Of a stretch of 64,000 bases of DNA, positions 1-64,000 are shown one piece after another. The stretch's first letter is position 1; each line of letters begins with the position of its first letter. The DNA comes from an uncultured Planctomycetia bacterium (GTDB taxonomy: Bacteria > Planctomycetota > MHYJ01 > WSZJ01). The notes below the pieces were generated by a model. That model searched no databases. It saw only the letters and a program-made list of their open reading frames with translations, and had not been told where the DNA came from. Both the position numbers and the translations under genes were made by a program. The stretch is taken from the NCBI GenBank assembly GCA_964590435.1, contig CAZPWT010000008.1, forward strand, positions 83,880 to 147,879, in the 5' to 3' direction.

Positions 1-105
1 ATCACCCAGCGCGTCCGGAGCTTCGCGAAGGCGCGCGCCATCCAGCGCGGCATCCAGCCGACGAGGCGGGTGAGCCCGTTGAAGCGCCGGATCTGGCGCG
101 CAATG

Positions 106-1212
106 TCAGCGTCCGAGCTCACCGCGCGCCTCCCGGGATTCGAGGTCCTTGCGCCGTTCCTCCCACTCCGGCAGCGGGATGCCCAGTTCTTTCCAACGCT
201 GGAGATGCCGCAGCAGTTCCCGGTCGTCTCCGCGTTTCTTGATGAGAATCGCCTGGTTGTGCCCGAGTTCCGGCCCACGAAATCCGGCATCCATCGCAAG
301 CGAATAGAAGGCTGCCGCCACCTTCTCTCGACCTTCCTTGTGTTCAGCCGCGCCGTACGCGAAGAACTCCTCAGGGTCGCGTGCAAAGGGCGCGTGGCGC
401 GCCTTCTCGACGAGTTCGAGGGCGCGGCGCTCATGGCCATGGACGGAGGCGGCAAAGGCGGCGGCGGCCAGGTCCCCCGCGTTCCACCGGTTGAAGACGC
501 TGACCGAGGCCAGCCCGGCGAGGGCCGCCAGGAAGGCCGCGAGCTTGAGGGGAGAAGGGCGGTCGGCGAACTGTCCGCGCTGGAACCCGCCGAGCGCCGG
601 AAGTACGGCGGCGGAAATGGCCCAGCCGCCGAACAGACCTCCGAGGTGCGCCGCATTCGAAATGCCGGGCCCGCCGGCCGCGGCCGTCACCTGGTTGATT
701 CCGAGTCCCAGGAAGATGTTGATCAGGACCCAGGTGACCAGCTGCTTCGACCCGGGATCCCGCATCACGGCCTTGAACGACCCCAGTTTCACGCGCTCGA
801 ACCGGATGTAGCAGCCGACGACCCCGAAGATCGCCCCCGACGCCCCGACGCTGCCCCGGTCGAAGATCATGCTGGCGAGCGAGGCCGCAATCCCGGCGCC
901 GAAGTAGATCGCGGCGAACCGCGCGGAACCGATGTTCCTCTCGAGAAGCGGGCAGAGCTGCCAGAGCGCGTACATGTTGAGCGCCACGTGCAGCAGGCTT
1001 CCGTGCATGAAGATCGACGTGACCGGCCGCCAGTACTCCCCGAGTACGAAGGCCATCGACCGGTTCGCGGCCCAGTCCTTCAGCGCGGCCCCTCTTCCGT
1101 CGGGCATCGCAAAATCGGTGGCAACGAACAGGACCAGGCATGCGCCGAGCAGCCCGATCGAAACCGGGAACGCCTCGAGCGGCGAGCGACCCTGCCAGCG
1201 CTCGAACCTCAT
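106..1212 (-). CDS. Rhomboid family intramembrane serine protease with C-terminal soluble extension
   Basis: Motifs HGSLLHVALNMYALW, GASGAIFG and AHLGGLFGG typical of rhomboid/GlpG; start placed at internal ATG (1210-1212) that overlaps upstream stop by 4 bp; the longer ORF to 1608 is an Arg-rich upstream extension. Confidence 0.8.
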   Translation of the reverse strand: MRFERWQGRSPLEAFPVSIGLLGACLVLFVATDFAMPDGRGAALKDWAANRSMAFVLGEYWRPVTSIFMHGSLLHVALNMYALWQLCPLLERNIGSARFAAIYFGAGIAASLASMIFDRGSVGASGAIFGVVGCYIRFERVKLGSFKAVMRDPGSKQLVTWVLINIFLGLGINQVTAAAGGPGISNAAHLGGLFGGWAISAAVLPALGGFQRGQFADRPSPLKLAAFLAALAGLASVSVFNRWNAGDLAAAAFAASVHGHERRALELVEKARHAPFARDPEEFFAYGAAEHKEGREKVAAAFYSLAMDAGFRGPELGHNQAILIKKRGDDRELLRHLQRWKELGIPLPEWEERRKDLESREARGELGR

Positions 1213-1631
1213 GCCGGCGCCGCCGAAAGCACCAGCTCTCCCTCGGCCGCCACCACGCCGCCGGCCAGCACCCGCACCGCGACCTTGCAGAGCGCGCCGA
1301 AGACGCCGGCGACCGTGATCTCGAAGACGACGTCGACGGGCGGCAGGACCGGCACCTTCAAGCGGAACTTCGAGACGTCCGCCAGGAACCCGCCGCCGCC
1401 CTTCCCTTTCGCGGCCAGCAGCACGATCGCCGCGGACTGCGCCGCGCCCTCGATCAGCGCGACCCCGGGAACCACCGGATTGCCCGGGAAATGCCCGGTG
1501 AGCCACGCGTCGCCTCGCTCGAACCGCTTCAGCCCCCGCCCTTTTACTCCAGGCTCGTCGACCTCGACGGCGTCGACCGTCAGGATCGGGGGCCTGTGGG
1601 GGATCCACGCAGAGGGATCGTCGATGCGCAT
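1209..1631 (-). CDS. FabZ/FabA-like 3-hydroxyacyl-ACP dehydratase (hotdog fold)
   Basis: GHFPGNPVVPGVALIEGAAQ matches the FabZ active-site region; stop overlaps rhomboid start (ATGA). Confidence 0.7.
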   Translation of the reverse strand: MRIDDPSAWIPHRPPILTVDAVEVDEPGVKGRGLKRFERGDAWLTGHFPGNPVVPGVALIEGAAQSAAIVLLAAKGKGGGGFLADVSKFRLKVPVLPPVDVVFEITVAGVFGALCKVAVRVLAGGVVAAEGELVLSAAPA

Positions 1632-1655
1632 CGCCGGCGCATTCTACCCGTCGCC

Positions 1656-1916
1656 CTACAGCGCGGCGCGCTTCTCCCGGACGAACTCCGCCAGCGCGTT
1701 GACGCTCGCGAACGCCTTCTTGCCGACCTCGGCGTCGGCGATGCGGATGCCGTAGAGGCGCTCGATGCCGACGACGAGCTCCAGCGCGTCGATCGAGTCG
1801 AGGCCGAGCCCTTCGCCGAACAGCGGCGCGGCGGGATCGATCGCCGCGGGCGCGAGGTCCAGCTTGAGCCGCGTGATGATCAGGTTCTTCAGGTCCGCGA
1901 TCATGTCTTCAGCCAT
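1656..1916 (-). CDS. Acyl carrier protein
   Basis: 86 aa with LGLDSIDALELV phosphopantetheine-attachment motif. Confidence 0.8.
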   Translation of the reverse strand: MAEDMIADLKNLIITRLKLDLAPAAIDPAAPLFGEGLGLDSIDALELVVGIERLYGIRIADAEVGKKAFASVNALAEFVREKRAAL

Positions 1917-1962
1917 GGGGCGGGGAGTGGACCAAACGAACGGGGGGGAGTCAATGAAGGGG

Positions 1963-3054
1963 TCACTCGCCGAACGGCAGCGCGGCGGGGGCGCGGCCGA
2001 AGGCTTCGCTGAAATCGAGCGCGCCGGCGGTGGCGCCGGGGGGAAGGGCGATGCGGGCCTCGACTTTTTCGCCGGGGCGGATGTGACCGAGGGCGGCGAC
2101 GCGGCCGTCCGCGGCGGCGTCGGCGCTGGCCACGATCGCGGCGACCTGCCAGGCGTCGCCTTCGCCGCGGTTCAGGACGGTGAGGACGAGGGTCGAGCCG
2201 GAGACGCGCGCCGTCGCCGCGAGGTCCGGCGCCGCGCCACCCGAGGGGGCGCGCCAGTCGACGCGGGTCCCGTCGGGGCCGTTGAGGACCGCGCCGGGGA
2301 CGACTTTCGCCGCGGCGGTCTTGCCGCCGGCCGCGGTCTCGAACACGAGGTCGGCGCCGCTCCCCCGGGTCCACGCGACGAGTTCGCGCAACGAAGCGAG
2401 CGCCGTGCCGTCGGCGCCGCACGAAAGCCGGGCGACCGCTTCCCCGCGCCCCGAAAGCCGGACGACGACCTCGGCGCCGGCCAGCGGGCCGTCGCGGGCG
2501 AGCGCCTCGTCGCGCTCCGCCGTCGACTCGCCAGCATCGTGCTGTTCCGCGACGTAATCGCACGGCCCGTTCCAGTCGTGCCCCGCGATCCACCACGGGA
2601 TGAACGTGACCACGTCGACCGCGAGCGGCACGACCCCCAGCGCGATGAACGCCAGCACGATCGGGTCGTCGATGCTCCCGTCGTAGTGCGTGAACAGGAA
2701 CGCCCCCACGAACGACAACGCCACCCACACGTCGTCGCAGACCGCCCAGAACGAGTCCGGCGCCTCGAAAATCCCCGCCACCGCCCGCCGCGCGCACCGC
2801 TCCTCGATCCGCACCCGCTCCCTCACCCGCTCATGCCGCGTCCCCGTCTCGTGCCCCGTCGCCACCAGCCGCACCCCCTCCGGCCGCGGCTCCGCCTCGA
2901 GCGCCACCGCCTCCGGCGCGTTCCACGACTCCGAGAGCGTCTCCCGCTCCAACACCTCGTGGTGCTCCAGCGTCACCCGCTCGCACGAATGCGCCATCAC
3001 CCGGCACCCCGCCAGCGGCGCGCACAGCACCGTCACAAGGAGCAGTCGCTTCAT
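1963..3054 (-). CDS. Hypothetical lipoprotein / membrane protein
   Basis: MKRLLLVTVLCAPLAGC lipobox followed by two hydrophobic helices; start chosen at the signal-peptide Met inside ORF 1963..3117. Confidence 0.5.
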   Translation of the reverse strand: MKRLLLVTVLCAPLAGCRVMAHSCERVTLEHHEVLERETLSESWNAPEAVALEAEPRPEGVRLVATGHETGTRHERVRERVRIEERCARRAVAGIFEAPDSFWAVCDDVWVALSFVGAFLFTHYDGSIDDPIVLAFIALGVVPLAVDVVTFIPWWIAGHDWNGPCDYVAEQHDAGESTAERDEALARDGPLAGAEVVVRLSGRGEAVARLSCGADGTALASLRELVAWTRGSGADLVFETAAGGKTAAAKVVPGAVLNGPDGTRVDWRAPSGGAAPDLAATARVSGSTLVLTVLNRGEGDAWQVAAIVASADAAADGRVAALGHIRPGEKVEARIALPPGATAGALDFSEAFGRAPAALPFGE

Positions 3055-3144
3055 CCCGGTCACAATAACAGGTTCCCCCACCCGTTTCCCCGCCTCACCT
3101 CGACCCTTCCCCTCCACGCCCTCCCTCTCTTATCCTCCCCACCC

Positions 3145-3891
3145 ATGCGCCGCGTCCTCACCATCGGGCTCTTCCTCGTCGCCGCCGCTGCGCTCTTCAT
3201 CACCGCCGCCTACGTCCTCGAGAGCTTCCGCCAGAAGGGCGACGTCCTGCTCAAGCCGCGCGAGAAGCCGGGGATGAAGTTCGCGGTGAATGAGACGCTC
3301 ACGCACGGCGACAAGACCGAGGCCCGCCGCTGGTCCGCCGATTACATGGACGAGATCGTCAACGTCGCGGGCGGCGTCCCCTCCGGCGTACGCCGCACTT
3401 ACGTCTCCTTCGAGATGGACGCCTCCGGCCCCCCGCGCCCCACCCCGCTCTCCTCCGTCGTCCTCCTCGACTCCCACGGCGCCCGCCTCGAAACCAGCGG
3501 CCAGCCCTTCACCACGGCCCCCACCTCCTGGCCCGACCCGTTCTACGGCGCCCTCCCCGACAAGCCCGTCCACCATTTCTCCGAGTGGGAAGCGCCCCAG
3601 GCGCAGGCCGTCGCTCTCGCCTCGCTGCTCGCCCGCGCCCCCGCCACCTCCGCCCGGCTCCTCTCGAAGCTGGAGCCCGACGACGTGAAGCTCGACGAGT
3701 TCGAGTGCTGGCGCATCCGCGCCGGGCTCGAGGCCAGGCTCGAGGACGGCCGCACGCTCAAGGTCGTCGGCGACCTCTTCCTCGACAAGAAGTCCGGCCG
3801 CCTGCTCGACATGGAATGGCGCGGGTGGTTCGACTCGGAAAAGGGCGAGGAGCGCGTCGGCTACATCCGCCAGCGCCGCCCGCGCAAGTAG
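3145..3891 (+). CDS. Hypothetical membrane-anchored protein
   Basis: Start at ATG 3145 (MRRVLTIGLFLVAAAALFITAAYVL, N-terminal TM anchor); upstream part of ORF 1765..3891 is Arg/Pro-rich with no protein-like character. Confidence 0.5.
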   Translation: MRRVLTIGLFLVAAAALFITAAYVLESFRQKGDVLLKPREKPGMKFAVNETLTHGDKTEARRWSADYMDEIVNVAGGVPSGVRRTYVSFEMDASGPPRPTPLSSVVLLDSHGARLETSGQPFTTAPTSWPDPFYGALPDKPVHHFSEWEAPQAQAVALASLLARAPATSARLLSKLEPDDVKLDEFECWRIRAGLEARLEDGRTLKVVGDLFLDKKSGRLLDMEWRGWFDSEKGEERVGYIRQRRPRK

Positions 3892-3963
3892 CCCTTCGGA
3901 ATCCCCGCCCCCTCCCGTAATATTCCGCCCCTTCCAAAACCACCACTCTTCTCAGGAGGTTCC

Positions 3964-4872
3964 ATGCGCCGTTTCGCCATCGCCGCGCTCGTCGCGGCGC
4001 TTGCCCTTCCCGTTCTCGCCGACCCGGTCGAGATCAAGATGGGGCAGAAGCAGGGGGACAAGATCACGCGGACGACGGAGTTCGGCGGTGAGGGAACGCT
4101 GACGATCGGGAAGGGCGAGGGGGCGCAGGAGCTCCCGTGCGGGATGAACGACGCCGAGGTCGTGGCGGAGGAGGTGCTGGAAGCGAAGGACGGGAAGCCG
4201 GTGAAGATCAAGAAGTACTACACGGTGAACCGGAACGCCTTCACGATCGAGGCGGCGGGAGTGAACCAGGTGAAGAGGAACTCGCTGGTCGGGCACATCG
4301 TGACGGTGGAGATGAAGGATGGGAAGCCGGTCGCGACGTGCGAGGCGGGGACGGAGAAGGAGCTGAAGAAGGAGAAGATGGGGGAGGAAATCGACGAGGC
4401 GCTGATCCCGGGCAAGCCGGTGAACGTCGGCGACACGTGGGAAGGCGACCCGGCGCAGGTGAAGAAGGCGTTCGCGCCGGACGACGGCGAGGTCGAGGAA
4501 GCCTCAGTGACGTGCAAGCTGGAGGCGGTCGAGGAGAAGTTCGGGCAGAAGTGCGCGAAGGTGACGGTGAAGATCTCGATGAAGGCGACGGGGAAGGACG
4601 ACGCGGGACAGAAGACCAAGACGAAGATCACGCTGGAGGGCCCGGTGTGGTTCGGGCTGACGGCGGGGCGGTCGCTAGGGATGGAGCTGGAGGGCAAGCT
4701 GCAGGTGAACGGCAGCCTGCCGAATGGCCAGCCGATGAAGATGGACATCGACCTGAAGGCGAAGGGGGAATCGAAGCCGGGCGTGGCGGACTTCGAGGCG
4801 AAGGCGGAGGAGGGCGACGAAGAGGAAGGCGAAGGGGACGAGGGCGAGGAAGAAGAAGGCGGCATGAAGTAG
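3964..4872 (+). CDS. Secreted hypothetical protein with acidic Glu/Asp-rich C-terminus (paralog A)
   Basis: Signal peptide MRRFAIAALVAALALPVLA; clear sequence similarity to the next ORF. Confidence 0.6.
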   Translation: MRRFAIAALVAALALPVLADPVEIKMGQKQGDKITRTTEFGGEGTLTIGKGEGAQELPCGMNDAEVVAEEVLEAKDGKPVKIKKYYTVNRNAFTIEAAGVNQVKRNSLVGHIVTVEMKDGKPVATCEAGTEKELKKEKMGEEIDEALIPGKPVNVGDTWEGDPAQVKKAFAPDDGEVEEASVTCKLEAVEEKFGQKCAKVTVKISMKATGKDDAGQKTKTKITLEGPVWFGLTAGRSLGMELEGKLQVNGSLPNGQPMKMDIDLKAKGESKPGVADFEAKAEEGDEEEGEGDEGEEEEGGMK

Positions 4873-4951
4873 CGGATGCGGTTGATCCCAAGCGCGGGGG
4901 CGGCGACGCCTCCGCGCTTTTTTCGTTTCCGGGCCGCGCGGCGACTACACT

Positions 4952-5851
4952 TTGCGGATGCGCGCTTCCCTCCCCGCGGCCCTGATCCTGCTGGCGGCCT
5001 CGTTCTGCGCCGCCGAGGACGCCGCGACGATCGAGATCAGGCCGGGCGTGCAGGCTGGTGCGAAGATCACGCGGACGATGCGGACCTCGGGGAAAGGGAC
5101 GATCACCGTCGAGGCCGGCGGCGACCCGAAGGAGTTCGAGTGCCGGATGGACGGGGTCGAGGAGGTCGCGGAGGAGGCGCTCGAGGCGAAGGACGGGCGC
5201 GCTTCCAAGGTGAAACGCCGCTACGACCGCAAGGAGTCGACGTTCGAGGTGCCGGCGGTCGGGAAGAAGGAAGAGAAGGCGAGCAGCCTGCCGGGGCTGG
5301 TGCTGACGCTCGAGCGCAAGGACGGGAAGACGTCGGCGACGTGCGCGGAGAAGAACGTCGAGCCGAAGGAGCTGGCGTCCGAGACGCTGGACGACGAATG
5401 GAGCGTGCCGCTGTCGCCGAAAGGGCCGGTGGCGAAGGGCGACGAGTGGAAGCCGGACGCCGCGGCCGTGAAGGCCTGGGCCTCGGCGCGCGGCCGGAAA
5501 GTCGAGGAGGCGGCGCTGTCGTGCCGGCTGGCGGAAATCGAAACGCGCGGCGGCCGGAAGTGCGCGCGGATCGAGGTCGATTTCGCCGCGAAAGGGACGA
5601 CGAAACCCGGGGAGAAGCAGCCGGAGCAGAAGCTCGCGTGGACGCTCAAGGGCGACGTCTGGTGGAGCCTCGACGACGCGCGGGTCGTGGCGTTCGAGCT
5701 GAAGGGCGACCTGACGCTCGAGTGGGACGTGCCGGCGGCCGCGGGGAAAGCGGCGGAGCACTGGAAGAGCGCGATGAAGATTGAGCTGGGGGGCGAGGGC
5801 AAGCCGGGAGAGGCGAAGTTCGGGGCGGAGCCGGCGGGGAACGGGAAATAG
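4952..5851 (+). CDS. Secreted hypothetical protein (paralog B of 3964..4872)
   Basis: Signal peptide; shared blocks with paralog A (KITRT, EAKDG, conserved Cys positions). Confidence 0.6.
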   Translation: MRMRASLPAALILLAASFCAAEDAATIEIRPGVQAGAKITRTMRTSGKGTITVEAGGDPKEFECRMDGVEEVAEEALEAKDGRASKVKRRYDRKESTFEVPAVGKKEEKASSLPGLVLTLERKDGKTSATCAEKNVEPKELASETLDDEWSVPLSPKGPVAKGDEWKPDAAAVKAWASARGRKVEEAALSCRLAEIETRGGRKCARIEVDFAAKGTTKPGEKQPEQKLAWTLKGDVWWSLDDARVVAFELKGDLTLEWDVPAAAGKAAEHWKSAMKIELGGEGKPGEAKFGAEPAGNGK

Positions 5852-6373
5852 TCAGCGAGAGCTCCGCCCAGACTTGGCCGGTGGGGTGCCAGTCCACCAC
5901 CGTGCACAAGCAGTCACCTCGTCATAGATTTCGGCGATCGACTTCCCCGAGCGGTCGTCCAACCACTCGCGCCACGGCTTGTCCGGACCGCCCGGCTTCT
6001 GGTTGAGATCGAAGAATCCGAATAGCTCCTGCAACACCTCGTGACACCGCGAACGCACGGAGCATGGATGCGTCTGGCCAGGCATTTCCGAGGAGAAAGA
6101 TGAGGCCTCTGGGTCGCAGATCCTGAGATCCTCAAGCGAGTCAACCATTGCGAGCACAACGGCCGGATCTTCTGTTCGTTCGAAGCGTTCGAAAATCTCT
6201 CTCCGGCTCTCAAGACTTCGCGTTCCGTCCGTCGACGCATCAATTTCCATCCGGGCCATCCAGTACGCCTGCTCGTCGACGGGATGCCCGGGCCAGTGAT
6301 CGGAACCCGGAGCTGTCGCGCAACCTGTTACCGCGGACAGCATGAGAGAGAGCATCGAACAGCGCCTCTTCAT
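5852..6373 (-). CDS. Hypothetical lipoprotein
   Basis: MKRRCSMLSLMLSAVTGC lipobox; ATG overlaps malQ stop (ATGA); longer ORF 5852..7450 is an out-of-frame overlap with malQ. Confidence 0.55.
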   Translation of the reverse strand: MKRRCSMLSLMLSAVTGCATAPGSDHWPGHPVDEQAYWMARMEIDASTDGTRSLESRREIFERFERTEDPAVVLAMVDSLEDLRICDPEASSFSSEMPGQTHPCSVRSRCHEVLQELFGFFDLNQKPGGPDKPWREWLDDRSGKSIAEIYDEVTACARWWTGTPPAKSGRSSR

Positions 6374-7860
6374 CGTCCCGGGTCCCTTCCGCACTCCTCC
6401 GTCACCGCCCTCAACCCCGCCAGCCTCTCCCCCACCGGGTGCTTCCCCGTGAACCGCCACCGCCAGTTTCCTTTCGCCAGCCCCGGCGTGTTCATCCGCG
6501 CTTCGCTCCCGAGGATCAGCACGTCCTGCAGCGGCGCGATCGCCAGCGCGGCGACGCTCGACCACGCGAGCTTGATGAACCTCCACGCCACGTCGCTCCC
6601 GTCGAACTTCAGGTAGAGCCTCACGGGGTGCCGTTCGACGTCGGGGAGCGCTTCCCACCACCCCGTCGTCGTGTCGTTGTCGTGGGTGCCGGTGTAGACG
6701 GCGGTGTTGGGGTCGTAATTCTCCGGGAGGAACGGGTTCTTCGGGTCGCCGTCGAAGGCGAACTGGAGGACGCGCATGCCGGGGAGGCCGACCTGCTCGC
6801 GGAGGTGGCGCACGGAGTCCGTGATGATCCCCAGGTCCTCCGCGAGGAACGGCAGCCCGCCCAGGGCTTTGCGGAGGGCCTCGAAGAACGGCGCTCGCGG
6901 CCCGGGCACCCACTTCCCTTCCTTCGCGGATTTCGCGCCGGCGGGGACGTGCCATGCGTCCTGGAAGCCGCGGAAGTGGTCGATGCGGGTGAGGTCGAAG
7001 AGGCGCGCGGCGTGCTTCGCGCGGCGGATCCACCAGTCGTAGCCGGTGCGGCGGAGGGCATCCCAGTCGTAGAGCGGGTTCCCCCAGAGCTGGCCGTCCT
7101 TGGCGAAGTAGTCCGGCGGGACGCCGGCGACGACGGTCGAGCGGCGGTTCGCGTCGAAAAGAAAAACATCGGTCGCGGACCAGGCTTCGCAGGAGTCCCC
7201 CGCGACGAAGATCGGCATGTCCCCCAGCAGCCGGACGCCCCGCGCCGCGGCGTACGCCCGCAACGCCGCCCACTGCCGGAACCACAGGAACTGCCGGAAC
7301 CGGTGCTCGTCGACCGCGGCCGCCAGTTCCTTCCGGGACCGCTCCAGCGCCGCCGGCTTCCGCAGCCGCAGCTCCTCGGGCCACTTCGTCCACGACTCGC
7401 CACCCCGCGCGTCCTTGATCGCCGCGTAGAGCGCCCAGTCGTCGAGCCACGAGGCTTCTTCCTTCGCGAACCGCTCCACCTCGACGCGCAACCGCGAGCC
7501 GCCCCTGAAATTCGCCCAGGCTTTGCGGAGAAGCGCTTCCCGTGCCGGACGGGCCGCGTCGTAGTCGGCGACGCCGTCGTCGAAGGAGCGCGCCGGGAGG
7601 TCGGCGGGGGCAAGAAGGCCATCGGCAACGAGATCCTCGGGGCTGACCAGCAGCGTCTCCCCCGCGAACGTCGAGTAGGCGGCGTAGGGCGAGTCACCCG
7701 CACCGAACGGTCCGACAGGGAGCATCTGCCACCAGGTCTGCCGCGCGGCGGCCAGCGCGTCGATCCACGAGCGTGCGGCGGGGCCGAGGTCGCCGACGCC
7801 GAAGCGCGACGGGAGCGAGGTGACGGAGAGGAGGAGGCCGGAGGAGCGTGGGAGGGGCAT
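6370..7860 (-). CDS. malQ: 4-alpha-glucanotransferase (amylomaltase)
   Basis: Motifs SGLLLSVTSLPS, MPIFVAGDS, NPFLPENY, YTGTHDNDT; start placed at internal ATG (ORF extends to 7947). Confidence 0.85.
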   Translation of the reverse strand: MPLPRSSGLLLSVTSLPSRFGVGDLGPAARSWIDALAAARQTWWQMLPVGPFGAGDSPYAAYSTFAGETLLVSPEDLVADGLLAPADLPARSFDDGVADYDAARPAREALLRKAWANFRGGSRLRVEVERFAKEEASWLDDWALYAAIKDARGGESWTKWPEELRLRKPAALERSRKELAAAVDEHRFRQFLWFRQWAALRAYAAARGVRLLGDMPIFVAGDSCEAWSATDVFLFDANRRSTVVAGVPPDYFAKDGQLWGNPLYDWDALRRTGYDWWIRRAKHAARLFDLTRIDHFRGFQDAWHVPAGAKSAKEGKWVPGPRAPFFEALRKALGGLPFLAEDLGIITDSVRHLREQVGLPGMRVLQFAFDGDPKNPFLPENYDPNTAVYTGTHDNDTTTGWWEALPDVERHPVRLYLKFDGSDVAWRFIKLAWSSVAALAIAPLQDVLILGSEARMNTPGLAKGNWRWRFTGKHPVGERLAGLRAVTEECGRDPGR

Positions 7861-8085
7861 GGCGTGGAAGTGTAGCAGCGCGGCGGGCAGTGTGGCGCAG
7901 TAGCCCTCGGCCTGGGAGAAGGCCGTGTTCAGGCCGTTTGCCTCCAACGAAAAACGGCATGAACACGGAAAGCACAGAGGGACGGAAAGACACGGAACGG
8001 TCAGTCTTAGGATAGAAGCGGATGGGATGGACTTCCGGCAGGTAGGCAGGAGACCTCGCAGGCCTGAGGCAAGTTACGGCCGCGC

Positions 8086-8430
8086 CTACGACCCGGCGGC
8101 GAACGATTCCCCTGAAGCGAGGCGCTTGACCACGGCGTTTGCGCAGATCTGGTACTGCGAAAACGCGGGTGTGTCGTCCTCAACGTACGCGATTTCGGCG
8201 ACATGCCACTCCGTCCCGCACTCGCGATTCGCAGCCTCGACTCCTGCCATGACCGCAATCTGCAGCTGAGCCTCGTCTATCGGATTGTGTCTGCCGGGAT
8301 GGACAGGCGGCAGCTTCACGATCATCACCCCGAACGCAGGCTGCTTGCTCAGGCGAAGCCCAAGGAGGTTGTGCGTCGGCCCGGTGATCCTCGAAACCTG
8401 GAAACGACCGTCAACGATGCTGAAAGTCAT
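8086..8430 (-). CDS. Hypothetical protein
   Basis: 114-aa ORF in a lower-GC patch, 4-bp overlap with upstream gene; no recognisable motif. Confidence 0.4.
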   Translation of the reverse strand: MTFSIVDGRFQVSRITGPTHNLLGLRLSKQPAFGVMIVKLPPVHPGRHNPIDEAQLQIAVMAGVEAANRECGTEWHVAEIAYVEDDTPAFSQYQICANAVVKRLASGESFAAGS

Positions 8431-8786
8431 CGGTCCTCCTGGGTCAGCTCCACCGCCCTCCCGTCCGGATCGCGCAACAGCGCCCTCAAGCCGTTCGGGC
8501 CGCTGTTGGGCTTATTCTCGACGCGCCAGCCCGAGTTCATCGCCGCATTGCAGCAGACCACGACGTCCGGCACGGCGAACCCGAGGCGCGTCGTTGCGTC
8601 CGCAACCTTGCCCTCGGGCAGCGGATGGATCTCCAGCGCCGCCTCACCGGCCTCCGCCGCGAGGTACGCCGGCCCCTTCCCCTTCTGTTCCTCTTCGAAA
8701 TCGAACCCGAGGCACTCGTAGAAATCCCGCAGGTCCTCGAGCTTGTGGGTCTTCAGCACGATCTTCGCGAATTCGGGCATCGTCAC
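8427..8786 (-). CDS. Glyoxalase/bleomycin-resistance (VOC) family protein
   Basis: Small VOC-like protein (EIHPLPEGK..GFAVPDV); overlaps downstream ORF by 4 bp. Confidence 0.55.
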   Translation of the reverse strand: MTMPEFAKIVLKTHKLEDLRDFYECLGFDFEEEQKGKGPAYLAAEAGEAALEIHPLPEGKVADATTRLGFAVPDVVVCCNAAMNSGWRVENKPNSGPNGLRALLRDPDGRAVELTQEDR

Positions 8787-9089
8787 TCCCTGAGGATCTC
8801 ATGGAAACGCTCGCGCCTCTATCTCGCCGTGATGCCCAGGTGGCGGAAATACCCAGTGAGACAGTCACGGGCGAGTTGCGATCTGGTGACCCCCCTGGGC
8901 TCGCGCCGTGCGGTCCAGCAACTTCAGGAGTGAGTCCGGAATCTGCGCCGAAACTGACTTCATTGGTCGCCGCTTCGCGGTCTTTGCTAGTCGCATTCCG
9001 CGATTCTATGCCAAGCGGAACACGACTTCGCGATTGACCATGCTTCCTGGCACGCCGCGCGCCGCCATGCAGCGACCCTTTCGGCTGAA

Positions 9090-9779
9090 GTGCTTACAAT
9101 GCCGGTCGAAATGGAACTCCGCGAACTGCGAGAGAAACTGGCCGACGCAAGAGCTCGCCTCGAATCGATCCTGCGACGCATGGCGTACTCGAGAGTCGAG
9201 CAAGCAGAGTACGACCGTGCGGCGGGCGAAGTTCATGAACTCGAACGGTCGCTCGCCCGGGTACTCGGCGAAGAGTTTGCGACGACGATCGACTTTCCCG
9301 TGGAGTGGGATCGAGGCGCGCCGCTGCCTCACGTCATCGCCGCCGAAGGCCGGACATTCCTGATATTCCTCGTCTCGGAGCCGGATCCGAACTGGGACGG
9401 CACCTACGTCAACGTGAAGGATCCCGCCGACCACCAAATCGAGCCTTACGCACTGGTGGAGTTCCTCCAGTGCACCTCGATGAAGCTGGGTTCACCCAAC
9501 GACGAAGTGTTTGCGGGGCACCCCCTCCGTGACCGCGGCATGGAACCCTACTGCGCGCAGGAGGTTCTGAATTCAAGATGGATTGCGGAGATCGAAGCGA
9601 TCAACCGGGTGCACGCCGGGTACAACCCCGCGCGCTGGAAAGACCTGAAGCACTACATCTTCTGGTTCCATGACTCCACGTTCGAATGCATCGCCGAAGG
9701 TTTTCGCGTGGAGACATTCCGAGAGTCGATGGCCGAGGTAGTCGCTCGCGCGTGCGATCGACTGATCGACAGGTCCTGA
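9090..9779 (+). CDS. Hypothetical protein
   Basis: 229-aa ORF with protein-like composition in a lower-GC region; no recognised domain. Confidence 0.45.
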   Translation: MLTMPVEMELRELREKLADARARLESILRRMAYSRVEQAEYDRAAGEVHELERSLARVLGEEFATTIDFPVEWDRGAPLPHVIAAEGRTFLIFLVSEPDPNWDGTYVNVKDPADHQIEPYALVEFLQCTSMKLGSPNDEVFAGHPLRDRGMEPYCAQEVLNSRWIAEIEAINRVHAGYNPARWKDLKHYIFWFHDSTFECIAEGFRVETFRESMAEVVARACDRLIDRS

Positions 9780-9786
9780 GTCGCTC

Positions 9787-10209
9787 CTACTCTCCGATCA
9801 CCTTCACGAGCACCCTCTTCGCCCGCCGCCCGTCGAACTCCCCGTAGAAGATCTGCTCCCACGGGCCGAAGTCGAGCTTTCCCTTCGTGATCGCGCACAC
9901 GACTTCGCGCCCCATGATCTGCCGCTTGTGGTGGGCGTCGGCATTGTCCTCGCCGGTGCGGTTGTGGTGGTAGCGATCGGGGGACGCGTCGAACGGCGCG
10001 AGCTGCTCGAGCCAGCGCTTGTAGTCCTCATGCAGGCCGCGCTCGTCGTCGTTGATGAAGACGCTCGCGGTGATGTGCATCGCGTTGACCAGGCAGAGGC
10101 CTTCCTTCACGCCGGATTTCGCGACGACCTGCTCGACCTGGGGAGTGATGTTCAGGAAGTCCATGCGGGCGGGGATGTTGAAAGTGAGGTACTCCGTGGT
10201 GGACTTCAT
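9787..10209 (-). CDS. YjbQ/UPF0047 family protein
   Basis: [65 protein letters not shown] matches UPF0047; start at internal ATG. Confidence 0.8.
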
Positions 10210-10365
10210 CGGCGTCCTGCCCTCCTTGCGAGTGGTCCTGGCTCCGCCATCGCGGCGGCTTGGGCGGCGGCGGCCGGTTCGCGAATCGCCGAGCTGACAT
10301 AGCATTTCGAACGCTGTCCCTGCCTCGATATACTCTCCCGATCGATTCTATCTCTGGAGTTCACG

Positions 10366-13300
10366 ATGCCGCGCATCTCAGCAGGTCTGCTCCTCGTGGC
10401 GGTCCTTTCACGCTCCGCTTTCGCCCAGCAGTCGCTTCCGGAGGCGAAGCTCAAAGAACTCAAGGAAGCGACCGTCTTCGTCAAGACGGACACTTCCCGG
10501 GTTCATGCCACGGGGTCGGGATTCCTGATCCTGAAGGACGGGGACACAGGTTACGTCGCGACCAATGCGCACGTCGTCGAGGCGCCGGCCGGGGCGAACC
10601 GCGCTGTCACGGTGGTATTCCTGAGCGGGACAAAGGACGAGTATTCCGTCACGGCAACGCCTGTCGGGGAGGACGCGGATCGCGACCTGGCGATCCTGAG
10701 GGTGCAGCGGGCCGGGTTGCCAAAGCCGCTCAGCCTTTCGGCGAAAGCAAAGCTGGTGGAGACCCTGCCGGTCTTCATCCTGGGATTCCCGTTCGGCGAG
10801 GCGCTGGCGACCAGCGAGAAGAGCCCCGCGATCACGATCGGCCGCGGATCGGTGTCGAGCCTCCGGAACGGGGACGACGGCGAGATCGCGATCGTGCAGA
10901 TCGACGGCGACATCAACCACGGCAACAGCGGCGGGCCCATCGTCGACTCTTCCGGCGCCCTCGTGGGGATTACGGTGGCCAAGGTGGAAGGAACCGGGAT
11001 CGGGTTCGCGATCCCGCCGCGGGAGCTGGACGGCATGCTCGCGGGACGGGTGATTTCCGTCGATTTCTCGGAACGATCGAACGGCGCAGGCTCCATCAAG
11101 CTGGAAGCAACCGTCAAGCTGATCGACCCGCTCGGGAAGTGCAAGGGAGTGTCGGTGCTTTTTGTCCCGAAGGCGAAGGCGAACCCGGTGGGAAAGCCGG
11201 ACAAGAACTGCTGGCCGCGGATCGGCCCCGATGCGCTGGAGTTCCAGCTCAAGGTGCAGGGATCGGTCGCGAAGGGCGAGGTCTCGCTGAAGGGGGAACC
11301 GGGAAGCCGCGTCGAGTACCTCCAGCAGCCCCGGTTCCTCGGGGCCGACAGCAAGCCGGTCTTCCTGCAGCCATCGGACTTCGTAGCGGATTTTTCGGGG
11401 GCGCCGGCGGCGGTCAAGCCGGAGAAGCCGGGGGACACGAAGCCGCCGGGAGATTCCGGCGGCGACTGGCTCGGGGGAGGCGACAAGCCGGGGGCCGACA
11501 AGCCGGTGGCCGAAAAGCCGTCCGCCTCGGGCAAGAACCTTGCGGGAAACCGGCGGACCATCCTCGACGCAACGGCAACCGAGATCGCGCTCAACTCCAA
11601 GGACGTCCTGCCGTGCCTCTTCTGGTCATCCGACGGCAAGTTCCTCTTCGCGACGGAGCGGAACGGCACCCTCCGGAAGATCTCATGGCCTGGGCTTGAC
11701 GAGGATCGGTCTCTATCCACGGGAGGGACCTGCGCCTGGGCGGGGCTGACGAAGGAAGGAGTCCTGGTGATCGTGGACTCAATCCAGGAAGGCTGGCTGC
11801 TGGACGCGGGAACGCTGGAAATCCGGCGCAAGTTCCCGGTCGCCGCCTCTCGCCGGTTCGCGTCCTCCCCCGCATCCTCCTACGCCTTCTTCCAGCGCGA
11901 ACGGGACAATCTGGACGCGTTCGACCTGAGGTCCGGGAAGCTCGCGAAGACCTACGTCGACCGTGATGTCGCGGCGCAGGCCCAGAAAATCCGGAAGCAC
12001 AAAGAAGGTGTCGTCCTCTCCGACTTCAATTTCCCCACGCTGACGCCGGACGGGAAGTACCTGTTCTGCATCGGATTTGAATGCATGCACCGCTTCAAGG
12101 TCGACGGCGCGAACCTGGTCTACGAGGAAATGGGGCCGCGGCTGGGCAACAACCCCCAGGGGATCCGGATCAGCAGCGATTCGAAGTACGTTTGCATGCT
12201 CTCGGGCGGGGGCAATTCGAATCCATCCGATCACCCGAAAGCCGGTGGCTACTCGACCTACATCTACAAGGTCTCGGACCTGCTCCAACCGGTAATGTTC
12301 ATCGCCTCCGGCGCCTATCCCCGCACTCTCGATTTCGACAAATCGACCGGCCTCATCTACGCACAGAACTACGAGTGCACCCTCATGACCTTCGGTGCCA
12401 AGGGTGCAAAGGAAAAGGAGTACGCCCTCAAGACGGGAGAGACGTCCCAGATGCTCTCGCACCCGTCCGGCTCCAAGGCGATCGCGCTGACGGAAGCCAA
12501 GCTCTGGGCGATCGAGCTGGGCTCCACCAACGCCCCGGTGGTCGGCGGCGCGAACGCCCCGCAGCCCGTCAAACCCGAGGTCACACCGCCGGCGGCCAAT
12601 GCGGGAGCATTCCTCGACATGCCGGATGCCCTGCAGCCGGCTGCGCGCCTCGCCCTCCGTGCTTCCGTCCCTGCGCTTCATCTCTCGCCCGACGGTGAGT
12701 TCCTCTTTGCCCTCGACATGTCAGAAGGGCGCGTCCTGAAGATCCGGGCCTCCGATCTCGGCATCGCGGCCTCCGCGGAGGTCTCCGCGGACTGCGCCGC
12801 GATGGCGGTCAGCGCGAAGGGCGATCGCCTCTACGTCGCCGCTCGCGGAGCCCGCGCGCAGAGCCAGGGCGACAACCCGAGGTGGAAAGGCCGCCTGACC
12901 GTGTTCGATGCGGCGCTCGCCAAACAGGGAGAGTTCGAGTTCGACGGCGACCCTTACGATCTTGCCGTGACGAATTCGGGCCTTGTCCTCGTCGTCGCCT
13001 ACTCGGATGCAAGCGCCTCGCTGCTGATCGACACGGCGCGCAAAGTGCCTCCCGTGAAGATCGGCTCCTCGCCCACCCACGGCTTCGTCCGCACCCACCC
13101 CGACCAGGCTCGATTCTACTTCGGGACCCTCGCCAGCTCCCCGCGCGACTTCGGCGCGCTCTACCTCACCGGGGACGCAAACACGCCGAACCCGGACCTG
13201 CCGAGCGTGCGGTACTCGAATCGCGGACGCCAGGAATTCGGAGGCCCGTTCGTGATTTCGCCGGACGGATCGCTGCTGTTCGGTTCCCACGGGGCCGTCC

Positions 13301-13626
13301 TCCGCATCGGCGCAGCCCCCGACAGCGGGTTCCAGCCCGCGGGCGTGACCGAACCGTGGCTCGGGGCCGCGAACGCAGCCGGATGGGACAACATGTTCGT
13401 TTCGACCGCCGAGGGATTCGTGAAGAGCATCTCAATGTCCACCCTCGCGACGCTGAAGGCCGTGAAACCCGGCGGAGTCATATCCGCGCTGGCCCTGGAT
13501 GCGAAGAAGCGGATGCTCTACGGGGTCGTGATCGACATCAAGCCGGGGACCGCGACTTTCCCGGAGTACCCTGTCCGTACCTGGCTGGCCGGCGACATCG
13601 TGGCCTGGCCACTGGAGAAAAAATGA
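10366..13626 (+). CDS. Secreted trypsin-like (S1) serine protease fused to a long repeat region
   Basis: Signal peptide; GYVATNAHVV (His), DLAILRV (Asp), NHGNSGGPIVD (Ser) catalytic-triad motifs; about 800 aa of repeat-rich C-terminal sequence (beta-propeller-like, inferred). Confidence 0.8.
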   Translation: MPRISAGLLLVAVLSRSAFAQQSLPEAKLKELKEATVFVKTDTSRVHATGSGFLILKDGDTGYVATNAHVVEAPAGANRAVTVVFLSGTKDEYSVTATPVGEDADRDLAILRVQRAGLPKPLSLSAKAKLVETLPVFILGFPFGEALATSEKSPAITIGRGSVSSLRNGDDGEIAIVQIDGDINHGNSGGPIVDSSGALVGITVAKVEGTGIGFAIPPRELDGMLAGRVISVDFSERSNGAGSIKLEATVKLIDPLGKCKGVSVLFVPKAKANPVGKPDKNCWPRIGPDALEFQLKVQGSVAKGEVSLKGEPGSRVEYLQQPRFLGADSKPVFLQPSDFVADFSGAPAAVKPEKPGDTKPPGDSGGDWLGGGDKPGADKPVAEKPSASGKNLAGNRRTILDATATEIALNSKDVLPCLFWSSDGKFLFATERNGTLRKISWPGLDEDRSLSTGGTCAWAGLTKEGVLVIVDSIQEGWLLDAGTLEIRRKFPVAASRRFASSPASSYAFFQRERDNLDAFDLRSGKLAKTYVDRDVAAQAQKIRKHKEGVVLSDFNFPTLTPDGKYLFCIGFECMHRFKVDGANLVYEEMGPRLGNNPQGIRISSDSKYVCMLSGGGNSNPSDHPKAGGYSTYIYKVSDLLQPVMFIASGAYPRTLDFDKSTGLIYAQNYECTLMTFGAKGAKEKEYALKTGETSQMLSHPSGSKAIALTEAKLWAIELGSTNAPVVGGANAPQPVKPEVTPPAANAGAFLDMPDALQPAARLALRASVPALHLSPDGEFLFALDMSEGRVLKIRASDLGIAASAEVSADCAAMAVSAKGDRLYVAARGARAQSQGDNPRWKGRLTVFDAALAKQGEFEFDGDPYDLAVTNSGLVLVVAYSDASASLLIDTARKVPPVKIGSSPTHGFVRTHPDQARFYFGTLASSPRDFGALYLTGDANTPNPDLPSVRYSNRGRQEFGGPFVISPDGSLLFGSHGAVLRIGAAPDSGFQPAGVTEPWLGAANAAGWDNMFVSTAEGFVKSISMSTLATLKAVKPGGVISALALDAKKRMLYGVVIDIKPGTATFPEYPVRTWLAGDIVAWPLEKK

Positions 13627-14999
13627 GAACACTCGCTGGCTGGCTCCTGCCGCTCCTCCTGTCCGCCTCGGTCGCCAACGCCGATTCCTGGTCGGTTACC
13701 GTCACGATCTCCGACGGGACCGAACTGCGCGGAACCCTGGACGTCGCTTCTTTCAAGGTCGAGGGCGCCCTGGGAGTCCTCGACGTCGACGCGAACAACG
13801 TCGAGATCATCACGGTCGAGGCCGGCAAGGCCCAGATCCGCACCCGGGACGGCTCCACCATCGCCGGAGTTCTCCGCTCCGGTCCCTGGAAGATCATGGC
13901 TTCCGTCGGTACCGTCGAAGTGTCCGCGGACAAGCTCAAGTCGCTTCGGTTCGACGGCATCGCTCCCGCGGGCCGCTCAGTGGAGAATCGTCCTCCCGGG
14001 GGCGCCACCGGCAAGCCGGAGTTGGTCTACAAACCGCCTGCGGAGACCGGGAAGGACATCGTCCTCCCTGCCGACTTCAAGGCGACCGCTTTGGAGGAAA
14101 CCGGCTCCTGGCACCGCGGGGCGGTGCTGTCGCGGAACGGCAGCACCCTCTTCGCCCTCGACGTCCGACTCCGGCGCCTCGTGCTCATTTCGACGTCGGA
14201 CATGAAAGTCACGGGCATCATTGATTCCGGTCTGCCCGACCTCTCCTCCTCGAATTCATCAGCGGATGCTTCCTGCTGGTGCCTTCTGCCCTCCGAGAGC
14301 AAAGCCGTCGTGGCCCAGGGAAGGCAGGTCGCCGTGCTCGACATTGCGAGCCGGAAGTGCGAACGCTCGTTTGGCGTCGAGAAGGAAATCCTGGACCTGG
14401 CGGGCGTCGCGGAGGACGCATGCATTGCGACGACGCCGGATTCGGCCGTTCTTATCGTCCCGTCACGCCAGGCCATCGTGCGCACCTGGAACGGGTCACC
14501 AGGCACTCTGAACATGACCCCGGATCGCGGGAGGATATTCGGCAAGGACGGCTGCTTCGTTGTTGCCTCAAACCCGGCCGACTCCTTCCACATACCCATC
14601 TCTGGGGGAGGTCGCTGGTACTTCCAGCTGGATTTCTCCGGAGACGGCCGCTTCGCGATCGCGTCCGCGGGAACCCTGTATCGCGTCGGGAAGGGAACCG
14701 TGGCCGATCTCGCGCTCGTCGCGGCCCTTCCCGCTCACAATGTCGCGGCGTTCGTGCCGGAGTCGCAGGCGTTTGTCCTGTTTCTTAAGGATGGCGTGGT
14801 GGAAATACGCGACCTCGGCACGTTCGAAGTGCGCAAGTCGCTTCAGGCCCCCTGCGGCGGTCTGGTCGCCGTGGCGGACCCCGCACAGCGATTCGTTTAC
14901 GCCGCCTTTGCCAAGAACTCCTACATCGGCAGCCGCTACTCGGGGTGCCAGAAGGCCTCGGGGCCGGGCAAGTGGTTCAAATTCGAAATCACGAAATAG
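13623..14999 (+). CDS. Secreted hypothetical protein, translationally coupled to the upstream protease
   Basis: ATG 13623 overlaps upstream stop (ATGA); signal peptide MRTLAGWLLPLLLSASVANA; repeat-like C-terminus. Confidence 0.65.
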   Translation: MRTLAGWLLPLLLSASVANADSWSVTVTISDGTELRGTLDVASFKVEGALGVLDVDANNVEIITVEAGKAQIRTRDGSTIAGVLRSGPWKIMASVGTVEVSADKLKSLRFDGIAPAGRSVENRPPGGATGKPELVYKPPAETGKDIVLPADFKATALEETGSWHRGAVLSRNGSTLFALDVRLRRLVLISTSDMKVTGIIDSGLPDLSSSNSSADASCWCLLPSESKAVVAQGRQVAVLDIASRKCERSFGVEKEILDLAGVAEDACIATTPDSAVLIVPSRQAIVRTWNGSPGTLNMTPDRGRIFGKDGCFVVASNPADSFHIPISGGGRWYFQLDFSGDGRFAIASAGTLYRVGKGTVADLALVAALPAHNVAAFVPESQAFVLFLKDGVVEIRDLGTFEVRKSLQAPCGGLVAVADPAQRFVYAAFAKNSYIGSRYSGCQKASGPGKWFKFEITK

Positions 15000-15032
15000 C
15001 GGGCGTCCCGAACCGCGATTTCGGCAGGACCG

Positions 15033-15749
15033 CTATTTCTTCGGCTCTTCCTCGCCTTTCTCTTCCGCGACAGCGAACGCCTCATCCTTGATCTCGCCGT
15101 CGACCGCCATCGCGCTGAACGTGTCCGTCACGCGGTTCTCGACGTCGCCCTTCCTGTCGAGCGTCTCGCGCTTGAGGAGCTCCAGTTTCTCGGCGTCGAT
15201 CCAGAGCGTCATCCGGAGCGCGCTCTTGCCGCGGCTCGCGGTGTAGGCCACGACCTTGACCGTGCGCTCGCCGATCTTCGCGTCCTCGAGGAACCTGAAC
15301 TCCGTGTACTTGCAGGGCGATTTCGACGGCCGGCCGCCGAGCGCCATCGTCAACTCCCGGAGCGGCGCCCGGACCGCAAGCTCGCGTCCCCGGGCCGCAA
15401 GGTCCTCCGGCGCGTCCTCCACCGCCGTCCCGTCCGGGTCGCCCCGCCGCACGCGCTTCCCGTCACAGACCGCCGACAACGAGTACGCGTCCTTGGAGGC
15501 CGGGTCGGCGTCGTCCACATGAAGCGCGACGCGGTTTCCCTCCTTGAACTGGAGCTTGATCGCGAACTTGCGCTTCTCCGCGGCGGAGTCGAGGTCCATC
15601 GTGAACTCCAGCGAGACCGTTTTCGCGGAAGCGATCTTCGCCTCGAGCTTCTTGACGAGCTCCTCGGCGGCGGAGTCGGATTTCGGCGGGGCGGCGTCTT
15701 CCGTGAAGGCGGCTGCGGAGAGGAGAAGGACGAGGCAGAAGGCGCGCAT
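15033..15749 (-). CDS. Secreted hypothetical protein
   Basis: Signal peptide MRAFCLVLLLSAAAF; convergent with upstream operon. Confidence 0.55.
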   Translation of the reverse strand: MRAFCLVLLLSAAAFTEDAAPPKSDSAAEELVKKLEAKIASAKTVSLEFTMDLDSAAEKRKFAIKLQFKEGNRVALHVDDADPASKDAYSLSAVCDGKRVRRGDPDGTAVEDAPEDLAARGRELAVRAPLRELTMALGGRPSKSPCKYTEFRFLEDAKIGERTVKVVAYTASRGKSALRMTLWIDAEKLELLKRETLDRKGDVENRVTDTFSAMAVDGEIKDEAFAVAEEKGEEEPKK

Positions 15750-15841
15750 GCTGGGCTCCATGTACCGGTGATGGCCTCGAACCTATCGAAATCCGCGGGT
15801 GGTGTCTTGCTTTCGGGAGAAGCGTTCGGTTTCCTGACCGG

Positions 15842-16336
15842 GTGACGAAGAAGCGACTCCGGTTCTACCTCGAAACCTCCTTCTGGAGGAGGCTGGCGGA
15901 CGACACATCTCCGCTGCGCCGAAGAGTCTCGTATCGCCTCTATCGCTTCCTCGCCGGTCGTCACGACGTGCTCGTGTCACCGCTCGTCTTCCGGGAACTG
16001 GAGCACACTACTTCCGCTGAGCTTCTCGGTCCGTTGATGCGGCGGCTCCGGAAAGCTCGCCCGGAAGGGCTTGCAGAGACGGCAGCGGTCCGCGAACGGG
16101 CCGCGGCCATCGTCGCCGAAGCGGGATGGGCAGGTGGCATGTGGACCGACGCTCTCCATATTGCTTTTGCTATGATCGGCGCCGCGGACGTGCTGGTGAC
16201 CTGGGACATCGCGGACATCGCCCGGAGGAAGACGCGAAATCTTGTCCGCCGCGTGGCGCGAATCCGCCACGTCGCAACGCCGGAACTCCTGACCCCGATG
16301 GAGACCCTGAAGTGGCTGCACCTCGCGACCCGATGA
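15842..16336 (+). CDS. PIN-like domain protein (putative toxin-like nuclease)
   Basis: GTG start; RFYLETSFW and DALHIAFAMIGAADVLVTWD resemble PIN motifs, but the first acidic residue is Glu rather than Asp. Confidence 0.5.
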   Translation: MTKKRLRFYLETSFWRRLADDTSPLRRRVSYRLYRFLAGRHDVLVSPLVFRELEHTTSAELLGPLMRRLRKARPEGLAETAAVRERAAAIVAEAGWAGGMWTDALHIAFAMIGAADVLVTWDIADIARRKTRNLVRRVARIRHVATPELLTPMETLKWLHLATR

Positions 16337-16584
16337 TGGCGGAACTGAAGGCATACCGCCGCAAGCTCGGCAGGCGCCTCGCGAATGCCGACCGCAATGG
16401 CCGCCTCGCGCAGGAACTTCGCAGCATCTGCCGGTCGGCGACGCGCTGGTACGACGCGCAGATCCAGCGGATGGAGCGCGAAGAGAGGGCGGCCCGGCGG
16501 AGCAGGCGCAGAGCCTCCGCCAGGAGCATCGAGCGACCGCGTCGCGCGCGGGCCGTGGCGCGAGCGCGGAAGAGCAAGGCGTAG
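16333..16584 (+). CDS. Small basic hypothetical protein coupled to the PIN-like gene
   Basis: ATG 16333 overlaps the PIN-like stop (ATGA); 83 aa, Arg-rich C-terminus; could be a spurious high-GC ORF. Confidence 0.35.
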   Translation: MMAELKAYRRKLGRRLANADRNGRLAQELRSICRSATRWYDAQIQRMEREERAARRSRRRASARSIERPRRARAVARARKSKA

Positions 16585-16743
16585 AGTCCCGCGGTGAAGT
16601 CTCCAACGCCATTGGATTTCATCGCGTTCTGGCAGCGCGGCCAGATCGTGGAAGGCGAGTTCCTGCTCCAGGTTTTCGCTGCCTTGAGACCCAGGAACGC
16701 GGTTTCCTTTCTCCGATCAGCGCCTGCTGAAGGCCTGGCGCTG

Positions 16744-18705
16744 ATGCGCACGGCCCTGTTGCTCTTGCTTGCGGTTTCAAACGGGCTTGCCCAGGCCCCC
16801 GCCCCGCTCAAGCTGAACGTCCCGAAGGACCACCCGCGCATCGGGATCTCGTCGGCCGACCTGGACAAGGTCCGCGCGAACATCGCGAACGAGCCGTGGG
16901 CGACGCTGTGGAAGACGGTCGTGGCGAAGTCGCAGGGGACGTGCCGAGGGGCGCTCGACCCGAAGGCGTGCTTCGGCGGCGCGAGCGGGCAGGGCGCGCG
17001 GTTCACGGTCACCGAGGCGCTGGAGTGCGTGGCGCTTCACGCGCTTGTCGGGAAGGACGCGGCGGCGGCGAAGGCGCTCTCGGACTTCTTCGAAGCGTGG
17101 GACCCGTCGTCGCTCGAGAAGGACATCGGCGACACGGACTTCATGTCGAGCGGGGAGTTCTTCGAAGGGCTCGCGGTGGTGCTCGACTGGACGTGGGACC
17201 TGCTCTCGGTAAAGGGCCGCGCCGGGCTCCGCGCGATCGTCGAGCGGCGCGCGAAGCACAACTACGACGGGTTCCTCGGCAAGAAGTCCTGGGAGGCCAC
17301 GACCGACGCGAACAATCACTCGATGGCGTCGATGGGGGCGCTCGGGCTCGCGGCGGTCGCGCTGTGGCACGAGAACCCGGACGCGCCGAAATGGGCCGGG
17401 CTCGTGAAGGCGAAGATGGACTCCTACCTCGCGTCCTCCTTCGACCCCGACGGCGCCTGCTACGAAGGCACGATGTACGGCCCCTTCGGCCTCTTCCGCA
17501 TCCTCCCCTTCTCCGATTGCTGCGCCCGATTCGGCGCCGGCGACGCGATGCAGGCCCTTCTCCCGAAGGTCATCACGCAGCTCGCAAACGAGCTGACCCC
17601 CGGCCGCGACCGCATGCTCCCGATCAACGACACCGACGGGAACTTCCTGCCGTGGGGCGGGACGCTCTTCCTGTATGACGCAGTGCGTCATGAATCCCCG
17701 CTCTCGCGCTGGATGTGGACGGACCTGTCGAGGCGCCAGGCCGGCAACGGCGGGCACACGTGGGCGTTCGCGGTGCTGTGGGAGGACGGCAAGGAGGGGG
17801 GCAAGCCGCCGGAGAAGAAGGTCGCGGTGACGAAGGGGCGCGGCACGCTCACCGTCCGCACCGGCTGGGAGAAAGCCGATTTCCTCGCGGCGTTCGAGTG
17901 CGGGAAGCGGATCCCGGGGTGTCACGGGCAGTCGGACGTCGGGCATTTCCTGCTTTACGCGAAGGGCCGCTGCCTCGCCGCGGACACGGGGTACTCGAAC
18001 GAGGCGGAGGAGGGGAAGCCGCAGCAGTCGATCGGGCACAACCTCGTGCTCGTGGACGGCAAGGGAGAGGTGCTGACGGGCGGCGGTCAGGTCACCGAGG
18101 GAAAGCTCGTCCAGTGGGAGGCGCGGAAGACCCTCGTCTGGGCGCAGGCCGACCTCACCGGCGCCTTCGCGCAGAAGGCGTACAACCCGATGGCCGTCGC
18201 GACGCGCTGCTTCATCGTCCTCACCGGCCCCGACCCGTACGTCGTCGTCGCAGACGCGTTCGTGAAGGACGCGAAGGACCACGAGTACACGTGGCTGATG
18301 CACGGCAACGCCGACTCGAAGTTCGACCTCGCAAAGGACCGGGCGACGCATCTCGCCGGCGACGCCGCCCTCGACGTGGTCCCGTGCCTGCTCGACAAGG
18401 AGACGCCCGCCTTCGAAACGAAGAAGTTCCCCAGCGGCAATTTCGGCGAGCACGACATGCTCCGAGTGACCGTGAAGGCCAAGCGATGGCTCGGGCTCAC
18501 CGTGCTCGCTCCGAGGTCTTCCGCGGATCCTGCCGCCGAAGTGAAGCGGGAAATCAAGAGCGGCAAACTCGTCGTCACGGTGACGCGGGGCGGGGCGAAG
18601 GACGAGGTCACGCTGACCGCGAACCCTAATGGCGGGATCGCTTCTATCCGGGTGGTCCGGACCCTCGACGGCAAGCCGATCGCGGAGGATCTGAAGCTGA
18701 AGTAG
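16744..18705 (+). CDS. Heparinase II/III-like family protein (putative polysaccharide lyase)
   Basis: Signal peptide at internal Met (MRTALLLLLAVSNGLAQA); HGQSDVGHFLLYAKG resembles the heparinase II/III His-rich motif; ORF opens at 16594. Confidence 0.55.
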   Translation: MRTALLLLLAVSNGLAQAPAPLKLNVPKDHPRIGISSADLDKVRANIANEPWATLWKTVVAKSQGTCRGALDPKACFGGASGQGARFTVTEALECVALHALVGKDAAAAKALSDFFEAWDPSSLEKDIGDTDFMSSGEFFEGLAVVLDWTWDLLSVKGRAGLRAIVERRAKHNYDGFLGKKSWEATTDANNHSMASMGALGLAAVALWHENPDAPKWAGLVKAKMDSYLASSFDPDGACYEGTMYGPFGLFRILPFSDCCARFGAGDAMQALLPKVITQLANELTPGRDRMLPINDTDGNFLPWGGTLFLYDAVRHESPLSRWMWTDLSRRQAGNGGHTWAFAVLWEDGKEGGKPPEKKVAVTKGRGTLTVRTGWEKADFLAAFECGKRIPGCHGQSDVGHFLLYAKGRCLAADTGYSNEAEEGKPQQSIGHNLVLVDGKGEVLTGGGQVTEGKLVQWEARKTLVWAQADLTGAFAQKAYNPMAVATRCFIVLTGPDPYVVVADAFVKDAKDHEYTWLMHGNADSKFDLAKDRATHLAGDAALDVVPCLLDKETPAFETKKFPSGNFGEHDMLRVTVKAKRWLGLTVLAPRSSADPAAEVKREIKSGKLVVTVTRGGAKDEVTLTANPNGGIASIRVVRTLDGKPIAEDLKLK

Positions 18706-18801
18706 CATTCGCCGCGCACGCCGCACCGCGAGGTATCCGGAATGCGGTGGAACTTCCCCTCGCCCGGCAGCGTCCCGGCGTGCCGTGAAATTCAAGACCG
18801 G

Positions 18802-19062
18802 TCATTCCTCTGTCCGGGTTCCGTTAGCATCTCGGGCCTGTCGCGCGGCCCATTCCAGCGCAACCCGAACGGCTTCTACTGATTTCAACGTCGGGTACGC
18901 GGCCACCACCTGCGTCATGCTCATCCCGCGGGCAATGGAATGCTGGATCAGCCGCACCTCGATTCGAGTCCCGTCCACACGAGGACGGCCGCCGCACGTT
19001 CCGCGCGTTGCGACAATCCCGATGGCAGCGACCGGTTTTTTTCCTGCTTCCATCCGCGTCAC
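18802..19062 (-). CDS. DUF433-like small protein
   Basis: GGRPRVDGTRIEV..YPTLK..ALEWA pattern; GTG at 19062 sits 1 nt after the TPR gene stop, alternative ATG at 19053. Confidence 0.55.
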   Translation of the reverse strand: MTRMEAGKKPVAAIGIVATRGTCGGRPRVDGTRIEVRLIQHSIARGMSMTQVVAAYPTLKSVEAVRVALEWAARQARDANGTRTEE

Positions 19063-19063
19063 T

Positions 19064-20038
19064 CTACTTCTTCTCCCGCAGCCCCTCGAGTTCTGCCTCG
19101 ACGCTCCGGATGATCTCCGTGTTCTTCATGCCCGAGGCCATCGCGGCCTCGAGGTGTCGCTGGGCGTCGTCCAGTCGACCTTCGCAGACTGCTTTCGACC
19201 CGGCCAGGAAGCGCCCCTCCGACTTGCGCAGGCTGTCGATGTTCTCGATCGACCCCTTCGCTTCCGCGAGCAGGGCCTCCTCCGTCACGTCCCCGAGGAG
19301 AAACAGCCCATAGGACTCCACCCGATCTCCCCGGGGTTTCCTCCCTTTCAACCACTCCCGCAGCTCCCCGTCCGCCGCCTCCTTCTTCCCAAGCCGCGCC
19401 TTGAGGATCCAGATCCGCAGCCGCGTGTAGTCCTGCCCCTCGCTCTCCAGCGAAACGCTCTTCTCCAGGTCCGCCAGCGCGTCTTCCCATTCGCGAAGGT
19501 TGTAGAGGCAGAGGCCGCGGTTGAGGTAGGCGCGGGCGTAATTCGGGTTGAGCTGAAGGGCCATCGTGGCGTCCTTGAGGGCGCCGTCGGCATCGCCGTT
19601 GAGGCGCTTCGCGAACGACCGGTTGTTCCACGCGAGCGCCAGGTCGGGGTCGAGGCGCAGCGCGGCGTCGTAGGAAGCGATGGCGCCGGCGAGGTCGCCG
19701 GAGTCGGCCTTGGCGAGGCCGAGGTCGTTGTGGAGGCCGGCGTTTTCGGGGGCGAGGGTGAGAGCCTTGTCGAAGTCCTCGAGAGCGCCCTTGAGATCCC
19801 CAAGGCGTCGGCGTATCAACGCGCGGTTGTGCCACGCTGTGTCATCCAGGGGATCGGATTCGATCAGCCGGGTGCAAGCCTGCTCGGCCCGCTTGAGTCC
19901 GTCCGTGGAACACCTTTCCCAACTGCGGAGGGTGTGCGGCTCAGGGAGCGGATCGTCCGCGAACGCAGGAATCACCAGGGCCAGGACCACGAGGGCACGA
20001 AGCATGTCCCCATCATCCCCCGTGCCGTCCCTTTTCAT
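19064..20038 (-). CDS. Secreted TPR-repeat protein
   Basis: Several TPR units (AWHNRALIRRRLGDLKGALEDFDKAL, YNLREWEDALADLEKS); ATG 20038 preceded by an AG-rich tract; alternative start 20005 (MLRALVVLALVIPAFA). Confidence 0.7.
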   Translation of the reverse strand: MKRDGTGDDGDMLRALVVLALVIPAFADDPLPEPHTLRSWERCSTDGLKRAEQACTRLIESDPLDDTAWHNRALIRRRLGDLKGALEDFDKALTLAPENAGLHNDLGLAKADSGDLAGAIASYDAALRLDPDLALAWNNRSFAKRLNGDADGALKDATMALQLNPNYARAYLNRGLCLYNLREWEDALADLEKSVSLESEGQDYTRLRIWILKARLGKKEAADGELREWLKGRKPRGDRVESYGLFLLGDVTEEALLAEAKGSIENIDSLRKSEGRFLAGSKAVCEGRLDDAQRHLEAAMASGMKNTEIIRSVEAELEGLREKK

Positions 20039-20070
20039 TTTTCCTTTTTCCTTTTTCGTTTTTCCTTTCC
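20033..20070. repeat. Pyrimidine-rich TTTTTCC-type tandem tract (AG-rich on the minus strand)
   Basis: tttcatttttcctttttcctttttcgtttttcctttcc, in the divergent region between the TPR and PDZ genes; read on the minus strand it gives repeated GGAAAAA units upstream of the TPR start. Confidence 0.6.
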
Positions 20071-20139
20071 CGGCCGGTCTCCCCCCCACGTTCTCCCCCC
20101 TCGCCCGTAGTACCATGCGCTCCCCTCACTGGAGGTCGC

Positions 20140-21600
20140 ATGCGCCTTCTCGCCGCGCTGTTTGCTGCCGCCGTGCTCGCCCTCCCCGCTTCAGCCCAGA
20201 TGCCCCCCATGCCCGGCCAGGAGGGGACGGATGCGTTCAACCTGGGCGTCCTCGGGGCCGAAGGGCTCCCGATCAAGAAGCCGGACGAATCGCTGAAACT
20301 CCCGCGCGGGGCCGTCGCCATCAAGGTGACGAAAATTCTCGAGGGTGGTCCCGCGCTCGAGGCCGGCCTGGCGGCGGACGACCTGATCGTGGCCGTCGGC
20401 GGGCAGCCGATGACGACGAAGCACATGCTGGCGGTCTACCAGCTGGTGGCGGCGATGGAAGCGGTGTCGTCGACGAAGAAGGGGGAGACGACGCTGACGG
20501 TGATGAGGGACGGGAAGCCGGTGAACCTCAAGCTCAAGCTGCCGGCGCTGGGGCCGCACGGCGCGAACTGCCCGGTCGGGTGCGGGCGGTGCGAGAAGCT
20601 GGTGGACGACTCGCTGAAGATCCTGACGGGGCTGCAGGAAGCGGACGGGGCGTTCCCGATCGGGATCGGCGGGCAGAACGGGCGGGTGGCGGTGACGAGC
20701 CTGGCGGGGCTGGCGTTCCTGGCAAATGGGAGCACGACGAAGGAAGGGACCTACGCGGACAACGTGGCGCGGGCGGCGAAGTGGGTCGCGGAGCGGTGCG
20801 GGAAGGAAGAAGTGAACCCGTGGGGGCAGGAGCGGCCGAAGGGTGGCGCGAACTGGAACCAGACGAACTGGTCGCTGGGGTATGGGTGCCTGTTCCTGAG
20901 CGAGATCTACCGGCTGGACCCGACGCCGGAGCTGGAGCAGCGGCTGACGGAACTGATGCAGACGATCGAGAAGAACCAGGAGACGTCGGGGGGCTGGGCG
21001 CACGGCCCGGGCGGCCCCAACGCCTTGAACTACGTGGAGTTGCAGATCGTCGGGAATCTCGAGCTCGCCGCGCTGGGAGCCCTTCGCAAGGCCGGGTTCA
21101 AGCCGTCGCAGGAGGTGATCGACAAGGGCGTCGCCTACATGATTTCGACGTCGGGCGGCGACGGCGGGATCGGGTACAGCGCGAACCCCGGCCAGCAGGG
21201 GATGGGCGACCCGGGGCGGACGGCGCTGGGCGCCTGGGCGTTCGGGATGCTCGGCATGCAGTCCCACCCCTTCTATGCCAAGATGGGCTCGTACTTCAAG
21301 CGCACGATGGAAGACCTGCCGGGGGGCCACGTTTCGCCGATCATGCACTACACGTCGGCGTCGTTTGCGTGCATGCACCTCGGGGCGGCGTACTGGAAGG
21401 ACTTCATGGCGCTGTTCCGGCTCGAAATCCTCGCGGCGCGGCGGCCGGACGGGACGTTCAGCGCGCGGCCGACGGAGGAAACGGTGGCGATGCACAACAA
21501 CACCGACCGGGAGCTCGGGCCGGGCTGGACGACGGCGAGCTATGCGCTGATCATGCAGGTCCCCCGGGGGAAGCTGAAGATTCTTACCGGAATGAAGTAA
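20140..21600 (+). CDS. Secreted PDZ-domain protein with alpha/alpha-toroid-like C-terminal region
   Basis: GGAGG before ATG; signal peptide; PDZ-like block (VAIKVTKILEGGPALEAGLAADDLIVAVGGQPM); C-terminal region not confidently assigned. Confidence 0.7.
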   Translation: MRLLAALFAAAVLALPASAQMPPMPGQEGTDAFNLGVLGAEGLPIKKPDESLKLPRGAVAIKVTKILEGGPALEAGLAADDLIVAVGGQPMTTKHMLAVYQLVAAMEAVSSTKKGETTLTVMRDGKPVNLKLKLPALGPHGANCPVGCGRCEKLVDDSLKILTGLQEADGAFPIGIGGQNGRVAVTSLAGLAFLANGSTTKEGTYADNVARAAKWVAERCGKEEVNPWGQERPKGGANWNQTNWSLGYGCLFLSEIYRLDPTPELEQRLTELMQTIEKNQETSGGWAHGPGGPNALNYVELQIVGNLELAALGALRKAGFKPSQEVIDKGVAYMISTSGGDGGIGYSANPGQQGMGDPGRTALGAWAFGMLGMQSHPFYAKMGSYFKRTMEDLPGGHVSPIMHYTSASFACMHLGAAYWKDFMALFRLEILAARRPDGTFSARPTEETVAMHNNTDRELGPGWTTASYALIMQVPRGKLKILTGMK

Positions 21601-21737
21601 CTCATTATCCTGAAGCACTTTCCGGCCCGGAGGAACCCCCCTCCGGGCTTTTTTTTCTTCCCTTAAGCTCCTTAATTCGCGATGTTGGGGGAATGTTCAC
21701 CCGCCCTTTTGCCGTTATACAGGGCAGGAGAGACTCC

Positions 21738-22058
21738 ATGAGAAACCTTCATCCGGTCCCCGACAGCATCGTCGCCAAGATCCAGACGTTCCTTCTCCAG
21801 CCCATTCCGCCGAACGGGTCGCAGTTCCGGCGTAAATGGGAAGACCAGTGCCGCTCCCTCCCTCCGGGAGCCGACGAGGTCCTCCTGGAGACGCTTCGTC
21901 GCGGAACCCCCGCCGAGCAGGACTCGGCGCTGATCGCGCTCCGCAGCCTCGGCTGGGACGTGATGGAACGCGGCGAGATCGGCGAGAAGACCTACATGCT
22001 CCGCCGCCGCGGCGAGAAGGAATGGCAGAGCATCCGCCCGATGCTGCAGCTCGACTGA
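21738..22058 (+). CDS. Small hypothetical protein
   Basis: ATG 21738 preceded by GGAGAG; 106 aa; alternative in-frame ATG at 21693. Confidence 0.4.
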   Translation: MRNLHPVPDSIVAKIQTFLLQPIPPNGSQFRRKWEDQCRSLPPGADEVLLETLRRGTPAEQDSALIALRSLGWDVMERGEIGEKTYMLRRRGEKEWQSIRPMLQLD

Positions 22059-22165
22059 TTCCGGAAGCGCGCTTCCACGAGGGCCGGGGCCGATGCTCCG
22101 GCCCTTTTCTTTTTGGCCGCCCGTTCCTGTAAGATGCGCTCCCCCTCGCCTTGCGGAGTTTCCAC

Positions 22166-23422
22166 GTGAAGCGCTTCTCATTCCTTGTCGCTTCCCTGTT
22201 CCTTCCGGCGGTTGTCTTTGCGCAGGCGGCCAAGCCCGTCGAGGCGCTGACGGCGGCGGAGTCGAAGGAGGCGGAGGCGGCGATCAAGGCGTATTTCGAG
22301 GGGAAGACGGATGCGGACCGCGACGCGGCGGTGGCGCGGATGGCGGCGATCGATCACCCGTCGAAGTCGGACCTCGGGAAGATGTCTGCGAAGGCGTTCC
22401 AGTGGACGAAGGCAGGGCCGCGGCTGGCGGAGAAACCGAAGGTGACGTGCACGGACCCGGAGCATGCGGGGGAGTTCGAGATCCAGGTGGCGTCGGGCGC
22501 GAAGAAAGGGACGCCGACGGGGGTGTGCATCATCCTGCACGGCGGCGGCGCGGGGGTCGGGGACAGCGGGCAGATCCGGTCGCTGCTGGGCGCGCCGGCG
22601 CCGGGGATGACGCACGTCTGGCCGACGGTGATCGAGAAGACGGACTCGGCGTGGAACACGGAGCGCGAGGAGCAGTACGTGCTCGCGATCCTGGAGGACC
22701 TGAAGCGCACGTATGCGGTGGATACGAATCGCGTGTACATCGCGGGGCACTCGATGGGCGGCTACGGGACGTGGTCGATCGGCCCGAGGCACGCGGACCT
22801 GTTCGCGGCCGGTGCGGCGATGGCGGGCGGGATTTTCGTCGGCGGCAAGGACGGCGACGGGAAGCTGATCATCCAGAGCGGGATCCTCCCGAACCTGAAG
22901 AACCTCCCGTTCTGGTTCTACAACTCGACGGACGACCAGCAGGTGCGGCCGGACAGCTCGATCCGCGCGGCGGAACTCCTCGAGGGGATGAAGAAGGACT
23001 ATGGCGCCTTCGATTTCGTGTTCAAGAAGTACGACAACATCGGGCACGGGCTCCCGAAGGAAGGGTGCTCCGAGATCTGGAAGTTCATGTTCGCGAAGAA
23101 GCGCGACCCGCTGCCCAAGCGCGTGATGTGGGAGCCGTCGCGGACCTACAAGACCGACTTCTACTGGATCCATGCCTCGGGTGGCGGCACCTTCGACGTG
23201 GAGCGCGACGGGAACAAGTTCACGGTGCGTGGCAGCACGGCGGTCTCGATCTACGTGAATGAGAAGATGATCAAGTTCGACCAGCCGGTGATCGTCGTGG
23301 ACGGAAGCGGGAAGGAACTCTTCAACGGCACGGTCAAGCCCTCCCTGGCCGTGATGCTCGACTCGATCGGCAAGCGCAAGGACCCGGAGATGTGGTTCAC
23401 CGCAAAGGTCGACCTTAAATAA
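22166..23422 (+). CDS. Secreted alpha/beta-hydrolase fold esterase
   Basis: GTG start after GGAG; signal peptide; nucleophile elbow GHSMGGYG; ILHGGG block. Confidence 0.7.
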   Translation: MKRFSFLVASLFLPAVVFAQAAKPVEALTAAESKEAEAAIKAYFEGKTDADRDAAVARMAAIDHPSKSDLGKMSAKAFQWTKAGPRLAEKPKVTCTDPEHAGEFEIQVASGAKKGTPTGVCIILHGGGAGVGDSGQIRSLLGAPAPGMTHVWPTVIEKTDSAWNTEREEQYVLAILEDLKRTYAVDTNRVYIAGHSMGGYGTWSIGPRHADLFAAGAAMAGGIFVGGKDGDGKLIIQSGILPNLKNLPFWFYNSTDDQQVRPDSSIRAAELLEGMKKDYGAFDFVFKKYDNIGHGLPKEGCSEIWKFMFAKKRDPLPKRVMWEPSRTYKTDFYWIHASGGGTFDVERDGNKFTVRGSTAVSIYVNEKMIKFDQPVIVVDGSGKELFNGTVKPSLAVMLDSIGKRKDPEMWFTAKVDLK

Positions 23423-23424
23423 CG

Positions 23425-23485
23425 CCCTTTCCCTTTCCCTTTCCCTTGCCCTCCCTCGCAACCCGCAACCCGCAACTCGCAACTC
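23425..23485. repeat. Microsatellite-like tandem repeats (CCCTTT)n and (CNCGCAA)4
   Basis: ccctttccctttcccttgccctccctcgcaacccgcaacccgcaactcgcaactccccc in the intergenic region between the two esterase genes. Confidence 0.6.
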
Positions 23486-23515
23486 CCCCCCGCACGCGCC
23501 AGCTACCATACCCTC

Positions 23516-25117
23516 ATGCTCCGCACCTTCTTCACGCTGGCCGCTCTCGCCAACCTTGCTCTCGCGCAGGACCCGGGTCCGAAAATCACCGAGCCGATCG
23601 CCGTCGACGGCGGTCAAATCGGCGGCGGCGAAGAATCGCCGATGGGCGGCTCGCGGGCGTGGAAAGGAATCCCCTACGCCGCTCCCCCCGTCGGCCCGTT
23701 GCGCTGGAAGCCGCCGCAGCCCGTCCCGCCCTGGCAGGGCCTTCTCATCTGCTCCGACCTCGGCCCCGCCTGCCCCCAGCCCGCCACCGCCCTCGCGCTT
23801 CCCCTCCAGCTCAACACCCAGGCCGAGGACTGCCTGCGCCTGAACATCTGGAGCCCGGCGAAGCGCGTGACGGACCGGGTGCCGGTGCTCGTCTGGATCC
23901 ACGGGACGTGCGGCGGATTCGCGCGCGGGTCGGCGGGTGAGCCGGTGTACGAGGGCGAAGTCCTCGCGCGGCGCGGCGTGGTCGTCGTGACGTTCAACTA
24001 CAGGCTCGGCGTGCTGGGCTGGCTCGCGCACCCGGCGCTGTCGAAGGAATCCCCCGACAAGCTCTCCGGCAACTACGGCCTGCAGGACCAGATCGCGGCG
24101 CTGGAGTGGGTGAAGCGGAACATCGCGAAGTTCGGCGGGGACCCGGACCGGGTGACGCTCGGCGGACAGTCGGGCGGCGCGGCGTGCGTCGCGGCACTCA
24201 TGGTGTCCCCTCGCGCGAAGGGACTGTTCCACCGGGCGATCCTGCAGGGCGGCGGCCCGAGCTGGGTCCGCCGCCGCCTCCGCGGCGACGCGGCCTCGGG
24301 CGAGGCCCAGGGAGAGGCGCTTCTTGCCGCGCTGAACGTCGCGAGCGGCCCGGCCAACGCGCTCGATATCCTGAGGTCGCGCTCCCTCGAGGAGCTGTTC
24401 GCGGCGGCGAAGACGGCGGAAGGGCCGTTCTCGGAGGGAGAGCAGTGGGGGCCGCTGGTCGACGGCGCGTTCCTCACGGACGACCCGTGGACGCTCTGGC
24501 ATTCGGGGAAGCAGGCCGACGTGCCCGTGCTCTGCGGCGGCAACGCCGAGGACGGGTCGATCTTTCCGCTTCCCAGGGGCGTGGTCGACGTGTGGCAGTA
24601 CAAGGACTGGCTCAAGGCGGCGTTCCCGGGCGACCCGGCGGCGATCGCGGCGGCGTACGCGCCGAAGCTGCGCGACGACGTCCCGCGGACCGTCTCCGAC
24701 CTGACCTCCGACGCGCTCGCCGTGGAGCCCGCGCGCTTCGCCGCCCGCGCCCAGACGGCGCTCGGCCGGAAGGCGTTCCTCTACGTCTTCACGCGCGTGT
24801 CGCCGGGGGCGGAGAAGCGGAAGATCGGCGCGTTCCACGGCGCGGAGACGGCGTACGTGTTCGGCAACATGGCGGGCGCCGTCGGGCTCGACGAGGTGGA
24901 CCGGCAGCTCGCGCAGAAGCTGTGCGACGCGTGGGCGCAGTTCGTGAAGACCGGCGACCCAAACGTCCCCGACCGCGTCGACTGGCCGGCGTACGACCCG
25001 AAGACCGACGCCTGGCTCGAGGCCGGCGACGACCTGCGCGTCACGAAGGAGTACCGCAAGGCGCGGCTCGACGCGCTCGCCGCGGCGCACGAGAAGGAGG
25101 CGGCGCCGCCCAAGTAG
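23516..25117 (+). CDS. Carboxylesterase type B family (para-nitrobenzyl esterase-like)
   Basis: Signal peptide; GGESPMGG..WKGIPYAAPPVGPLRW, CLRLNIWSP and GGQSGGAA are carboxylesterase-B hallmarks. Confidence 0.8.
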   Translation: MLRTFFTLAALANLALAQDPGPKITEPIAVDGGQIGGGEESPMGGSRAWKGIPYAAPPVGPLRWKPPQPVPPWQGLLICSDLGPACPQPATALALPLQLNTQAEDCLRLNIWSPAKRVTDRVPVLVWIHGTCGGFARGSAGEPVYEGEVLARRGVVVVTFNYRLGVLGWLAHPALSKESPDKLSGNYGLQDQIAALEWVKRNIAKFGGDPDRVTLGGQSGGAACVAALMVSPRAKGLFHRAILQGGGPSWVRRRLRGDAASGEAQGEALLAALNVASGPANALDILRSRSLEELFAAAKTAEGPFSEGEQWGPLVDGAFLTDDPWTLWHSGKQADVPVLCGGNAEDGSIFPLPRGVVDVWQYKDWLKAAFPGDPAAIAAAYAPKLRDDVPRTVSDLTSDALAVEPARFAARAQTALGRKAFLYVFTRVSPGAEKRKIGAFHGAETAYVFGNMAGAVGLDEVDRQLAQKLCDAWAQFVKTGDPNVPDRVDWPAYDPKTDAWLEAGDDLRVTKEYRKARLDALAAAHEKEAAPPK

Positions 25118-25130
25118 CGGCCCGGACCCC

Positions 25131-26735
25131 ATGCGACTGCGCCTCGCCCTCCTGCTCTTCCTCGCCTCCACGACCGCCGCCGAGGAGCCGTTGCGCGACC
25201 GCTGGATCTACGTCTCGCGCAACCTCTGGGTCGACAAGAACGTCGACGAGGTGGAAGCGCTGTTCCGGCGCGCGGCGGCGGCGGGCTACAACGGCGTGCT
25301 GCTGTCGGACTCGAAGTTCTCGCGGCTGGAGGACATGGACAAGCGGTACTTCGCGAACGTCGACCGCCTGAAGAAGGTGGCGGCGGAGCTGAAGCTGGAG
25401 ATCGTGCCGGCGGTGTTCCCGATCGGGTACTCCGAGGGACTGCTGTCGCGAGACCCCGATCTCGCCGAGGGGCTGCCGGTGCGGGACGCGCTGTTCGTGG
25501 TAAAGAACGGCGAGGCGCGGGTGGAAGCGGACCCGGCCCTGGCGCTGAAGGGCGGCGACATGGCCGACCTGAAGGCCTGGGACTGGAAGGACGAGACGGT
25601 CGTGGCGGAAGACGGCGAGGCGAGAGTGACGGACCCGAAGGGAAAGAACGCGCGGATCGTGCAGAAGGTCAAGGTCGCGCCGTGGCGCCAGTACCACATC
25701 TCGGTGCGCGTGAAGACCGAGAACTTCCGCGGCGAGCCGCGCGTCGCCGTGCTCGCGGGCGAGCGGTCGCTCAACCACGCAAACCTCGGCGCCAAGCCGA
25801 CGCAGGACTGGACGACGCACCACGTCGTCTTCAACTCGCTCGACGCGACCGAAGTCGGCGTCTACCTCGGCGCCTGGGGCGCGGATACCGGCTCGCTCTG
25901 GTGGGACGACGCGACGATCGAGGAAGCGGGCCCGGTGAATCTCGTCCGCCGCGAAGGCGCCCCGCTCATCGTCACCGCCGACGGCGGCCTCCCCCTCGCC
26001 GAGGGCAAGGACTTCGAGCCGCTCACCGACCCGAAGATGGGCACGGTCCCCTGGCGCGGCGGCTTCGAGGTCTGGCACGAGCCCCCCGCCCTCAAGACCA
26101 GCCTCAAGGAAGGCACCCGCCTCCGCGTCTCGTACTTCCACGCCCTCACCGTCCACGACGGCCAGGTCATGGTCTGCCCTTCAGAGCCCAAAACCCTCGA
26201 TCTCCTCCGCGACCAGATGAAGCGCGTCCACGCCGCGTTCGGAGCGAAGGCCTACTTCATGTCCCACGACGAGATCCGCGTCATGGGCTGGGACGACTCC
26301 TGCGCCAAGCGCGGCCTCGACGCCGGCGCGATCCTCGCGGACAACGTGAAGGCCTGCACGAAGATCGTCCGCGACGTCGCCCCCGGCGCCCGCATTTTCG
26401 TCTGGAGCGACATGTTCGACCCGCACCACAACGCCCACGCGAACTACTACCTCGTGAAGGGCGACCTCAAGGGCTCCTGGGAGGGCCTCGACAAGGACGT
26501 GATCGTCGCCTGCTGGTATTTCGACAAGCGCGCCGAGAGTCTCAAGTTCTTCGCCGACCGCGGGCACAAGACGCTCATCGCCGGCTACTACGACGCGAAC
26601 CCGAAGCAGATCCTGAAATGGCTGGAGGCGGGCAAGGCCGCCGGCGGAGTCGAAGGCGCGATGTACACGACGTGGGAGAACAAGTACGAGGACATGGAGG
26701 AGTTCGGGGCGCTGCTCGGTAAGTCGGGTCGGTAG
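25131..26735 (+). CDS. Secreted hypothetical protein, possibly glycoside-hydrolase-like
   Basis: Signal peptide MRLRLALLLFLASTTAA; 534 aa; function inferred only from context next to hydrolases. Confidence 0.55.
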   Translation: MRLRLALLLFLASTTAAEEPLRDRWIYVSRNLWVDKNVDEVEALFRRAAAAGYNGVLLSDSKFSRLEDMDKRYFANVDRLKKVAAELKLEIVPAVFPIGYSEGLLSRDPDLAEGLPVRDALFVVKNGEARVEADPALALKGGDMADLKAWDWKDETVVAEDGEARVTDPKGKNARIVQKVKVAPWRQYHISVRVKTENFRGEPRVAVLAGERSLNHANLGAKPTQDWTTHHVVFNSLDATEVGVYLGAWGADTGSLWWDDATIEEAGPVNLVRREGAPLIVTADGGLPLAEGKDFEPLTDPKMGTVPWRGGFEVWHEPPALKTSLKEGTRLRVSYFHALTVHDGQVMVCPSEPKTLDLLRDQMKRVHAAFGAKAYFMSHDEIRVMGWDDSCAKRGLDAGAILADNVKACTKIVRDVAPGARIFVWSDMFDPHHNAHANYYLVKGDLKGSWEGLDKDVIVACWYFDKRAESLKFFADRGHKTLIAGYYDANPKQILKWLEAGKAAGGVEGAMYTTWENKYEDMEEFGALLGKSGR

Positions 26736-26776
26736 CTGGTGGTCAGTGGTTGGTGGTCAGTGGTAACGACGACGAA

Positions 26777-26805
26777 AACGGCCACGAGGAGCCCTCGTGG
26801 CCGTT
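26777..26805. terminator. Hairpin, probable bidirectional intrinsic terminator
   Basis: Perfect 13-bp stem AACGGCCACGAGG / CCTCGTGGCCGTT with 3-nt loop, T-rich flank on both strands, at a convergent gene junction. Confidence 0.5.
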
Positions 26806-26862
26806 CTTGTCTCGCGTTTGGATCGGGCCTTGCCCGTCCACCAACCACCGACCACCGACTCC

Positions 26863-27162
26863 CTACCCCTTTTCCGGCCCTCTCGACCCGAGCTCGCGAT
26901 CGATCTCGAGCAGCGCCACGGGATCGTTCTTGATGAGATTGAACTTCGCGACAATGTCCCTCGCCGACTTCTCTTCCTCCACCTGCTCCGTCAGGAACCA
27001 CTGCAGCTCGACCATCAGCGAGAGCGCCTTTTCCTTCTGCGCCAGCTCGTACAGCGCGTCGATCCGCTTCGAAACGCTCAGTTCCTGCGCCAGCGCCGCT
27101 TCGAAGACTTCCTGCATCCCCTTGAACTTCACCTTCGGCTCCGGGATCGCGTTCAGCTTCAC
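26863..27162 (-). pseudogene. Truncated 3-prime copy of the ferritin gene (about 100 C-terminal codons, diverged)
   Basis: About 95% identical at DNA level to 28123..28435 (ferritin C-terminus) with a few amino-acid substitutions; lacks the N-terminal half of ferritin. Confidence 0.6.
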
Positions 27163-27175
27163 GCCGCCGCCGCGG

Positions 27176-27871
27176 TTATGGTCTGAGTTGCCTCTGGCAC
27201 CATCGGAGCGTCTCCCTCAGGCTCTCCACATAGTGGTCCGAGTCAGGAGACTCCGCCCGCGGGCAAGTCTCCGAGGTCTCCCATTTCAGGTCCTTCAGAA
27301 TCTCCTCGAGAACCCCGCAATACAGCCCGATCCAGTCCGGGTCCTTCCACGCATCCAGTACTTCGAGCGCCTTCTCCACCAGGACATCGAGCAACTGCCG
27401 GTGCCGGTCCACATCCACGACGAAGCCTTCAACCATCAGGCATGTCGTGCACTCGTGGCCGAATTGGTCGATCTGGATGTCCGTCATCGGAATCTCGAAG
27501 TTGCGGGCCCTACCGACGTAGTCGAGCAGGAAGACTTCGAACCGAGCAGGTCCTTCCTTTCGATTCCCCAGAAGCCAAAGCATGTGGGTACAGACGCGCT
27601 GGATATGGAAGATCTCCGAGCCTTCATCGAGAGCTTCGATCAGGCGGCGCCCGGACTTGAAATCCACGTCGTTCTCGCCCTGCAACTGCGGCTCGAGCGC
27701 AGCCAGCTCCAGCAGAAGCCTCTGAATTCGCTGGTCTTGTTCGAACTGGAAGTGCGTTTCGCGATAGTCGCCCCACGCATCGGACTTCGTAGGAGTGCGC
27801 TGAATGTCCGCGCAACCGGCAGATACCAGCGAGATTGCAACCAGGAACAGTCGTGTTGAGCACACGTTCAT
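27176..27871 (-). CDS. Hypothetical lipoprotein encoded in a low-GC island
   Basis: MNVCSTRLFLVAISLVSAGC lipobox; perfect AAGGAGG Shine-Dalgarno 6 nt before ATG; GC visibly lower than flanking DNA. Confidence 0.65.
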   Translation of the reverse strand: MNVCSTRLFLVAISLVSAGCADIQRTPTKSDAWGDYRETHFQFEQDQRIQRLLLELAALEPQLQGENDVDFKSGRRLIEALDEGSEIFHIQRVCTHMLWLLGNRKEGPARFEVFLLDYVGRARNFEIPMTDIQIDQFGHECTTCLMVEGFVVDVDRHRQLLDVLVEKALEVLDAWKDPDWIGLYCGVLEEILKDLKWETSETCPRAESPDSDHYVESLRETLRWCQRQLRP

Positions 27872-28033
27872 CCGTTGCCTCCTTGGGAACTCCCACAGTG
27901 GGAGAGACCGCCAAGTAGCCCGTTAGTGGCGTTCGACGCGGAGGGCGCCGCAAGTACCTCCTCCGGCGTCAGCCGCTCGATTCGGATCTGCCGGGACATG
28001 TCTAGTCTCCCCACGCACCGCCGAACAGAGAAA

Positions 28034-28064
28034 CGGCCACGAGGTTCACTCGTGGCCGAATTTT
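28034..28064. terminator. Hairpin terminator downstream of ferritin
   Basis: 10-bp stem CGGCCACGAG / CTCGTGGCCG with 5-nt loop, followed by AATTTT on plus and TTTCTCTGTT on minus. Confidence 0.5.
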
Positions 28065-28116
28065 CCGTGCGTGTTGTCTTGGCCTTTCCTGGCCGCCGGC
28101 CGCTGGCAACTCGCCA

Positions 28117-29205
28117 TTACCCCTTCTCCGGCCCTCTCGACCCGAGCTCGCGATCGATCTCGAGCAGCGCCACGGGATCGTTCTTGATGAGATTGAACTT
28201 CGCGACGATGTCCCGCGCCTGCTTCTCCTCTTCCACCTGCTCCGTCAGGAACCACTGCAGCTCGACCATGAGCGAGAAGGCCTTCTCCTTCTGGGCCAGC
28301 TCGTACAGCGCGTCGATCCGCTTCGAAACGCTCAGCTCCTGCGCCAGCGCCGCCTCGAAGACCTCCTGCATGCTCTTGAACTTCACCTTCGGCTCCGGGA
28401 TCGCGTTCAGCTTCACGCCGCCTCCACGGTTCTGGAGGAAGTCGAGCAGCTTCATGGCGTGCCCGTATTCCTCGGAGCTCTGGATCCGGAGCCACTTCGC
28501 AAATCCGTGAAAGTGGTTCGCGGAGCAGTGGGCGGACATCGCGAGGTAGGTGTAGGAAGAGACGAGCTCGTTGTTGATCTGCTCGTTGACGGCTTCGAGG
28601 ACGTTGGCGGTGACCATGGCGGCTCCTTTGGAGTGGGAGGGTCGGGACGGCGGCGCATTCTGCGTATGGAGGGCGGGAAGCGCAACTCCTTGTAGCGTGG
28701 AGATTTCTGGCCAGCCGTAGCCGGCGTGGGGGAGGTCCTGGGAACCGAAGCGGGAGGACTTCTCGCCGGCGGGGCGGCCGCCGAGGGACTCGTAGAAGCG
28801 GCGGGAGGGGGCGTTGTCGCGGAGGACCCAGAGGACCATGGCGCGGTGGCCGGCGGCAGCCAGGTCGCGGGCGAGGGCGGCGACGAGGGCGCTTCCCAGG
28901 CCTTTTCCTGCAAAGGCTTTGCGGATGTAAATCGCGTACAGCTCGGCGTCGTATTCGGTGTCGAGATCGCGGTTGGGGCCCCCCGTCGCGAACCCCACGA
29001 CTTTGCCGCGCACCTCCGCCACGAACGTGATCGTCCCGGGCGTCGCCAGCCGCTGGCGGCGGCGCTTCTCGAAGTCCGCGTACGACAGCGATTTCAGGTA
29101 AGCGGCGTCGACGATGCCGCGGTAGGCGGTGCGCCACGTGTCGACGTGGACGCGGGCGATCGCCGGCGCGTCGGATTCGGTCGCGGGTCGGATGCGCGGG
29201 GTCAT
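28117..29205 (-). CDS. GNAT N-acetyltransferase and ferritin in one uninterrupted frame (ferritin domain 28117..28617 has its own ATG and RBS)
   Basis: GNAT N-terminus (MTPRIRPATESDAPAIARVHVDTW..GKGLGSALVAAL..RFYESLGG), Pro/Ala linker, then ferritin (VLEAVNEQINNELVSSYTYLAMSAHC..EEYGHAMKLLDFL) with no stop between; AAGGAG 5 nt before the internal ferritin ATG; GNAT ATG overlaps upstream stop. Confidence 0.6.
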   Translation of the reverse strand: MTPRIRPATESDAPAIARVHVDTWRTAYRGIVDAAYLKSLSYADFEKRRRQRLATPGTITFVAEVRGKVVGFATGGPNRDLDTEYDAELYAIYIRKAFAGKGLGSALVAALARDLAAAGHRAMVLWVLRDNAPSRRFYESLGGRPAGEKSSRFGSQDLPHAGYGWPEISTLQGVALPALHTQNAPPSRPSHSKGAAMVTANVLEAVNEQINNELVSSYTYLAMSAHCSANHFHGFAKWLRIQSSEEYGHAMKLLDFLQNRGGGVKLNAIPEPKVKFKSMQEVFEAALAQELSVSKRIDALYELAQKEKAFSLMVELQWFLTEQVEEEKQARDIVAKFNLIKNDPVALLEIDRELGSRGPEKG

Positions 29206-30197
29206 GCGGGGACGGCGCTTCGACTGAGGAAGCGTCCCATCGCGAGGAACCACGGGCAAAGGAGGACGGTGAGGAGGGCGGTGGTGACCTTGATGGCGGC
29301 GAGGGAGTCGGCGAGGCCGGCGGCGGTCATGGCGAAGCCGGTGAGCCAGAGGGCCCAGGTCCAGGCGCGGAGCCAGCGCGGGAGGGCGGGGGTGGCGAGC
29401 GTGAGGACGACGCCGGCGACGCAATAGAGGCCGTTGGCGAAGATCGTGGTGATGAGGCCGAGGGCATGGGGCCAGTGGCGCGGGACTTCGGAAGTGCCGA
29501 ACGCGAGGACCGCTTCGCAGCCGAGGTCGAACGTGGCACCGATGCAGGCGAGCGCGAAGGCGGCGCGACTGGCGCGGGACGACGGGAGGAAGGAGCCCCA
29601 CCAGCCGTAGAACGCGATGAGGGTGAGTGCGCCGAGCATCCAGAGGCCCCAGCTGGCGGCCCAGCGGGGCTCGACGCCCTGGAACCACACGAACCTTTCG
29701 CGGCCGAGGGGGTCCTTCTCGAAGTACGGCGCGATCACGAACGCCATCGCGAACGCCGCGGCCGTGTGGACGACCGCGGCGGCCCACGGCGCGGCGCGGC
29801 GGATCGACGTCCCGATGTCGTGTCCGTCGAGCAGCCGCAGACCGAATGGCAGGAAGCGCGCGAGGGACGTGAACACGGGGACGACCAGCAGCAGCGGGGA
29901 CGCGCCGCGGGAGACGAGAAGCGCCCAGAGCCCCGCGTCGGCGGCGGACGCGACGAACCCGGCGAGCGCCGCGACGCCGTGCCACTTCGGGCGGAACGCG
30001 GCGAGACAGAAAACCGCCGCCAGGGAGACATGGAAGCCGCCGTAAACGCGCGCCCCAAGCTCGAGCCCGGCGTCGCGCCAAAGCAGCTGCCGCACGCCCT
30101 CGAACGCCAGGATCGCCACCAGGGCAAGACAGGCGCTGATCGCGGCCGCATGCGCGAACACGAACGCATGGCATTCCTCGCGCCGCGGATGGCTCAT
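29202..30197 (-). CDS. Multi-pass membrane protein, hypothetical
   Basis: Several hydrophobic helices; stop overlaps GNAT start (ATGA); start chosen at internal Met (ORF extends to 30320). Confidence 0.55.
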   Translation of the reverse strand: MSHPRREECHAFVFAHAAAISACLALVAILAFEGVRQLLWRDAGLELGARVYGGFHVSLAAVFCLAAFRPKWHGVAALAGFVASAADAGLWALLVSRGASPLLLVVPVFTSLARFLPFGLRLLDGHDIGTSIRRAAPWAAAVVHTAAAFAMAFVIAPYFEKDPLGRERFVWFQGVEPRWAASWGLWMLGALTLIAFYGWWGSFLPSSRASRAAFALACIGATFDLGCEAVLAFGTSEVPRHWPHALGLITTIFANGLYCVAGVVLTLATPALPRWLRAWTWALWLTGFAMTAAGLADSLAAIKVTTALLTVLLCPWFLAMGRFLSRSAVPA

Positions 30198-30598
30198 GGC
30201 CGGGCGGCTACTTCCGCCCTTCCTTCCGCTTTGCGAACTCCCCCGAGCGCGCGACTGCCTCGTCGAGCGCCTCTGCCCGGAGGACGTTTCCGCCGCGCCG
30301 TTCGCAGAGGGGCGCGGCATGTGCGGTGCGCATAGAAGTTCCTCAAGGAGTCCTGGGCCGGCGACGATAGCACGGGCACAAACGCCTCCACAAAGTCGAG
30401 CTGCATGTCTCGTTCCACGGGGTCCTTCGCGGAAGCGCGAGAGGCGGACCGGGGGGTCGAGCGGTCGGGGCGAGCGCAGCGACGCCGCCCGCCGTTCGGC
30501 GGCGTCGCGCAGCGAGGTCCGACCGCCGACCCCCCGGTTCGCCTCTCGCGCTTCCGGTGGATTGACATGCGCGCCCCCGGTCCCTCAGACTCCGCCGC

Positions 30599-33100
30599 AT
30601 GGCAACGCCGCTCATGGAGCAGTACCTCGCGATCAAGCGACAGCATCCCGACGACCTGCTGTTCTTCCGCCTCGGCGACTTCTACGAAATGTTCTACGAG
30701 GACGCGAAGACGGCGGCGCGGGCGCTGGGGATCACGCTGACGTCGCGGTTCAAGGGCGAGCAGGCGGTGCCGATGGCGGGCGTGCCCGTCGTCTCGTACG
30801 AGAACTACGTCGCGAAGCTGCTGCGCGCCGGGTTCCGGGTGGCGGTGTGCGAGCAGACGCAGGACGCGGAGGAGGCGGAAGGGCTGGTCGAGCGCGGCGT
30901 CGTGCGCGTCATGACCCCCGGGACGCTGACGGAGCAGAACCTGCTCCACGCAAAGTCCGCGAACTTCCTCGCGGCGGCGTGCCCCACGAAGGGCGGCGTG
31001 TTCTCGCTGGCGTGGGCGGATCTTTCGACGGGGCAGTTTTACGCCGAAGGGCTTCCGGAGCGGGAGCTGCTCGACGAACTGACGCGGCTGGCCCCGACGG
31101 AACTGCTCGTGCCCGAGAATCTGCGCGAGGCAGAGTGGCTCGCACCCGTGAAAGACGCGCTCAAGGTCTGCGTGACCCCGGCGCCGGAGTGGGACTTCGA
31201 ACCCGCGCGGAGCGACGAGATCCTCGGGAAGCACTTCGGCACCGCCGGCACCGGCGGCTTCGGGCTCGAGGGGATCCCGCTTCCCGCCGCGGCCGCGATC
31301 GTCGAGTACCTGCGGCGGACGCAGCGGACGGAGCTGCGGCACCTCGCGCGGCTGCTGCCGTTCTCGCGGGACGGCCGCGTGTTCCTCGACCGGGCGACGC
31401 AGCTCGGGCTCGAGCTGACGCGGACGATGCGCGGTGGCGACGACGGCGAGACGCTGCTCGGCGTCCTCGACCGCACCTCGACCGCGATGGGCGCGCGGCT
31501 CCTGCGCGACTGGCTCCTCTGCCCGCTCCGCGACGTCCCCGCCATCCGCCGCCGCCACGACGCCGTCCAGGAACTCGCCGAGCAGCACCTCTTCCGACAG
31601 GAACTCCAGGCCGCCATGCGCCGCATGGGCGACCTCGAGCGCCTCGCCGCCCGCCTCGGCTCCGGCCGCGCCAACGCCCGCGACCTCGCCGGCGTCGCTG
31701 TCACGCTGCTCCAGGTCCCTGAGCTGAAGGAAGCGCTCGCCACGGCGAAGACCGCGCTCGTCGGCGACGTCGCCGCTTCCCTCGACCCGCAGGAAGACCT
31801 CGCCGCGACGCTGACCCGCGCCCTCACGGAAGATCCGCCGATGACGCTCAAGGAGGGCGGGCTCATCCGCGACGGCTTCGACGAGGAACTCGACCGACTC
31901 CGCTCGCTCCAGCGTGACGGCCAGTCGTGGATCGCGCGGTTCCAGGCGGACGAGCAGAAGCGCACCGGGATCCCGGTGAAGGTCGGGTTCAACCAGGTGT
32001 TCGGGTATTACATCGAGATCACGCACGCGCAGGCCGGGAAGGGCGAAGTGCCGCCGGAGTACATCCGCAAGCAGACGACGAAGAACGCGGAGCGGTACAT
32101 CACGCCGGCGCTGAAGGAACACGAGACGGAGGTCCTGAACGCGGACACGGCGGGGAAGAAGCGGGAGTACGAAGTGCTGCTCGAGCTGCGCGAGCGGGCG
32201 GCGAAGGGCGTGGCGACGCTGCTGCGGACGGCCGCGGCGATCGCGGAGCTCGACGTGGTCGCTTCGATGGCGCAGGTGGCGGTCGAGCACCGCTACGCGC
32301 GCCCCGTCGTCGACGAGTCCGGCGCGCTGGAGATCAAGGACGGGCGCCACCCGGTGCTGGAGAGGTTCACGCAGGACCGCTTCGTCCCGAACGACGCTGC
32401 TCTCGACACCGACGGCGCGCGCATCGGCCTGATCACGGGGCCGAACATGGCGGGGAAATCGACGTACATCCGGCAGGTGGCGCTGATCGCGCTGATGGCG
32501 CAGGCCGGGAGTTTCGTGCCGGCCGCCGCGGCCCGGATCGGCGTCGTGGACCGCATCTTCACCCGCGTCGGCGCCGGCGACGAGCTCACGCGCGGGAACT
32601 CGACGTTCATGGTCGAGATGAACGAAACCGCCGCGATCCTGCACAACGCCACGGCGCGGTCGCTCGTCATCCTCGACGAGATCGGCCGCGGCACTTCCAC
32701 TTTCGACGGCCTCTCCATCGCCTGGGCCGTCACCGAGTACCTCCACGACCGCGTCGGCGCCCGCACGCTCTTCGCCACCCACTACCACGAGCTCACTGCG
32801 CTCGCCCGCGCGCTCCCCGGCCTCCGCAACCTCCACCTCCACGTCCGCGAGCACCAGGGGCGCATCGTCTTCACGCACCGCATCGGCCAGGGCGCGACCG
32901 ACAAGTCCTACGGCGTCCACGTCGCGCAGCTCGCCGGGCTGCCCAAGCCCGTCGTCGAACGGGCGGGGCAGATCCTGAAGCGCCTCGAGGACCAGGAGCT
33001 GGAGGTCGCGGACCGGCCGAAGTTCGCGCGGCAGGCGAGCGCGGCGAAGGCGCTGCAGCGGTCGCTGTTCGGGGAGGACAGCGCGCGGGAGAAGCCATAG
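30599..33100 (+). CDS. mutS: DNA mismatch repair protein MutS
   Basis: N-terminus MATPLMEQYLAIKRQHPDDLLFFRLGDFYEMFYEDA; Walker A GPNMAGKSTYIRQ; 833 aa. Confidence 0.9.
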   Translation: MATPLMEQYLAIKRQHPDDLLFFRLGDFYEMFYEDAKTAARALGITLTSRFKGEQAVPMAGVPVVSYENYVAKLLRAGFRVAVCEQTQDAEEAEGLVERGVVRVMTPGTLTEQNLLHAKSANFLAAACPTKGGVFSLAWADLSTGQFYAEGLPERELLDELTRLAPTELLVPENLREAEWLAPVKDALKVCVTPAPEWDFEPARSDEILGKHFGTAGTGGFGLEGIPLPAAAAIVEYLRRTQRTELRHLARLLPFSRDGRVFLDRATQLGLELTRTMRGGDDGETLLGVLDRTSTAMGARLLRDWLLCPLRDVPAIRRRHDAVQELAEQHLFRQELQAAMRRMGDLERLAARLGSGRANARDLAGVAVTLLQVPELKEALATAKTALVGDVAASLDPQEDLAATLTRALTEDPPMTLKEGGLIRDGFDEELDRLRSLQRDGQSWIARFQADEQKRTGIPVKVGFNQVFGYYIEITHAQAGKGEVPPEYIRKQTTKNAERYITPALKEHETEVLNADTAGKKREYEVLLELRERAAKGVATLLRTAAAIAELDVVASMAQVAVEHRYARPVVDESGALEIKDGRHPVLERFTQDRFVPNDAALDTDGARIGLITGPNMAGKSTYIRQVALIALMAQAGSFVPAAAARIGVVDRIFTRVGAGDELTRGNSTFMVEMNETAAILHNATARSLVILDEIGRGTSTFDGLSIAWAVTEYLHDRVGARTLFATHYHELTALARALPGLRNLHLHVREHQGRIVFTHRIGQGATDKSYGVHVAQLAGLPKPVVERAGQILKRLEDQELEVADRPKFARQASAAKALQRSLFGEDSAREKP

Positions 33101-33183
33101 TCGTTGCCTGCCGGCCGTTTGCACTTCTCGCCTCGCCCCCGCCTCAAGCTATACTCCCCGCCTCATCCTCCGGAGAACGCCCC

Positions 33184-33585
33184 ATGGAAATGCGCGAACT
33201 GCTGAAGAAGACCGTCGAGCAGGGAAAGTGGATCAACATCCGCGAGTCCGGCGGAAGCTGGACCGTGACGCTGGACCTCAAGGGCGGCCGGAAACAGACC
33301 GTGCTGGTGTCGACGTTCGAGGAGGGCGGGCATGCGTACGGCCGCCTCAAGTCGAAGGTCGGCCCCGCCGCGGCGCTGTCGAGCCAGCGGCCGACGATGG
33401 CGCTGCGCATGAACGCCGGCCTCACGCACGGGTCGCTCTGCATCGACGGGGAGGACCTCGTCATCCAGGAGACGCTGATGCTCTCCGAGACGACGCCGAC
33501 GCACCTGCTCGCGTCCCTTCAGTACATCGGCGAAGCGGCGGACCGGTACGAGAAGACGATGGCGGGCGGCTCGGACAAACATTAG
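33184..33585 (+). CDS. Small hypothetical protein
   Basis: ATG 33184; 133 aa with globular-looking composition; the longer ORF upstream is Arg-rich. Confidence 0.5.
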   Translation: MEMRELLKKTVEQGKWINIRESGGSWTVTLDLKGGRKQTVLVSTFEEGGHAYGRLKSKVGPAAALSSQRPTMALRMNAGLTHGSLCIDGEDLVIQETLMLSETTPTHLLASLQYIGEAADRYEKTMAGGSDKH

Positions 33586-33591
33586 GTCTGC

Positions 33592-34800
33592 CTAGAGGCG
33601 CTGCCAGCCGGCATCCAGAAGGTCTTTCGTCTCCGCAGGCCACCGGCTCGGGTCCGGCGCGGAATCTTCGAGCGCCTCGAGGATGTCGCGCAGGCGCCGC
33701 CTGGCTTCGGGCGAAGCGGACTTCAGCGCTTCCCGCATCGCGGTGAGGGCTTTGCGCCCGAGGGATCGCAGTTTCGCATCGGCGGCCTCGCGCGTTTGCA
33801 GCGCCTCGGCTCCCAGGTCGGCCAGCGCGGCGGCGATCGCGGTGGATTCGTCGGCGGTCGGCGCGCCCGACGCCGACTCGCGGCCCGTGGCGTCGCCGAG
33901 ATCTCTTCCCCAGACCTGCCCGTCTTCGCTCACGACGAGCGTCAGCCAGCCGGTCACGCCGTGCTCGGCGGGAATCGCGAGGAACGCGAACTTTCCCGGG
34001 TTCTCCCAGGCATTCGTGTCGGGGTCCGCGCCATCAGTCGGGAGCGGATGGCCGGCCTCGTCGGACGCGAGCGCGGCGAACCGGTAGCCGTTCCACGGCG
34101 CGGCGGGCGCTGCGGCGGTGAGCTGCGGCCTGGCGGCGCCGGAAGCCGGAAGCGGCCTGAGATCGGCGGCGGCGGCTTCGGGCGGAATCAGGGTGAGAGG
34201 CTTGCCGTCGCCGTCCGCCAGGCGCGCGAGCCCCGACCAGTCCCCCGTCCAGAAGTCCGCGGCGCCGTTGCCGTCGAGGTCGCCGTCGCGCAGCTTCGTC
34301 TCCGCCGCAACCGCCGCCTTCAGCACCCGCAGCGCTTCCCCCTGGTTCCGCAGCGGACGGTGCGCCTCGCGCCCCGGCTGGAACTTGCCCTTCGACCAGG
34401 TCATGACCAGCACGGTGCCGCGGTCGATCGCGACGGCGACAACGCGCTCGCCGCCTTCGACGGGGGAAGATCGCTCGAAGCTCATCAGCGGGGCGATCGC
34501 CAGCGCCCGCTCGTTTTCCTCCGCGTCCCCCTCGACAAGCGCGCCGATGAACTCGCGGTCTTTCCGCGCGATCGCCGTCGCCAGGAACCTCCACGCCTCG
34601 CGGCTGTCCGCCGGCGCCCCCGGCAGCGCCCAGTCGACCTTCGCCTGGCAGGAGTAGCACTGGCTCGCGCCCCACCCGAGCGTCGATTCGCAGTACGGGC
34701 ACGCCGCCGACACCGTCTCCCGGTCCCACTCGGGGGGAAGCGCGGCTGCGGGAAGCGCCGTGAGGAGCACGGCCGTCAGGAGCCCGCGCGCCGCCCGCAT
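33592..34800 (-). CDS. Secreted hypothetical protein
   Basis: Signal peptide MRAARGLLTAVLLTALPAAALP at an internal ATG of ORF 33592..36039; stop 2 nt from upstream gene. Confidence 0.6.
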   Translation of the reverse strand: MRAARGLLTAVLLTALPAAALPPEWDRETVSAACPYCESTLGWGASQCYSCQAKVDWALPGAPADSREAWRFLATAIARKDREFIGALVEGDAEENERALAIAPLMSFERSSPVEGGERVVAVAIDRGTVLVMTWSKGKFQPGREAHRPLRNQGEALRVLKAAVAAETKLRDGDLDGNGAADFWTGDWSGLARLADGDGKPLTLIPPEAAAADLRPLPASGAARPQLTAAAPAAPWNGYRFAALASDEAGHPLPTDGADPDTNAWENPGKFAFLAIPAEHGVTGWLTLVVSEDGQVWGRDLGDATGRESASGAPTADESTAIAAALADLGAEALQTREAADAKLRSLGRKALTAMREALKSASPEARRRLRDILEALEDSAPDPSRWPAETKDLLDAGWQRL

Positions 34801-34802
34801 CG

Positions 34803-36788
34803 CTACACGCCGGCCGCAAGCAGCTCGAACACCTGCGCGCCGTGCCGCTTGATCGCCGGGACCAGCCCCTGCTCGCGCATCAGCGACTTCACGATCGGCG
34901 TCAGGGCCTCCGCCCGGAATTTCTTCCCCGTGGACGGCAGCACGATCTCGCCGGTGTTCACATTCACCGACAGCTCCGTGTCGTCGTTGACCGCGGCGTA
35001 GAACGCGTCGTCGCTCACGAGCAGGAACGGAAGCGCCTCGTTGACGAGGTTGCGCTTGTGGATGAAGGCGTAGCTCCGCGCGATGACGAGCTTGATGCCG
35101 GCGCCCTGAAGCGCCCAGACGGCTTGCTCGCGCGAGGAGCCGCTTCCCCATCCCGAGCCGGCCACGACGATGTTCTGCCCTTTGCGGACCCGCTCGGCGA
35201 ACCCCGGCTTGACGAAGTGGAAGCACTTCTCGCCCAGGTCCTCGAGCTTCGTCAGGTGGCAGAACTCGCCGGGGATGATGGCGTCGGTGTCGATGTTGTC
35301 GCCGAACTTCTGGGCGCGGCCGCGGACGATCCAGGCCTCGACGACGGCGCTGTCGCCCGAGGCGGCCTGGGCGGGGACGACGTCGAGTTCGGGCTCGGTG
35401 GTGACGACGTTGGGGAGCGGGGCCTTGCGGTCGCGGCCGAGGAGTTTCTCGAAGCGGTCGCGGTCGACGCGGGCGAGGAGGGCGCGCGGATCGGCGACTT
35501 TCATGAGGACGGCGGAGGCGGCGACGGTGGCGCCGGAGGCCAGCCACGCGAGCGAGCCTTCGCCCATGCGGTTCGGGAAGTTGCGGTTCTGCGACGAGAG
35601 CCACGTCTCGCCCTTGCCGGCCTTTTCGCTCGCGATGCCGAGGCACATCGAGCAGCCGGGGACGGAGACGCGGAAGCCGGCCTGCTCGTAGATCTTCCAG
35701 AGGCCGGCGGCGGCGAGGTTGCGCTGGATGGCGAGGTCGCCGGGGACGACGATGCGCTTGTTCGAGGCGACGGGCTTCTGATCCTTGAGCGCCTGCTCCA
35801 GGACGAGCGCGGACAGCACGAGCTCCTCTTCCGTCGTCGTGCACGCGCCGATGAACGCGCCGTCGAGGTGCATCCCCGCGTTCTGCTCCGCCGTGAACAC
35901 GTTGTCCGGGCTGAACGGCTTCGCGACCAGCGGCACGATCTTCGACAGGTCGATCGGGTACTTCGCGACGTACGGCGCCCCGGCGTCCGCCCGGAACCAC
36001 CGCGCGCCGTCCTTGTGCGACTTGCGCTTCGAAAGCCACGCCGCCACCTGTCCGTCGGCCTCAAAGATCCCGTTGAGCCCGCCGAACTCGGCGGTCATGT
36101 TGGCGATCGTGAAGCGTGCGTCGGTGGTGAGCTCGCGGACGCCTTCGCCGCGGTACTCGACGGAGCGTTCCATGGCGACGCTGTTGCGGCCGAGGTCGCC
36201 GAGCGTCTTGAGGATGACGTCCTTGCCGCCGATCCCGAACTGCGGTTTGCCGGAATACACGACCTCGATCGCCTCGGGGACCTCGATCCAGCTCGTCCCG
36301 AGCACCATCGCGGCCGTGATGTCCGCGCCTCCGAGGCCGATGGCAAACGCGCCCATCCCGCCGTGCGACGACGTGTGCGAATCCGCGCCCAGCACGATCT
36401 CGCCGGGCTGCACCAGCTCGCGGTAGAACTTCGTGTGCAGGATCGTCTCGTTCGCGTCGTAGAAGTGCGTGATCCCCGCTTCCTTGGCGAAGTCGCGCGA
36501 CAGCTGCGTCAGCTTCTGGGCGCGCTTGTCGGACGCCAGCGTGATCGGGTCGACGGTGTGGTCGACGGCGAGGAAGAACCGGTCCTTGTCGTGAACCGGG
36601 GGGCGGCCGAGCATTTCGTAGGTGCGGTCCATCCCGTTCCAGGCGAGTTCGCTGGCGATGGTCCAGTCGACCTTGACCTGGAGGATGTCGCCGGTCTCGA
36701 CGGTGGGCTTGGTGAGGCCGATCGCGTGCGCTGCGAGGATCTTCTGGGTGAGCGTCATGGGTTTGGAACTGTTCATAGGGGCGATCAT
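34803..36788 (-). CDS. Aconitase-family dehydratase with fused large and small subunits (3-isopropylmalate dehydratase LeuC/LeuD-like)
   Basis: Catalytic domain motifs (GACTTTEE, VPGCSMCLGI, SQNRNFPNRMG) and C-terminal swivel domain (GDNIDTDAIIPGEF, IVVAGSGWGSGSSREQA). Confidence 0.8.
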   Translation of the reverse strand: MIAPMNSSKPMTLTQKILAAHAIGLTKPTVETGDILQVKVDWTIASELAWNGMDRTYEMLGRPPVHDKDRFFLAVDHTVDPITLASDKRAQKLTQLSRDFAKEAGITHFYDANETILHTKFYRELVQPGEIVLGADSHTSSHGGMGAFAIGLGGADITAAMVLGTSWIEVPEAIEVVYSGKPQFGIGGKDVILKTLGDLGRNSVAMERSVEYRGEGVRELTTDARFTIANMTAEFGGLNGIFEADGQVAAWLSKRKSHKDGARWFRADAGAPYVAKYPIDLSKIVPLVAKPFSPDNVFTAEQNAGMHLDGAFIGACTTTEEELVLSALVLEQALKDQKPVASNKRIVVPGDLAIQRNLAAAGLWKIYEQAGFRVSVPGCSMCLGIASEKAGKGETWLSSQNRNFPNRMGEGSLAWLASGATVAASAVLMKVADPRALLARVDRDRFEKLLGRDRKAPLPNVVTTEPELDVVPAQAASGDSAVVEAWIVRGRAQKFGDNIDTDAIIPGEFCHLTKLEDLGEKCFHFVKPGFAERVRKGQNIVVAGSGWGSGSSREQAVWALQGAGIKLVIARSYAFIHKRNLVNEALPFLLVSDDAFYAAVNDDTELSVNVNTGEIVLPSTGKKFRAEALTPIVKSLMREQGLVPAIKRHGAQVFELLAAGV

Positions 36789-36834
36789 AGAAGGGGTCCG
36801 GGGGGATGCGAAGCGATAATCCCGGGCGAAAAAG

Positions 36835-36871
36835 CCGGCGCCGCCCGGCCGTGGAAGGCGGGCGGCGCCGG
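36835..36871. terminator. Hairpin terminator downstream of the large lipoprotein gene
   Basis: Perfect 13-bp stem CCGGCGCCGCCCG / CGGGCGGCGCCGG with 11-nt loop; A-run on plus gives a U-run after the hairpin on the minus-strand transcript. Confidence 0.5.
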
Positions 36872-36882
36872 GGAGAAATCGG

Positions 36883-39552
36883 CTATTCCCTGACCCGGAC
36901 CTGCAGCCGCGGGTGGCCGTTGGCCGCGTCGAGCACCTTGACCCAGAACGTCATCGCCCCGTGCAGCGTCTCGCACCCGCAGGTCGGCGCGAAGACGGCC
37001 GTGCGAGCGAAGGGCTGCTCGAGCTCGACGACCGAATCGTCGTCCACGAGGGCGGGGTCGGACACGCCGTCGCTCTCGATCCACCCCGACGCGCCGTCGT
37101 CGCGGCGGTCGTCCGTGTATTCCTGGTAGTAGACGTGCCCCTGCTCCGTGAACCACACGCCCGCCATATCGCCGGCCTTCGCGAATCCGCGGAGTTCCGC
37201 GTCGAAGTTCACGTCGGGGTCGCCGTACGGAAGGCTGATCTCGGCCGGCACGGCGAAAGCCGCGCCGGCGGACGGGGAAAAGCGGTCGCCCATCGCCGTC
37301 GAAGCATCGCTGTCGGCGAGATAGACGCGGGTCCGCAGCGCGTACCCCTGCCCCGAATTCTCCGACGTGTTGCTCTCGAAGAACATCACGTGCACCCTCG
37401 ACCAGCCGTGGGGCCGCGCTTCGCTGTCCTCGCCGCTGGCCGGATCGTACGTGCCGATCTCCTCCCCCGCCGGCGTCCCGACCAGCCGGATGCTCGCCGG
37501 AATCACCTGCTTCTCCGCCGTCGCGCTGTCGATCTCGACCGCCGCGGATCCCGAGCCCGTCACGCGGGCGAACGCCCTGTAGTCCGTCCCCGCCGTCCCG
37601 TCGATGTCCTTCCGGTATGCGCAGAGCGCTTCCCCGCCCTCCCCCGCGTCCGTCGCCGCAAACCTCTTCCCTTCACCCGGCTGCTCGAACCCGGACATCG
37701 CCATCTCGCCGTCCTCGAACGTCTCGAGCGTGGTCACGACGACCGTGGGGCTCACCGGTGAACCGAAATCAGCCGTGAGCCGCGCGTGGCGGACGACGTC
37801 GCCCGTCCCGTCGCTGTGCTCGAAGAAGAGGTTCATGACATCGGGGTCGGACTGGGCCCCGCACACGTAGTCGAGCCCCGCCTGGAACATGATCCAGCTC
37901 ACGTCGAACCCGTCGATGTCCGTCGACAGCGTGGTCGTCAGGGAGAACCGGCTGCTCACCGCGGGAATCGTCGCCGGGATGGACCCGTCCGGCTCCAGCC
38001 GCGTCGTCGCGAACTGCGCCGCTCGCAGGGCGAGGTCGTCGGAAGCGCCGGCCGAATCGTCCTCGGCCCAGACGACCCAGATGTAATCGCCGTTCCGGCT
38101 CAGGCGCGTGTCCACGAGGCTGGGGAGCACCGTGTCGAATGCAAACGGATCCTCCGGGTCGATGATGCACGACCCCGTCGGCGCGCCTGTCTGCAGGTCG
38201 ACCCCCGTTGCGAAGAGCGACCCGTCCGAGACGCCGCTCCCGAAATCCGTCACGGCGTCGGCATCCGCAAGAAGGATCGTGTGGAAGACGATGATCTGGG
38301 CGAGGCCTTCGTCGTCGCCGTAGATCTCGTGCTGGAACGAGCCGATGAACTCGTCGTTGCACTCCCACGCGTCGGTGGAGTCCGGCGTGTTCGCGAGCGA
38401 GCTCGCCCCCGACATCGCCCCGGTCGCGAGGTCGAACCGGACCACCTGGATCGTGATGTCGTCGCCGTCGTCCACCATCGGGTTGCCGTACGACACCATC
38501 GGGCCCGACAGGCTGAGCGGCGGGTCGTTGATCATGATCACCTCCGCGCCGACCTCGTTGTCGGAAGCCACCCGGAAGAACAAGGTGTTGTTGTAGACGC
38601 GGAAGCCGGGGCTCACGAGCGTCTCTTCGCTGTCCAGCCCCGAGTCGGACGCGCCAAACCCGAGGACCGGGACGCGGGCCTCGGCGCCGGGGGCGAGCGG
38701 CAGCTCCGGATCGCCGTTCTGGCCGAAGTCGAACGCCACGGCGCGCAGGGAAATGTCCTCCGTCCCCGGCGTGAGGGAGTCGTTGTTCTCCTCCTGCGCC
38801 CAGACCAGGCTGAGCCCGGTCGTGCTGTCGCCGTACAGGTAGTTGAACTGCCCCAGCGTGGCCGCCGCTTCCCCGCACAGCCCGTCGCTGACGAGTCCGA
38901 CGCCGTAGACGCCCTCGGAGTCCTCGTCCTCGGTGCTGATGCGGTCGGCGAGCAACTGGAAGCCGTGGTTCAGGGCGGGGATGTCGCGCTCGCTCGCGTT
39001 GAAGTACGTCGTATAGATGCCGGTGTTCACGCCGTCCGCCGTGCCGGCCCCGTCCTGGTCCGCGTCGCGGCCGATCCACGCGATGATCGCGTCGCCGTCC
39101 CGCTCCCGCGCGTCGGGGTCCGCATGGTCCGCGGTGTTCAGGAACGCCACGACCGCGTCCATCCCGAACTTGAACTCCACCGGCGTCCCGTCCGCCGCCG
39201 CCAGCGACACCGGCGGCGTCCACGTCTCGCCGTCATAGTGCGTCGCGTAGAGGTGCGGCGGATCGCCCGGCACCGTCGGGTCGGTGAAGAAGAGCAGGAT
39301 GGCCGTCCCGCGGCTCCCGTTAAAGAAGCACCCCAGCTGCGAGTAGTCCTCCGCCGCCGGGCTCATCGCCCTTCCGTCGTCCGCAATGTTCCCGTCCTGC
39401 ACGGGAGCGCCCGGGAAATCGTCCGTGGTGAAAATGTCGTCGTCGCGGTTCGCGGTCGCGTGATGCGACCGGCGGCGGCACCCCGCAAACACCACCGCGA
39501 GGACCACCAGCGCTGCCCAGCAACACACCGTCCGTCGTGTGGCGGATGACAT
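36883..39552 (-). CDS. Large acidic secreted lipoprotein (889 aa), hypothetical
   Basis: Lipobox LAVVFAGC; Asp/Gly/Thr-rich throughout; the antisense ORFs over the same span are Arg-rich. Confidence 0.7.
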   Translation of the reverse strand: MSSATRRTVCCWAALVVLAVVFAGCRRRSHHATANRDDDIFTTDDFPGAPVQDGNIADDGRAMSPAAEDYSQLGCFFNGSRGTAILLFFTDPTVPGDPPHLYATHYDGETWTPPVSLAAADGTPVEFKFGMDAVVAFLNTADHADPDARERDGDAIIAWIGRDADQDGAGTADGVNTGIYTTYFNASERDIPALNHGFQLLADRISTEDEDSEGVYGVGLVSDGLCGEAAATLGQFNYLYGDSTTGLSLVWAQEENNDSLTPGTEDISLRAVAFDFGQNGDPELPLAPGAEARVPVLGFGASDSGLDSEETLVSPGFRVYNNTLFFRVASDNEVGAEVIMINDPPLSLSGPMVSYGNPMVDDGDDITIQVVRFDLATGAMSGASSLANTPDSTDAWECNDEFIGSFQHEIYGDDEGLAQIIVFHTILLADADAVTDFGSGVSDGSLFATGVDLQTGAPTGSCIIDPEDPFAFDTVLPSLVDTRLSRNGDYIWVVWAEDDSAGASDDLALRAAQFATTRLEPDGSIPATIPAVSSRFSLTTTLSTDIDGFDVSWIMFQAGLDYVCGAQSDPDVMNLFFEHSDGTGDVVRHARLTADFGSPVSPTVVVTTLETFEDGEMAMSGFEQPGEGKRFAATDAGEGGEALCAYRKDIDGTAGTDYRAFARVTGSGSAAVEIDSATAEKQVIPASIRLVGTPAGEEIGTYDPASGEDSEARPHGWSRVHVMFFESNTSENSGQGYALRTRVYLADSDASTAMGDRFSPSAGAAFAVPAEISLPYGDPDVNFDAELRGFAKAGDMAGVWFTEQGHVYYQEYTDDRRDDGASGWIESDGVSDPALVDDDSVVELEQPFARTAVFAPTCGCETLHGAMTFWVKVLDAANGHPRLQVRVRE

Positions 39553-39822
39553 TCGCTTCTCCCGAAAACGTGGCGCGTTTCCCTGGCGATGGAAGGCGGC
39601 CCGCGGCCGCCGACGCCTTTCCCCCCTGTATCCATTCCGGCGGGCGGCGTTTTGAGAAACCGGGCCCCGGTCGCCACCAGGGCCCGGCCGGGAGAAGCGG
39701 GAAGGGCCGACCTCGCGGGGAGGACAGACCGCTTCCCGGCATCACGTAACCGGCCCGCCGGGATCTGTCTTCCGTCGCGGAGGCTTGTGGCCGCACCCGG
39801 CGCTGCGTAGGCTCCCGGCCCC

Positions 39823-41805
39823 ATGAGCCCTCCGGAAAGCGCCACCGAGTCCCCGATCTCCGCCTCCGGCGTCTTCCGCCAGGGGGGATTGCTCGCGCAG
39901 GCGTTCCCCGGCCACGAGTGGCGCCCGCAGCAGCTCGAGATGGCGGAGGCCGTCGAGCGCGCCCTCGCGGCGGGGACGCACCTGATCTCGGAAGCGGGGA
40001 CCGGCGTCGGCAAGAGCTTCGCCTACCTCGTCCCGGCGATTCTCCATGCGCTCCGGAAAGAGCAGCCTGTCATCGTCGCCACGAACACGATCGTGCTGCA
40101 GGAGCAGCTCACCGGGAAAGACATCCCGGCGCTCCAAAAGATCCTGCCCCTGAAATTCACGGCGGCGCTGGCGAAAGGACGCGGGCAATACGTCTGCGGC
40201 CCGCGGCTGCGGCTGGCGGTGGAGTCGCCGGAGCTGGCGTTCGAGGACGACCCGGGCCCGGTGACGGCGCAGATCGCGGCGTGGGCCCGCGAGGGAAGCG
40301 TCTGCGACCGGACGTCGGCGCCCTTCCCGATCCCGGAGGACGTCTGGGCCAAGGTCTGCTGCGACGACTCGTGCACGCCGGCGTCTCGCAAGGAGCGGCC
40401 GTGCCACTACCACCTCGCGCGGCAGAAGCTCCGCGCGGTGCAGATCGTCGTCGCCAACCACGCGCTGCTCGCCATCGACCTGAAGGTCCGCGCCGGCGGC
40501 GGCAAGCTCCTTCCCGACGCGTCCGCGGTGGTGGTCGACGAAGCGCACGCGTTCGAGAAAGTGGCGCTCGACCAGATGGGGCTCGAGTTCCGGCGCCGGC
40601 CGGGAGCGCGGCTGCTCGCCGAGATCCTGAGCGACCGCCGGCAGACCGGGATCCTCCACAAGTTCCCCGACGCCCGGCTCGCTTCGAGGCTCGTGGGCGA
40701 GGTCCGGGAGCTGGAAGCCGCGTTCTTCCGCGAGCTGGACCGCTGGGCCGCCGCGAACGGCCGCCGCAACGAATCGGGGGATCCCCTCGAGGCCGTGCTG
40801 CGCGTGAGGGAGCCCGGCGGGTGGACCGACGCCGCCGCGCAGCCGCTCGAGAACCTCGGGCAGGAGCTGCGGGAGCTGATCCCCGAGGCGAAGTTCGCGG
40901 AGATCGCGGAGGAACTCACGCGGCTGTCGAAGCGTTGCGACCAGCGCGCCGAGGAGCTGCGCGGGCTGATGGAGCCCGCGAGCGAAACCGTGACGTGGGT
41001 CGAGCGCGCCGGCCGCGGCGGCTGGGAGCTGAGGCGCGTCCCCGTCGAGGCGGGACCGACGCTGGAGAAGACCCTGTTCGCCGCCGACCGCCCCGCGATC
41101 CTCACGAGTGCCACGCTGAGCACCGGCCACGGCGACTTCACCGGAATCCGCGCGCGGCTCGGCGCGAAGGAAACCGAGTGCGTCTCCGTCGGCAGCCCCT
41201 TCGATTTCGAGAAACAGGCCACCCTCATCGTCGCCCGCGCCATGCCCTCCCCGCTCCAGGCCGCCGCGTGGACCGAGGCCCTTCCCGGAAAAATCCTGAA
41301 GTACCTCCGCCGCTCGGACGGCCGGGCGCTCGTGCTGTTCACGAGCTTCGTGACGATGCGCCGGGTGCACGAGCGCGTGGCGGCGGAGTGGGACCGGCCG
41401 ATCCTCGTGCAGGGCGCCGGGGTGCCGCGCGACCGGATGATCGCGGAGATGAAGGCCGCGCCCGGCACGGTCGTCTTCGGCGTCGAGTCGTTCTGGCACG
41501 GCGTGGACGTCCCCGGCGAGGCGCTTGAGAACGTCATCGTCACCAAGCTGCCCTTCGCGAGCCCGGGCGAGCCGCTGAACGAGGCCCGCCACGAGCTCAT
41601 CCGCTCCCGCGGCGGAAACCCGTTCAAGGAGCTCGACCTCCCCGCCGCCGTCCTCATGTTCCGCCAGGGTTTCGGCCGCCTCATCCGCACCCGCACCGAC
41701 CGCGGCATCGTCGTCGTCCTCGACTCCCGCATCGCGACAAAGAGCTACGGGAAGCGCTTCCTCGAGGCCCTCCCCCCGTGCCGGGTGGAATGGGACGACG
41801 ATTAA
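39823..41805 (+). CDS. dinG: ATP-dependent DNA helicase, DinG/Rad3-like
   Basis: Walker A EAGTGVGKSFAYLVPA, DEAH-type VVVDEAHAFE, and C-terminal helicase motifs (ILTSATLS, VLDSR). Confidence 0.8.
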   Translation: MSPPESATESPISASGVFRQGGLLAQAFPGHEWRPQQLEMAEAVERALAAGTHLISEAGTGVGKSFAYLVPAILHALRKEQPVIVATNTIVLQEQLTGKDIPALQKILPLKFTAALAKGRGQYVCGPRLRLAVESPELAFEDDPGPVTAQIAAWAREGSVCDRTSAPFPIPEDVWAKVCCDDSCTPASRKERPCHYHLARQKLRAVQIVVANHALLAIDLKVRAGGGKLLPDASAVVVDEAHAFEKVALDQMGLEFRRRPGARLLAEILSDRRQTGILHKFPDARLASRLVGEVRELEAAFFRELDRWAAANGRRNESGDPLEAVLRVREPGGWTDAAAQPLENLGQELRELIPEAKFAEIAEELTRLSKRCDQRAEELRGLMEPASETVTWVERAGRGGWELRRVPVEAGPTLEKTLFAADRPAILTSATLSTGHGDFTGIRARLGAKETECVSVGSPFDFEKQATLIVARAMPSPLQAAAWTEALPGKILKYLRRSDGRALVLFTSFVTMRRVHERVAAEWDRPILVQGAGVPRDRMIAEMKAAPGTVVFGVESFWHGVDVPGEALENVIVTKLPFASPGEPLNEARHELIRSRGGNPFKELDLPAAVLMFRQGFGRLIRTRTDRGIVVVLDSRIATKSYGKRFLEALPPCRVEWDDD

Positions 41806-41868
41806 CCCCATTCCCTTTTCAAAGCACCGTCCGGGACTACAATCGCCACCCCACGAGAGGAGACCCCC

Positions 41869-42993
41869 ATGGCGATCAAGATCGGCGTGCTCGGCGGCGA
41901 CGGGATCGGACCGGAAGTCTGCCGCGAAGGCCTGAAAGTCCTCGACACCGTCTGCGAACTCCGCGGCTTCGACGTGGAGCGCATCGAATGGCCGTACGGC
42001 GCCGACTACTGCATGGAGACCGGCGGCCCCGGCAAGGGGACGGTCCTCCCGGACTCGATCTGGAGCGAGATCAAGGAACTCGACGCCATCTTCCTCGGCG
42101 CGATCGGCGACCCGCGCTTCGAGGCCGGATTCCTCGAGTTCGGCATCGTCGGGAACCTCCGGTTCAAGCTCGACCTTTACGTGAACCTGCGCCCGATCAA
42201 GCTCTACAGCGAGGACCTGTGCCCGCTGAAGGGGAAGGGCGTGAAGGACCTGGACATGCTCGTGGTGCGCGAGAACACGGAGGACGCGTACGCCGGGATC
42301 ATGGGGCACCTCAAGAAAGGGACGCCGGACGAGGTGGCGATCCAGGAGATGATCTACACGCGGAAGGGCGTCGAGCGCGTGATCCGGTATGCGTACCAGA
42401 AGTGCATGGAGCGGAAGAAGGCGTTCAAGCTGTCGCTGGTGGACAAGGCGAACGCGATCCGCGCGCACGACATCTGGCGGCGGACGTTCGCGGAGGTGGG
42501 GAAGGAATTCCCGAAGGTGCAGCAGGACGCGATGTACGTCGACGCGTGCACGATGTGGATGGTGAAAAACCCGGAGAGTTTCGACACCGTGGTGACGACG
42601 AACCTCTTCGGCGACATCATCACCGACCTCGGCGCGATGCTGCAGGGCGGCCTGGGGATCGCGGCGGGCGGCAACATCCACCCGGGGCGGGTCTCGATGT
42701 TCGAGCCGATCCACGGGAGCGCGCCGAAGTACAAGGGGCAGAACAAGGCGAACCCCCTCGCGGCGATCAACGCGATGGGGATGCTGCTCGACCACGTCGG
42801 CCGGAAGGAAGAAGCGGCGCTGATCGAGAAGGCCGTCTCGGGGCTGCTCGCGACGAAGCGCGTGGCGAGCCTTCAGGCCGGCGCGATGCCGTGCGACAAG
42901 ATCGGTGACCTGGTTTCGAATGAAGTGCGTGTGCTGGCGGGGGACAAGCCGAGGAAGAGCGCAACAAAGGGGAAAGTCGGGGCGAAGCGGTAG
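41869..42993 (+). CDS. leuB: 3-isopropylmalate dehydrogenase-like (isocitrate/isopropylmalate dehydrogenase family)
   Basis: GAGAGGAG before ATG; NLFGDIITDL and IHGSAPKYKGQNKANPLAAI family motifs; tartrate dehydrogenase cannot be excluded. Confidence 0.8.
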   Translation: MAIKIGVLGGDGIGPEVCREGLKVLDTVCELRGFDVERIEWPYGADYCMETGGPGKGTVLPDSIWSEIKELDAIFLGAIGDPRFEAGFLEFGIVGNLRFKLDLYVNLRPIKLYSEDLCPLKGKGVKDLDMLVVRENTEDAYAGIMGHLKKGTPDEVAIQEMIYTRKGVERVIRYAYQKCMERKKAFKLSLVDKANAIRAHDIWRRTFAEVGKEFPKVQQDAMYVDACTMWMVKNPESFDTVVTTNLFGDIITDLGAMLQGGLGIAAGGNIHPGRVSMFEPIHGSAPKYKGQNKANPLAAINAMGMLLDHVGRKEEAALIEKAVSGLLATKRVASLQAGAMPCDKIGDLVSNEVRVLAGDKPRKSATKGKVGAKR

Positions 42994-43001
42994 GTGACGA
43001 C

Positions 43002-43026
43002 GTCGAAGGTCGAAGGTTGAAGGTCC
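43002..43026. repeat. GTCGAAG heptamer tandem array
   Basis: gtcgaaggtcgaaggttgaaggtcc, 9 nt after the leuB stop; same element in reverse complement at 52797..52828. Confidence 0.6.
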
Positions 43027-43168
43027 GGGGAAACCGGCAATGATGGACGACCGATTCCCCACCGACACCCCTACCCGATCCCGACACAACCTGCCTGCCC
43101 CCAACCTTCGACTTTCGACGTCCTTTCCTTCCGCAATCTCCTCCCCCACCCACCCCCCGGAGACCCCA

Positions 43169-44270
43169 ATGGCCGAAACACTGCGACGCGCCCAGGAACT
43201 GAAAGCCCGCCTCGATGCCCTCCGGGACTCTCTTTGACCTCCCTAAAAAGAGGCTCGAGCTCGACCGCATAGAGACGGAAATGGGCGCCGCGGACTTCTG
43301 GAACAACCAGGAGGCGGCGAAGAAGAAGGTCCTGCAGCTCAAGGCGCTCAAGGGACTCGTCGACCCCGTCGAAGCGCTCACCAAGGCGTTCACGGACGCC
43401 GCGGAGCTCGCCGAACTCGCCGAGGGCGAGAACGACGCCGCCACCGTCAAGCAGGTCGCCGCCGACCTCGTGAAACTCGAGGCCGAGCTCGCCGCCATCG
43501 AGCTCCGCACGCTCTTCAAGGACGACAACGACTCCCGCGACTGCTTCATGGCCATCCAGGCAGGCACGGGCGGCACCGACGCGTGCGACTGGGCCCAGAT
43601 CATCCTCCGCATGTACAAGGCCTACTGCGAGCGCATGGGGTTCGAGGCCAAGCTGATCGACGTGCAGGAGGCCGACGAGGCCGGCATCCGCTCCGCCACG
43701 CTCGAGGTCCGCGGCCCGTACGCCTACGGTTACCTCAAGGGCGAGCACGGCGTCCACCGGCTCGTCCGCATCTCCCCCTTCGACGCCAACCACCGCCGCC
43801 AGACCGCGTTCGCTTCCGTCGACGTCACGCCGGAGTTCGAGGAGGAGGACATCGAGATCAAGGAAGCGGATCTCAAGATCGACACGTACCGGTCAGGGGG
43901 CGCTGGGGGCCAGCACGTGAACGTGACCGACTCGGCCGTCCGGCTCACACACATCCCGACGGGGATCATCGTCGCGTGCCAGAACGAGCGCTCGCAGCCG
44001 CTCAACAAGAAGATGGCTCTGAAGTACCTCGCCGCGAAGCTCCTCGCGGCGCGCGAGGCCGAGCGCTCCGCCAAGATCGACGCCGCCCGCGGCGCCAAGG
44101 GGCGCATCGGCTTCGGCAGCTCCAGCCAGATCCGCAGCTACACCATGAACCCGTTCCAGCTCGTCAAGGACGCCCGCACCGATATGGAGTCCGGAAACAT
44201 CCAGGCGGTGCTGGACGGCCGGCTGGAGGAGTTCGTCGAGGCCTATCTCAAGTGGAATGCGAGGCAATAG
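43169..44270 (+). CDS. prfB: Peptide chain release factor 2, requires +1 programmed frameshift at 43232..43238
   Basis: ORF0 MAETLRRAQELKARLDALRDSL ends at CTT TGA C; the +1 frame continues DLPKKRLELDRIE through the SGGAGGQHVNVTDSAVRLTHIPTG (GGQ) motif. Confidence 0.85.
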
Positions 44271-44282
44271 CCCGCCCGCGAG

Positions 44283-44476
44283 GGGAAAGGGCAACTTCAA
44301 GACGACGAACTACAAGTAAATGGCGAACTTCAAGACTGCAACTTCAAGGGTTGCCGCGAAGCTGGTCCTCCCGATCCTGCGCGGAGACCGATCGCCGGCA
44401 CGAACGCATTCGCCGGCAGGCTTGAAATTGTCGTCTTGAAGTTGCCGTTTACTTGAGAATTGAAACGTTGTCGTTG
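44283..44476. repeat. Array of direct and inverted AACTTCAAG / CTTGAAGTT repeats
   Basis: Left arm has four spaced copies of (C/G)AACT(T/A)CAAG, right arm has three inverted copies; lower GC than flanks; only small spurious ORFs overlap. Confidence 0.5.
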
Positions 44477-44622
44477 CTGTTTCTCCGGGCCGTCCACGGC
44501 CACCCACGCTCGCACGATCGCCCCGGCGATGCCGGCCCAGCACCCTTCGACGCCTTTGCCCTTGATTACCCCCCCCTCACCACCGCACAATCCCCCCGGG
44601 GGCGGACATCAGGAGTCGTCGC

Positions 44623-45735
44623 ATGCGCACGCCGATCCTGTCACTTGCCGGCGCTTCTCTGCTCTTCTTCGCCGGCTGCAAGACACCCGTACCGACGCAT
44701 TTCGACCTCGGCATCGCCGCCGAAAAACGCGGCGACAAGGCCACGGCGCTCGCCGAATTCGAGACCTCGGTGAGCCTCGAGCCCGTCCACAAGCACGCGT
44801 GGCGGCACATCGGGTACCTCAAGTCCGAGAAGCAGGGCGGCAAGGACTACACCAAGGAAGTCCGCGACGCCATCCTCCTGTTCCTCATGCTCGAGACCTA
44901 TGAGGTCGGCAACGTCGCCGGCGACCCGGAACTCGGCATCCCCGAGTCCCCCGTCGAGCCCCACCTCGCCCGCCGCATGGTCCGCGCCTGCAACGCCGTC
45001 ATCCGCAAGATCGACGAGATCGAGGAAGAAGCGGACGTCTGCTACCGCGAGTTCATCCTCGACACGTCCGACGCCGACCTCAAGCAGATGGCCCTCGACG
45101 CGCAGGGCGCCGCCCTCGAGGCGAACATGGGCGTCTCCCCGAAGGCCCACTGGATGATGGGCGAAATCCTCCGCCGCTCCGGCGACGCCGCCGGCGCCAA
45201 GGGGCACTACGAAATCGCGCTTCAGCAGTCCAAGGACCTCAAGCGCACGAACCTCAAGGCGCAGGTCGGCCTCGCGCTCGTGGGCGGCAACCTCGACGAG
45301 GGATGGCTCGCGGTCAGCCAGCTCAAGAACCGCGACCTCTACGTCGAGTTCATCGAGGCGTGCCTGGAGCGCAACGAGCTCGACCGGGCCGTGATGGCGG
45401 CCACGGCGGCGCGCAAGAACCACGCCGACGCGCGCGTCTGGAGGCTGCTCGCCGAGGCCCACCTGCTCAAGGACGACACCGCGAACGCCGCCAGCGTGAT
45501 CTCGACGCTGGAGAAGTGGCCCGGCAAGGACAAGGACGCCGCGAACTTCCTGCGGCTCTGCTGGGCGGCGCTGACGGGCGGGAAGACGGCGGAGGTCGCG
45601 AAGAAGCTCGACGACGCCAGCGCGACGGGGAGCTTCGATCCCTCGCGGCTCGCGGCCCACGTCGAAGGCTCAAAGGCGGACGGCGCGGCAAAGGCGGCGG
45701 TCAAGAAGGCCGCGGACAAGATGACGGCGAAGTAA
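44623..45735 (+). CDS. Helical-repeat (TPR-like) lipoprotein, hypothetical
   Basis: AGGAG before ATG; lipobox LLFFAGC; helical repeat composition. Confidence 0.65.
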   Translation: MRTPILSLAGASLLFFAGCKTPVPTHFDLGIAAEKRGDKATALAEFETSVSLEPVHKHAWRHIGYLKSEKQGGKDYTKEVRDAILLFLMLETYEVGNVAGDPELGIPESPVEPHLARRMVRACNAVIRKIDEIEEEADVCYREFILDTSDADLKQMALDAQGAALEANMGVSPKAHWMMGEILRRSGDAAGAKGHYEIALQQSKDLKRTNLKAQVGLALVGGNLDEGWLAVSQLKNRDLYVEFIEACLERNELDRAVMAATAARKNHADARVWRLLAEAHLLKDDTANAASVISTLEKWPGKDKDAANFLRLCWAALTGGKTAEVAKKLDDASATGSFDPSRLAAHVEGSKADGAAKAAVKKAADKMTAK

Positions 45736-45736
45736 C

Positions 45737-46504
45737 TTGGCGGGCGACTCGACGCGGGCCGGCGTGATCTCAGCGCCGGCCCGCTTTCTTTTTGCGGCCG
45801 GCCGCGCCGCCGGCGAAACCGCCCTCGAGCTCCTCTATCCCCCGCTCTGCATGTCGTGCGGGAAGCGGCGCGCCGGGGGGTTCTGCGACGCGTGCCTGCT
45901 GGAGATCTTCTCCACGGCCGGCGCCACGTGCGGCGCCTGCGGGCGCTTCCTCCGGGCCCCCGGAATCGCCTGCAAGGACTGCCGGCAGACGACGTTCGCG
46001 TTCTCCAGGGCGCGCGGCGCGGCGCGCTACTCCGGGCTTCTCCGCGCCCTGCTGCGGCGCTTCAAGCTCGGCAACGAAATCCACCTCGCCCGCCCGCTGG
46101 GCGACCTCGCCGCCGACCTCGCCGAGCGCGAATGCCCGCGCCCCGACGCCGTCGTCCCCGTGCCGATCTCGCGGCGCAAACTCCTCTCCCGCGGCTTCAA
46201 CCAGGCCGAGCTCCTCGCCGAGTCCGTCGCCGCGCGCCTCGGCCGGCCGCTTTACCCCAAAGCCCTCGTCCGCCTCCGCAAGGCGGGCAAGCAGGCGTTC
46301 CTGACTCGCGCCGGCCGGATCGCCAACGCGGAGGGGCTGTTCGCGCCACGAAGGCCGTTGTTTGGAAGGGCGCCGGACTTCTCGGGAAAGCGCGTGCTCC
46401 TCGTGGACGACGTCATCACCACCGGGGCGACGGCCAGCGCGTGCGCTGCGGCGCTGAGGGCGATGGGCGCGGCGGACGTCGTGGCGATTGCGGTCGGAAG
46501 GTGA
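45737..46504 (+). CDS. comF: ComF family protein (phosphoribosyltransferase domain)
   Basis: N-terminal Cys-rich zinc-ribbon (CMSCG, CDAC, CGAC, CKDC) and C-terminal PRTase motif VLLVDDVITTGAT; annotated start is TTG, true start uncertain. Confidence 0.7.
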   Translation: MAGDSTRAGVISAPARFLFAAGRAAGETALELLYPPLCMSCGKRRAGGFCDACLLEIFSTAGATCGACGRFLRAPGIACKDCRQTTFAFSRARGAARYSGLLRALLRRFKLGNEIHLARPLGDLAADLAERECPRPDAVVPVPISRRKLLSRGFNQAELLAESVAARLGRPLYPKALVRLRKAGKQAFLTRAGRIANAEGLFAPRRPLFGRAPDFSGKRVLLVDDVITTGATASACAAALRAMGAADVVAIAVGR

Positions 46505-46510
46505 GGCGCC

Positions 46511-47092
46511 TTACGCCGGGCGATCCACGACTCGATTCCGAACTCGCAAGGTTCCCAAGTTCCGTTGCAGAGAGCGCAGCCGCCGTTTGCGCCGGAGACG
46601 AAGAAGTTCCATTCGGTGTTTGAGTGCAGCAGGATCGTCGAGTTCCGAAAGCCGGGCCGGATTTCGTGCGTAGAAGTCGAGAAGGCCGGGAATATCGTCC
46701 TCGGACTGGAGCTCGATTGGCGAGCGAAAGAGCACGGCTTCGGGAATCGTAGACCGCATCTTTGCGAGCAAAGCGGACTTCCGTTCCTCCCCGAGCTTCG
46801 GCCTCGGCGTCGAACGGATTTCGGGCCAGGAGAGCAGGGTCGTTTGCGGCCCGTTCTTCAATTCCAACCCAAGGCTCCCGATGCGCGCGACGATTCCGAA
46901 CTGCTGGGCGCGCAAGGCAGCACGGATGATCCAGGGCACGGCGAGGAGCCACAACCCGCCAGTCAGGCCAAATGTGACCGCGAACATGGGTGCCGGCTGA
47001 TTCCGGAGTCGATCGACTGCCGAAGCGGCGACGTACGCCGTCCAGAAAACGAGGATTACCCAGAGAGGGCCCGTCCGGTAACGGATGTTCAC
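46511..47092 (-). CDS. Small membrane protein (paralog 1)
   Basis: Two N-terminal TM helices then a soluble domain; resembles 48126..48674; lower GC. Confidence 0.5.
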   Translation of the reverse strand: MNIRYRTGPLWVILVFWTAYVAASAVDRLRNQPAPMFAVTFGLTGGLWLLAVPWIIRAALRAQQFGIVARIGSLGLELKNGPQTTLLSWPEIRSTPRPKLGEERKSALLAKMRSTIPEAVLFRSPIELQSEDDIPGLLDFYARNPARLSELDDPAALKHRMELLRLRRKRRLRSLQRNLGTLRVRNRVVDRPA

Positions 47093-47189
47093 ACCAACAA
47101 TCTAACCGGACTGAGGCTTCATCCGCGGAGGATCGGAACAATTCGGGAAGAACCCCGGCGCTGCCCGCGTACAGCATCGGGAGGGGAAG

Positions 47190-47903
47190 ATGAACGGAGA
47201 CCTTGCCATGCCATGCCGCACGATTGCCGCACTAGCACTCGCCGCTTCCATTGCCCTCGCTGGCGATCCGCCCCCGGGACCGACGGCGGAGGAAGCCAAG
47301 GTCAAAGTGGAAGCGCTGAGGGCCGCGAAGGACACGGACTCCAAGAAGAAGGCGATCGGCGAGTCGGCCTGCTGCCCGCACGCGACCGTCGCGGCGACGC
47401 TGGCGGCGTTCCTGGGCGACCCGGACGACGGGGTGCGCTCGGCGGCGGCGGAAGCGCTGGGCGGGATGAAAGGGTCGGCGGACGCGGCGAAGGCGCTCGC
47501 GGGCGGCGTGCCGGCGAATGCGAAGAAGCCGGCCGTGCTCACGGCGATCTTCGCTTCCATGGGCAAGGTCAACAGCGCCGCGGCGATCCCCGCGCTCAAG
47601 GAATTCGCTTCGAAGAACGTCCCGCTCAAGGACGAGAAGGCCTCCGACGCGACGGTCGCGGCGATCAACGCGCTCGGCGAGATCAAGTCGAAGGCGAGCG
47701 TCGAGGTGCTGCTGGAGTTCTACAAGAAGCAGGTCGGGATCGGCATGGGGTGCAGCGCGGGCATCCAGGCGCCCGTCTACTCCGCGATCTCCGGCGGCCT
47801 CAAGACGCTGACCGGCCAGACGTTCAACAGCATGCCCGGCGAGGCCGAGCTCTGGTGGCGCAAGCACAAGGACGAGTTCAAGGACGACATGACGAAGAAG
47901 TAG
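47190..47903 (+). CDS. Secreted HEAT-repeat protein
   Basis: GGGAGGGG before ATG; signal peptide; repeated DDGVRSAAAEALG-type HEAT-like units. Confidence 0.65.
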   Translation: MNGDLAMPCRTIAALALAASIALAGDPPPGPTAEEAKVKVEALRAAKDTDSKKKAIGESACCPHATVAATLAAFLGDPDDGVRSAAAEALGGMKGSADAAKALAGGVPANAKKPAVLTAIFASMGKVNSAAAIPALKEFASKNVPLKDEKASDATVAAINALGEIKSKASVEVLLEFYKKQVGIGMGCSAGIQAPVYSAISGGLKTLTGQTFNSMPGEAELWWRKHKDEFKDDMTKK

Positions 47904-48125
47904 CGTTATCGAGACGGCCGCCCGGCGGTATGGCTCCCCCCCGCCGACCGGGCGGCCGGCTCTCTCGCGACTCAGGCCCGATTCAGCGGCGGTGGCGACC
48001 CGGGTACCCCAGTGCATGATCCGGTCAGGGTCATAGGGGCGAAGGGACCGCCGGCGCTGGAGCGGGCCTGGCTCTGGCGAACGAAGCGCACGAGTGCGCG
48101 GGGCAGCGCACCCCTCTGAAGCAGG

Positions 48126-48674
48126 TCAGCCCCGGCGCTCTCGTTGGCCGTGCCCGAGAGCCGAAAGTCGATCCGAAATCCTTTGGGGATCCGATAACTC
48201 GGCCCGGAGCTCGGGATTCGCGAGGTAGAAATTGATGACCTGCGACACCTCGTCGAGCGGGACCTGAACGTCCTCGTCCGAGACGATGATGTCAAAGCCG
48301 GTCAGGTTGCGATCCACGCGCTCGAGGAGTCCGGAGCTGGCGCGCTTGAGCCGGAGCCGAAGCACTCGCATCTTCTCCACAGTGACGGAGTCCACTGTGT
48401 CAAGATTGTCCCACTTGATTCGCTCCATCCCTGGTCCCGTGCGCAGGCGGACTTCTTCCGGCTCAAGATCGATGCCGTCCTGCCTCAGGTATCGAAGAAT
48501 GCCCGCTGGAAACAGCCACAGGCCGAAAAGGCCGGCGCAGAACCCTCCAATGACCAGCGCGGCCGTGCGGTGCTCGTAGAGCCCGTAGCAGAGGATCGCA
48601 ACCCCGGCGACGGCCCAGCCGGCATTCTCCAGAAGCTTCTTGCGTTCGCCGGATTTCGAAGATTGAAATTGCAT
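48126..48674 (-). CDS. Small membrane protein (paralog 2)
   Basis: Same architecture as 46511..47092 (two TM helices, soluble domain ending in a FY..NPE.R.EL.DP block). Confidence 0.5.
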   Translation of the reverse strand: MQFQSSKSGERKKLLENAGWAVAGVAILCYGLYEHRTAALVIGGFCAGLFGLWLFPAGILRYLRQDGIDLEPEEVRLRTGPGMERIKWDNLDTVDSVTVEKMRVLRLRLKRASSGLLERVDRNLTGFDIIVSDEDVQVPLDEVSQVINFYLANPELRAELSDPQRISDRLSALGHGQRERRG

Positions 48675-48690
48675 CCGGACTCCCCCCCGC

Positions 48691-49119
48691 CTACTTCTTC
48701 CCCTTCACGCCCTCTTCGAACGCGCTCCACGCCAGCAGCGCGCATTTCACGCGCACCGGGAACTTCCTCACGCCCTCCAGCGCCACGATGTCGCCCAGCG
48801 GGTCGGCTTCGTGCTTTTTGGTCTCGCCGCGCATCATCTTCTTGAAGAGCGCCGCGCTGGACATGGCGTCGGCCATGGGCTTGCCCTTGAGGATTTCGGT
48901 CATGAGGGAAGCGGAAGCCTGGGAGATGGCGCAGCCGCGGCCGCGGAACTTGACGTCGGCGACCTTGCCGTCCTTGAGGGAGACGTGGAGGGTGATGTCG
49001 TCGCCGCAGAAGGGATTGTTCATGGAGATGGAGACGTCGGGCGAGGCGATTTCGCCGCGGTTCCGGGGAGCCTTGAAGTGCTCCATGATGATTTCCTGGT
49101 ACAGGCTTTCTAGCGACAT
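48691..49119 (-). CDS. sufU: SUF-type Fe-S cluster scaffold SufU/NifU-like (copy 1)
   Basis: NPFCGDDITL, GRGCAISQASAS and VKCALLAW conserved Cys motifs. Confidence 0.8.
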   Translation of the reverse strand: MSLESLYQEIIMEHFKAPRNRGEIASPDVSISMNNPFCGDDITLHVSLKDGKVADVKFRGRGCAISQASASLMTEILKGKPMADAMSSAALFKKMMRGETKKHEADPLGDIVALEGVRKFPVRVKCALLAWSAFEEGVKGKK

Positions 49120-50339
49120 CCGAAGAACTCCCGTGTGCGGTTGAGGGAATCGACCATCTGGTCGATCTCGGACGTGGAAGTATACACGTAGAAGCTGGCG
49201 CGCGCCGTAGCGACGACACCGAGGCGGCGCATGAGGGGCTGGGCGCAGTGGTGGCCGGCGCGGATGCAGAGGCCGTCCTGGTCGAGGCAGGTGGCGAGGT
49301 CGTGGGGGTGGATCGGCTCGAGGGTGAAGCAGGCGACGCCGCCGCGGGGGCCGGACTGGGGGCCGAAGAGGACGCAGCCGGGAATGGCGGCGAGTTTCTT
49401 CTGGGCGTAGTCGGCGAGGGCTTCCTCGTGGGCGTGGACGGCGTCGAGGCCGAGCCCTTCGAGGTAATCGATGGCGGCGCCGAGGCCGGCGACCTCGGCG
49501 ACGGCGGGGGTGCCGGGCTCGAAGCGGTGCGGCGGGTCGCGGAACGTGGACTTGTCGAGGTACACCTCGAGGATCGTCTCACCGCCGACCATGAACGGGT
49601 CCATCTCGCGCAGGATCTCCGGCCGCGCCCAGAGCACGCCAACCCCCGTCGGGCCGCACATCTTGTGCGCGCTGAACGCGTAGAAATCGCAGCCGAGCGC
49701 GCCGACGTCGACCTTCATGTGCGGCGCCGCCTGCGCCCCGTCGGCGAGGAGCAGCGCCCCGACCGCGTGCGCCTTCGCCGCGATCTGCGCGATCGGGTTG
49801 ATCGTGCCGAGGACGTTCGAGGCGTGGCAGAGGGCAACAAGCCTGGTTTTCCGGGTGAGAAGGGCGTCGAGCGTCGAGAGGTCGAGGCGGCCTTCGTCCG
49901 TAATCGGGATGTGCTTCAGCACGATCCCCCGGTCGCGCTTCAACAGGTGCCACGGGACGAGATTCGAATGGTGCTCCATCTCCGTCAGCAGCACCTCATC
50001 GCCCGCCTTCAGGAACTTCCGCCCCCACCCGTGCGCCACGAGATTCACGGCCTCGGTCGTATTGCGGACGTAGATCACGCCCTCGGCCGACGGCGCGCCG
50101 ATGAACTTCGCGATCTTCTCGCGCGTCCCCTCGAACATCGCCGTCGCTTCCTCGGAAAGCTTGTACGCCCCGCGGTGGACGTTCGCGTTCATCTCGCGAT
50201 AGAAGCGCGCCATCGCTTCGATCACGGCCTCGGGCTTCTGCGACGTCGCGGCGCTGTCGAGATAGACGAGCGGCTTGCCGCGGACCTGGCGTGAGAGGAT
50301 CGGGAAGTCGGCGCGCACGCGAGCGGGATCGAGGTGCAT
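49110..50339 (-). CDS. sufS: Cysteine desulfurase SufS (copy 1)
   Basis: RADFPILSRQVRGKPLVYLDSAATSQKP, PLP-lysine SAHKMCGPTG, active-site RAGHHCAQP; start at internal ATG 50339 preceded by GAGG. Confidence 0.85.
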   Translation of the reverse strand: MHLDPARVRADFPILSRQVRGKPLVYLDSAATSQKPEAVIEAMARFYREMNANVHRGAYKLSEEATAMFEGTREKIAKFIGAPSAEGVIYVRNTTEAVNLVAHGWGRKFLKAGDEVLLTEMEHHSNLVPWHLLKRDRGIVLKHIPITDEGRLDLSTLDALLTRKTRLVALCHASNVLGTINPIAQIAAKAHAVGALLLADGAQAAPHMKVDVGALGCDFYAFSAHKMCGPTGVGVLWARPEILREMDPFMVGGETILEVYLDKSTFRDPPHRFEPGTPAVAEVAGLGAAIDYLEGLGLDAVHAHEEALADYAQKKLAAIPGCVLFGPQSGPRGGVACFTLEPIHPHDLATCLDQDGLCIRAGHHCAQPLMRRLGVVATARASFYVYTSTSEIDQMVDSLNRTREFFGCR

Positions 50340-50423
50340 TTGAGCCTCATTAAACCGGCGCGGCGTGCGACTGCAGGAAAAAAGAGGCTCGACGGATTGA
50401 TTCGCTGCCCCCGGGCCGGTAGG

Positions 50424-50458
50424 ATTCCGATACACATTCGGAGTATCGGAATGTGTAT
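50424..50458. promoter_or_regulatory. Palindromic operator candidate upstream of vapB
   Basis: ATTCCGATAC-N9-GTATCGGAAT perfect 10-bp inverted repeat with overlapping ATACACATTCGG half-sites, ending 12 nt before the vapB Shine-Dalgarno. Confidence 0.45.
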
Positions 50459-50470
50459 AAGGAGGGATTG

Positions 50471-50683
50471 ATGCGCCGTACGAACATCGTCATCGACGAG
50501 ATCCTAGTCCGCCGGGTCATGAAGGCCTTCGGCGTGAATTCCATGAAAGAAGCGGTCCACAAGGCCCTTCAGCAGGCCGACGAGCGCTCGAAGACCTACG
50601 AGGCCATGCGGGAACTCCGGGGCAAGCTCCACTGGGAAGGCGACATCGACGCATGGCGGAGGAATCGGCTTGATCGTCGTTGA
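50471..50683 (+). CDS. vapB: Type II antitoxin VapB-like
   Basis: AAGGAGGG before ATG; 70 aa; overlaps the downstream PIN gene. Confidence 0.7.
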   Translation: MRRTNIVIDEILVRRVMKAFGVNSMKEAVHKALQQADERSKTYEAMRELRGKLHWEGDIDAWRRNRLDRR

Positions 50684-51065
50684 CTCCGCGGTCTGGGTCG
50701 CCTGGTTCAACGGCCGCGCGGACCCGCACGTGAGCCGCCTCGACCGTGGCCGCGCCCGGAAAGAGGATTTCGCCACCGCACCCCTGATCATCACCGAGGT
50801 GCTGCAGGGCTTTGCTGACGACCGCGAGTTCGAGCGAGCGCGCGACTTCATGATCCGCCTGCCGTCGCTGGCCCTCGACGAGAACGGTCATGTCGAGGCG
50901 GCGCGACTGTACCGGACCCTTCGGAAGCGGGGTTTGACGATCCGGGGCACGGTGGACTGCATCATCGCCCAGACGTGCATTTCCAACGCCTGCGAGCTCC
51001 TCAGCCCCGACCGCGATTTCGCCGCCATAGCGAAGCACTCTGCGCTGAAGTTGTGTGCGGTTTGA
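50670..51065 (+). CDS. vapC: PIN-domain toxin VapC
   Basis: IVVDSAVWVAWF, PLIITEVLQG and DCIIAQTCI PIN motifs; TTG start overlapping vapB by 14 nt. Confidence 0.75.
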   Translation: MIVVDSAVWVAWFNGRADPHVSRLDRGRARKEDFATAPLIITEVLQGFADDREFERARDFMIRLPSLALDENGHVEAARLYRTLRKRGLTIRGTVDCIIAQTCISNACELLSPDRDFAAIAKHSALKLCAV

Positions 51066-51110
51066 TCGACGCTGGACGGTTGCATGGACGTTCACGACAA
51101 ACCGACCCGG

Positions 51111-51563
51111 TCATTCCGTGCTGACCGTCTCCGCCTTCCCCTTCAGCGCCGCCTCCAGCGCGTGCCACGAGAGCGTCGCGCACTTCACGCGCACCGGGAA
51201 CTCGGCCACGCCGGCGAAGATCGCGAGCTTGCCCAGGTCTTCGCCCTCGTAGGGCTTGCCGGCGTCGCGCGTCACCATCGCGTGGTACTTGCGGAAGAGC
51301 GCTTCCGCGTCGGCCTTCGACTTGCCGATGAGCTCCTGGGTCATGATGGAGGCGGCGGCGCGGGAGATGGCGCAGCCGTTGCCGAGGAAGCCGATGTCGG
51401 CGATTTTCTCGCCGTCCATCTTGAGGAAGACCTGGATATGGTCGCCGCAGAGGGGGTTGGCGCCGGCGGCCTTGTGGGTGGCGTCGGGGATGAGCTTGAA
51501 ATTCCGGGGGCGCTTGTAGTGCTCGAGGATGACGTCGCCGTAGAGGTCGGTGAGGTCGCTCAT
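51111..51563 (-). CDS. sufU: SUF-type Fe-S cluster scaffold SufU/NifU-like (copy 2)
   Basis: NPLCGDHIQV, GNGCAISRAAAS, VKCATLSW; ATG overlaps sufS stop (ATGA). Confidence 0.8.
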   Translation of the reverse strand: MSDLTDLYGDVILEHYKRPRNFKLIPDATHKAAGANPLCGDHIQVFLKMDGEKIADIGFLGNGCAISRAAASIMTQELIGKSKADAEALFRKYHAMVTRDAGKPYEGEDLGKLAIFAGVAEFPVRVKCATLSWHALEAALKGKAETVSTE

Positions 51564-52843
51564 GACGTGAACACCTCCACGACCTTGCGGAGGGCGGCCT
51601 CGAGGGCGAGGGCTTCCTCCGGAGTGTTGTAGAACGCGACGGAAGCGCGGGCGGTGGCGGGGAGGCCGAGGCGGGTCATGACGGGCTGGGCACAGTGGTG
51701 GCCGGTGCGGATGGCGACGCCCTCGCGGTCGGCGATGGTGCCGATATCGTGGGGGTGGATGCCCTCGAGGACGAAGGAAGCGACGCCGGCCTTGTCCTTC
51801 GCGGTGCCGACGAGTTTCGCGCCGGGGACGCGGAGGATGGCGGCCTCGAAGGCGGCGAGGAGTTCCTTTTCGCGGGCGGCGATGCGGTCCATGCCGATCG
51901 CCGACAGGTAGTCGATCGCGGCGCCGAGTCCGACGACGCCCTCGATGTTCGGGGTGCCGGCTTCGAACTTCGCGGGGACCTCGGCCCAGGTGGACTTCTC
52001 GAAGCTGACGCTGGAGATCATGTCGCCGCCGCCCTGCCACGGGGGAAGCGAGTTCCAGAGGGCGAGCGGGGCCCAGGCGACGCCGATGCCGGTGGGGGCG
52101 CACATCTTGTGGCCGCTGAAGATATAGAAGTCGGCGCCGATGTCTTTCACGTTCACGGGCTGGTGCGGGACGGCCTGCGCGCCGTCGACGAGGACCGTCG
52201 CGCCGGCGGCCTTCGCCATCCGGGCGATCTCGCGGATCGGGGTGACGGTGCCGAGGGCGTTCGAGACGTGCGTGACGGCGACGAGCTTCGTCTTCGGCGA
52301 CAGGAGCTTCGCGTACTCCGCCATGTCCAGCTCGCCCGCGTCGTTCATGGGGATGACGCGGATCTTCGCGCCCTTCTCTTCGCACAGCAGCTGCCACGGG
52401 ACGATGTTCGAGTGGTGCTCGAGCGTCGAGAGCACGATCTCGTCGCCCTTCCCGATCCGCGTCCGCCCGAACGTCTGGGCGACGAGGTTGATCCCCTCGG
52501 TGGCGCCGCGGACGAAGACGCACTCGCGGGGATCGGCGGCATTGATGAAGCGGGCGACTTTCTTCCGGACGCCCTCGTACGCGATCGTCGCCTGCTCGGA
52601 GAGCCAGTGCACGCCGCGGTGGATGTTGGCGTTGTGCGATTCGTAGTACTCGCGCACCGCGTCGATGACGACCTGCGGCTTCTGGCTCGTCGCGGCGTTG
52701 TCGAGGTAGACGAGCGGCTTGTTGCGCACGGACTGCTTCAACGCCGGAAAGTCGGATCGCACGGCAGCCCAGTCGACCGGGCGGTCGGGGCCAGGCCCTT
52801 CAACCTTCGACCTTCGACCTTCGACGCCGTTCTCCGTCCTCAA
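51560..52843 (-). CDS. sufS: Cysteine desulfurase SufS (copy 2)
   Basis: RSDFPALKQSVRNKPLVYLDNAATSQKP, SGHKMCAPTG, RTGHHCAQP; TTG start placed to overlap the sufD stop (TTGA), a GTG about 75 nt downstream is an alternative; ORF 51560..53389 has an Arg-rich upstream extension. Confidence 0.75.
   Translation of the reverse strand: MRTENGVEGRRSKVEGPGPDRPVDWAAVRSDFPALKQSVRNKPLVYLDNAATSQKPQVVIDAVREYYESHNANIHRGVHWLSEQATIAYEGVRKKVARFINAADPRECVFVRGATEGINLVAQTFGRTRIGKGDEIVLSTLEHHSNIVPWQLLCEEKGAKIRVIPMNDAGELDMAEYAKLLSPKTKLVAVTHVSNALGTVTPIREIARMAKAAGATVLVDGAQAVPHQPVNVKDIGADFYIFSGHKMCAPTGIGVAWAPLALWNSLPPWQGGGDMISSVSFEKSTWAEVPAKFEAGTPNIEGVVGLGAAIDYLSAIGMDRIAAREKELLAAFEAAILRVPGAKLVGTAKDKAGVASFVLEGIHPHDIGTIADREGVAIRTGHHCAQPVMTRLGLPATARASVAFYNTPEEALALEAALRKVVEVFTS
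52797..52828. repeat. GTCGAAG heptamer tandem array (reverse-complement copy)
   Basis: Minus strand reads ggcgtcgaaggtcgaaggtcgaaggttgaagg, shortly after the sufD stop; same unit as 43002..43026 with one extra copy. Confidence 0.6.
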
Positions 52844-54186
52844 GCGTTCCTCCCCGCCTCCAGCAACCTCTGCACGATCGACCGGTCGAGCCACTCCCGC
52901 GTCTCCGGGATCGCGAACTGCACCAGCACGTCCCGCGCGAAAGCATACGTCAGGATCCCCCGCGCCAGCTCCGGCGCGATGCCGCGCGACCGGCAGTAGA
53001 ACACCATCTCCTCGTCCAGCTGCCCCACCGTCGCCCCGTGTGTGCACTTCACGTCGTCCGCGAAGATCTCCAGCTGCGGCTTCGTGTCGACGCGGGCGTC
53101 GTCGGAGAGGAGCAGGTTCTTGTTCGTCTGCTTCGCGTCCGTCTTCTGCGCGTCCTCCCTCACGAACACCTTCCCGTTGAACACCACGTGCGACCGCCCG
53201 TTCAGGATCGCCTTGTAGAACTCGCGGGAAGGGCAGTTCGGGACGGCGTGGTCGATGACGGTGTGGTGGTCGATGTGCTGGTGGCCGGACGCGATCGAAA
53301 GGCCAAGGAACTGCGCCTCTGCGCGCTGGCCGGCGAGGAAGGCGCCGAGGTCGTGGCGGAAGAACTCCGCGCCGGTGACGGCGCTGCACTCCTGGAAGAA
53401 TGCGCCTTCGCCGAGCCGGGCCTGCGTGTTGGCGACGTGGTACGCGTTGCCGCTCTCCGCCTCGAGCCGGATCGACACGAGGCGCGCTCCGGCGGCCAGG
53501 TCCACCTCGGTCACGGCGTTGGTGAAGTAGAGGTCGCAGGAGGGCGAAGCGTAGGCTTCGACGACCTGGACCTGCGCGCCGGCGCCGAGCACGAACAGGT
53601 GCCGCGGGTGGCTGGCGAGGTAGGACTCGTGCGACAGGTGCAGGACAAGGACCGGCTTCTCGACGACTTTCCCTTCAGGCACGTACACGAACGCCCCGTC
53701 CTGGAACAGCGCGGTGTTGAGCGCCGTGAACGCCGTCGCGCCCGGCTTCGCGAGCTTCCCGAGCCGCGGCTCGATGATCGCGCGGTGCTTCTCGAGCGCC
53801 TCCGCGAGGCTGCACACCACGACGCCCGCCGGGAGCCCGTCGAGCTTCGAGAGCTCCTTCGAGAAGAACCCGTCCACGACCACGATCCGCGGCGAATTCT
53901 CCAGCCCGAACGTGAACAGCTTCGCCGTGTTCGCGACCAGCGCGTCCTTCTTCGGCTCCAGCGACTGCCGGAACCCCGTCTTCACCAGCGTCTCGACGCT
54001 CGTGTACCGCCACTCCTCGTCCGCGGTCGTCGGGAACCCGCGCTCCCGGAACGCCGCCGCGCCGAGCTTCCGCAACTCCGCGAGCCACGGGAAGCGCTTC
54101 CAGCCCGCGCTCCGCTCCCCCGCCTCGAGGTGGGCGGGCCAGCAGCCGCCGAGGACGGCGGGCTTCTCGAGGGCGGCCGTGCTCAT
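52840..54186 (-). CDS. sufD: Fe-S cluster assembly protein SufD
   Basis: 448 aa SufD-like sequence; ATG overlaps sufC stop (ATGA). Confidence 0.85.
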
Positions 54187-54947
54187 CGCGCGGCTCCCGC
54201 GACCGCCGGCTCCTTGACCCAGTCGTAGCCGCGCTTCTCCAGCTCCAGCGCGAGATCCTTGCCGCCCGACTTCACGATCTTCCCGTCGGACAGCACGTGC
54301 ACGAAGTCCGGCACGATGTAGTTCAGGAGGCGCTGGTAGTGCGTCACGACGAGGAAGGCGCGGTCCTTCGAGCGCAGCTTGTTGACGCCGTCGGACACGG
54401 CGCGAAGGGCGTCGATGTCGAGGCCGGAGTCGGTCTCGTCGAGGATGGCGAGCTTCGGCTCGAGGACGGCGAGCTGGAAGATCTCGTTGCGCTTCTTTTC
54501 GCCGCCGGAGAAGCCCTCGTTCACGGGGCGGTTCAGGAGCGACTCGTCGATGTGGAGGATCTTGGACTTCTCCTTGAGGAGCTTGTTGAAGTCCATCGCG
54601 TCGAGCTCGGGCTCGCCGCGGTGCTTGCGGATCTCGTTGTAGCCGGCGCGGAGGAAGTACGCGTTGGAGACCCCGGGGATTTCGACGGGGTACTGGAACG
54701 CAAGGAAGATGCCCTCTTTGGCGCGGTCTTCGGGGGACTTGTCCGCGAGGTCTTCGCCCCTGTAGGAGATCGTGCCGCCCGTCACCGTGTAAGCGGGGTG
54801 CCCCGCCAGCACTTGCGCGAGCGTGCTCTTCCCCGACCCGTTGGGCCCCATGATGGCGTGGACTTCCCCCGCCTTCACGCTGAGCGAGAGCCCCTTGAGG
54901 ATTTCCTTCTTCCCGACCGTAGCGCGCAGGTCCTTGATCTCGAGCAT
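54183..54947 (-). CDS. sufC: Fe-S cluster assembly ATPase SufC
   Basis: Walker [14 protein letters not shown] signature FSGGEKKR, Walker [13 protein letters not shown]; start at internal ATG after an AG-rich RBS. Confidence 0.9.
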
Positions 54948-55011
54948 CTCAGTCCTTCCCTTTCCGTTTTTCTGTTGTCCTTCACTGGCCGCTGGCAACT
55001 GGCCGCTCGCC

Positions 55012-56445
<1,434 letters not shown>

Positions 56446-56467
56446 GGCGTTTCTCCTGACGGGCTAA

Positions 56468-56490
56468 AATAGGACTAAATTTGTCCTATT
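56468..56490. promoter_or_regulatory. Palindromic operator candidate upstream of sufB
   Basis: AATAGGAC-taaattt-GTCCTATT, perfect 8-bp inverted repeat with 7-nt AT-rich spacer, 23-45 nt upstream of the sufB start. Confidence 0.45.
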
Positions 56491-56613
56491 CCTGCTGCGA
56501 AATTTCGGGGGCACCTCCGTCGCCTGGCTCCAATCCTCTTCGATTCCGGGCGACAGGGATGCCCCCGCCGGACCCTCAATGCTAGTCGATCGCAGAAGAG
56601 TGTCAAGCGCGGC

Positions 56614-57558
56614 CTACGAGGCGGACTTGAGCCGGTTCTTCTCGGCGGAAGCGCGCTCCAGCGCGCCCTCCACGAGCCCCTGGAAGGCCGCGGCATCCGC
56701 CACGGGGGCCGGGAAGGCGCCCACTCCCACGCTGATGGAGATCTTCCCCCCCGGCATCTCCGCCCGGTTCGCGAACTGGGAGTTCGCGACCATCGACCGG
56801 ATCCAGTCCGCCACCTCGATCGCCTTCTCCTGGTCCGTCTCCGGCATCAGCACCGCGAACCGGTCCGGCCCGTACCGCACCAGCAGGTCCGTGTCCCTCA
56901 CCTGCTGCTGGAAGATCTTCGCGATCCCCTGAACCAGCTGGTCCGCCGACTGCCGCCCGAACGCCGACGCGTACTTGTCCAGGTAGTCCACCTGCGCCAG
57001 CGCCAGCGCCACCGGCCGCTCCGCGCGCTTGGCCCGCTTGAGCTCCCTCGCGAACATCTCGTCGAAGAGCTTCCGCGAGGCCAGCCCGGTCATCGCGTCC
57101 ACGGTCGCCGCCGCCTCGGCGCCCTTCTGGACCGCGGCGGCCTGCTGCCGCAGGTCGGCGACGGCGCCGACGAGCCCGCCCAGGTCGCGCTCGAGCTCCT
57201 TGATGCGCGTCCCCATCGCCGTCACCGCCGTGGCATCGCGGCGCGCCGACGCGATGAACAGCGCGACCACGCCGCAGCCGAGCGCCGCGGCGGACCGCAC
57301 GGCGTCGGCCAGTTCTCGCGGCCCGCCGCGCGGCGGACGGAACAGCGCCGGCACCGCCAGCGCCAGCGACAGCCCAAGCAGCGCCAGGCTCAGCCTCGAC
57401 ACGAACACCGCATGCGGGTCCGCCCCGCCGCGCCGCGCGATCACCCGCGACTGGATCGCCGCCCACGCCGCCATCACCACGAAGACGACGCTTCCGATCG
57501 CGTGCACCATCTGCGGCACGCTGAGCGACAGCGACCGGACCGAAGCGGGATCAGGCAT
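56614..57558 (-). CDS. Membrane-anchored GGDEF-domain protein with degenerate active site
   Basis: N-terminal TM helices; GGDEF fold (DAMTGLASRKLFDEMF) but signature reads RYGPDRF instead of RYGGEEF. Confidence 0.75.
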   Translation of the reverse strand: MPDPASVRSLSLSVPQMVHAIGSVVFVVMAAWAAIQSRVIARRGGADPHAVFVSRLSLALLGLSLALAVPALFRPPRGGPRELADAVRSAAALGCGVVALFIASARRDATAVTAMGTRIKELERDLGGLVGAVADLRQQAAAVQKGAEAAATVDAMTGLASRKLFDEMFARELKRAKRAERPVALALAQVDYLDKYASAFGRQSADQLVQGIAKIFQQQVRDTDLLVRYGPDRFAVLMPETDQEKAIEVADWIRSMVANSQFANRAEMPGGKISISVGVGAFPAPVADAAAFQGLVEGALERASAEKNRLKSAS

Positions 57559-57991
57559 CGGTCGCCTCCCCTCCCGCCGCGTGTTTCGCGTCGTGCAGCG
57601 CGAGAAGCGCGAACACCCCCGCCGCCACGAGCAGGATCACGTCGAACTGCAGGTAGTAGTAGATCTCCCCGCGCCCCCCGATCGGCGTGAACCGCGCCCC
57701 CTCCGCCAGCGGGTCCCCCTTCTCCGTCGCCGGGTAGTACGGCACCCACGCCATGTCGCCATTGGGCTGGCGCTGGAGCTGGAAGCGTGGGGTGCCCAGG
57801 ATCGGGTTGCCGCCGGCGTCGGTGATGGCGCCGACGTCGCTGGATTCGGGAAGGGCGATGGTGGCGAGGCGCGAGAGCGTCCAGAGGCAGAGGCAGAGGC
57901 ACGCGACCTGCCAGTAGCGCCACGACGGGCGGCTCACGAGCCCGTCGGCCTGCAGCCGCGCGGCGGCGTACAGCGCGCCGAGGAAGAACAT
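57551..57991 (-). CDS. Small membrane protein, hypothetical
   Basis: C-terminal part of ORF 57551..59656 with two hydrophobic helices; 8-bp overlap with GGDEF start; start uncertain. Confidence 0.35.
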   Translation of the reverse strand: MFFLGALYAAARLQADGLVSRPSWRYWQVACLCLCLWTLSRLATIALPESSDVGAITDAGGNPILGTPRFQLQRQPNGDMAWVPYYPATEKGDPLAEGARFTPIGGRGEIYYYLQFDVILLVAAGVFALLALHDAKHAAGGEATDA

Positions 57992-58081
57992 GCCGTAGCC
58001 GATCACCTGGAACCAGAACGGCCCGGTGTAGAAGACGGACGATTGATCGGCGAGCGGCGGCACGCCGGGTAGGATAACGGC

Positions 58082-59890
58082 ATGAAACCACGCCTCGTTT
58101 TGTTTTTCGCCGCGGCCGCCGCATTCGGGGTCGCGCTGCGGGCGGAGGATCCGCCGAAGGAAGCGCCCCCGGCGAAGGTCGAAGGGCCGGTTCTCGACGC
58201 AGCCGTGGAGAAACGCCTGAAGCAGGCGCTCGACTGCGTGAACCTGTCGGTCGAGGACCTCGGCTGGGACAAGCGCCCGCTCTCCGACGAGTGGCGGCTC
58301 AACTGCGTGAACGACACGCTCGACCACCCGATGAAGCTCGCGGACTGGGCGCAGCGGGCGGAAAAGGAATTCGCCGACGACCCTCAGGCCGCGGCGCGCA
58401 ACGGCGCCGCGTGGATGGACATCGACGCGGCAAAGATGACCGTGATGCGCGAAGGGAAATTCGGGATGCAGCTCGACGTCGAGCCGCCCGCCGCCCGCGA
58501 TCTCATCCTCACGGTCCTCAGCGGCTGGCGCTTCGCCGAATCCCAGCGCCGCGCGGCGATGGAGAAGCTCGACGACGCGGACGAAGCGGCGCTCGCGACG
58601 GACGGCGTGCGGCTGTACGCGGACACTTCCGAGCAGGAATGGGACAGCGCGGCGGTGCTGAAGACGGCGTCGAAGATCGACCTCGCGGGGCTGTTCCGGG
58701 CGGAGCTGGCGCTCGCCGACCTCGCGGCGCAACTGCGCAAGGCCGCGGTGGACGGCAAGGCCTGGAAGACGGGGAGCTGGAAGCCCGAGGGGATGGGCGC
58801 GTACCCGGAGCTGAAGGGGCTGTCGATCGGGATCGGCGGGCCGGGGCCGGACAGGCACACGGAGGACATCGTGATCGACGCGGGCGGCGACGACGAGTAC
58901 GTCGGGTGCCGCTTCGTGCTCGACCTCGGCGGCGACGACACGTATCGCGGCTGCGGGAAGGGGCTGGTCGCGTGCGGGCTGATCGTCGACATGGCCGGGA
59001 ACGATCGCTACATCGACGGGAATGTGGCGCAGGGCGGCGCGGCCTTCGGCGCTTCGCTGCTCGTGGACGTCGCGGGGGACGACCGGTACGAAGCGGACCA
59101 GGTGTCGCAGGGGTCGGGGTTTTTCGGGGTGGGGATGCTGTTCGACCTGGCGGGGGACGACGGGTACCGGGGGGCGCGGCACGTACAGGGGTTCGGGGGC
59201 GTGAAGGGGTTGGGGGTGCTGTCGGACGTCGCGGGCAACGACACCTACTACGCGGGCGGCAAGTATTCGCACGCACCGCTGTTGCCGGAGAACTTCCAGT
59301 CGCTGTCGCAGGGGTTCGGGTTCGGGCTGCGACCGAACGTGTCTGGCGGCGTGGGGATCCTGGCGGACCACGCGGGGAACGACCAGTACACGGCGGAAGT
59401 GTTCGGGCAGGGGGCGAGCTACTGGTTCGCGCTGGGGGTGCTGGTGGACTCGGCGGGACATGACAAGTACGACCTGTACCAGTACGGGCAGGGGTCCGGC
59501 ATCCACCTCTCGAGCGGCGTGCTGTTCGACCGCGCGGGGAACGACGCTTACTCGTGCAACAACGGCGTGGCGCAGGGGTGCGGCCACGACTGGGCCGCGG
59601 GGATGCTTCTCGACCTCGCCGGGAACGACTACTACCAGGGCGCCGGCATGACCCACGGCGGCGCGAACGCCAACGGCTTCGGCATCCTCATCGACCGCGC
59701 CGGCGACGACGCCTACTCGGGTGTCCGGCCGGAGTGCCAGGGCTGGTCGTTCCAGAGCCGCGGGACCTTCGGCCTCGGCGTGCTGCTGGATCTCGGCGGG
59801 AAGGATCGGTACTCGCAGGGCGGAAGGGACAACACGGCGTGGACGAAGAGCTGGCTGGGAGTTGGACTGGATTGCGAGGAGGGGAAATGA
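58082..59890 (+). CDS. Secreted repeat protein with about 12 DxAGNDxY units (beta-helix-like, inferred)
   Basis: Signal peptide MKPRLVLFFAAAAAFGVALRA; recurring 20-25 aa units (VDMAGNDRYIDG, VDVAGDDRYEAD, SDVAGNDTYYAG, LDLAGNDYYQGA). Confidence 0.7.
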   Translation: MKPRLVLFFAAAAAFGVALRAEDPPKEAPPAKVEGPVLDAAVEKRLKQALDCVNLSVEDLGWDKRPLSDEWRLNCVNDTLDHPMKLADWAQRAEKEFADDPQAAARNGAAWMDIDAAKMTVMREGKFGMQLDVEPPAARDLILTVLSGWRFAESQRRAAMEKLDDADEAALATDGVRLYADTSEQEWDSAAVLKTASKIDLAGLFRAELALADLAAQLRKAAVDGKAWKTGSWKPEGMGAYPELKGLSIGIGGPGPDRHTEDIVIDAGGDDEYVGCRFVLDLGGDDTYRGCGKGLVACGLIVDMAGNDRYIDGNVAQGGAAFGASLLVDVAGDDRYEADQVSQGSGFFGVGMLFDLAGDDGYRGARHVQGFGGVKGLGVLSDVAGNDTYYAGGKYSHAPLLPENFQSLSQGFGFGLRPNVSGGVGILADHAGNDQYTAEVFGQGASYWFALGVLVDSAGHDKYDLYQYGQGSGIHLSSGVLFDRAGNDAYSCNNGVAQGCGHDWAAGMLLDLAGNDYYQGAGMTHGGANANGFGILIDRAGDDAYSGVRPECQGWSFQSRGTFGLGVLLDLGGKDRYSQGGRDNTAWTKSWLGVGLDCEEGK

Positions 59891-60879
59891 GAGTTGCCAG
59901 CGGCCGGCGGCCAGCGGCCAGGGGCCTGGTCCTGATGGCGGTCCTGTCGATGTCGCTCCCCGCGGCGGCGGAGGAGCTCGACCTCGAGGGGTGGTGGAAG
60001 GACGCCTGCTTGTGGGAGGTCGGGTCGAACCTGGAGAAGGTGCCGGCCGCGCGGAAGAAGCTCATTGAAGCGGGTGCGCCTACGATCGAATTCCTCATCC
60101 CGGGGAAACTTGACGCGGCGGACACGATCATCACCCGCGCGCTCAGCATGGTCATCACCGGCATCGCGGGGACGGCTACGCAGAAGCCGCAGAGCCTGGA
60201 GATCCGCGAGAAGACCATCAAGGGGCTGATCGCCGCCATCGACTCGAACCTGCCCAACGTCCGCCGCAACGCCGCCGACCTCCTCGGCCAGCTCGGCGCC
60301 ACCGAGGCCGCTTCGAAAATCGCCGGCCTCCTCGCCGACAAGGACGCCCGCGGCGGCGCGCTCGCCGCCCTCGGCGCGCTCAAGGCCCAGTCCGCCGTGC
60401 CGGCCATCGCCGCCATGGCGCGCGACGCCTCCGTCTCCGAACGCGGGCGCTTCACCGCCGTCTCCACACTCGGCGCCATCGGCGGTCCCGACGCCCAGGC
60501 CGCCCTCCTCGAGTTCCTCGGCGACAAGCTCGCGACCGTGCGCTTCGCCGCCCAGTACGCGCTCGAAGCGATGCGTTCCACCGGGGCGTTCGTCAGCAGG
60601 CTCCGCGACGCCGACCGCCGCGTCCGCATCCACGCTCTCTCCGCCCTCGGCCACCTCGCCGAGCGCTCCACCCGCGCCGACATCCGCCCGCTCCTCGACG
60701 ATCCCGACGCGACCGTGCGCGGCTTCGCGGTGGAAGCGCTGGCGGCGATGCCGAAGCCGTCGGACCGGGCGTGGGTGGACGCGATGCTCGTGACGGAGAA
60801 GGACGAGTTCGTGCGCGGCAAGCTGCTCGAGGCGCGCGGGATCCTGCTCGACCCGCCTCGGCCGGACGGGACGAGGTAG
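59887..60879 (+). CDS. Secreted HEAT-repeat protein, translationally coupled to the upstream repeat protein
   Basis: ATG overlaps upstream stop (ATGA); signal peptide; repeated xxVRxxAAxALGxLG-type HEAT units. Confidence 0.7.
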   Translation: MRVASGRRPAARGLVLMAVLSMSLPAAAEELDLEGWWKDACLWEVGSNLEKVPAARKKLIEAGAPTIEFLIPGKLDAADTIITRALSMVITGIAGTATQKPQSLEIREKTIKGLIAAIDSNLPNVRRNAADLLGQLGATEAASKIAGLLADKDARGGALAALGALKAQSAVPAIAAMARDASVSERGRFTAVSTLGAIGGPDAQAALLEFLGDKLATVRFAAQYALEAMRSTGAFVSRLRDADRRVRIHALSALGHLAERSTRADIRPLLDDPDATVRGFAVEALAAMPKPSDRAWVDAMLVTEKDEFVRGKLLEARGILLDPPRPDGTR

Positions 60880-60891
60880 GAACGGTCGCGA

Positions 60892-62865
60892 TCAGGGCCG
60901 GCCGACGTCCAGGATCTCGATCCACGGCTCCGGCGACTCGAGCCGCTTCGCGCCGGCCGCGGCGAGCTTCGCGAGGTTATCGCGCGTCACTTCGGGGTCG
61001 AGGCCGTAAGTCTTCCGCAGGCGTTCGGCCTCGTCCCAGTTCGCGATGACGAGCGTCACGCCGGATTGACGCAGTGCGTCAAGAACGGCCGCGGGGTCGC
61101 CCTTCGCCGCGCGCCACGCCCGCGCGAACGGGCTCGTCTCGAACGGGTCGGCGTAGACGCACGCCCCGGGGACGTAGAACGCCCGCGCTTCGCCGATGAG
61201 AAGCGGCTTGCGGTCGCGGAGGCCCTCGAAGCGATCGGCGAGGAAGCGCGGGTCGGCGAGGGCCTCGGCGGCCGACGGCGGCGACGCGTTTTCCGCGCCG
61301 CGGTGGAGCAGGGCGCCGTGCCACAGGGCGTGCCCCGCGGCGAGCGCGGCGACGGCCGGCCACGCGAGCCGCGCGGGGAGCGCCGCGGCGCCGAGGCCGG
61401 CGCAGAGCGAGAGCGGGAGCGTGAGCGGTTGCAGGAAGCGCGGCTGGAGGTGGGTGGCGGAGAGCCAGAACAGGACCTGGAGGCCCGCGAAGACGGTAGC
61501 GCCGCCGGCGAGGGCGCGGGTCGGGCGCTTCGACAGCGCCAGGCCGAGCCCGGCGGCGGCGGCGGCGAGCCATGCCAGGCCGTAACCGGGGTCGCCGAAG
61601 CCGCGCGTCCAGACGGCGGCGACGCGTTCCCCGGCGGAGGCGCGCGGGAAGTGTCCGTTGATGAAGCGCCACTCCTCGGTTTCGCCCCAGTGCGCGCGGC
61701 CGAGGACGCGGGTCGCGAATGGGAACACGGGGTTGTGCGTCCAGGCGGCGTTGCGGGCGAGGTAGGGCACGTGGACGGCGAGCCCCGCGGCGCAGAAAAC
61801 CAGCGCGGCGAGCGCGAGGCGCTTCGGCGGAGTGCGCGCTGCCCCTTCTTCCCTGTCGCGGAATGCCGCGGCCGCCGCGAGCGCCGGCAGGAACAGGAAC
61901 CCGGCCGCGGTGAGCTTGGTCCCGACGGCGGCGCCGGCGCAGAGGCCCGCCGCCGCCATGACGCGGTGCGTCAACGGCCCTTCCCAGAGCACGACCAGTG
62001 CGCAGAGCCCGAGGAACGCCGCGGCCTGCTCGTTGTAGGCGAGCGAGCCGGTGACGAGGTTCCAGGGGACGGCGAGGTAGGCGCAGGCCGCGGCGGCGCC
62101 GGCGGCGCGCGAGCCGGTGCGGGCGCCGGCCCAGAGGCCGAGCAGGAGCGCCGTCCCGGCCGCAAACGACGCGTGCAGCCACTGCGCCCCGAGCATCCCT
62201 TCGTAGGCGCCGCCCCGAAGCGCGAAGACGCCGAGCGTCAGCATCTCGAAGTTCAGCGGCAGGTAGGAGTACAGGTTGTGCGGCAGGGCGCCGATCCCGC
62301 CGGACTCGAGCCACTCGCGCGGCACCTGCAGGTGGTACTCCAGCGCGTCGTACCCCTTGGCCTCCGACGGCCACAGCAGGCCGGGGGGAAACGAAGCGGC
62401 GACGGCGAGCACGGCGACGAGCGGCGCGGCGAGCGCGACGGCCGGGTGGGCGAAGAGTTCCCGGCCGCGGGCGAGCAGGCCCCGGAGGTCGCGCCCGGCG
62501 AGCGCCGCGACGACGCCGGCGAGGAGGAGGATCGCGACGACGGGAGCGCGGGCGAGCCCCGCGAGGCCGAGCAGGTGAAGGACGGTCATGAGCGCCGCGA
62601 ACCCGAGCCCGGCCTCGGCCGCAAACCGCGCGGCGACGGGCGCCCGGCCGCCCGCGAACGGATCCTCGCCGCGGCCCAGCACGGCCGAGGCCGCGAGCCG
62701 GCCGATTCCCAGCGCCGCCCCCCAGAACAGCGCCGCCGTCCCGCCCTCGAGCACCAGCGTGATCGCCCATGCCCCGGCGGCGGGAAGCGCCGAGAGCCTC
62801 GCCAGCACGGCCAGGACAGCCGCCAAGAACGCGGCAACCGGCACGAGAGGGAGGAAGCGGTTCAC
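60892..62865 (-). CDS. Polytopic membrane protein, possibly a PMT/ArnT-like glycosyltransferase
   Basis: 657 aa with more than 10 predicted hydrophobic helices; function is a guess from architecture. Confidence 0.65.
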   Translation of the reverse strand: MNRFLPLVPVAAFLAAVLAVLARLSALPAAGAWAITLVLEGGTAALFWGAALGIGRLAASAVLGRGEDPFAGGRAPVAARFAAEAGLGFAALMTVLHLLGLAGLARAPVVAILLLAGVVAALAGRDLRGLLARGRELFAHPAVALAAPLVAVLAVAASFPPGLLWPSEAKGYDALEYHLQVPREWLESGGIGALPHNLYSYLPLNFEMLTLGVFALRGGAYEGMLGAQWLHASFAAGTALLLGLWAGARTGSRAAGAAAACAYLAVPWNLVTGSLAYNEQAAAFLGLCALVVLWEGPLTHRVMAAAGLCAGAAVGTKLTAAGFLFLPALAAAAAFRDREEGAARTPPKRLALAALVFCAAGLAVHVPYLARNAAWTHNPVFPFATRVLGRAHWGETEEWRFINGHFPRASAGERVAAVWTRGFGDPGYGLAWLAAAAAGLGLALSKRPTRALAGGATVFAGLQVLFWLSATHLQPRFLQPLTLPLSLCAGLGAAALPARLAWPAVAALAAGHALWHGALLHRGAENASPPSAAEALADPRFLADRFEGLRDRKPLLIGEARAFYVPGACVYADPFETSPFARAWRAAKGDPAAVLDALRQSGVTLVIANWDEAERLRKTYGLDPEVTRDNLAKLAAAGAKRLESPEPWIEILDVGRP

Positions 62866-63222
62866 GGGCGGATGCTAACGGCGCGGCGGGCGGGCGGAAA
62901 GGACCGCGCGCCGGGGCCGGAAGGCGGCCGCAGGGACGTCATGACGCAGTGCGTCACCTCCCTCGGGAAGCGGGCATTTACGGGGTGCCCTGCGGACACT
63001 TCGGGGCGTTTAGAGGGGTTCTCCCTCGGAAACGTCGTCCGCAGGGTCGAATTGTGAAGAGTTTTCCCTTGGGCGGCCTGCAGGCGGATGGGGGGATTTT
63101 CTCATGTCCCACTTAACCCATTGCGCCACAAGGCTTTGTGCCATTTTCAGTCGGGCTCGCCCGCGATTCCGCCGCTTTCCCCCGCGTGTGGAAAACTCGT
63201 GGAAAGTCGACCAGCGACTCCC

Positions 63223-63993
63223 TTATTCCCTCTGCGGCACGGCGATCAGCACCTGCGTCCCGGGCACCGCCGCGAGCCCCGTCACGCTCGACCATCCCGT
63301 CATGCTTTCGGGCACATACGCCTTTTTCGCCGTCCCGCTCCGCACCGTGATCTTCGCACCGAATCCCTTCACCGCCTTAACCACCTCCCGCAACCCGTGC
63401 CCCCGCCCAGGATCGTCATGCCGCGACCGGTGCTCCTCGAACGCCGCTTCAATCGCCTCCCGGTCCGTGAGATATCGGTCCCCGTACGAGGCGCGCACGC
63501 CTCTTCCGGCATCCGCGACGGCGATCTTGAGGATATTGCGGCCGCGGAAGCGGTAGCGGTGGACGGCGACCCAGCCGGGGCCCTCGGCGTGCTCGGGGAT
63601 GTTGTGGCAAAGCTCGGCGAGGACGACGACGAAGCGACTGGACTGGGCGCGGTCGAAGCCGAGGTGGTCGCCGAGGAACGCGGGGGCGCGGTGGTGGAGG
63701 CGTTCGAGCATGGCGGAGACGTCGGCGTCGCGCTCGAGGCGCGTGAACGTCAGGAGCGAGTCGGAGTCGCCCTCGGGGGCGGGGGCGCGCTCGAGGGCGG
63801 CGTTGAAGCCGACGCGCCGGAGCCACGAGCGGACGACCAGCGGGCGCGGGGGCAACCACGACGCGCCGGCGCCGAGATGCGCGAGCAGCACCGCCGCCGC
63901 GGAAAGGTCGATGCGCTCGGCGGCTGAGAGATCGAGCGCGCGGCCCCGCGACTGGACCAGGAGACGGTCGAGATCGTCCTGATAGAGCTTCAT
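63223..63993 (-). CDS. Histidine-kinase-like ATPase protein (anti-sigma-factor-type kinase, inferred)
   Basis: LAELCHNIPEHAEGPGWVAV and IAVADAGRGV resemble the HATPase_c N and G boxes. Confidence 0.55.
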   Translation of the reverse strand: MKLYQDDLDRLLVQSRGRALDLSAAERIDLSAAAVLLAHLGAGASWLPPRPLVVRSWLRRVGFNAALERAPAPEGDSDSLLTFTRLERDADVSAMLERLHHRAPAFLGDHLGFDRAQSSRFVVVLAELCHNIPEHAEGPGWVAVHRYRFRGRNILKIAVADAGRGVRASYGDRYLTDREAIEAAFEEHRSRHDDPGRGHGLREVVKAVKGFGAKITVRSGTAKKAYVPESMTGWSSVTGLAAVPGTQVLIAVPQRE

Positions 63994-64000
63994 GCTCCCC

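What the first reader, a model, noticed from the sequence alone, without database searches (positions are those of the whole stretch)
62941..62956. Palindromic motif ATGACGCA-G-TGCGTCA in three exact copies plus one variant
ATGACGCAGTGCGTCA occurs at 62941..62956 (intergenic, about 80 nt upstream of the membrane-protein gene start) and at 17675..17690 (inside the heparinase-like CDS); its 15-nt core TGACGCAGTGCGTCA also occurs at 61067..61081 (inside the membrane-protein CDS, there as the perfect palindrome TTGACGCAGTGCGTCAA). A one-mismatch variant TGACGCGGTGCGTCA is at 61968..61982. Each is a 7-8 bp inverted repeat around one central base, the geometry of a dimeric DNA-binding protein site, with half-site TGACGCA close to the CRE-type TGACG core. 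Three exact copies of a 15-mer in 64 kb are far above chance.
Basis: seen in the sequence. Interest (0 to 1): 0.45.

Follow-up and report, generated by a model that had tools for sequence, protein, structure and literature searches.

The report
Conserved palindromic protein-binding site, binder unknown
A 17-base palindrome (W-TGACGC-RSY-GCGTCA-W) is real and far above chance, and one lineage of uncultured Planctomycetota keeps it by selection even inside genes; it clusters on one membrane-protein gene and is most likely the docking site of an unidentified dimeric DNA-binding protein.

Summary
TGACGCAGTGCGTCA is exact at 17676, 61067 and 62942. The variant TGACGCGGTGCGTCA is at 61959-61973, not 61968-61982 as reported. 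It is the only 15-mer with three or more copies in the window, and shuffles that keep protein sequence and codon usage never reach the three copies seen in coding sequence (0 of 5000).

The window comes from an uncultured Planctomycetota genome. Relatives whose membrane protein is 54-89% identical keep TGACGC-N3-GCGTCA at the same places:
- 66-84 bp upstream of the membrane-protein gene, as an invariant island in a variable stretch;
- at +892 and +1784 inside that gene;
- inside the heparinase-like gene.

The coding copies depend on rare codons (CGT, CAA, GCA, TAT). Three further copies arose in single lineages through substitutions. Twenty sites give the motif W-TGACGC-R-S-Y-GCGTCA-W. In 1.13 Mb of outgroup Planctomycetota DNA the motif occurs at chance level.

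Best reading: a recognition site for a two-fold symmetric DNA-binding protein, forming a multi-operator cluster on the membrane-protein gene. Six of seven site positions are intragenic, so a ram/parS-like role in chromosome organisation remains a serious rival. The half-site equals that of the B. subtilis RacA ram site, with a spacer 1 bp longer. The binding protein was not identified. The resemblance to the CRE element is superficial.

The parts
62941..62957 (.). Intergenic copy aTGACGCAGTGCGTCAc. Its centre is 84 bp upstream of the GTG start (62865) of the membrane-protein gene.
   Evidence: Exact match. The orthologous upstream site is present in five lineages, with its centre 66-84 bp from the start. 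All 12 core columns are invariant while the flanks and spacer vary.
61066..61082 (.). Intragenic copy (+1784 in the gene) TTGACGCAGTGCGTCAA. On the coding strand it reads CTT GAC GCA CTG CGT CAA (L-D-A-L-R-Q).
   Evidence: Exact match. The rare codons CGT (3.7% of Arg), CAA (7.3% of Gln) and GCA (3.8% of Ala) are used. The same site is kept in L014, L017 and L009, the last only 59% identical.
61958..61974 (.). Intragenic copy (+892) aTGACGCGGTGCGTCAa. On the coding strand it reads TTG ACG CAC CGC GTC ATG (L-T-H-R-V-M), in a different reading frame from the +1784 copy.
   Evidence: It is kept in L014, L016, L019 and L018. It uses common codons, and synonymous changes break it in L015, so this is the copy with the weakest evidence for DNA-level constraint.
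17675..17691 (.). Intragenic copy in the heparinase II/III-like gene: TAT GAC GCA GTG CGT CAT (Y-D-A-V-R-H).
   Evidence: Exact match. L094 and L095 keep it with the same rare codons despite a V-to-A change in the spacer. L093 has lost it and uses common codons, TAC GAC GCC GCG CGG CAC.
60892..62865 (-). Gene for a 657-aa polytopic membrane protein. It shows only faint GT-C/PMT-like and DUF8201 signals. It is the host and apparent main target of the site cluster.
   Evidence: ORF. No Pfam hit for the window protein. Relatives give faint PF26626, PF03901, PMT and Mannosyl_trans4 hits. The closest relatives carry 2-3 sites each and every relative down to 54% identity carries at least one.
16744..18705 (+). 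Heparinase II/III-like gene (DSE-like_N plus Hepar_II_III_C domains) hosting the fourth copy.
   Evidence: Pfam. The database gene call P0040 is 653 aa.
62866..63222 (-). Conserved 357-bp intergenic region upstream of the membrane-protein gene; it contains the upstream copy. On the minus strand the conserved blocks are: CTTTCCG-N17/18-TAGCAT-N6-GTG (62863-62901), CGTAAATGCCC (62970-62985), hairpin GAGGG-loop-CCCTC (63006-63032), TTCACA (63048-63061), and the direct repeat TTCCAC-N5-TTCCAC (63187-63206).
   Evidence: Five-lineage alignment A2, coordinates. RNAalifold gives no covariation support. No Rfam match. The simple scan finds no sigma-70-type promoter or terminator.

Best explanation
The motif W-TGACGC-R-S-Y-GCGTCA-W is the recognition site of a sequence-specific, two-fold symmetric (dimeric) double-stranded-DNA-binding protein. 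That protein is specific to one lineage of uncultured Planctomycetota.

Shown:
- Purifying selection holds the sites in place.
- New sites arise by point substitution, including inside coding sequence.

Inferred:
- The main target is the 657-aa membrane-protein gene. One operator lies about 66-84 bp upstream of the start codon, upstream of a probable CTTTCCG-N17/18-TAGCAT promoter that would give a leaderless mRNA.
- One or two identical operators lie 0.9 and 1.8 kb into the gene.
- Together they would let the protein control transcription of this gene, either by cooperative bridging or looping, or as a loading site with roadblock action.
- The single intragenic sites in the heparinase-like, sufS and GH77 genes would be further binding points of the same protein.

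The binding protein itself is not identified.
For: 1. The motif is non-random.
2. It is kept at orthologous positions in lineages 54-89% identical in the membrane protein. The upstream site is an invariant 6+6 island in a variable stretch in 5 of 5 close lineages.
3. Coding copies are kept with rare A/T-ending codons. Across the whole genes, such codons are retained in relatives only 14-40% of the time.
4. Site turnover. L018 lacks the +1784 site but has a new one at +1577. L017 gained one in sufS and L095 gained one in GH77. Each gain needed several substitutions, some non-synonymous, and all read xxT GAC GCN NNG CGT CAx.
5. Positions not imposed by the search pattern are symmetric: base 7 is always R, base 9 always Y, and the flanks are W in 36 of 40 cases, including non-complementary A..A and T..T pairs. 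This is what independently read half-sites predict.
6. Sites are all-or-none. The lineage has 20 exact sites in 230 kb, while one-mismatch sites are only slightly above chance (7 in 230 kb against about 1.4 expected, two of them decayed orthologous copies). The outgroup has 1 exact site in 1.13 Mb.
7. Every relative of 54% identity or more carries 1-3 sites on this one gene.
Against: - No candidate binding protein was found next to the cluster. The neighbours are a histidine kinase, a GHKL-ATPase-like 256-aa protein, a HEAT-repeat protein and a GGDEF protein.
- Six of 7 independent positions are intragenic, which is not typical of a transcription factor regulon.
- The two most distant lineages that still have sites, L009 and L018, lack the upstream operator and keep only intragenic sites.
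- The heparinase-like gene has no promoter-proximal site.
- The promoter assignment is inferred from conserved blocks only. The simple sigma-70 scan finds nothing.
- No whole genome of the lineage could be scanned, and all lineage DNA examined is syntenic with this window.
Confidence: 0.45

Rival explanations
1. Chromosome-organisation or centromere-like sites, working like RacA-ram, ParB-parS, MatP-matS, Noc-NBS or SlmA-SBS. A structural DNA-binding protein recognises scattered palindromes that only need to lie roughly at given chromosomal positions. Because the genome is about 90% coding, most sites then fall inside genes. The three-site cluster would be a nucleation or anchoring point.
For: - Six of 7 independent positions are intragenic and are kept with rare codons or created by amino-acid-changing substitutions.
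- Site specificity is all-or-none.
- The half-site TGACGC is identical to that of the ram site TGACGCCGGCGTCA. Ram sites occur in clusters that enhance binding (PMC4914108).
- The central RSY resembles the RNY centre of matS (my own knowledge of matS, GTGACRNYGTCAC).
Against: - In five lineages the cluster is tied to one gene and includes a site at a roughly constant distance from its start codon.
- No origin or terminus markers (dnaA, parAB, dif) are in the window or its flanks. The window has no canonical parS and only one DnaA-box-like element.
- Such systems are few per genome, whereas transcription factors are many, so the prior is lower.
Confidence: 0.22
2. An RNA-level element. The transcribed hairpin UGACGC-NNN-GCGUCA (6-bp stem, 3-nt loop) in the 5' region and body of the mRNAs would be recognised by an RNA-binding protein or a nuclease, controlling mRNA stability or translation.
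For: - The hairpin alone folds at -6.6 kcal/mol. It is predicted with pair probability of 0.6 or more in 14 of 19 native contexts.
- A palindrome is transcribed as the same hairpin whichever strand the gene is on.
Against: - Not one compensatory change occurs in the stem across at least 7 independent positions and 20 sites. The loop is what varies, the reverse of what is usual for hairpin recognition.
- The symmetric R..Y preference sits in positions that cannot pair in a 3-nt loop. The W flanks are kept even when they are not complementary.
- If the conserved CTTTCCG-N17/18-TAGCAT-N6-GTG is the promoter, the upstream copy is not part of this mRNA (inference).
- RNAalifold gives no covariation support for the intergenic region, and there is no Rfam family.
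Confidence: 0.1
3. Sites for site-specific recombination (inversion or deletion) that switch the membrane-protein gene on or off.
For: - In the window, the upstream and +1784 copies are identical direct 15-mers.
- In L014, the upstream and +892 copies are identical.
- In L017, the upstream and +1775 copies are exact reverse complements of each other.
Against: - With an R-N-Y spacer, a match is expected by chance in about one genome in four, and L019 has none.
- A 6-3-6 site is much shorter than known recombinase sites.
- The window and four other independent assemblies of the same organism all show the same arrangement.
- No recombinase gene is nearby.
- The idea does not explain the single sites in other genes.
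Confidence: 0.04
4. Chance, or a by-product of codon bias and a recurrent peptide (D-A-x-R-Q/H).
For: - The +892 copy uses common codons and has a probability of about 0.06 given its peptide.
- Five coding copies share one reading frame.
Against: - Zero of 5000 synonymous shuffles reach the observed count.
- The copies use the rarest codons.
- One copy is intergenic and conserved.
- Outgroup DNA of similar composition has the motif at chance level.
- Frame sharing is expected anyway: the third frame would read TGA, a stop codon.
Confidence: 0.02

Closest known systems
RacA-binding motif (ram), TGACGCCGGCGTCA, of Bacillus subtilis (PMC4914108)
   Same: - Identical GC-rich hexamer half-sites TGACGC/GCGTCA in inverted orientation.
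- Ram sites occur in clusters.
- Ram sites serve chromosome anchoring, not promoter control, so a location inside genes is natural.
   Different: - The spacer here is 3 bp (a 15-bp core), against 2 bp in ram (14 bp).
- RacA is a sporulation protein of Bacillus. No RacA-like protein was sought or found here.
- Closeness to the origin could not be tested.
- The half-site identity may be coincidence.
Operators with auxiliary intragenic copies: lac O1/O2/O3, glpD internal operators, deo operators (from my own knowledge)
   Same: One promoter-proximal palindromic site plus identical sites hundreds of bp to about 1-2 kb away, some inside the coding sequence. This allows cooperative binding or looping.
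   Different: - No regulator gene is adjacent.
- The upstream site lies outside the core promoter.
- In two lineages only the intragenic copies remain.
- Further single intragenic copies occur in unrelated genes.
KorB operator OB (TTTAGCGGCTAAA) of plasmid RK2, a ParB-family CTP-dependent sliding clamp (PMC11790492)
   Same: - An odd-length palindrome with a central G/C.
- KorB sites act on promoters from up to 1.5 kb away by loading a clamp that slides along the DNA. This mechanism would make sense of copies at +0.9 and +1.8 kb.
   Different: - The sequence is different.
- KorB is a plasmid system with a partner protein, KorA.
- No ParB-like gene was seen in the window or flanks.
MatP-matS (GTGACRNYGTCAC) and ParB-parS (TGTTNCACGTGAAACA) (from my own knowledge)
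   Same: Short, highly specific palindromes scattered at low density, many of them intragenic. matS has the same R-N-Y centre and shares the TGAC/GTCA tetramers.
   Different: - TGAC and GTCA are 7 bp apart here, against 3 bp in matS.
- There is no similarity to parS, and no parS in the window.
- MatP is restricted to enterobacteria and vibrios.
CRE / bZIP site TGACGTCA
   Same: It shares the pentamer TGACG.
   Different: CRE is an 8-bp abutting palindrome bound by eukaryotic bZIP proteins. Here the pentamers are separated by 5 bp and the specificity extends to TGACGC-R.

Membership tests
RacA ram site | Half-site TGACGC in inverted repeat | tested here: met
   All 20 sites have TGACGC...GCGTCA. 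The ram sequence was confirmed in PMC4914108.
RacA ram site | 14-bp palindrome with a 2-bp (CG) centre | tested here: not met
   The spacing is 3 in every copy. Spacing 2 occurs 0 times in the window and once in 1.2 Mb of related loci.
RacA ram site | A RacA-type protein (GlnR/TnrA-like winged helix plus coiled coil) in the genome, and sites clustered near the origin | not testable with these tools
   No whole genome of the lineage was accessible. No such protein was recognised in the window or flanks.
ParB-parS centromere | 16-bp consensus TGTTNCACGTGAAACA | tested here: not met
   No match at up to 3 mismatches in the window. The motif sequence is unrelated.
MatP-matS | 13-bp GTGAC-RNY-GTCAC | tested here: not met
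   The centre is R-S-Y, as in matS, but TGAC and GTCA are 7 bp apart, not 3.
Fur-family 7-1-7 box | Two complementary heptamers around one base, AT-rich core (TGATAAT-N-ATTATCA type) | tested here: not met
   Bases 7 and 9 are non-complementary in many copies (ACC, AAC, GCT, AGC) and the core is GC-rich.
CRE / bZIP site | Abutting 8-bp palindrome TGACGTCA | tested here: not met
   TGACG and CGTCA pair at spacing 5 in all four window copies. Spacing 0 occurs 0 times.
Operator set with auxiliary intragenic operators (lac/glp/deo type) | A promoter-proximal site plus one or more identical sites within about 2 kb of the same transcription unit | tested here: met
   Sites at -84, +892 and +1784 in the window, with the same layout in L014. 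L017 and L019 each have two sites; L015 has the upstream site and a decayed +892 copy.
Operator set with auxiliary intragenic operators (lac/glp/deo type) | A cognate regulator, and an effect of the sites on transcription | not testable with these tools
   No DNA-binding domain was detected in neighbouring genes. There are no expression data.
REP/BIME-type extragenic palindromes | Extragenic location, longer shared arms, many copies downstream of genes | tested here: not met
   Six of 7 positions are in coding sequence, and the flanks are not shared. A true REP-like family with the same core does exist in unrelated metagenome contigs.
Intrinsic terminator or known RNA family | Stem-loop followed by a T-run, or a match to an Rfam model | tested here: not met
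   No terminator-like site in 62700-63400. No Rfam match at gathering score in the window, and only one sub-threshold hit (19 bits against 60) near the intergenic region.

The most novel reading that the evidence does not exclude
An uncultured Planctomycetota lineage has a previously unknown centromere-like or chromosome-anchoring system. Its sites, W-TGACGC-RSY-GCGTCA-W, use the same half-site as the ram site of Bacillus RacA with a spacer one base pair longer. They are scattered through coding DNA and nucleate at a three-site cluster on one membrane-protein gene. Alternatively, a ParB/KorB-like sliding clamp loads at these sites and silences the gene from inside its own coding sequence.
Probability: 0.2. 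Interest if true: 0.75.

Novelty: new member of a known kind. Interest (0 to 1): 0.5.

Why it matters
Little is known about gene regulation or chromosome organisation in Planctomycetota, and my literature searches found no paper containing this motif. Here a highly specific 17-bp site can be defined from sequence alone. Selection on it is strong enough to hold rare codons in place and to change amino acids.

This gives a concrete bait for finding the binding protein, whether by DNA-affinity capture, DAP-seq, or phylogenetic profiling against sister lineages that lack the motif. It also gives a defined target gene on which to test the effect.

If the binding protein proves to be a chromosome organiser or a sliding clamp, it would be a new system of that type in a phylum with unusual cell biology. 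If it is an ordinary repressor, this is still a clear example of protein-coding sequence being shaped by overlapping operator sites.

Tried and rejected
1. Rfam, over the whole window at gathering score and over the intergenic region at E up to 1: nothing usable.
2. tRNA and tmRNA search: none.
3. Promoter and terminator consensus scan of 62700-63400: nothing.
4. A structured-RNA reading of the conserved intergenic region: RNAalifold gives no covariation support.
5. Origin of replication or centromere context: no parS, only one perfect DnaA-box-like element, and no dnaA or parAB genes.
6. Looking for the binding protein among neighbours and small ORFs with Pfam and NCBIfam: no DNA-binding domain found.
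No contig related to this lineage was recovered (tblastn). It did turn up an unrelated REP-like family.
8. Viral-contig scan: single background hits only.
9. Literature search for the motif: no paper.
10. Fur-type 7-1-7, CRE, RirA-type TGA-N9-TCA and sigma-54 activator readings: considered from memory and dropped. The sequence, spacing or promoter context does not fit, and there is no GG-N10-GC element between the site and the start codon.
11. Recombination-site reading: weak, see the rival explanations.
12. Profile search of the membrane protein family against PDB sequences: only spurious hits to designed repeat proteins.

Full report
**Observation.**
TGACGCAGTGCGTCA is exact at window positions 17676-17690, 61067-61081 and 62942-62956. 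All four copies have G at the centre on the + strand. The flanks share no similarity beyond one base.

**Is it more than chance?**
- Dinucleotide shuffles give 0.14 matches at up to 2 mismatches, against 8 strand-matches observed.
- This is the only 15-mer present three or more times in the 64 kb. Three of the 4 TGACGCA and four of the 7 TGCGTCA heptamers in the window sit in these copies.
- TGACGC and GCGTCA face each other only at spacing 3. No copy has two mismatches.
- I shuffled synonymous codons within each of 34 likely genes, which keeps every protein sequence and each gene's codon usage. The mean is 0.078 sites, and none of 5000 shuffles reaches the 3 sites observed in coding sequence.
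- Codon and oligonucleotide bias therefore do not explain the motif.

**Context.**
- The window is about 68% G+C and comes from an uncultured Planctomycetota genome.
- Three copies surround one gene, 60892-62865 on the minus strand. It encodes a 657-aa polytopic membrane protein with only faint GT-C/PMT-like and DUF8201 signals.
- Relative to that gene, one copy is centred 84 bp upstream of the GTG start, one is at +892 and one at +1784.
- The fourth copy is about 930 bp into a heparinase II/III-like gene, 45 kb away.
- Co-directional genes lie upstream of the membrane-protein gene: a 256-aa GHKL-ATPase-like protein, a HAMP-HisKA histidine kinase, a periplasmic binding protein and a multihaem cytochrome.
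- Downstream, on the opposite strand, are a HEAT-repeat protein and a 602-aa protein of unknown function. Beyond them, co-directional again, are a GGDEF protein and the suf operon.
- No DNA-binding domain was detected in any neighbour.

**Relatives.**
I fetched orthologous loci for proteins 44-89% identical and 79 loci from species-representative genomes.
- In 1.21 Mb of these genomes, TGACGC-N3-GCGTCA occurs 13 times. Twelve of these are in the six closest genomes. Every other spacing from 0 to 8 gives 0 or 1.
- The upstream site is present in all five close lineages, centred 66-84 bp before the start codon. In the alignment its 12 core columns are invariant, while the spacer and the adjoining sequence vary.
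- The +892 site is present in L014, L016, L019 and L018.
- The +1784 site is present in L014, L017 and L009, the last only 59% identical.
- The heparinase site is present in two of three relatives.
- Homologues at 50% identity or below, and all Phycisphaerae loci, lack the motif. The outgroup has 1 exact site in 1.13 Mb, against 20 in 230 kb of this lineage and 0.05 per 200 kb expected.

**Refined motif.**
Twenty sites, counted on both strands, give W-TGACGC-R-S-Y-GCGTCA-W.
- Base 7 is always a purine and base 9 always a pyrimidine.
- The centre is C or G in 34 of 40 cases.
- The flanking bases are A or T in 36 of 40 cases, in a genome that is 68% G+C.
- None of these positions was imposed by the search pattern.
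- The unit is therefore 6-3-6 with symmetric edges.
- Non-complementary flank pairs (A..A, T..T) occur. This fits two independently read half-sites better than an extended stem.

**Selection inside genes.**
- In this genome, CGT is 3.7% of Arg codons, CAA 7.3% of Gln, GCA 3.8% of Ala and CTT 6.3% of Leu.
- The +1784 copy reads xTT GAC GCN NTG CGT CAA in four lineages.
- The heparinase copy reads TAT GAC GCA GNG CGT CAY in three lineages, despite a Val-to-Ala change in the spacer. The lineage that lost the site uses the common codons TAC GAC GCC GCG CGG CAC.
- Across the same genes, A/T-ending codons are retained in relatives only 14-40% of the time.
- Sites also arise anew:
  - L018 lacks the +1784 copy but has CAT GAC GCA ACG CGT CAA at +1577, in a poorly conserved segment.
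  - L017 has ATT GAC GCG GTG CGT CAA in sufS, where the window has ATC GAC GCG GTG CGC GAG.
  - L095 has TTT GAC GCA GTG CGT CAA in a GH77 gene, where the window has TTC GAG GCC CTC CGC AAA.
- Each gain needed several substitutions, some of them changing amino acids.
- The +892 copy is the exception. It uses common codons (probability about 0.06 given its peptide) and has decayed through synonymous changes in L015, so on its own it could be a by-product.

**What it is not.**
- No Rfam family, tRNA or terminator is present.
- It is not a REP-type extragenic repeat, although an unrelated organism in two metagenome projects has a true REP-like family built on the same core with 13-bp arms.
- There is no parS in the window. 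There is no origin-like cluster of DnaA boxes.
- No paper in the library contains the motif.

**Mechanism.**
The two hexamers are invariant, the spacer is free, the edge preferences are symmetric and the specificity is all-or-none. Together these point to a two-fold symmetric protein that reads double-stranded DNA. This much I hold at about 0.8.

How it acts is inferred. The most likely reading (0.45) is a regulator whose main target is the membrane-protein gene:
- One operator sits upstream of a probable promoter. The conserved CTTTCCG-N17/18-TAGCAT-N6-GTG suggests a leaderless transcript.
- One or two operators sit inside the gene, giving cooperative bridging or looping, a roadblock, or loading of a clamp that slides.
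- Supporting this, every relative down to 54% identity keeps 1-3 sites on this gene, even when individual sites turn over.

The main rival (0.22) is a role in chromosome organisation:
- Six of 7 independent positions are intragenic.
- L009 and L018 keep only intragenic copies.
- The half-site equals that of the RacA ram site TGACGCCGGCGTCA, whose copies also cluster (PMC4914108).

Other readings:
- An RNA hairpin cannot be excluded, because the hairpin is predicted to form in most contexts. It is disfavoured by the complete lack of compensatory changes and by symmetry at positions that cannot pair.
- A recombination-site reading and a chance reading are both weak.

**Comparison with known systems.**
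- The motif works like a highly specific operator or centromere-type palindrome.
- It fails the defining spacing of ram (3 bp, not 2).
- It fails the defining sequences of parS and matS.
- It fails the complementarity and composition of Fur-type boxes.
- It fails the geometry of CRE.
- It meets the layout criterion of operator sets with auxiliary intragenic copies, but the regulator and its effect are untested.
- KorB, whose odd-length OB site acts from up to 1.5 kb away by loading a sliding clamp (PMC11790492), is a useful functional analogy for the copies inside the gene.

**Limits.**
- No complete genome of the lineage could be scanned.
- All lineage DNA examined (230 kb) is syntenic with this window, so genome-wide density and domain-level distribution are unknown.
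- In flanking DNA that was not chosen for the motif, I saw about 2-3 sites in about 200 kb.
- The binding protein is unidentified.

**Verdict.**
This is a real, selected, lineage-specific protein-binding palindrome: a new member of a known kind. The binding protein is unknown, and the choice between gene regulation and chromosome organisation is unresolved.

Noticed in passing
window 63187-63206 (minus strand); L001 5018-5037 and the same block in L014, L015, L017, L019, L009, L010: A strongly conserved direct repeat, CTTTCCAC-GAG-TTTTCCACA (TTCCAC twice, 11-bp period), begins the intergenic region. This is the geometry of an OmpR/PhoB-type response-regulator site, and a histidine kinase is encoded two genes upstream. 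The second unit, TTTTCCACA, is also a perfect DnaA-box consensus (TTWTNCACA). It overlaps a conserved hairpin, TTTTCC...GGGAAA. It is kept even in lineages that lack the palindrome.
   Followed up: partly
window 62863-62901 (minus strand): Conserved CTTTCCG-N17/18-TAGCAT-N6-GTG lies immediately before the start codon, with no Shine-Dalgarno sequence. This suggests a sigma-70-like promoter that gives a leaderless mRNA for the membrane-protein gene.
   Followed up: partly
window 62970-63061 (minus strand): Further invariant intergenic blocks: CGTAAATGCCC, a hairpin GAGGG-(3-5 nt)-CCCTC followed by ATAAACGC, and TTCACA. An AT-rich patch (down to 30-38% G+C in relatives) lies between the direct repeat and these blocks. 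There is no Rfam match and no covariation support, so their function is unknown.
   Followed up: partly
window 62935-62947: In the window lineage only, a third half-site (gACGTCA) abuts the upstream palindrome. It forms a second, overlapping 10-bp palindrome, CGTCATGACG, with GACGTC inside it. Relatives lack it.
   Followed up: no
L100 1-200; L118 11650-11876; L189 6430-6640 (metagenome contigs FWWM..., FWPU...): An unrelated 65% G+C organism carries an intergenic repeat family, GTGTGCCACTGCTTGACGC-NNN-GCGTCAAGCAGTGCGATC. It has 13-bp arms and occurs as 2-3 copies spaced 63-106 bp apart downstream of genes. This is a REP/BIME-like element built on the same core hexamers.
   Followed up: partly
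L014 165; L015 1457; L019 505 (flotillin/Band_7 gene): A one-mismatch copy, TGACGTCCTGCGTCA, is conserved inside the flotillin gene of three relatives. L010 has TCACGTCCTGCGTCA at the same place. It could be a weak site or simply protein constraint.
   Followed up: no
window 49110-52840 and 50670-51065: Two SufS-like cysteine desulfurase paralogues (49110-50435 and 51560-52840, both minus strand) flank a PIN-domain gene at the end of the sufBCDS cluster.
   Followed up: no
window 28117-30174 (minus strand): An unusual fusion ORF has a GNAT acetyltransferase domain followed by a ferritin-like domain. In relative L095 the two are separate genes; in L093 and L094 they are fused.
   Followed up: no
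L006 9111-9635: In the 79%-identity lineage, a DUF1877 gene is inserted between the 256-aa ATPase-like gene and the membrane-protein gene. The conserved intergenic blocks and the palindrome stay next to the membrane-protein gene, so they belong to that gene and not to the end of the upstream operon.
   Followed up: yes
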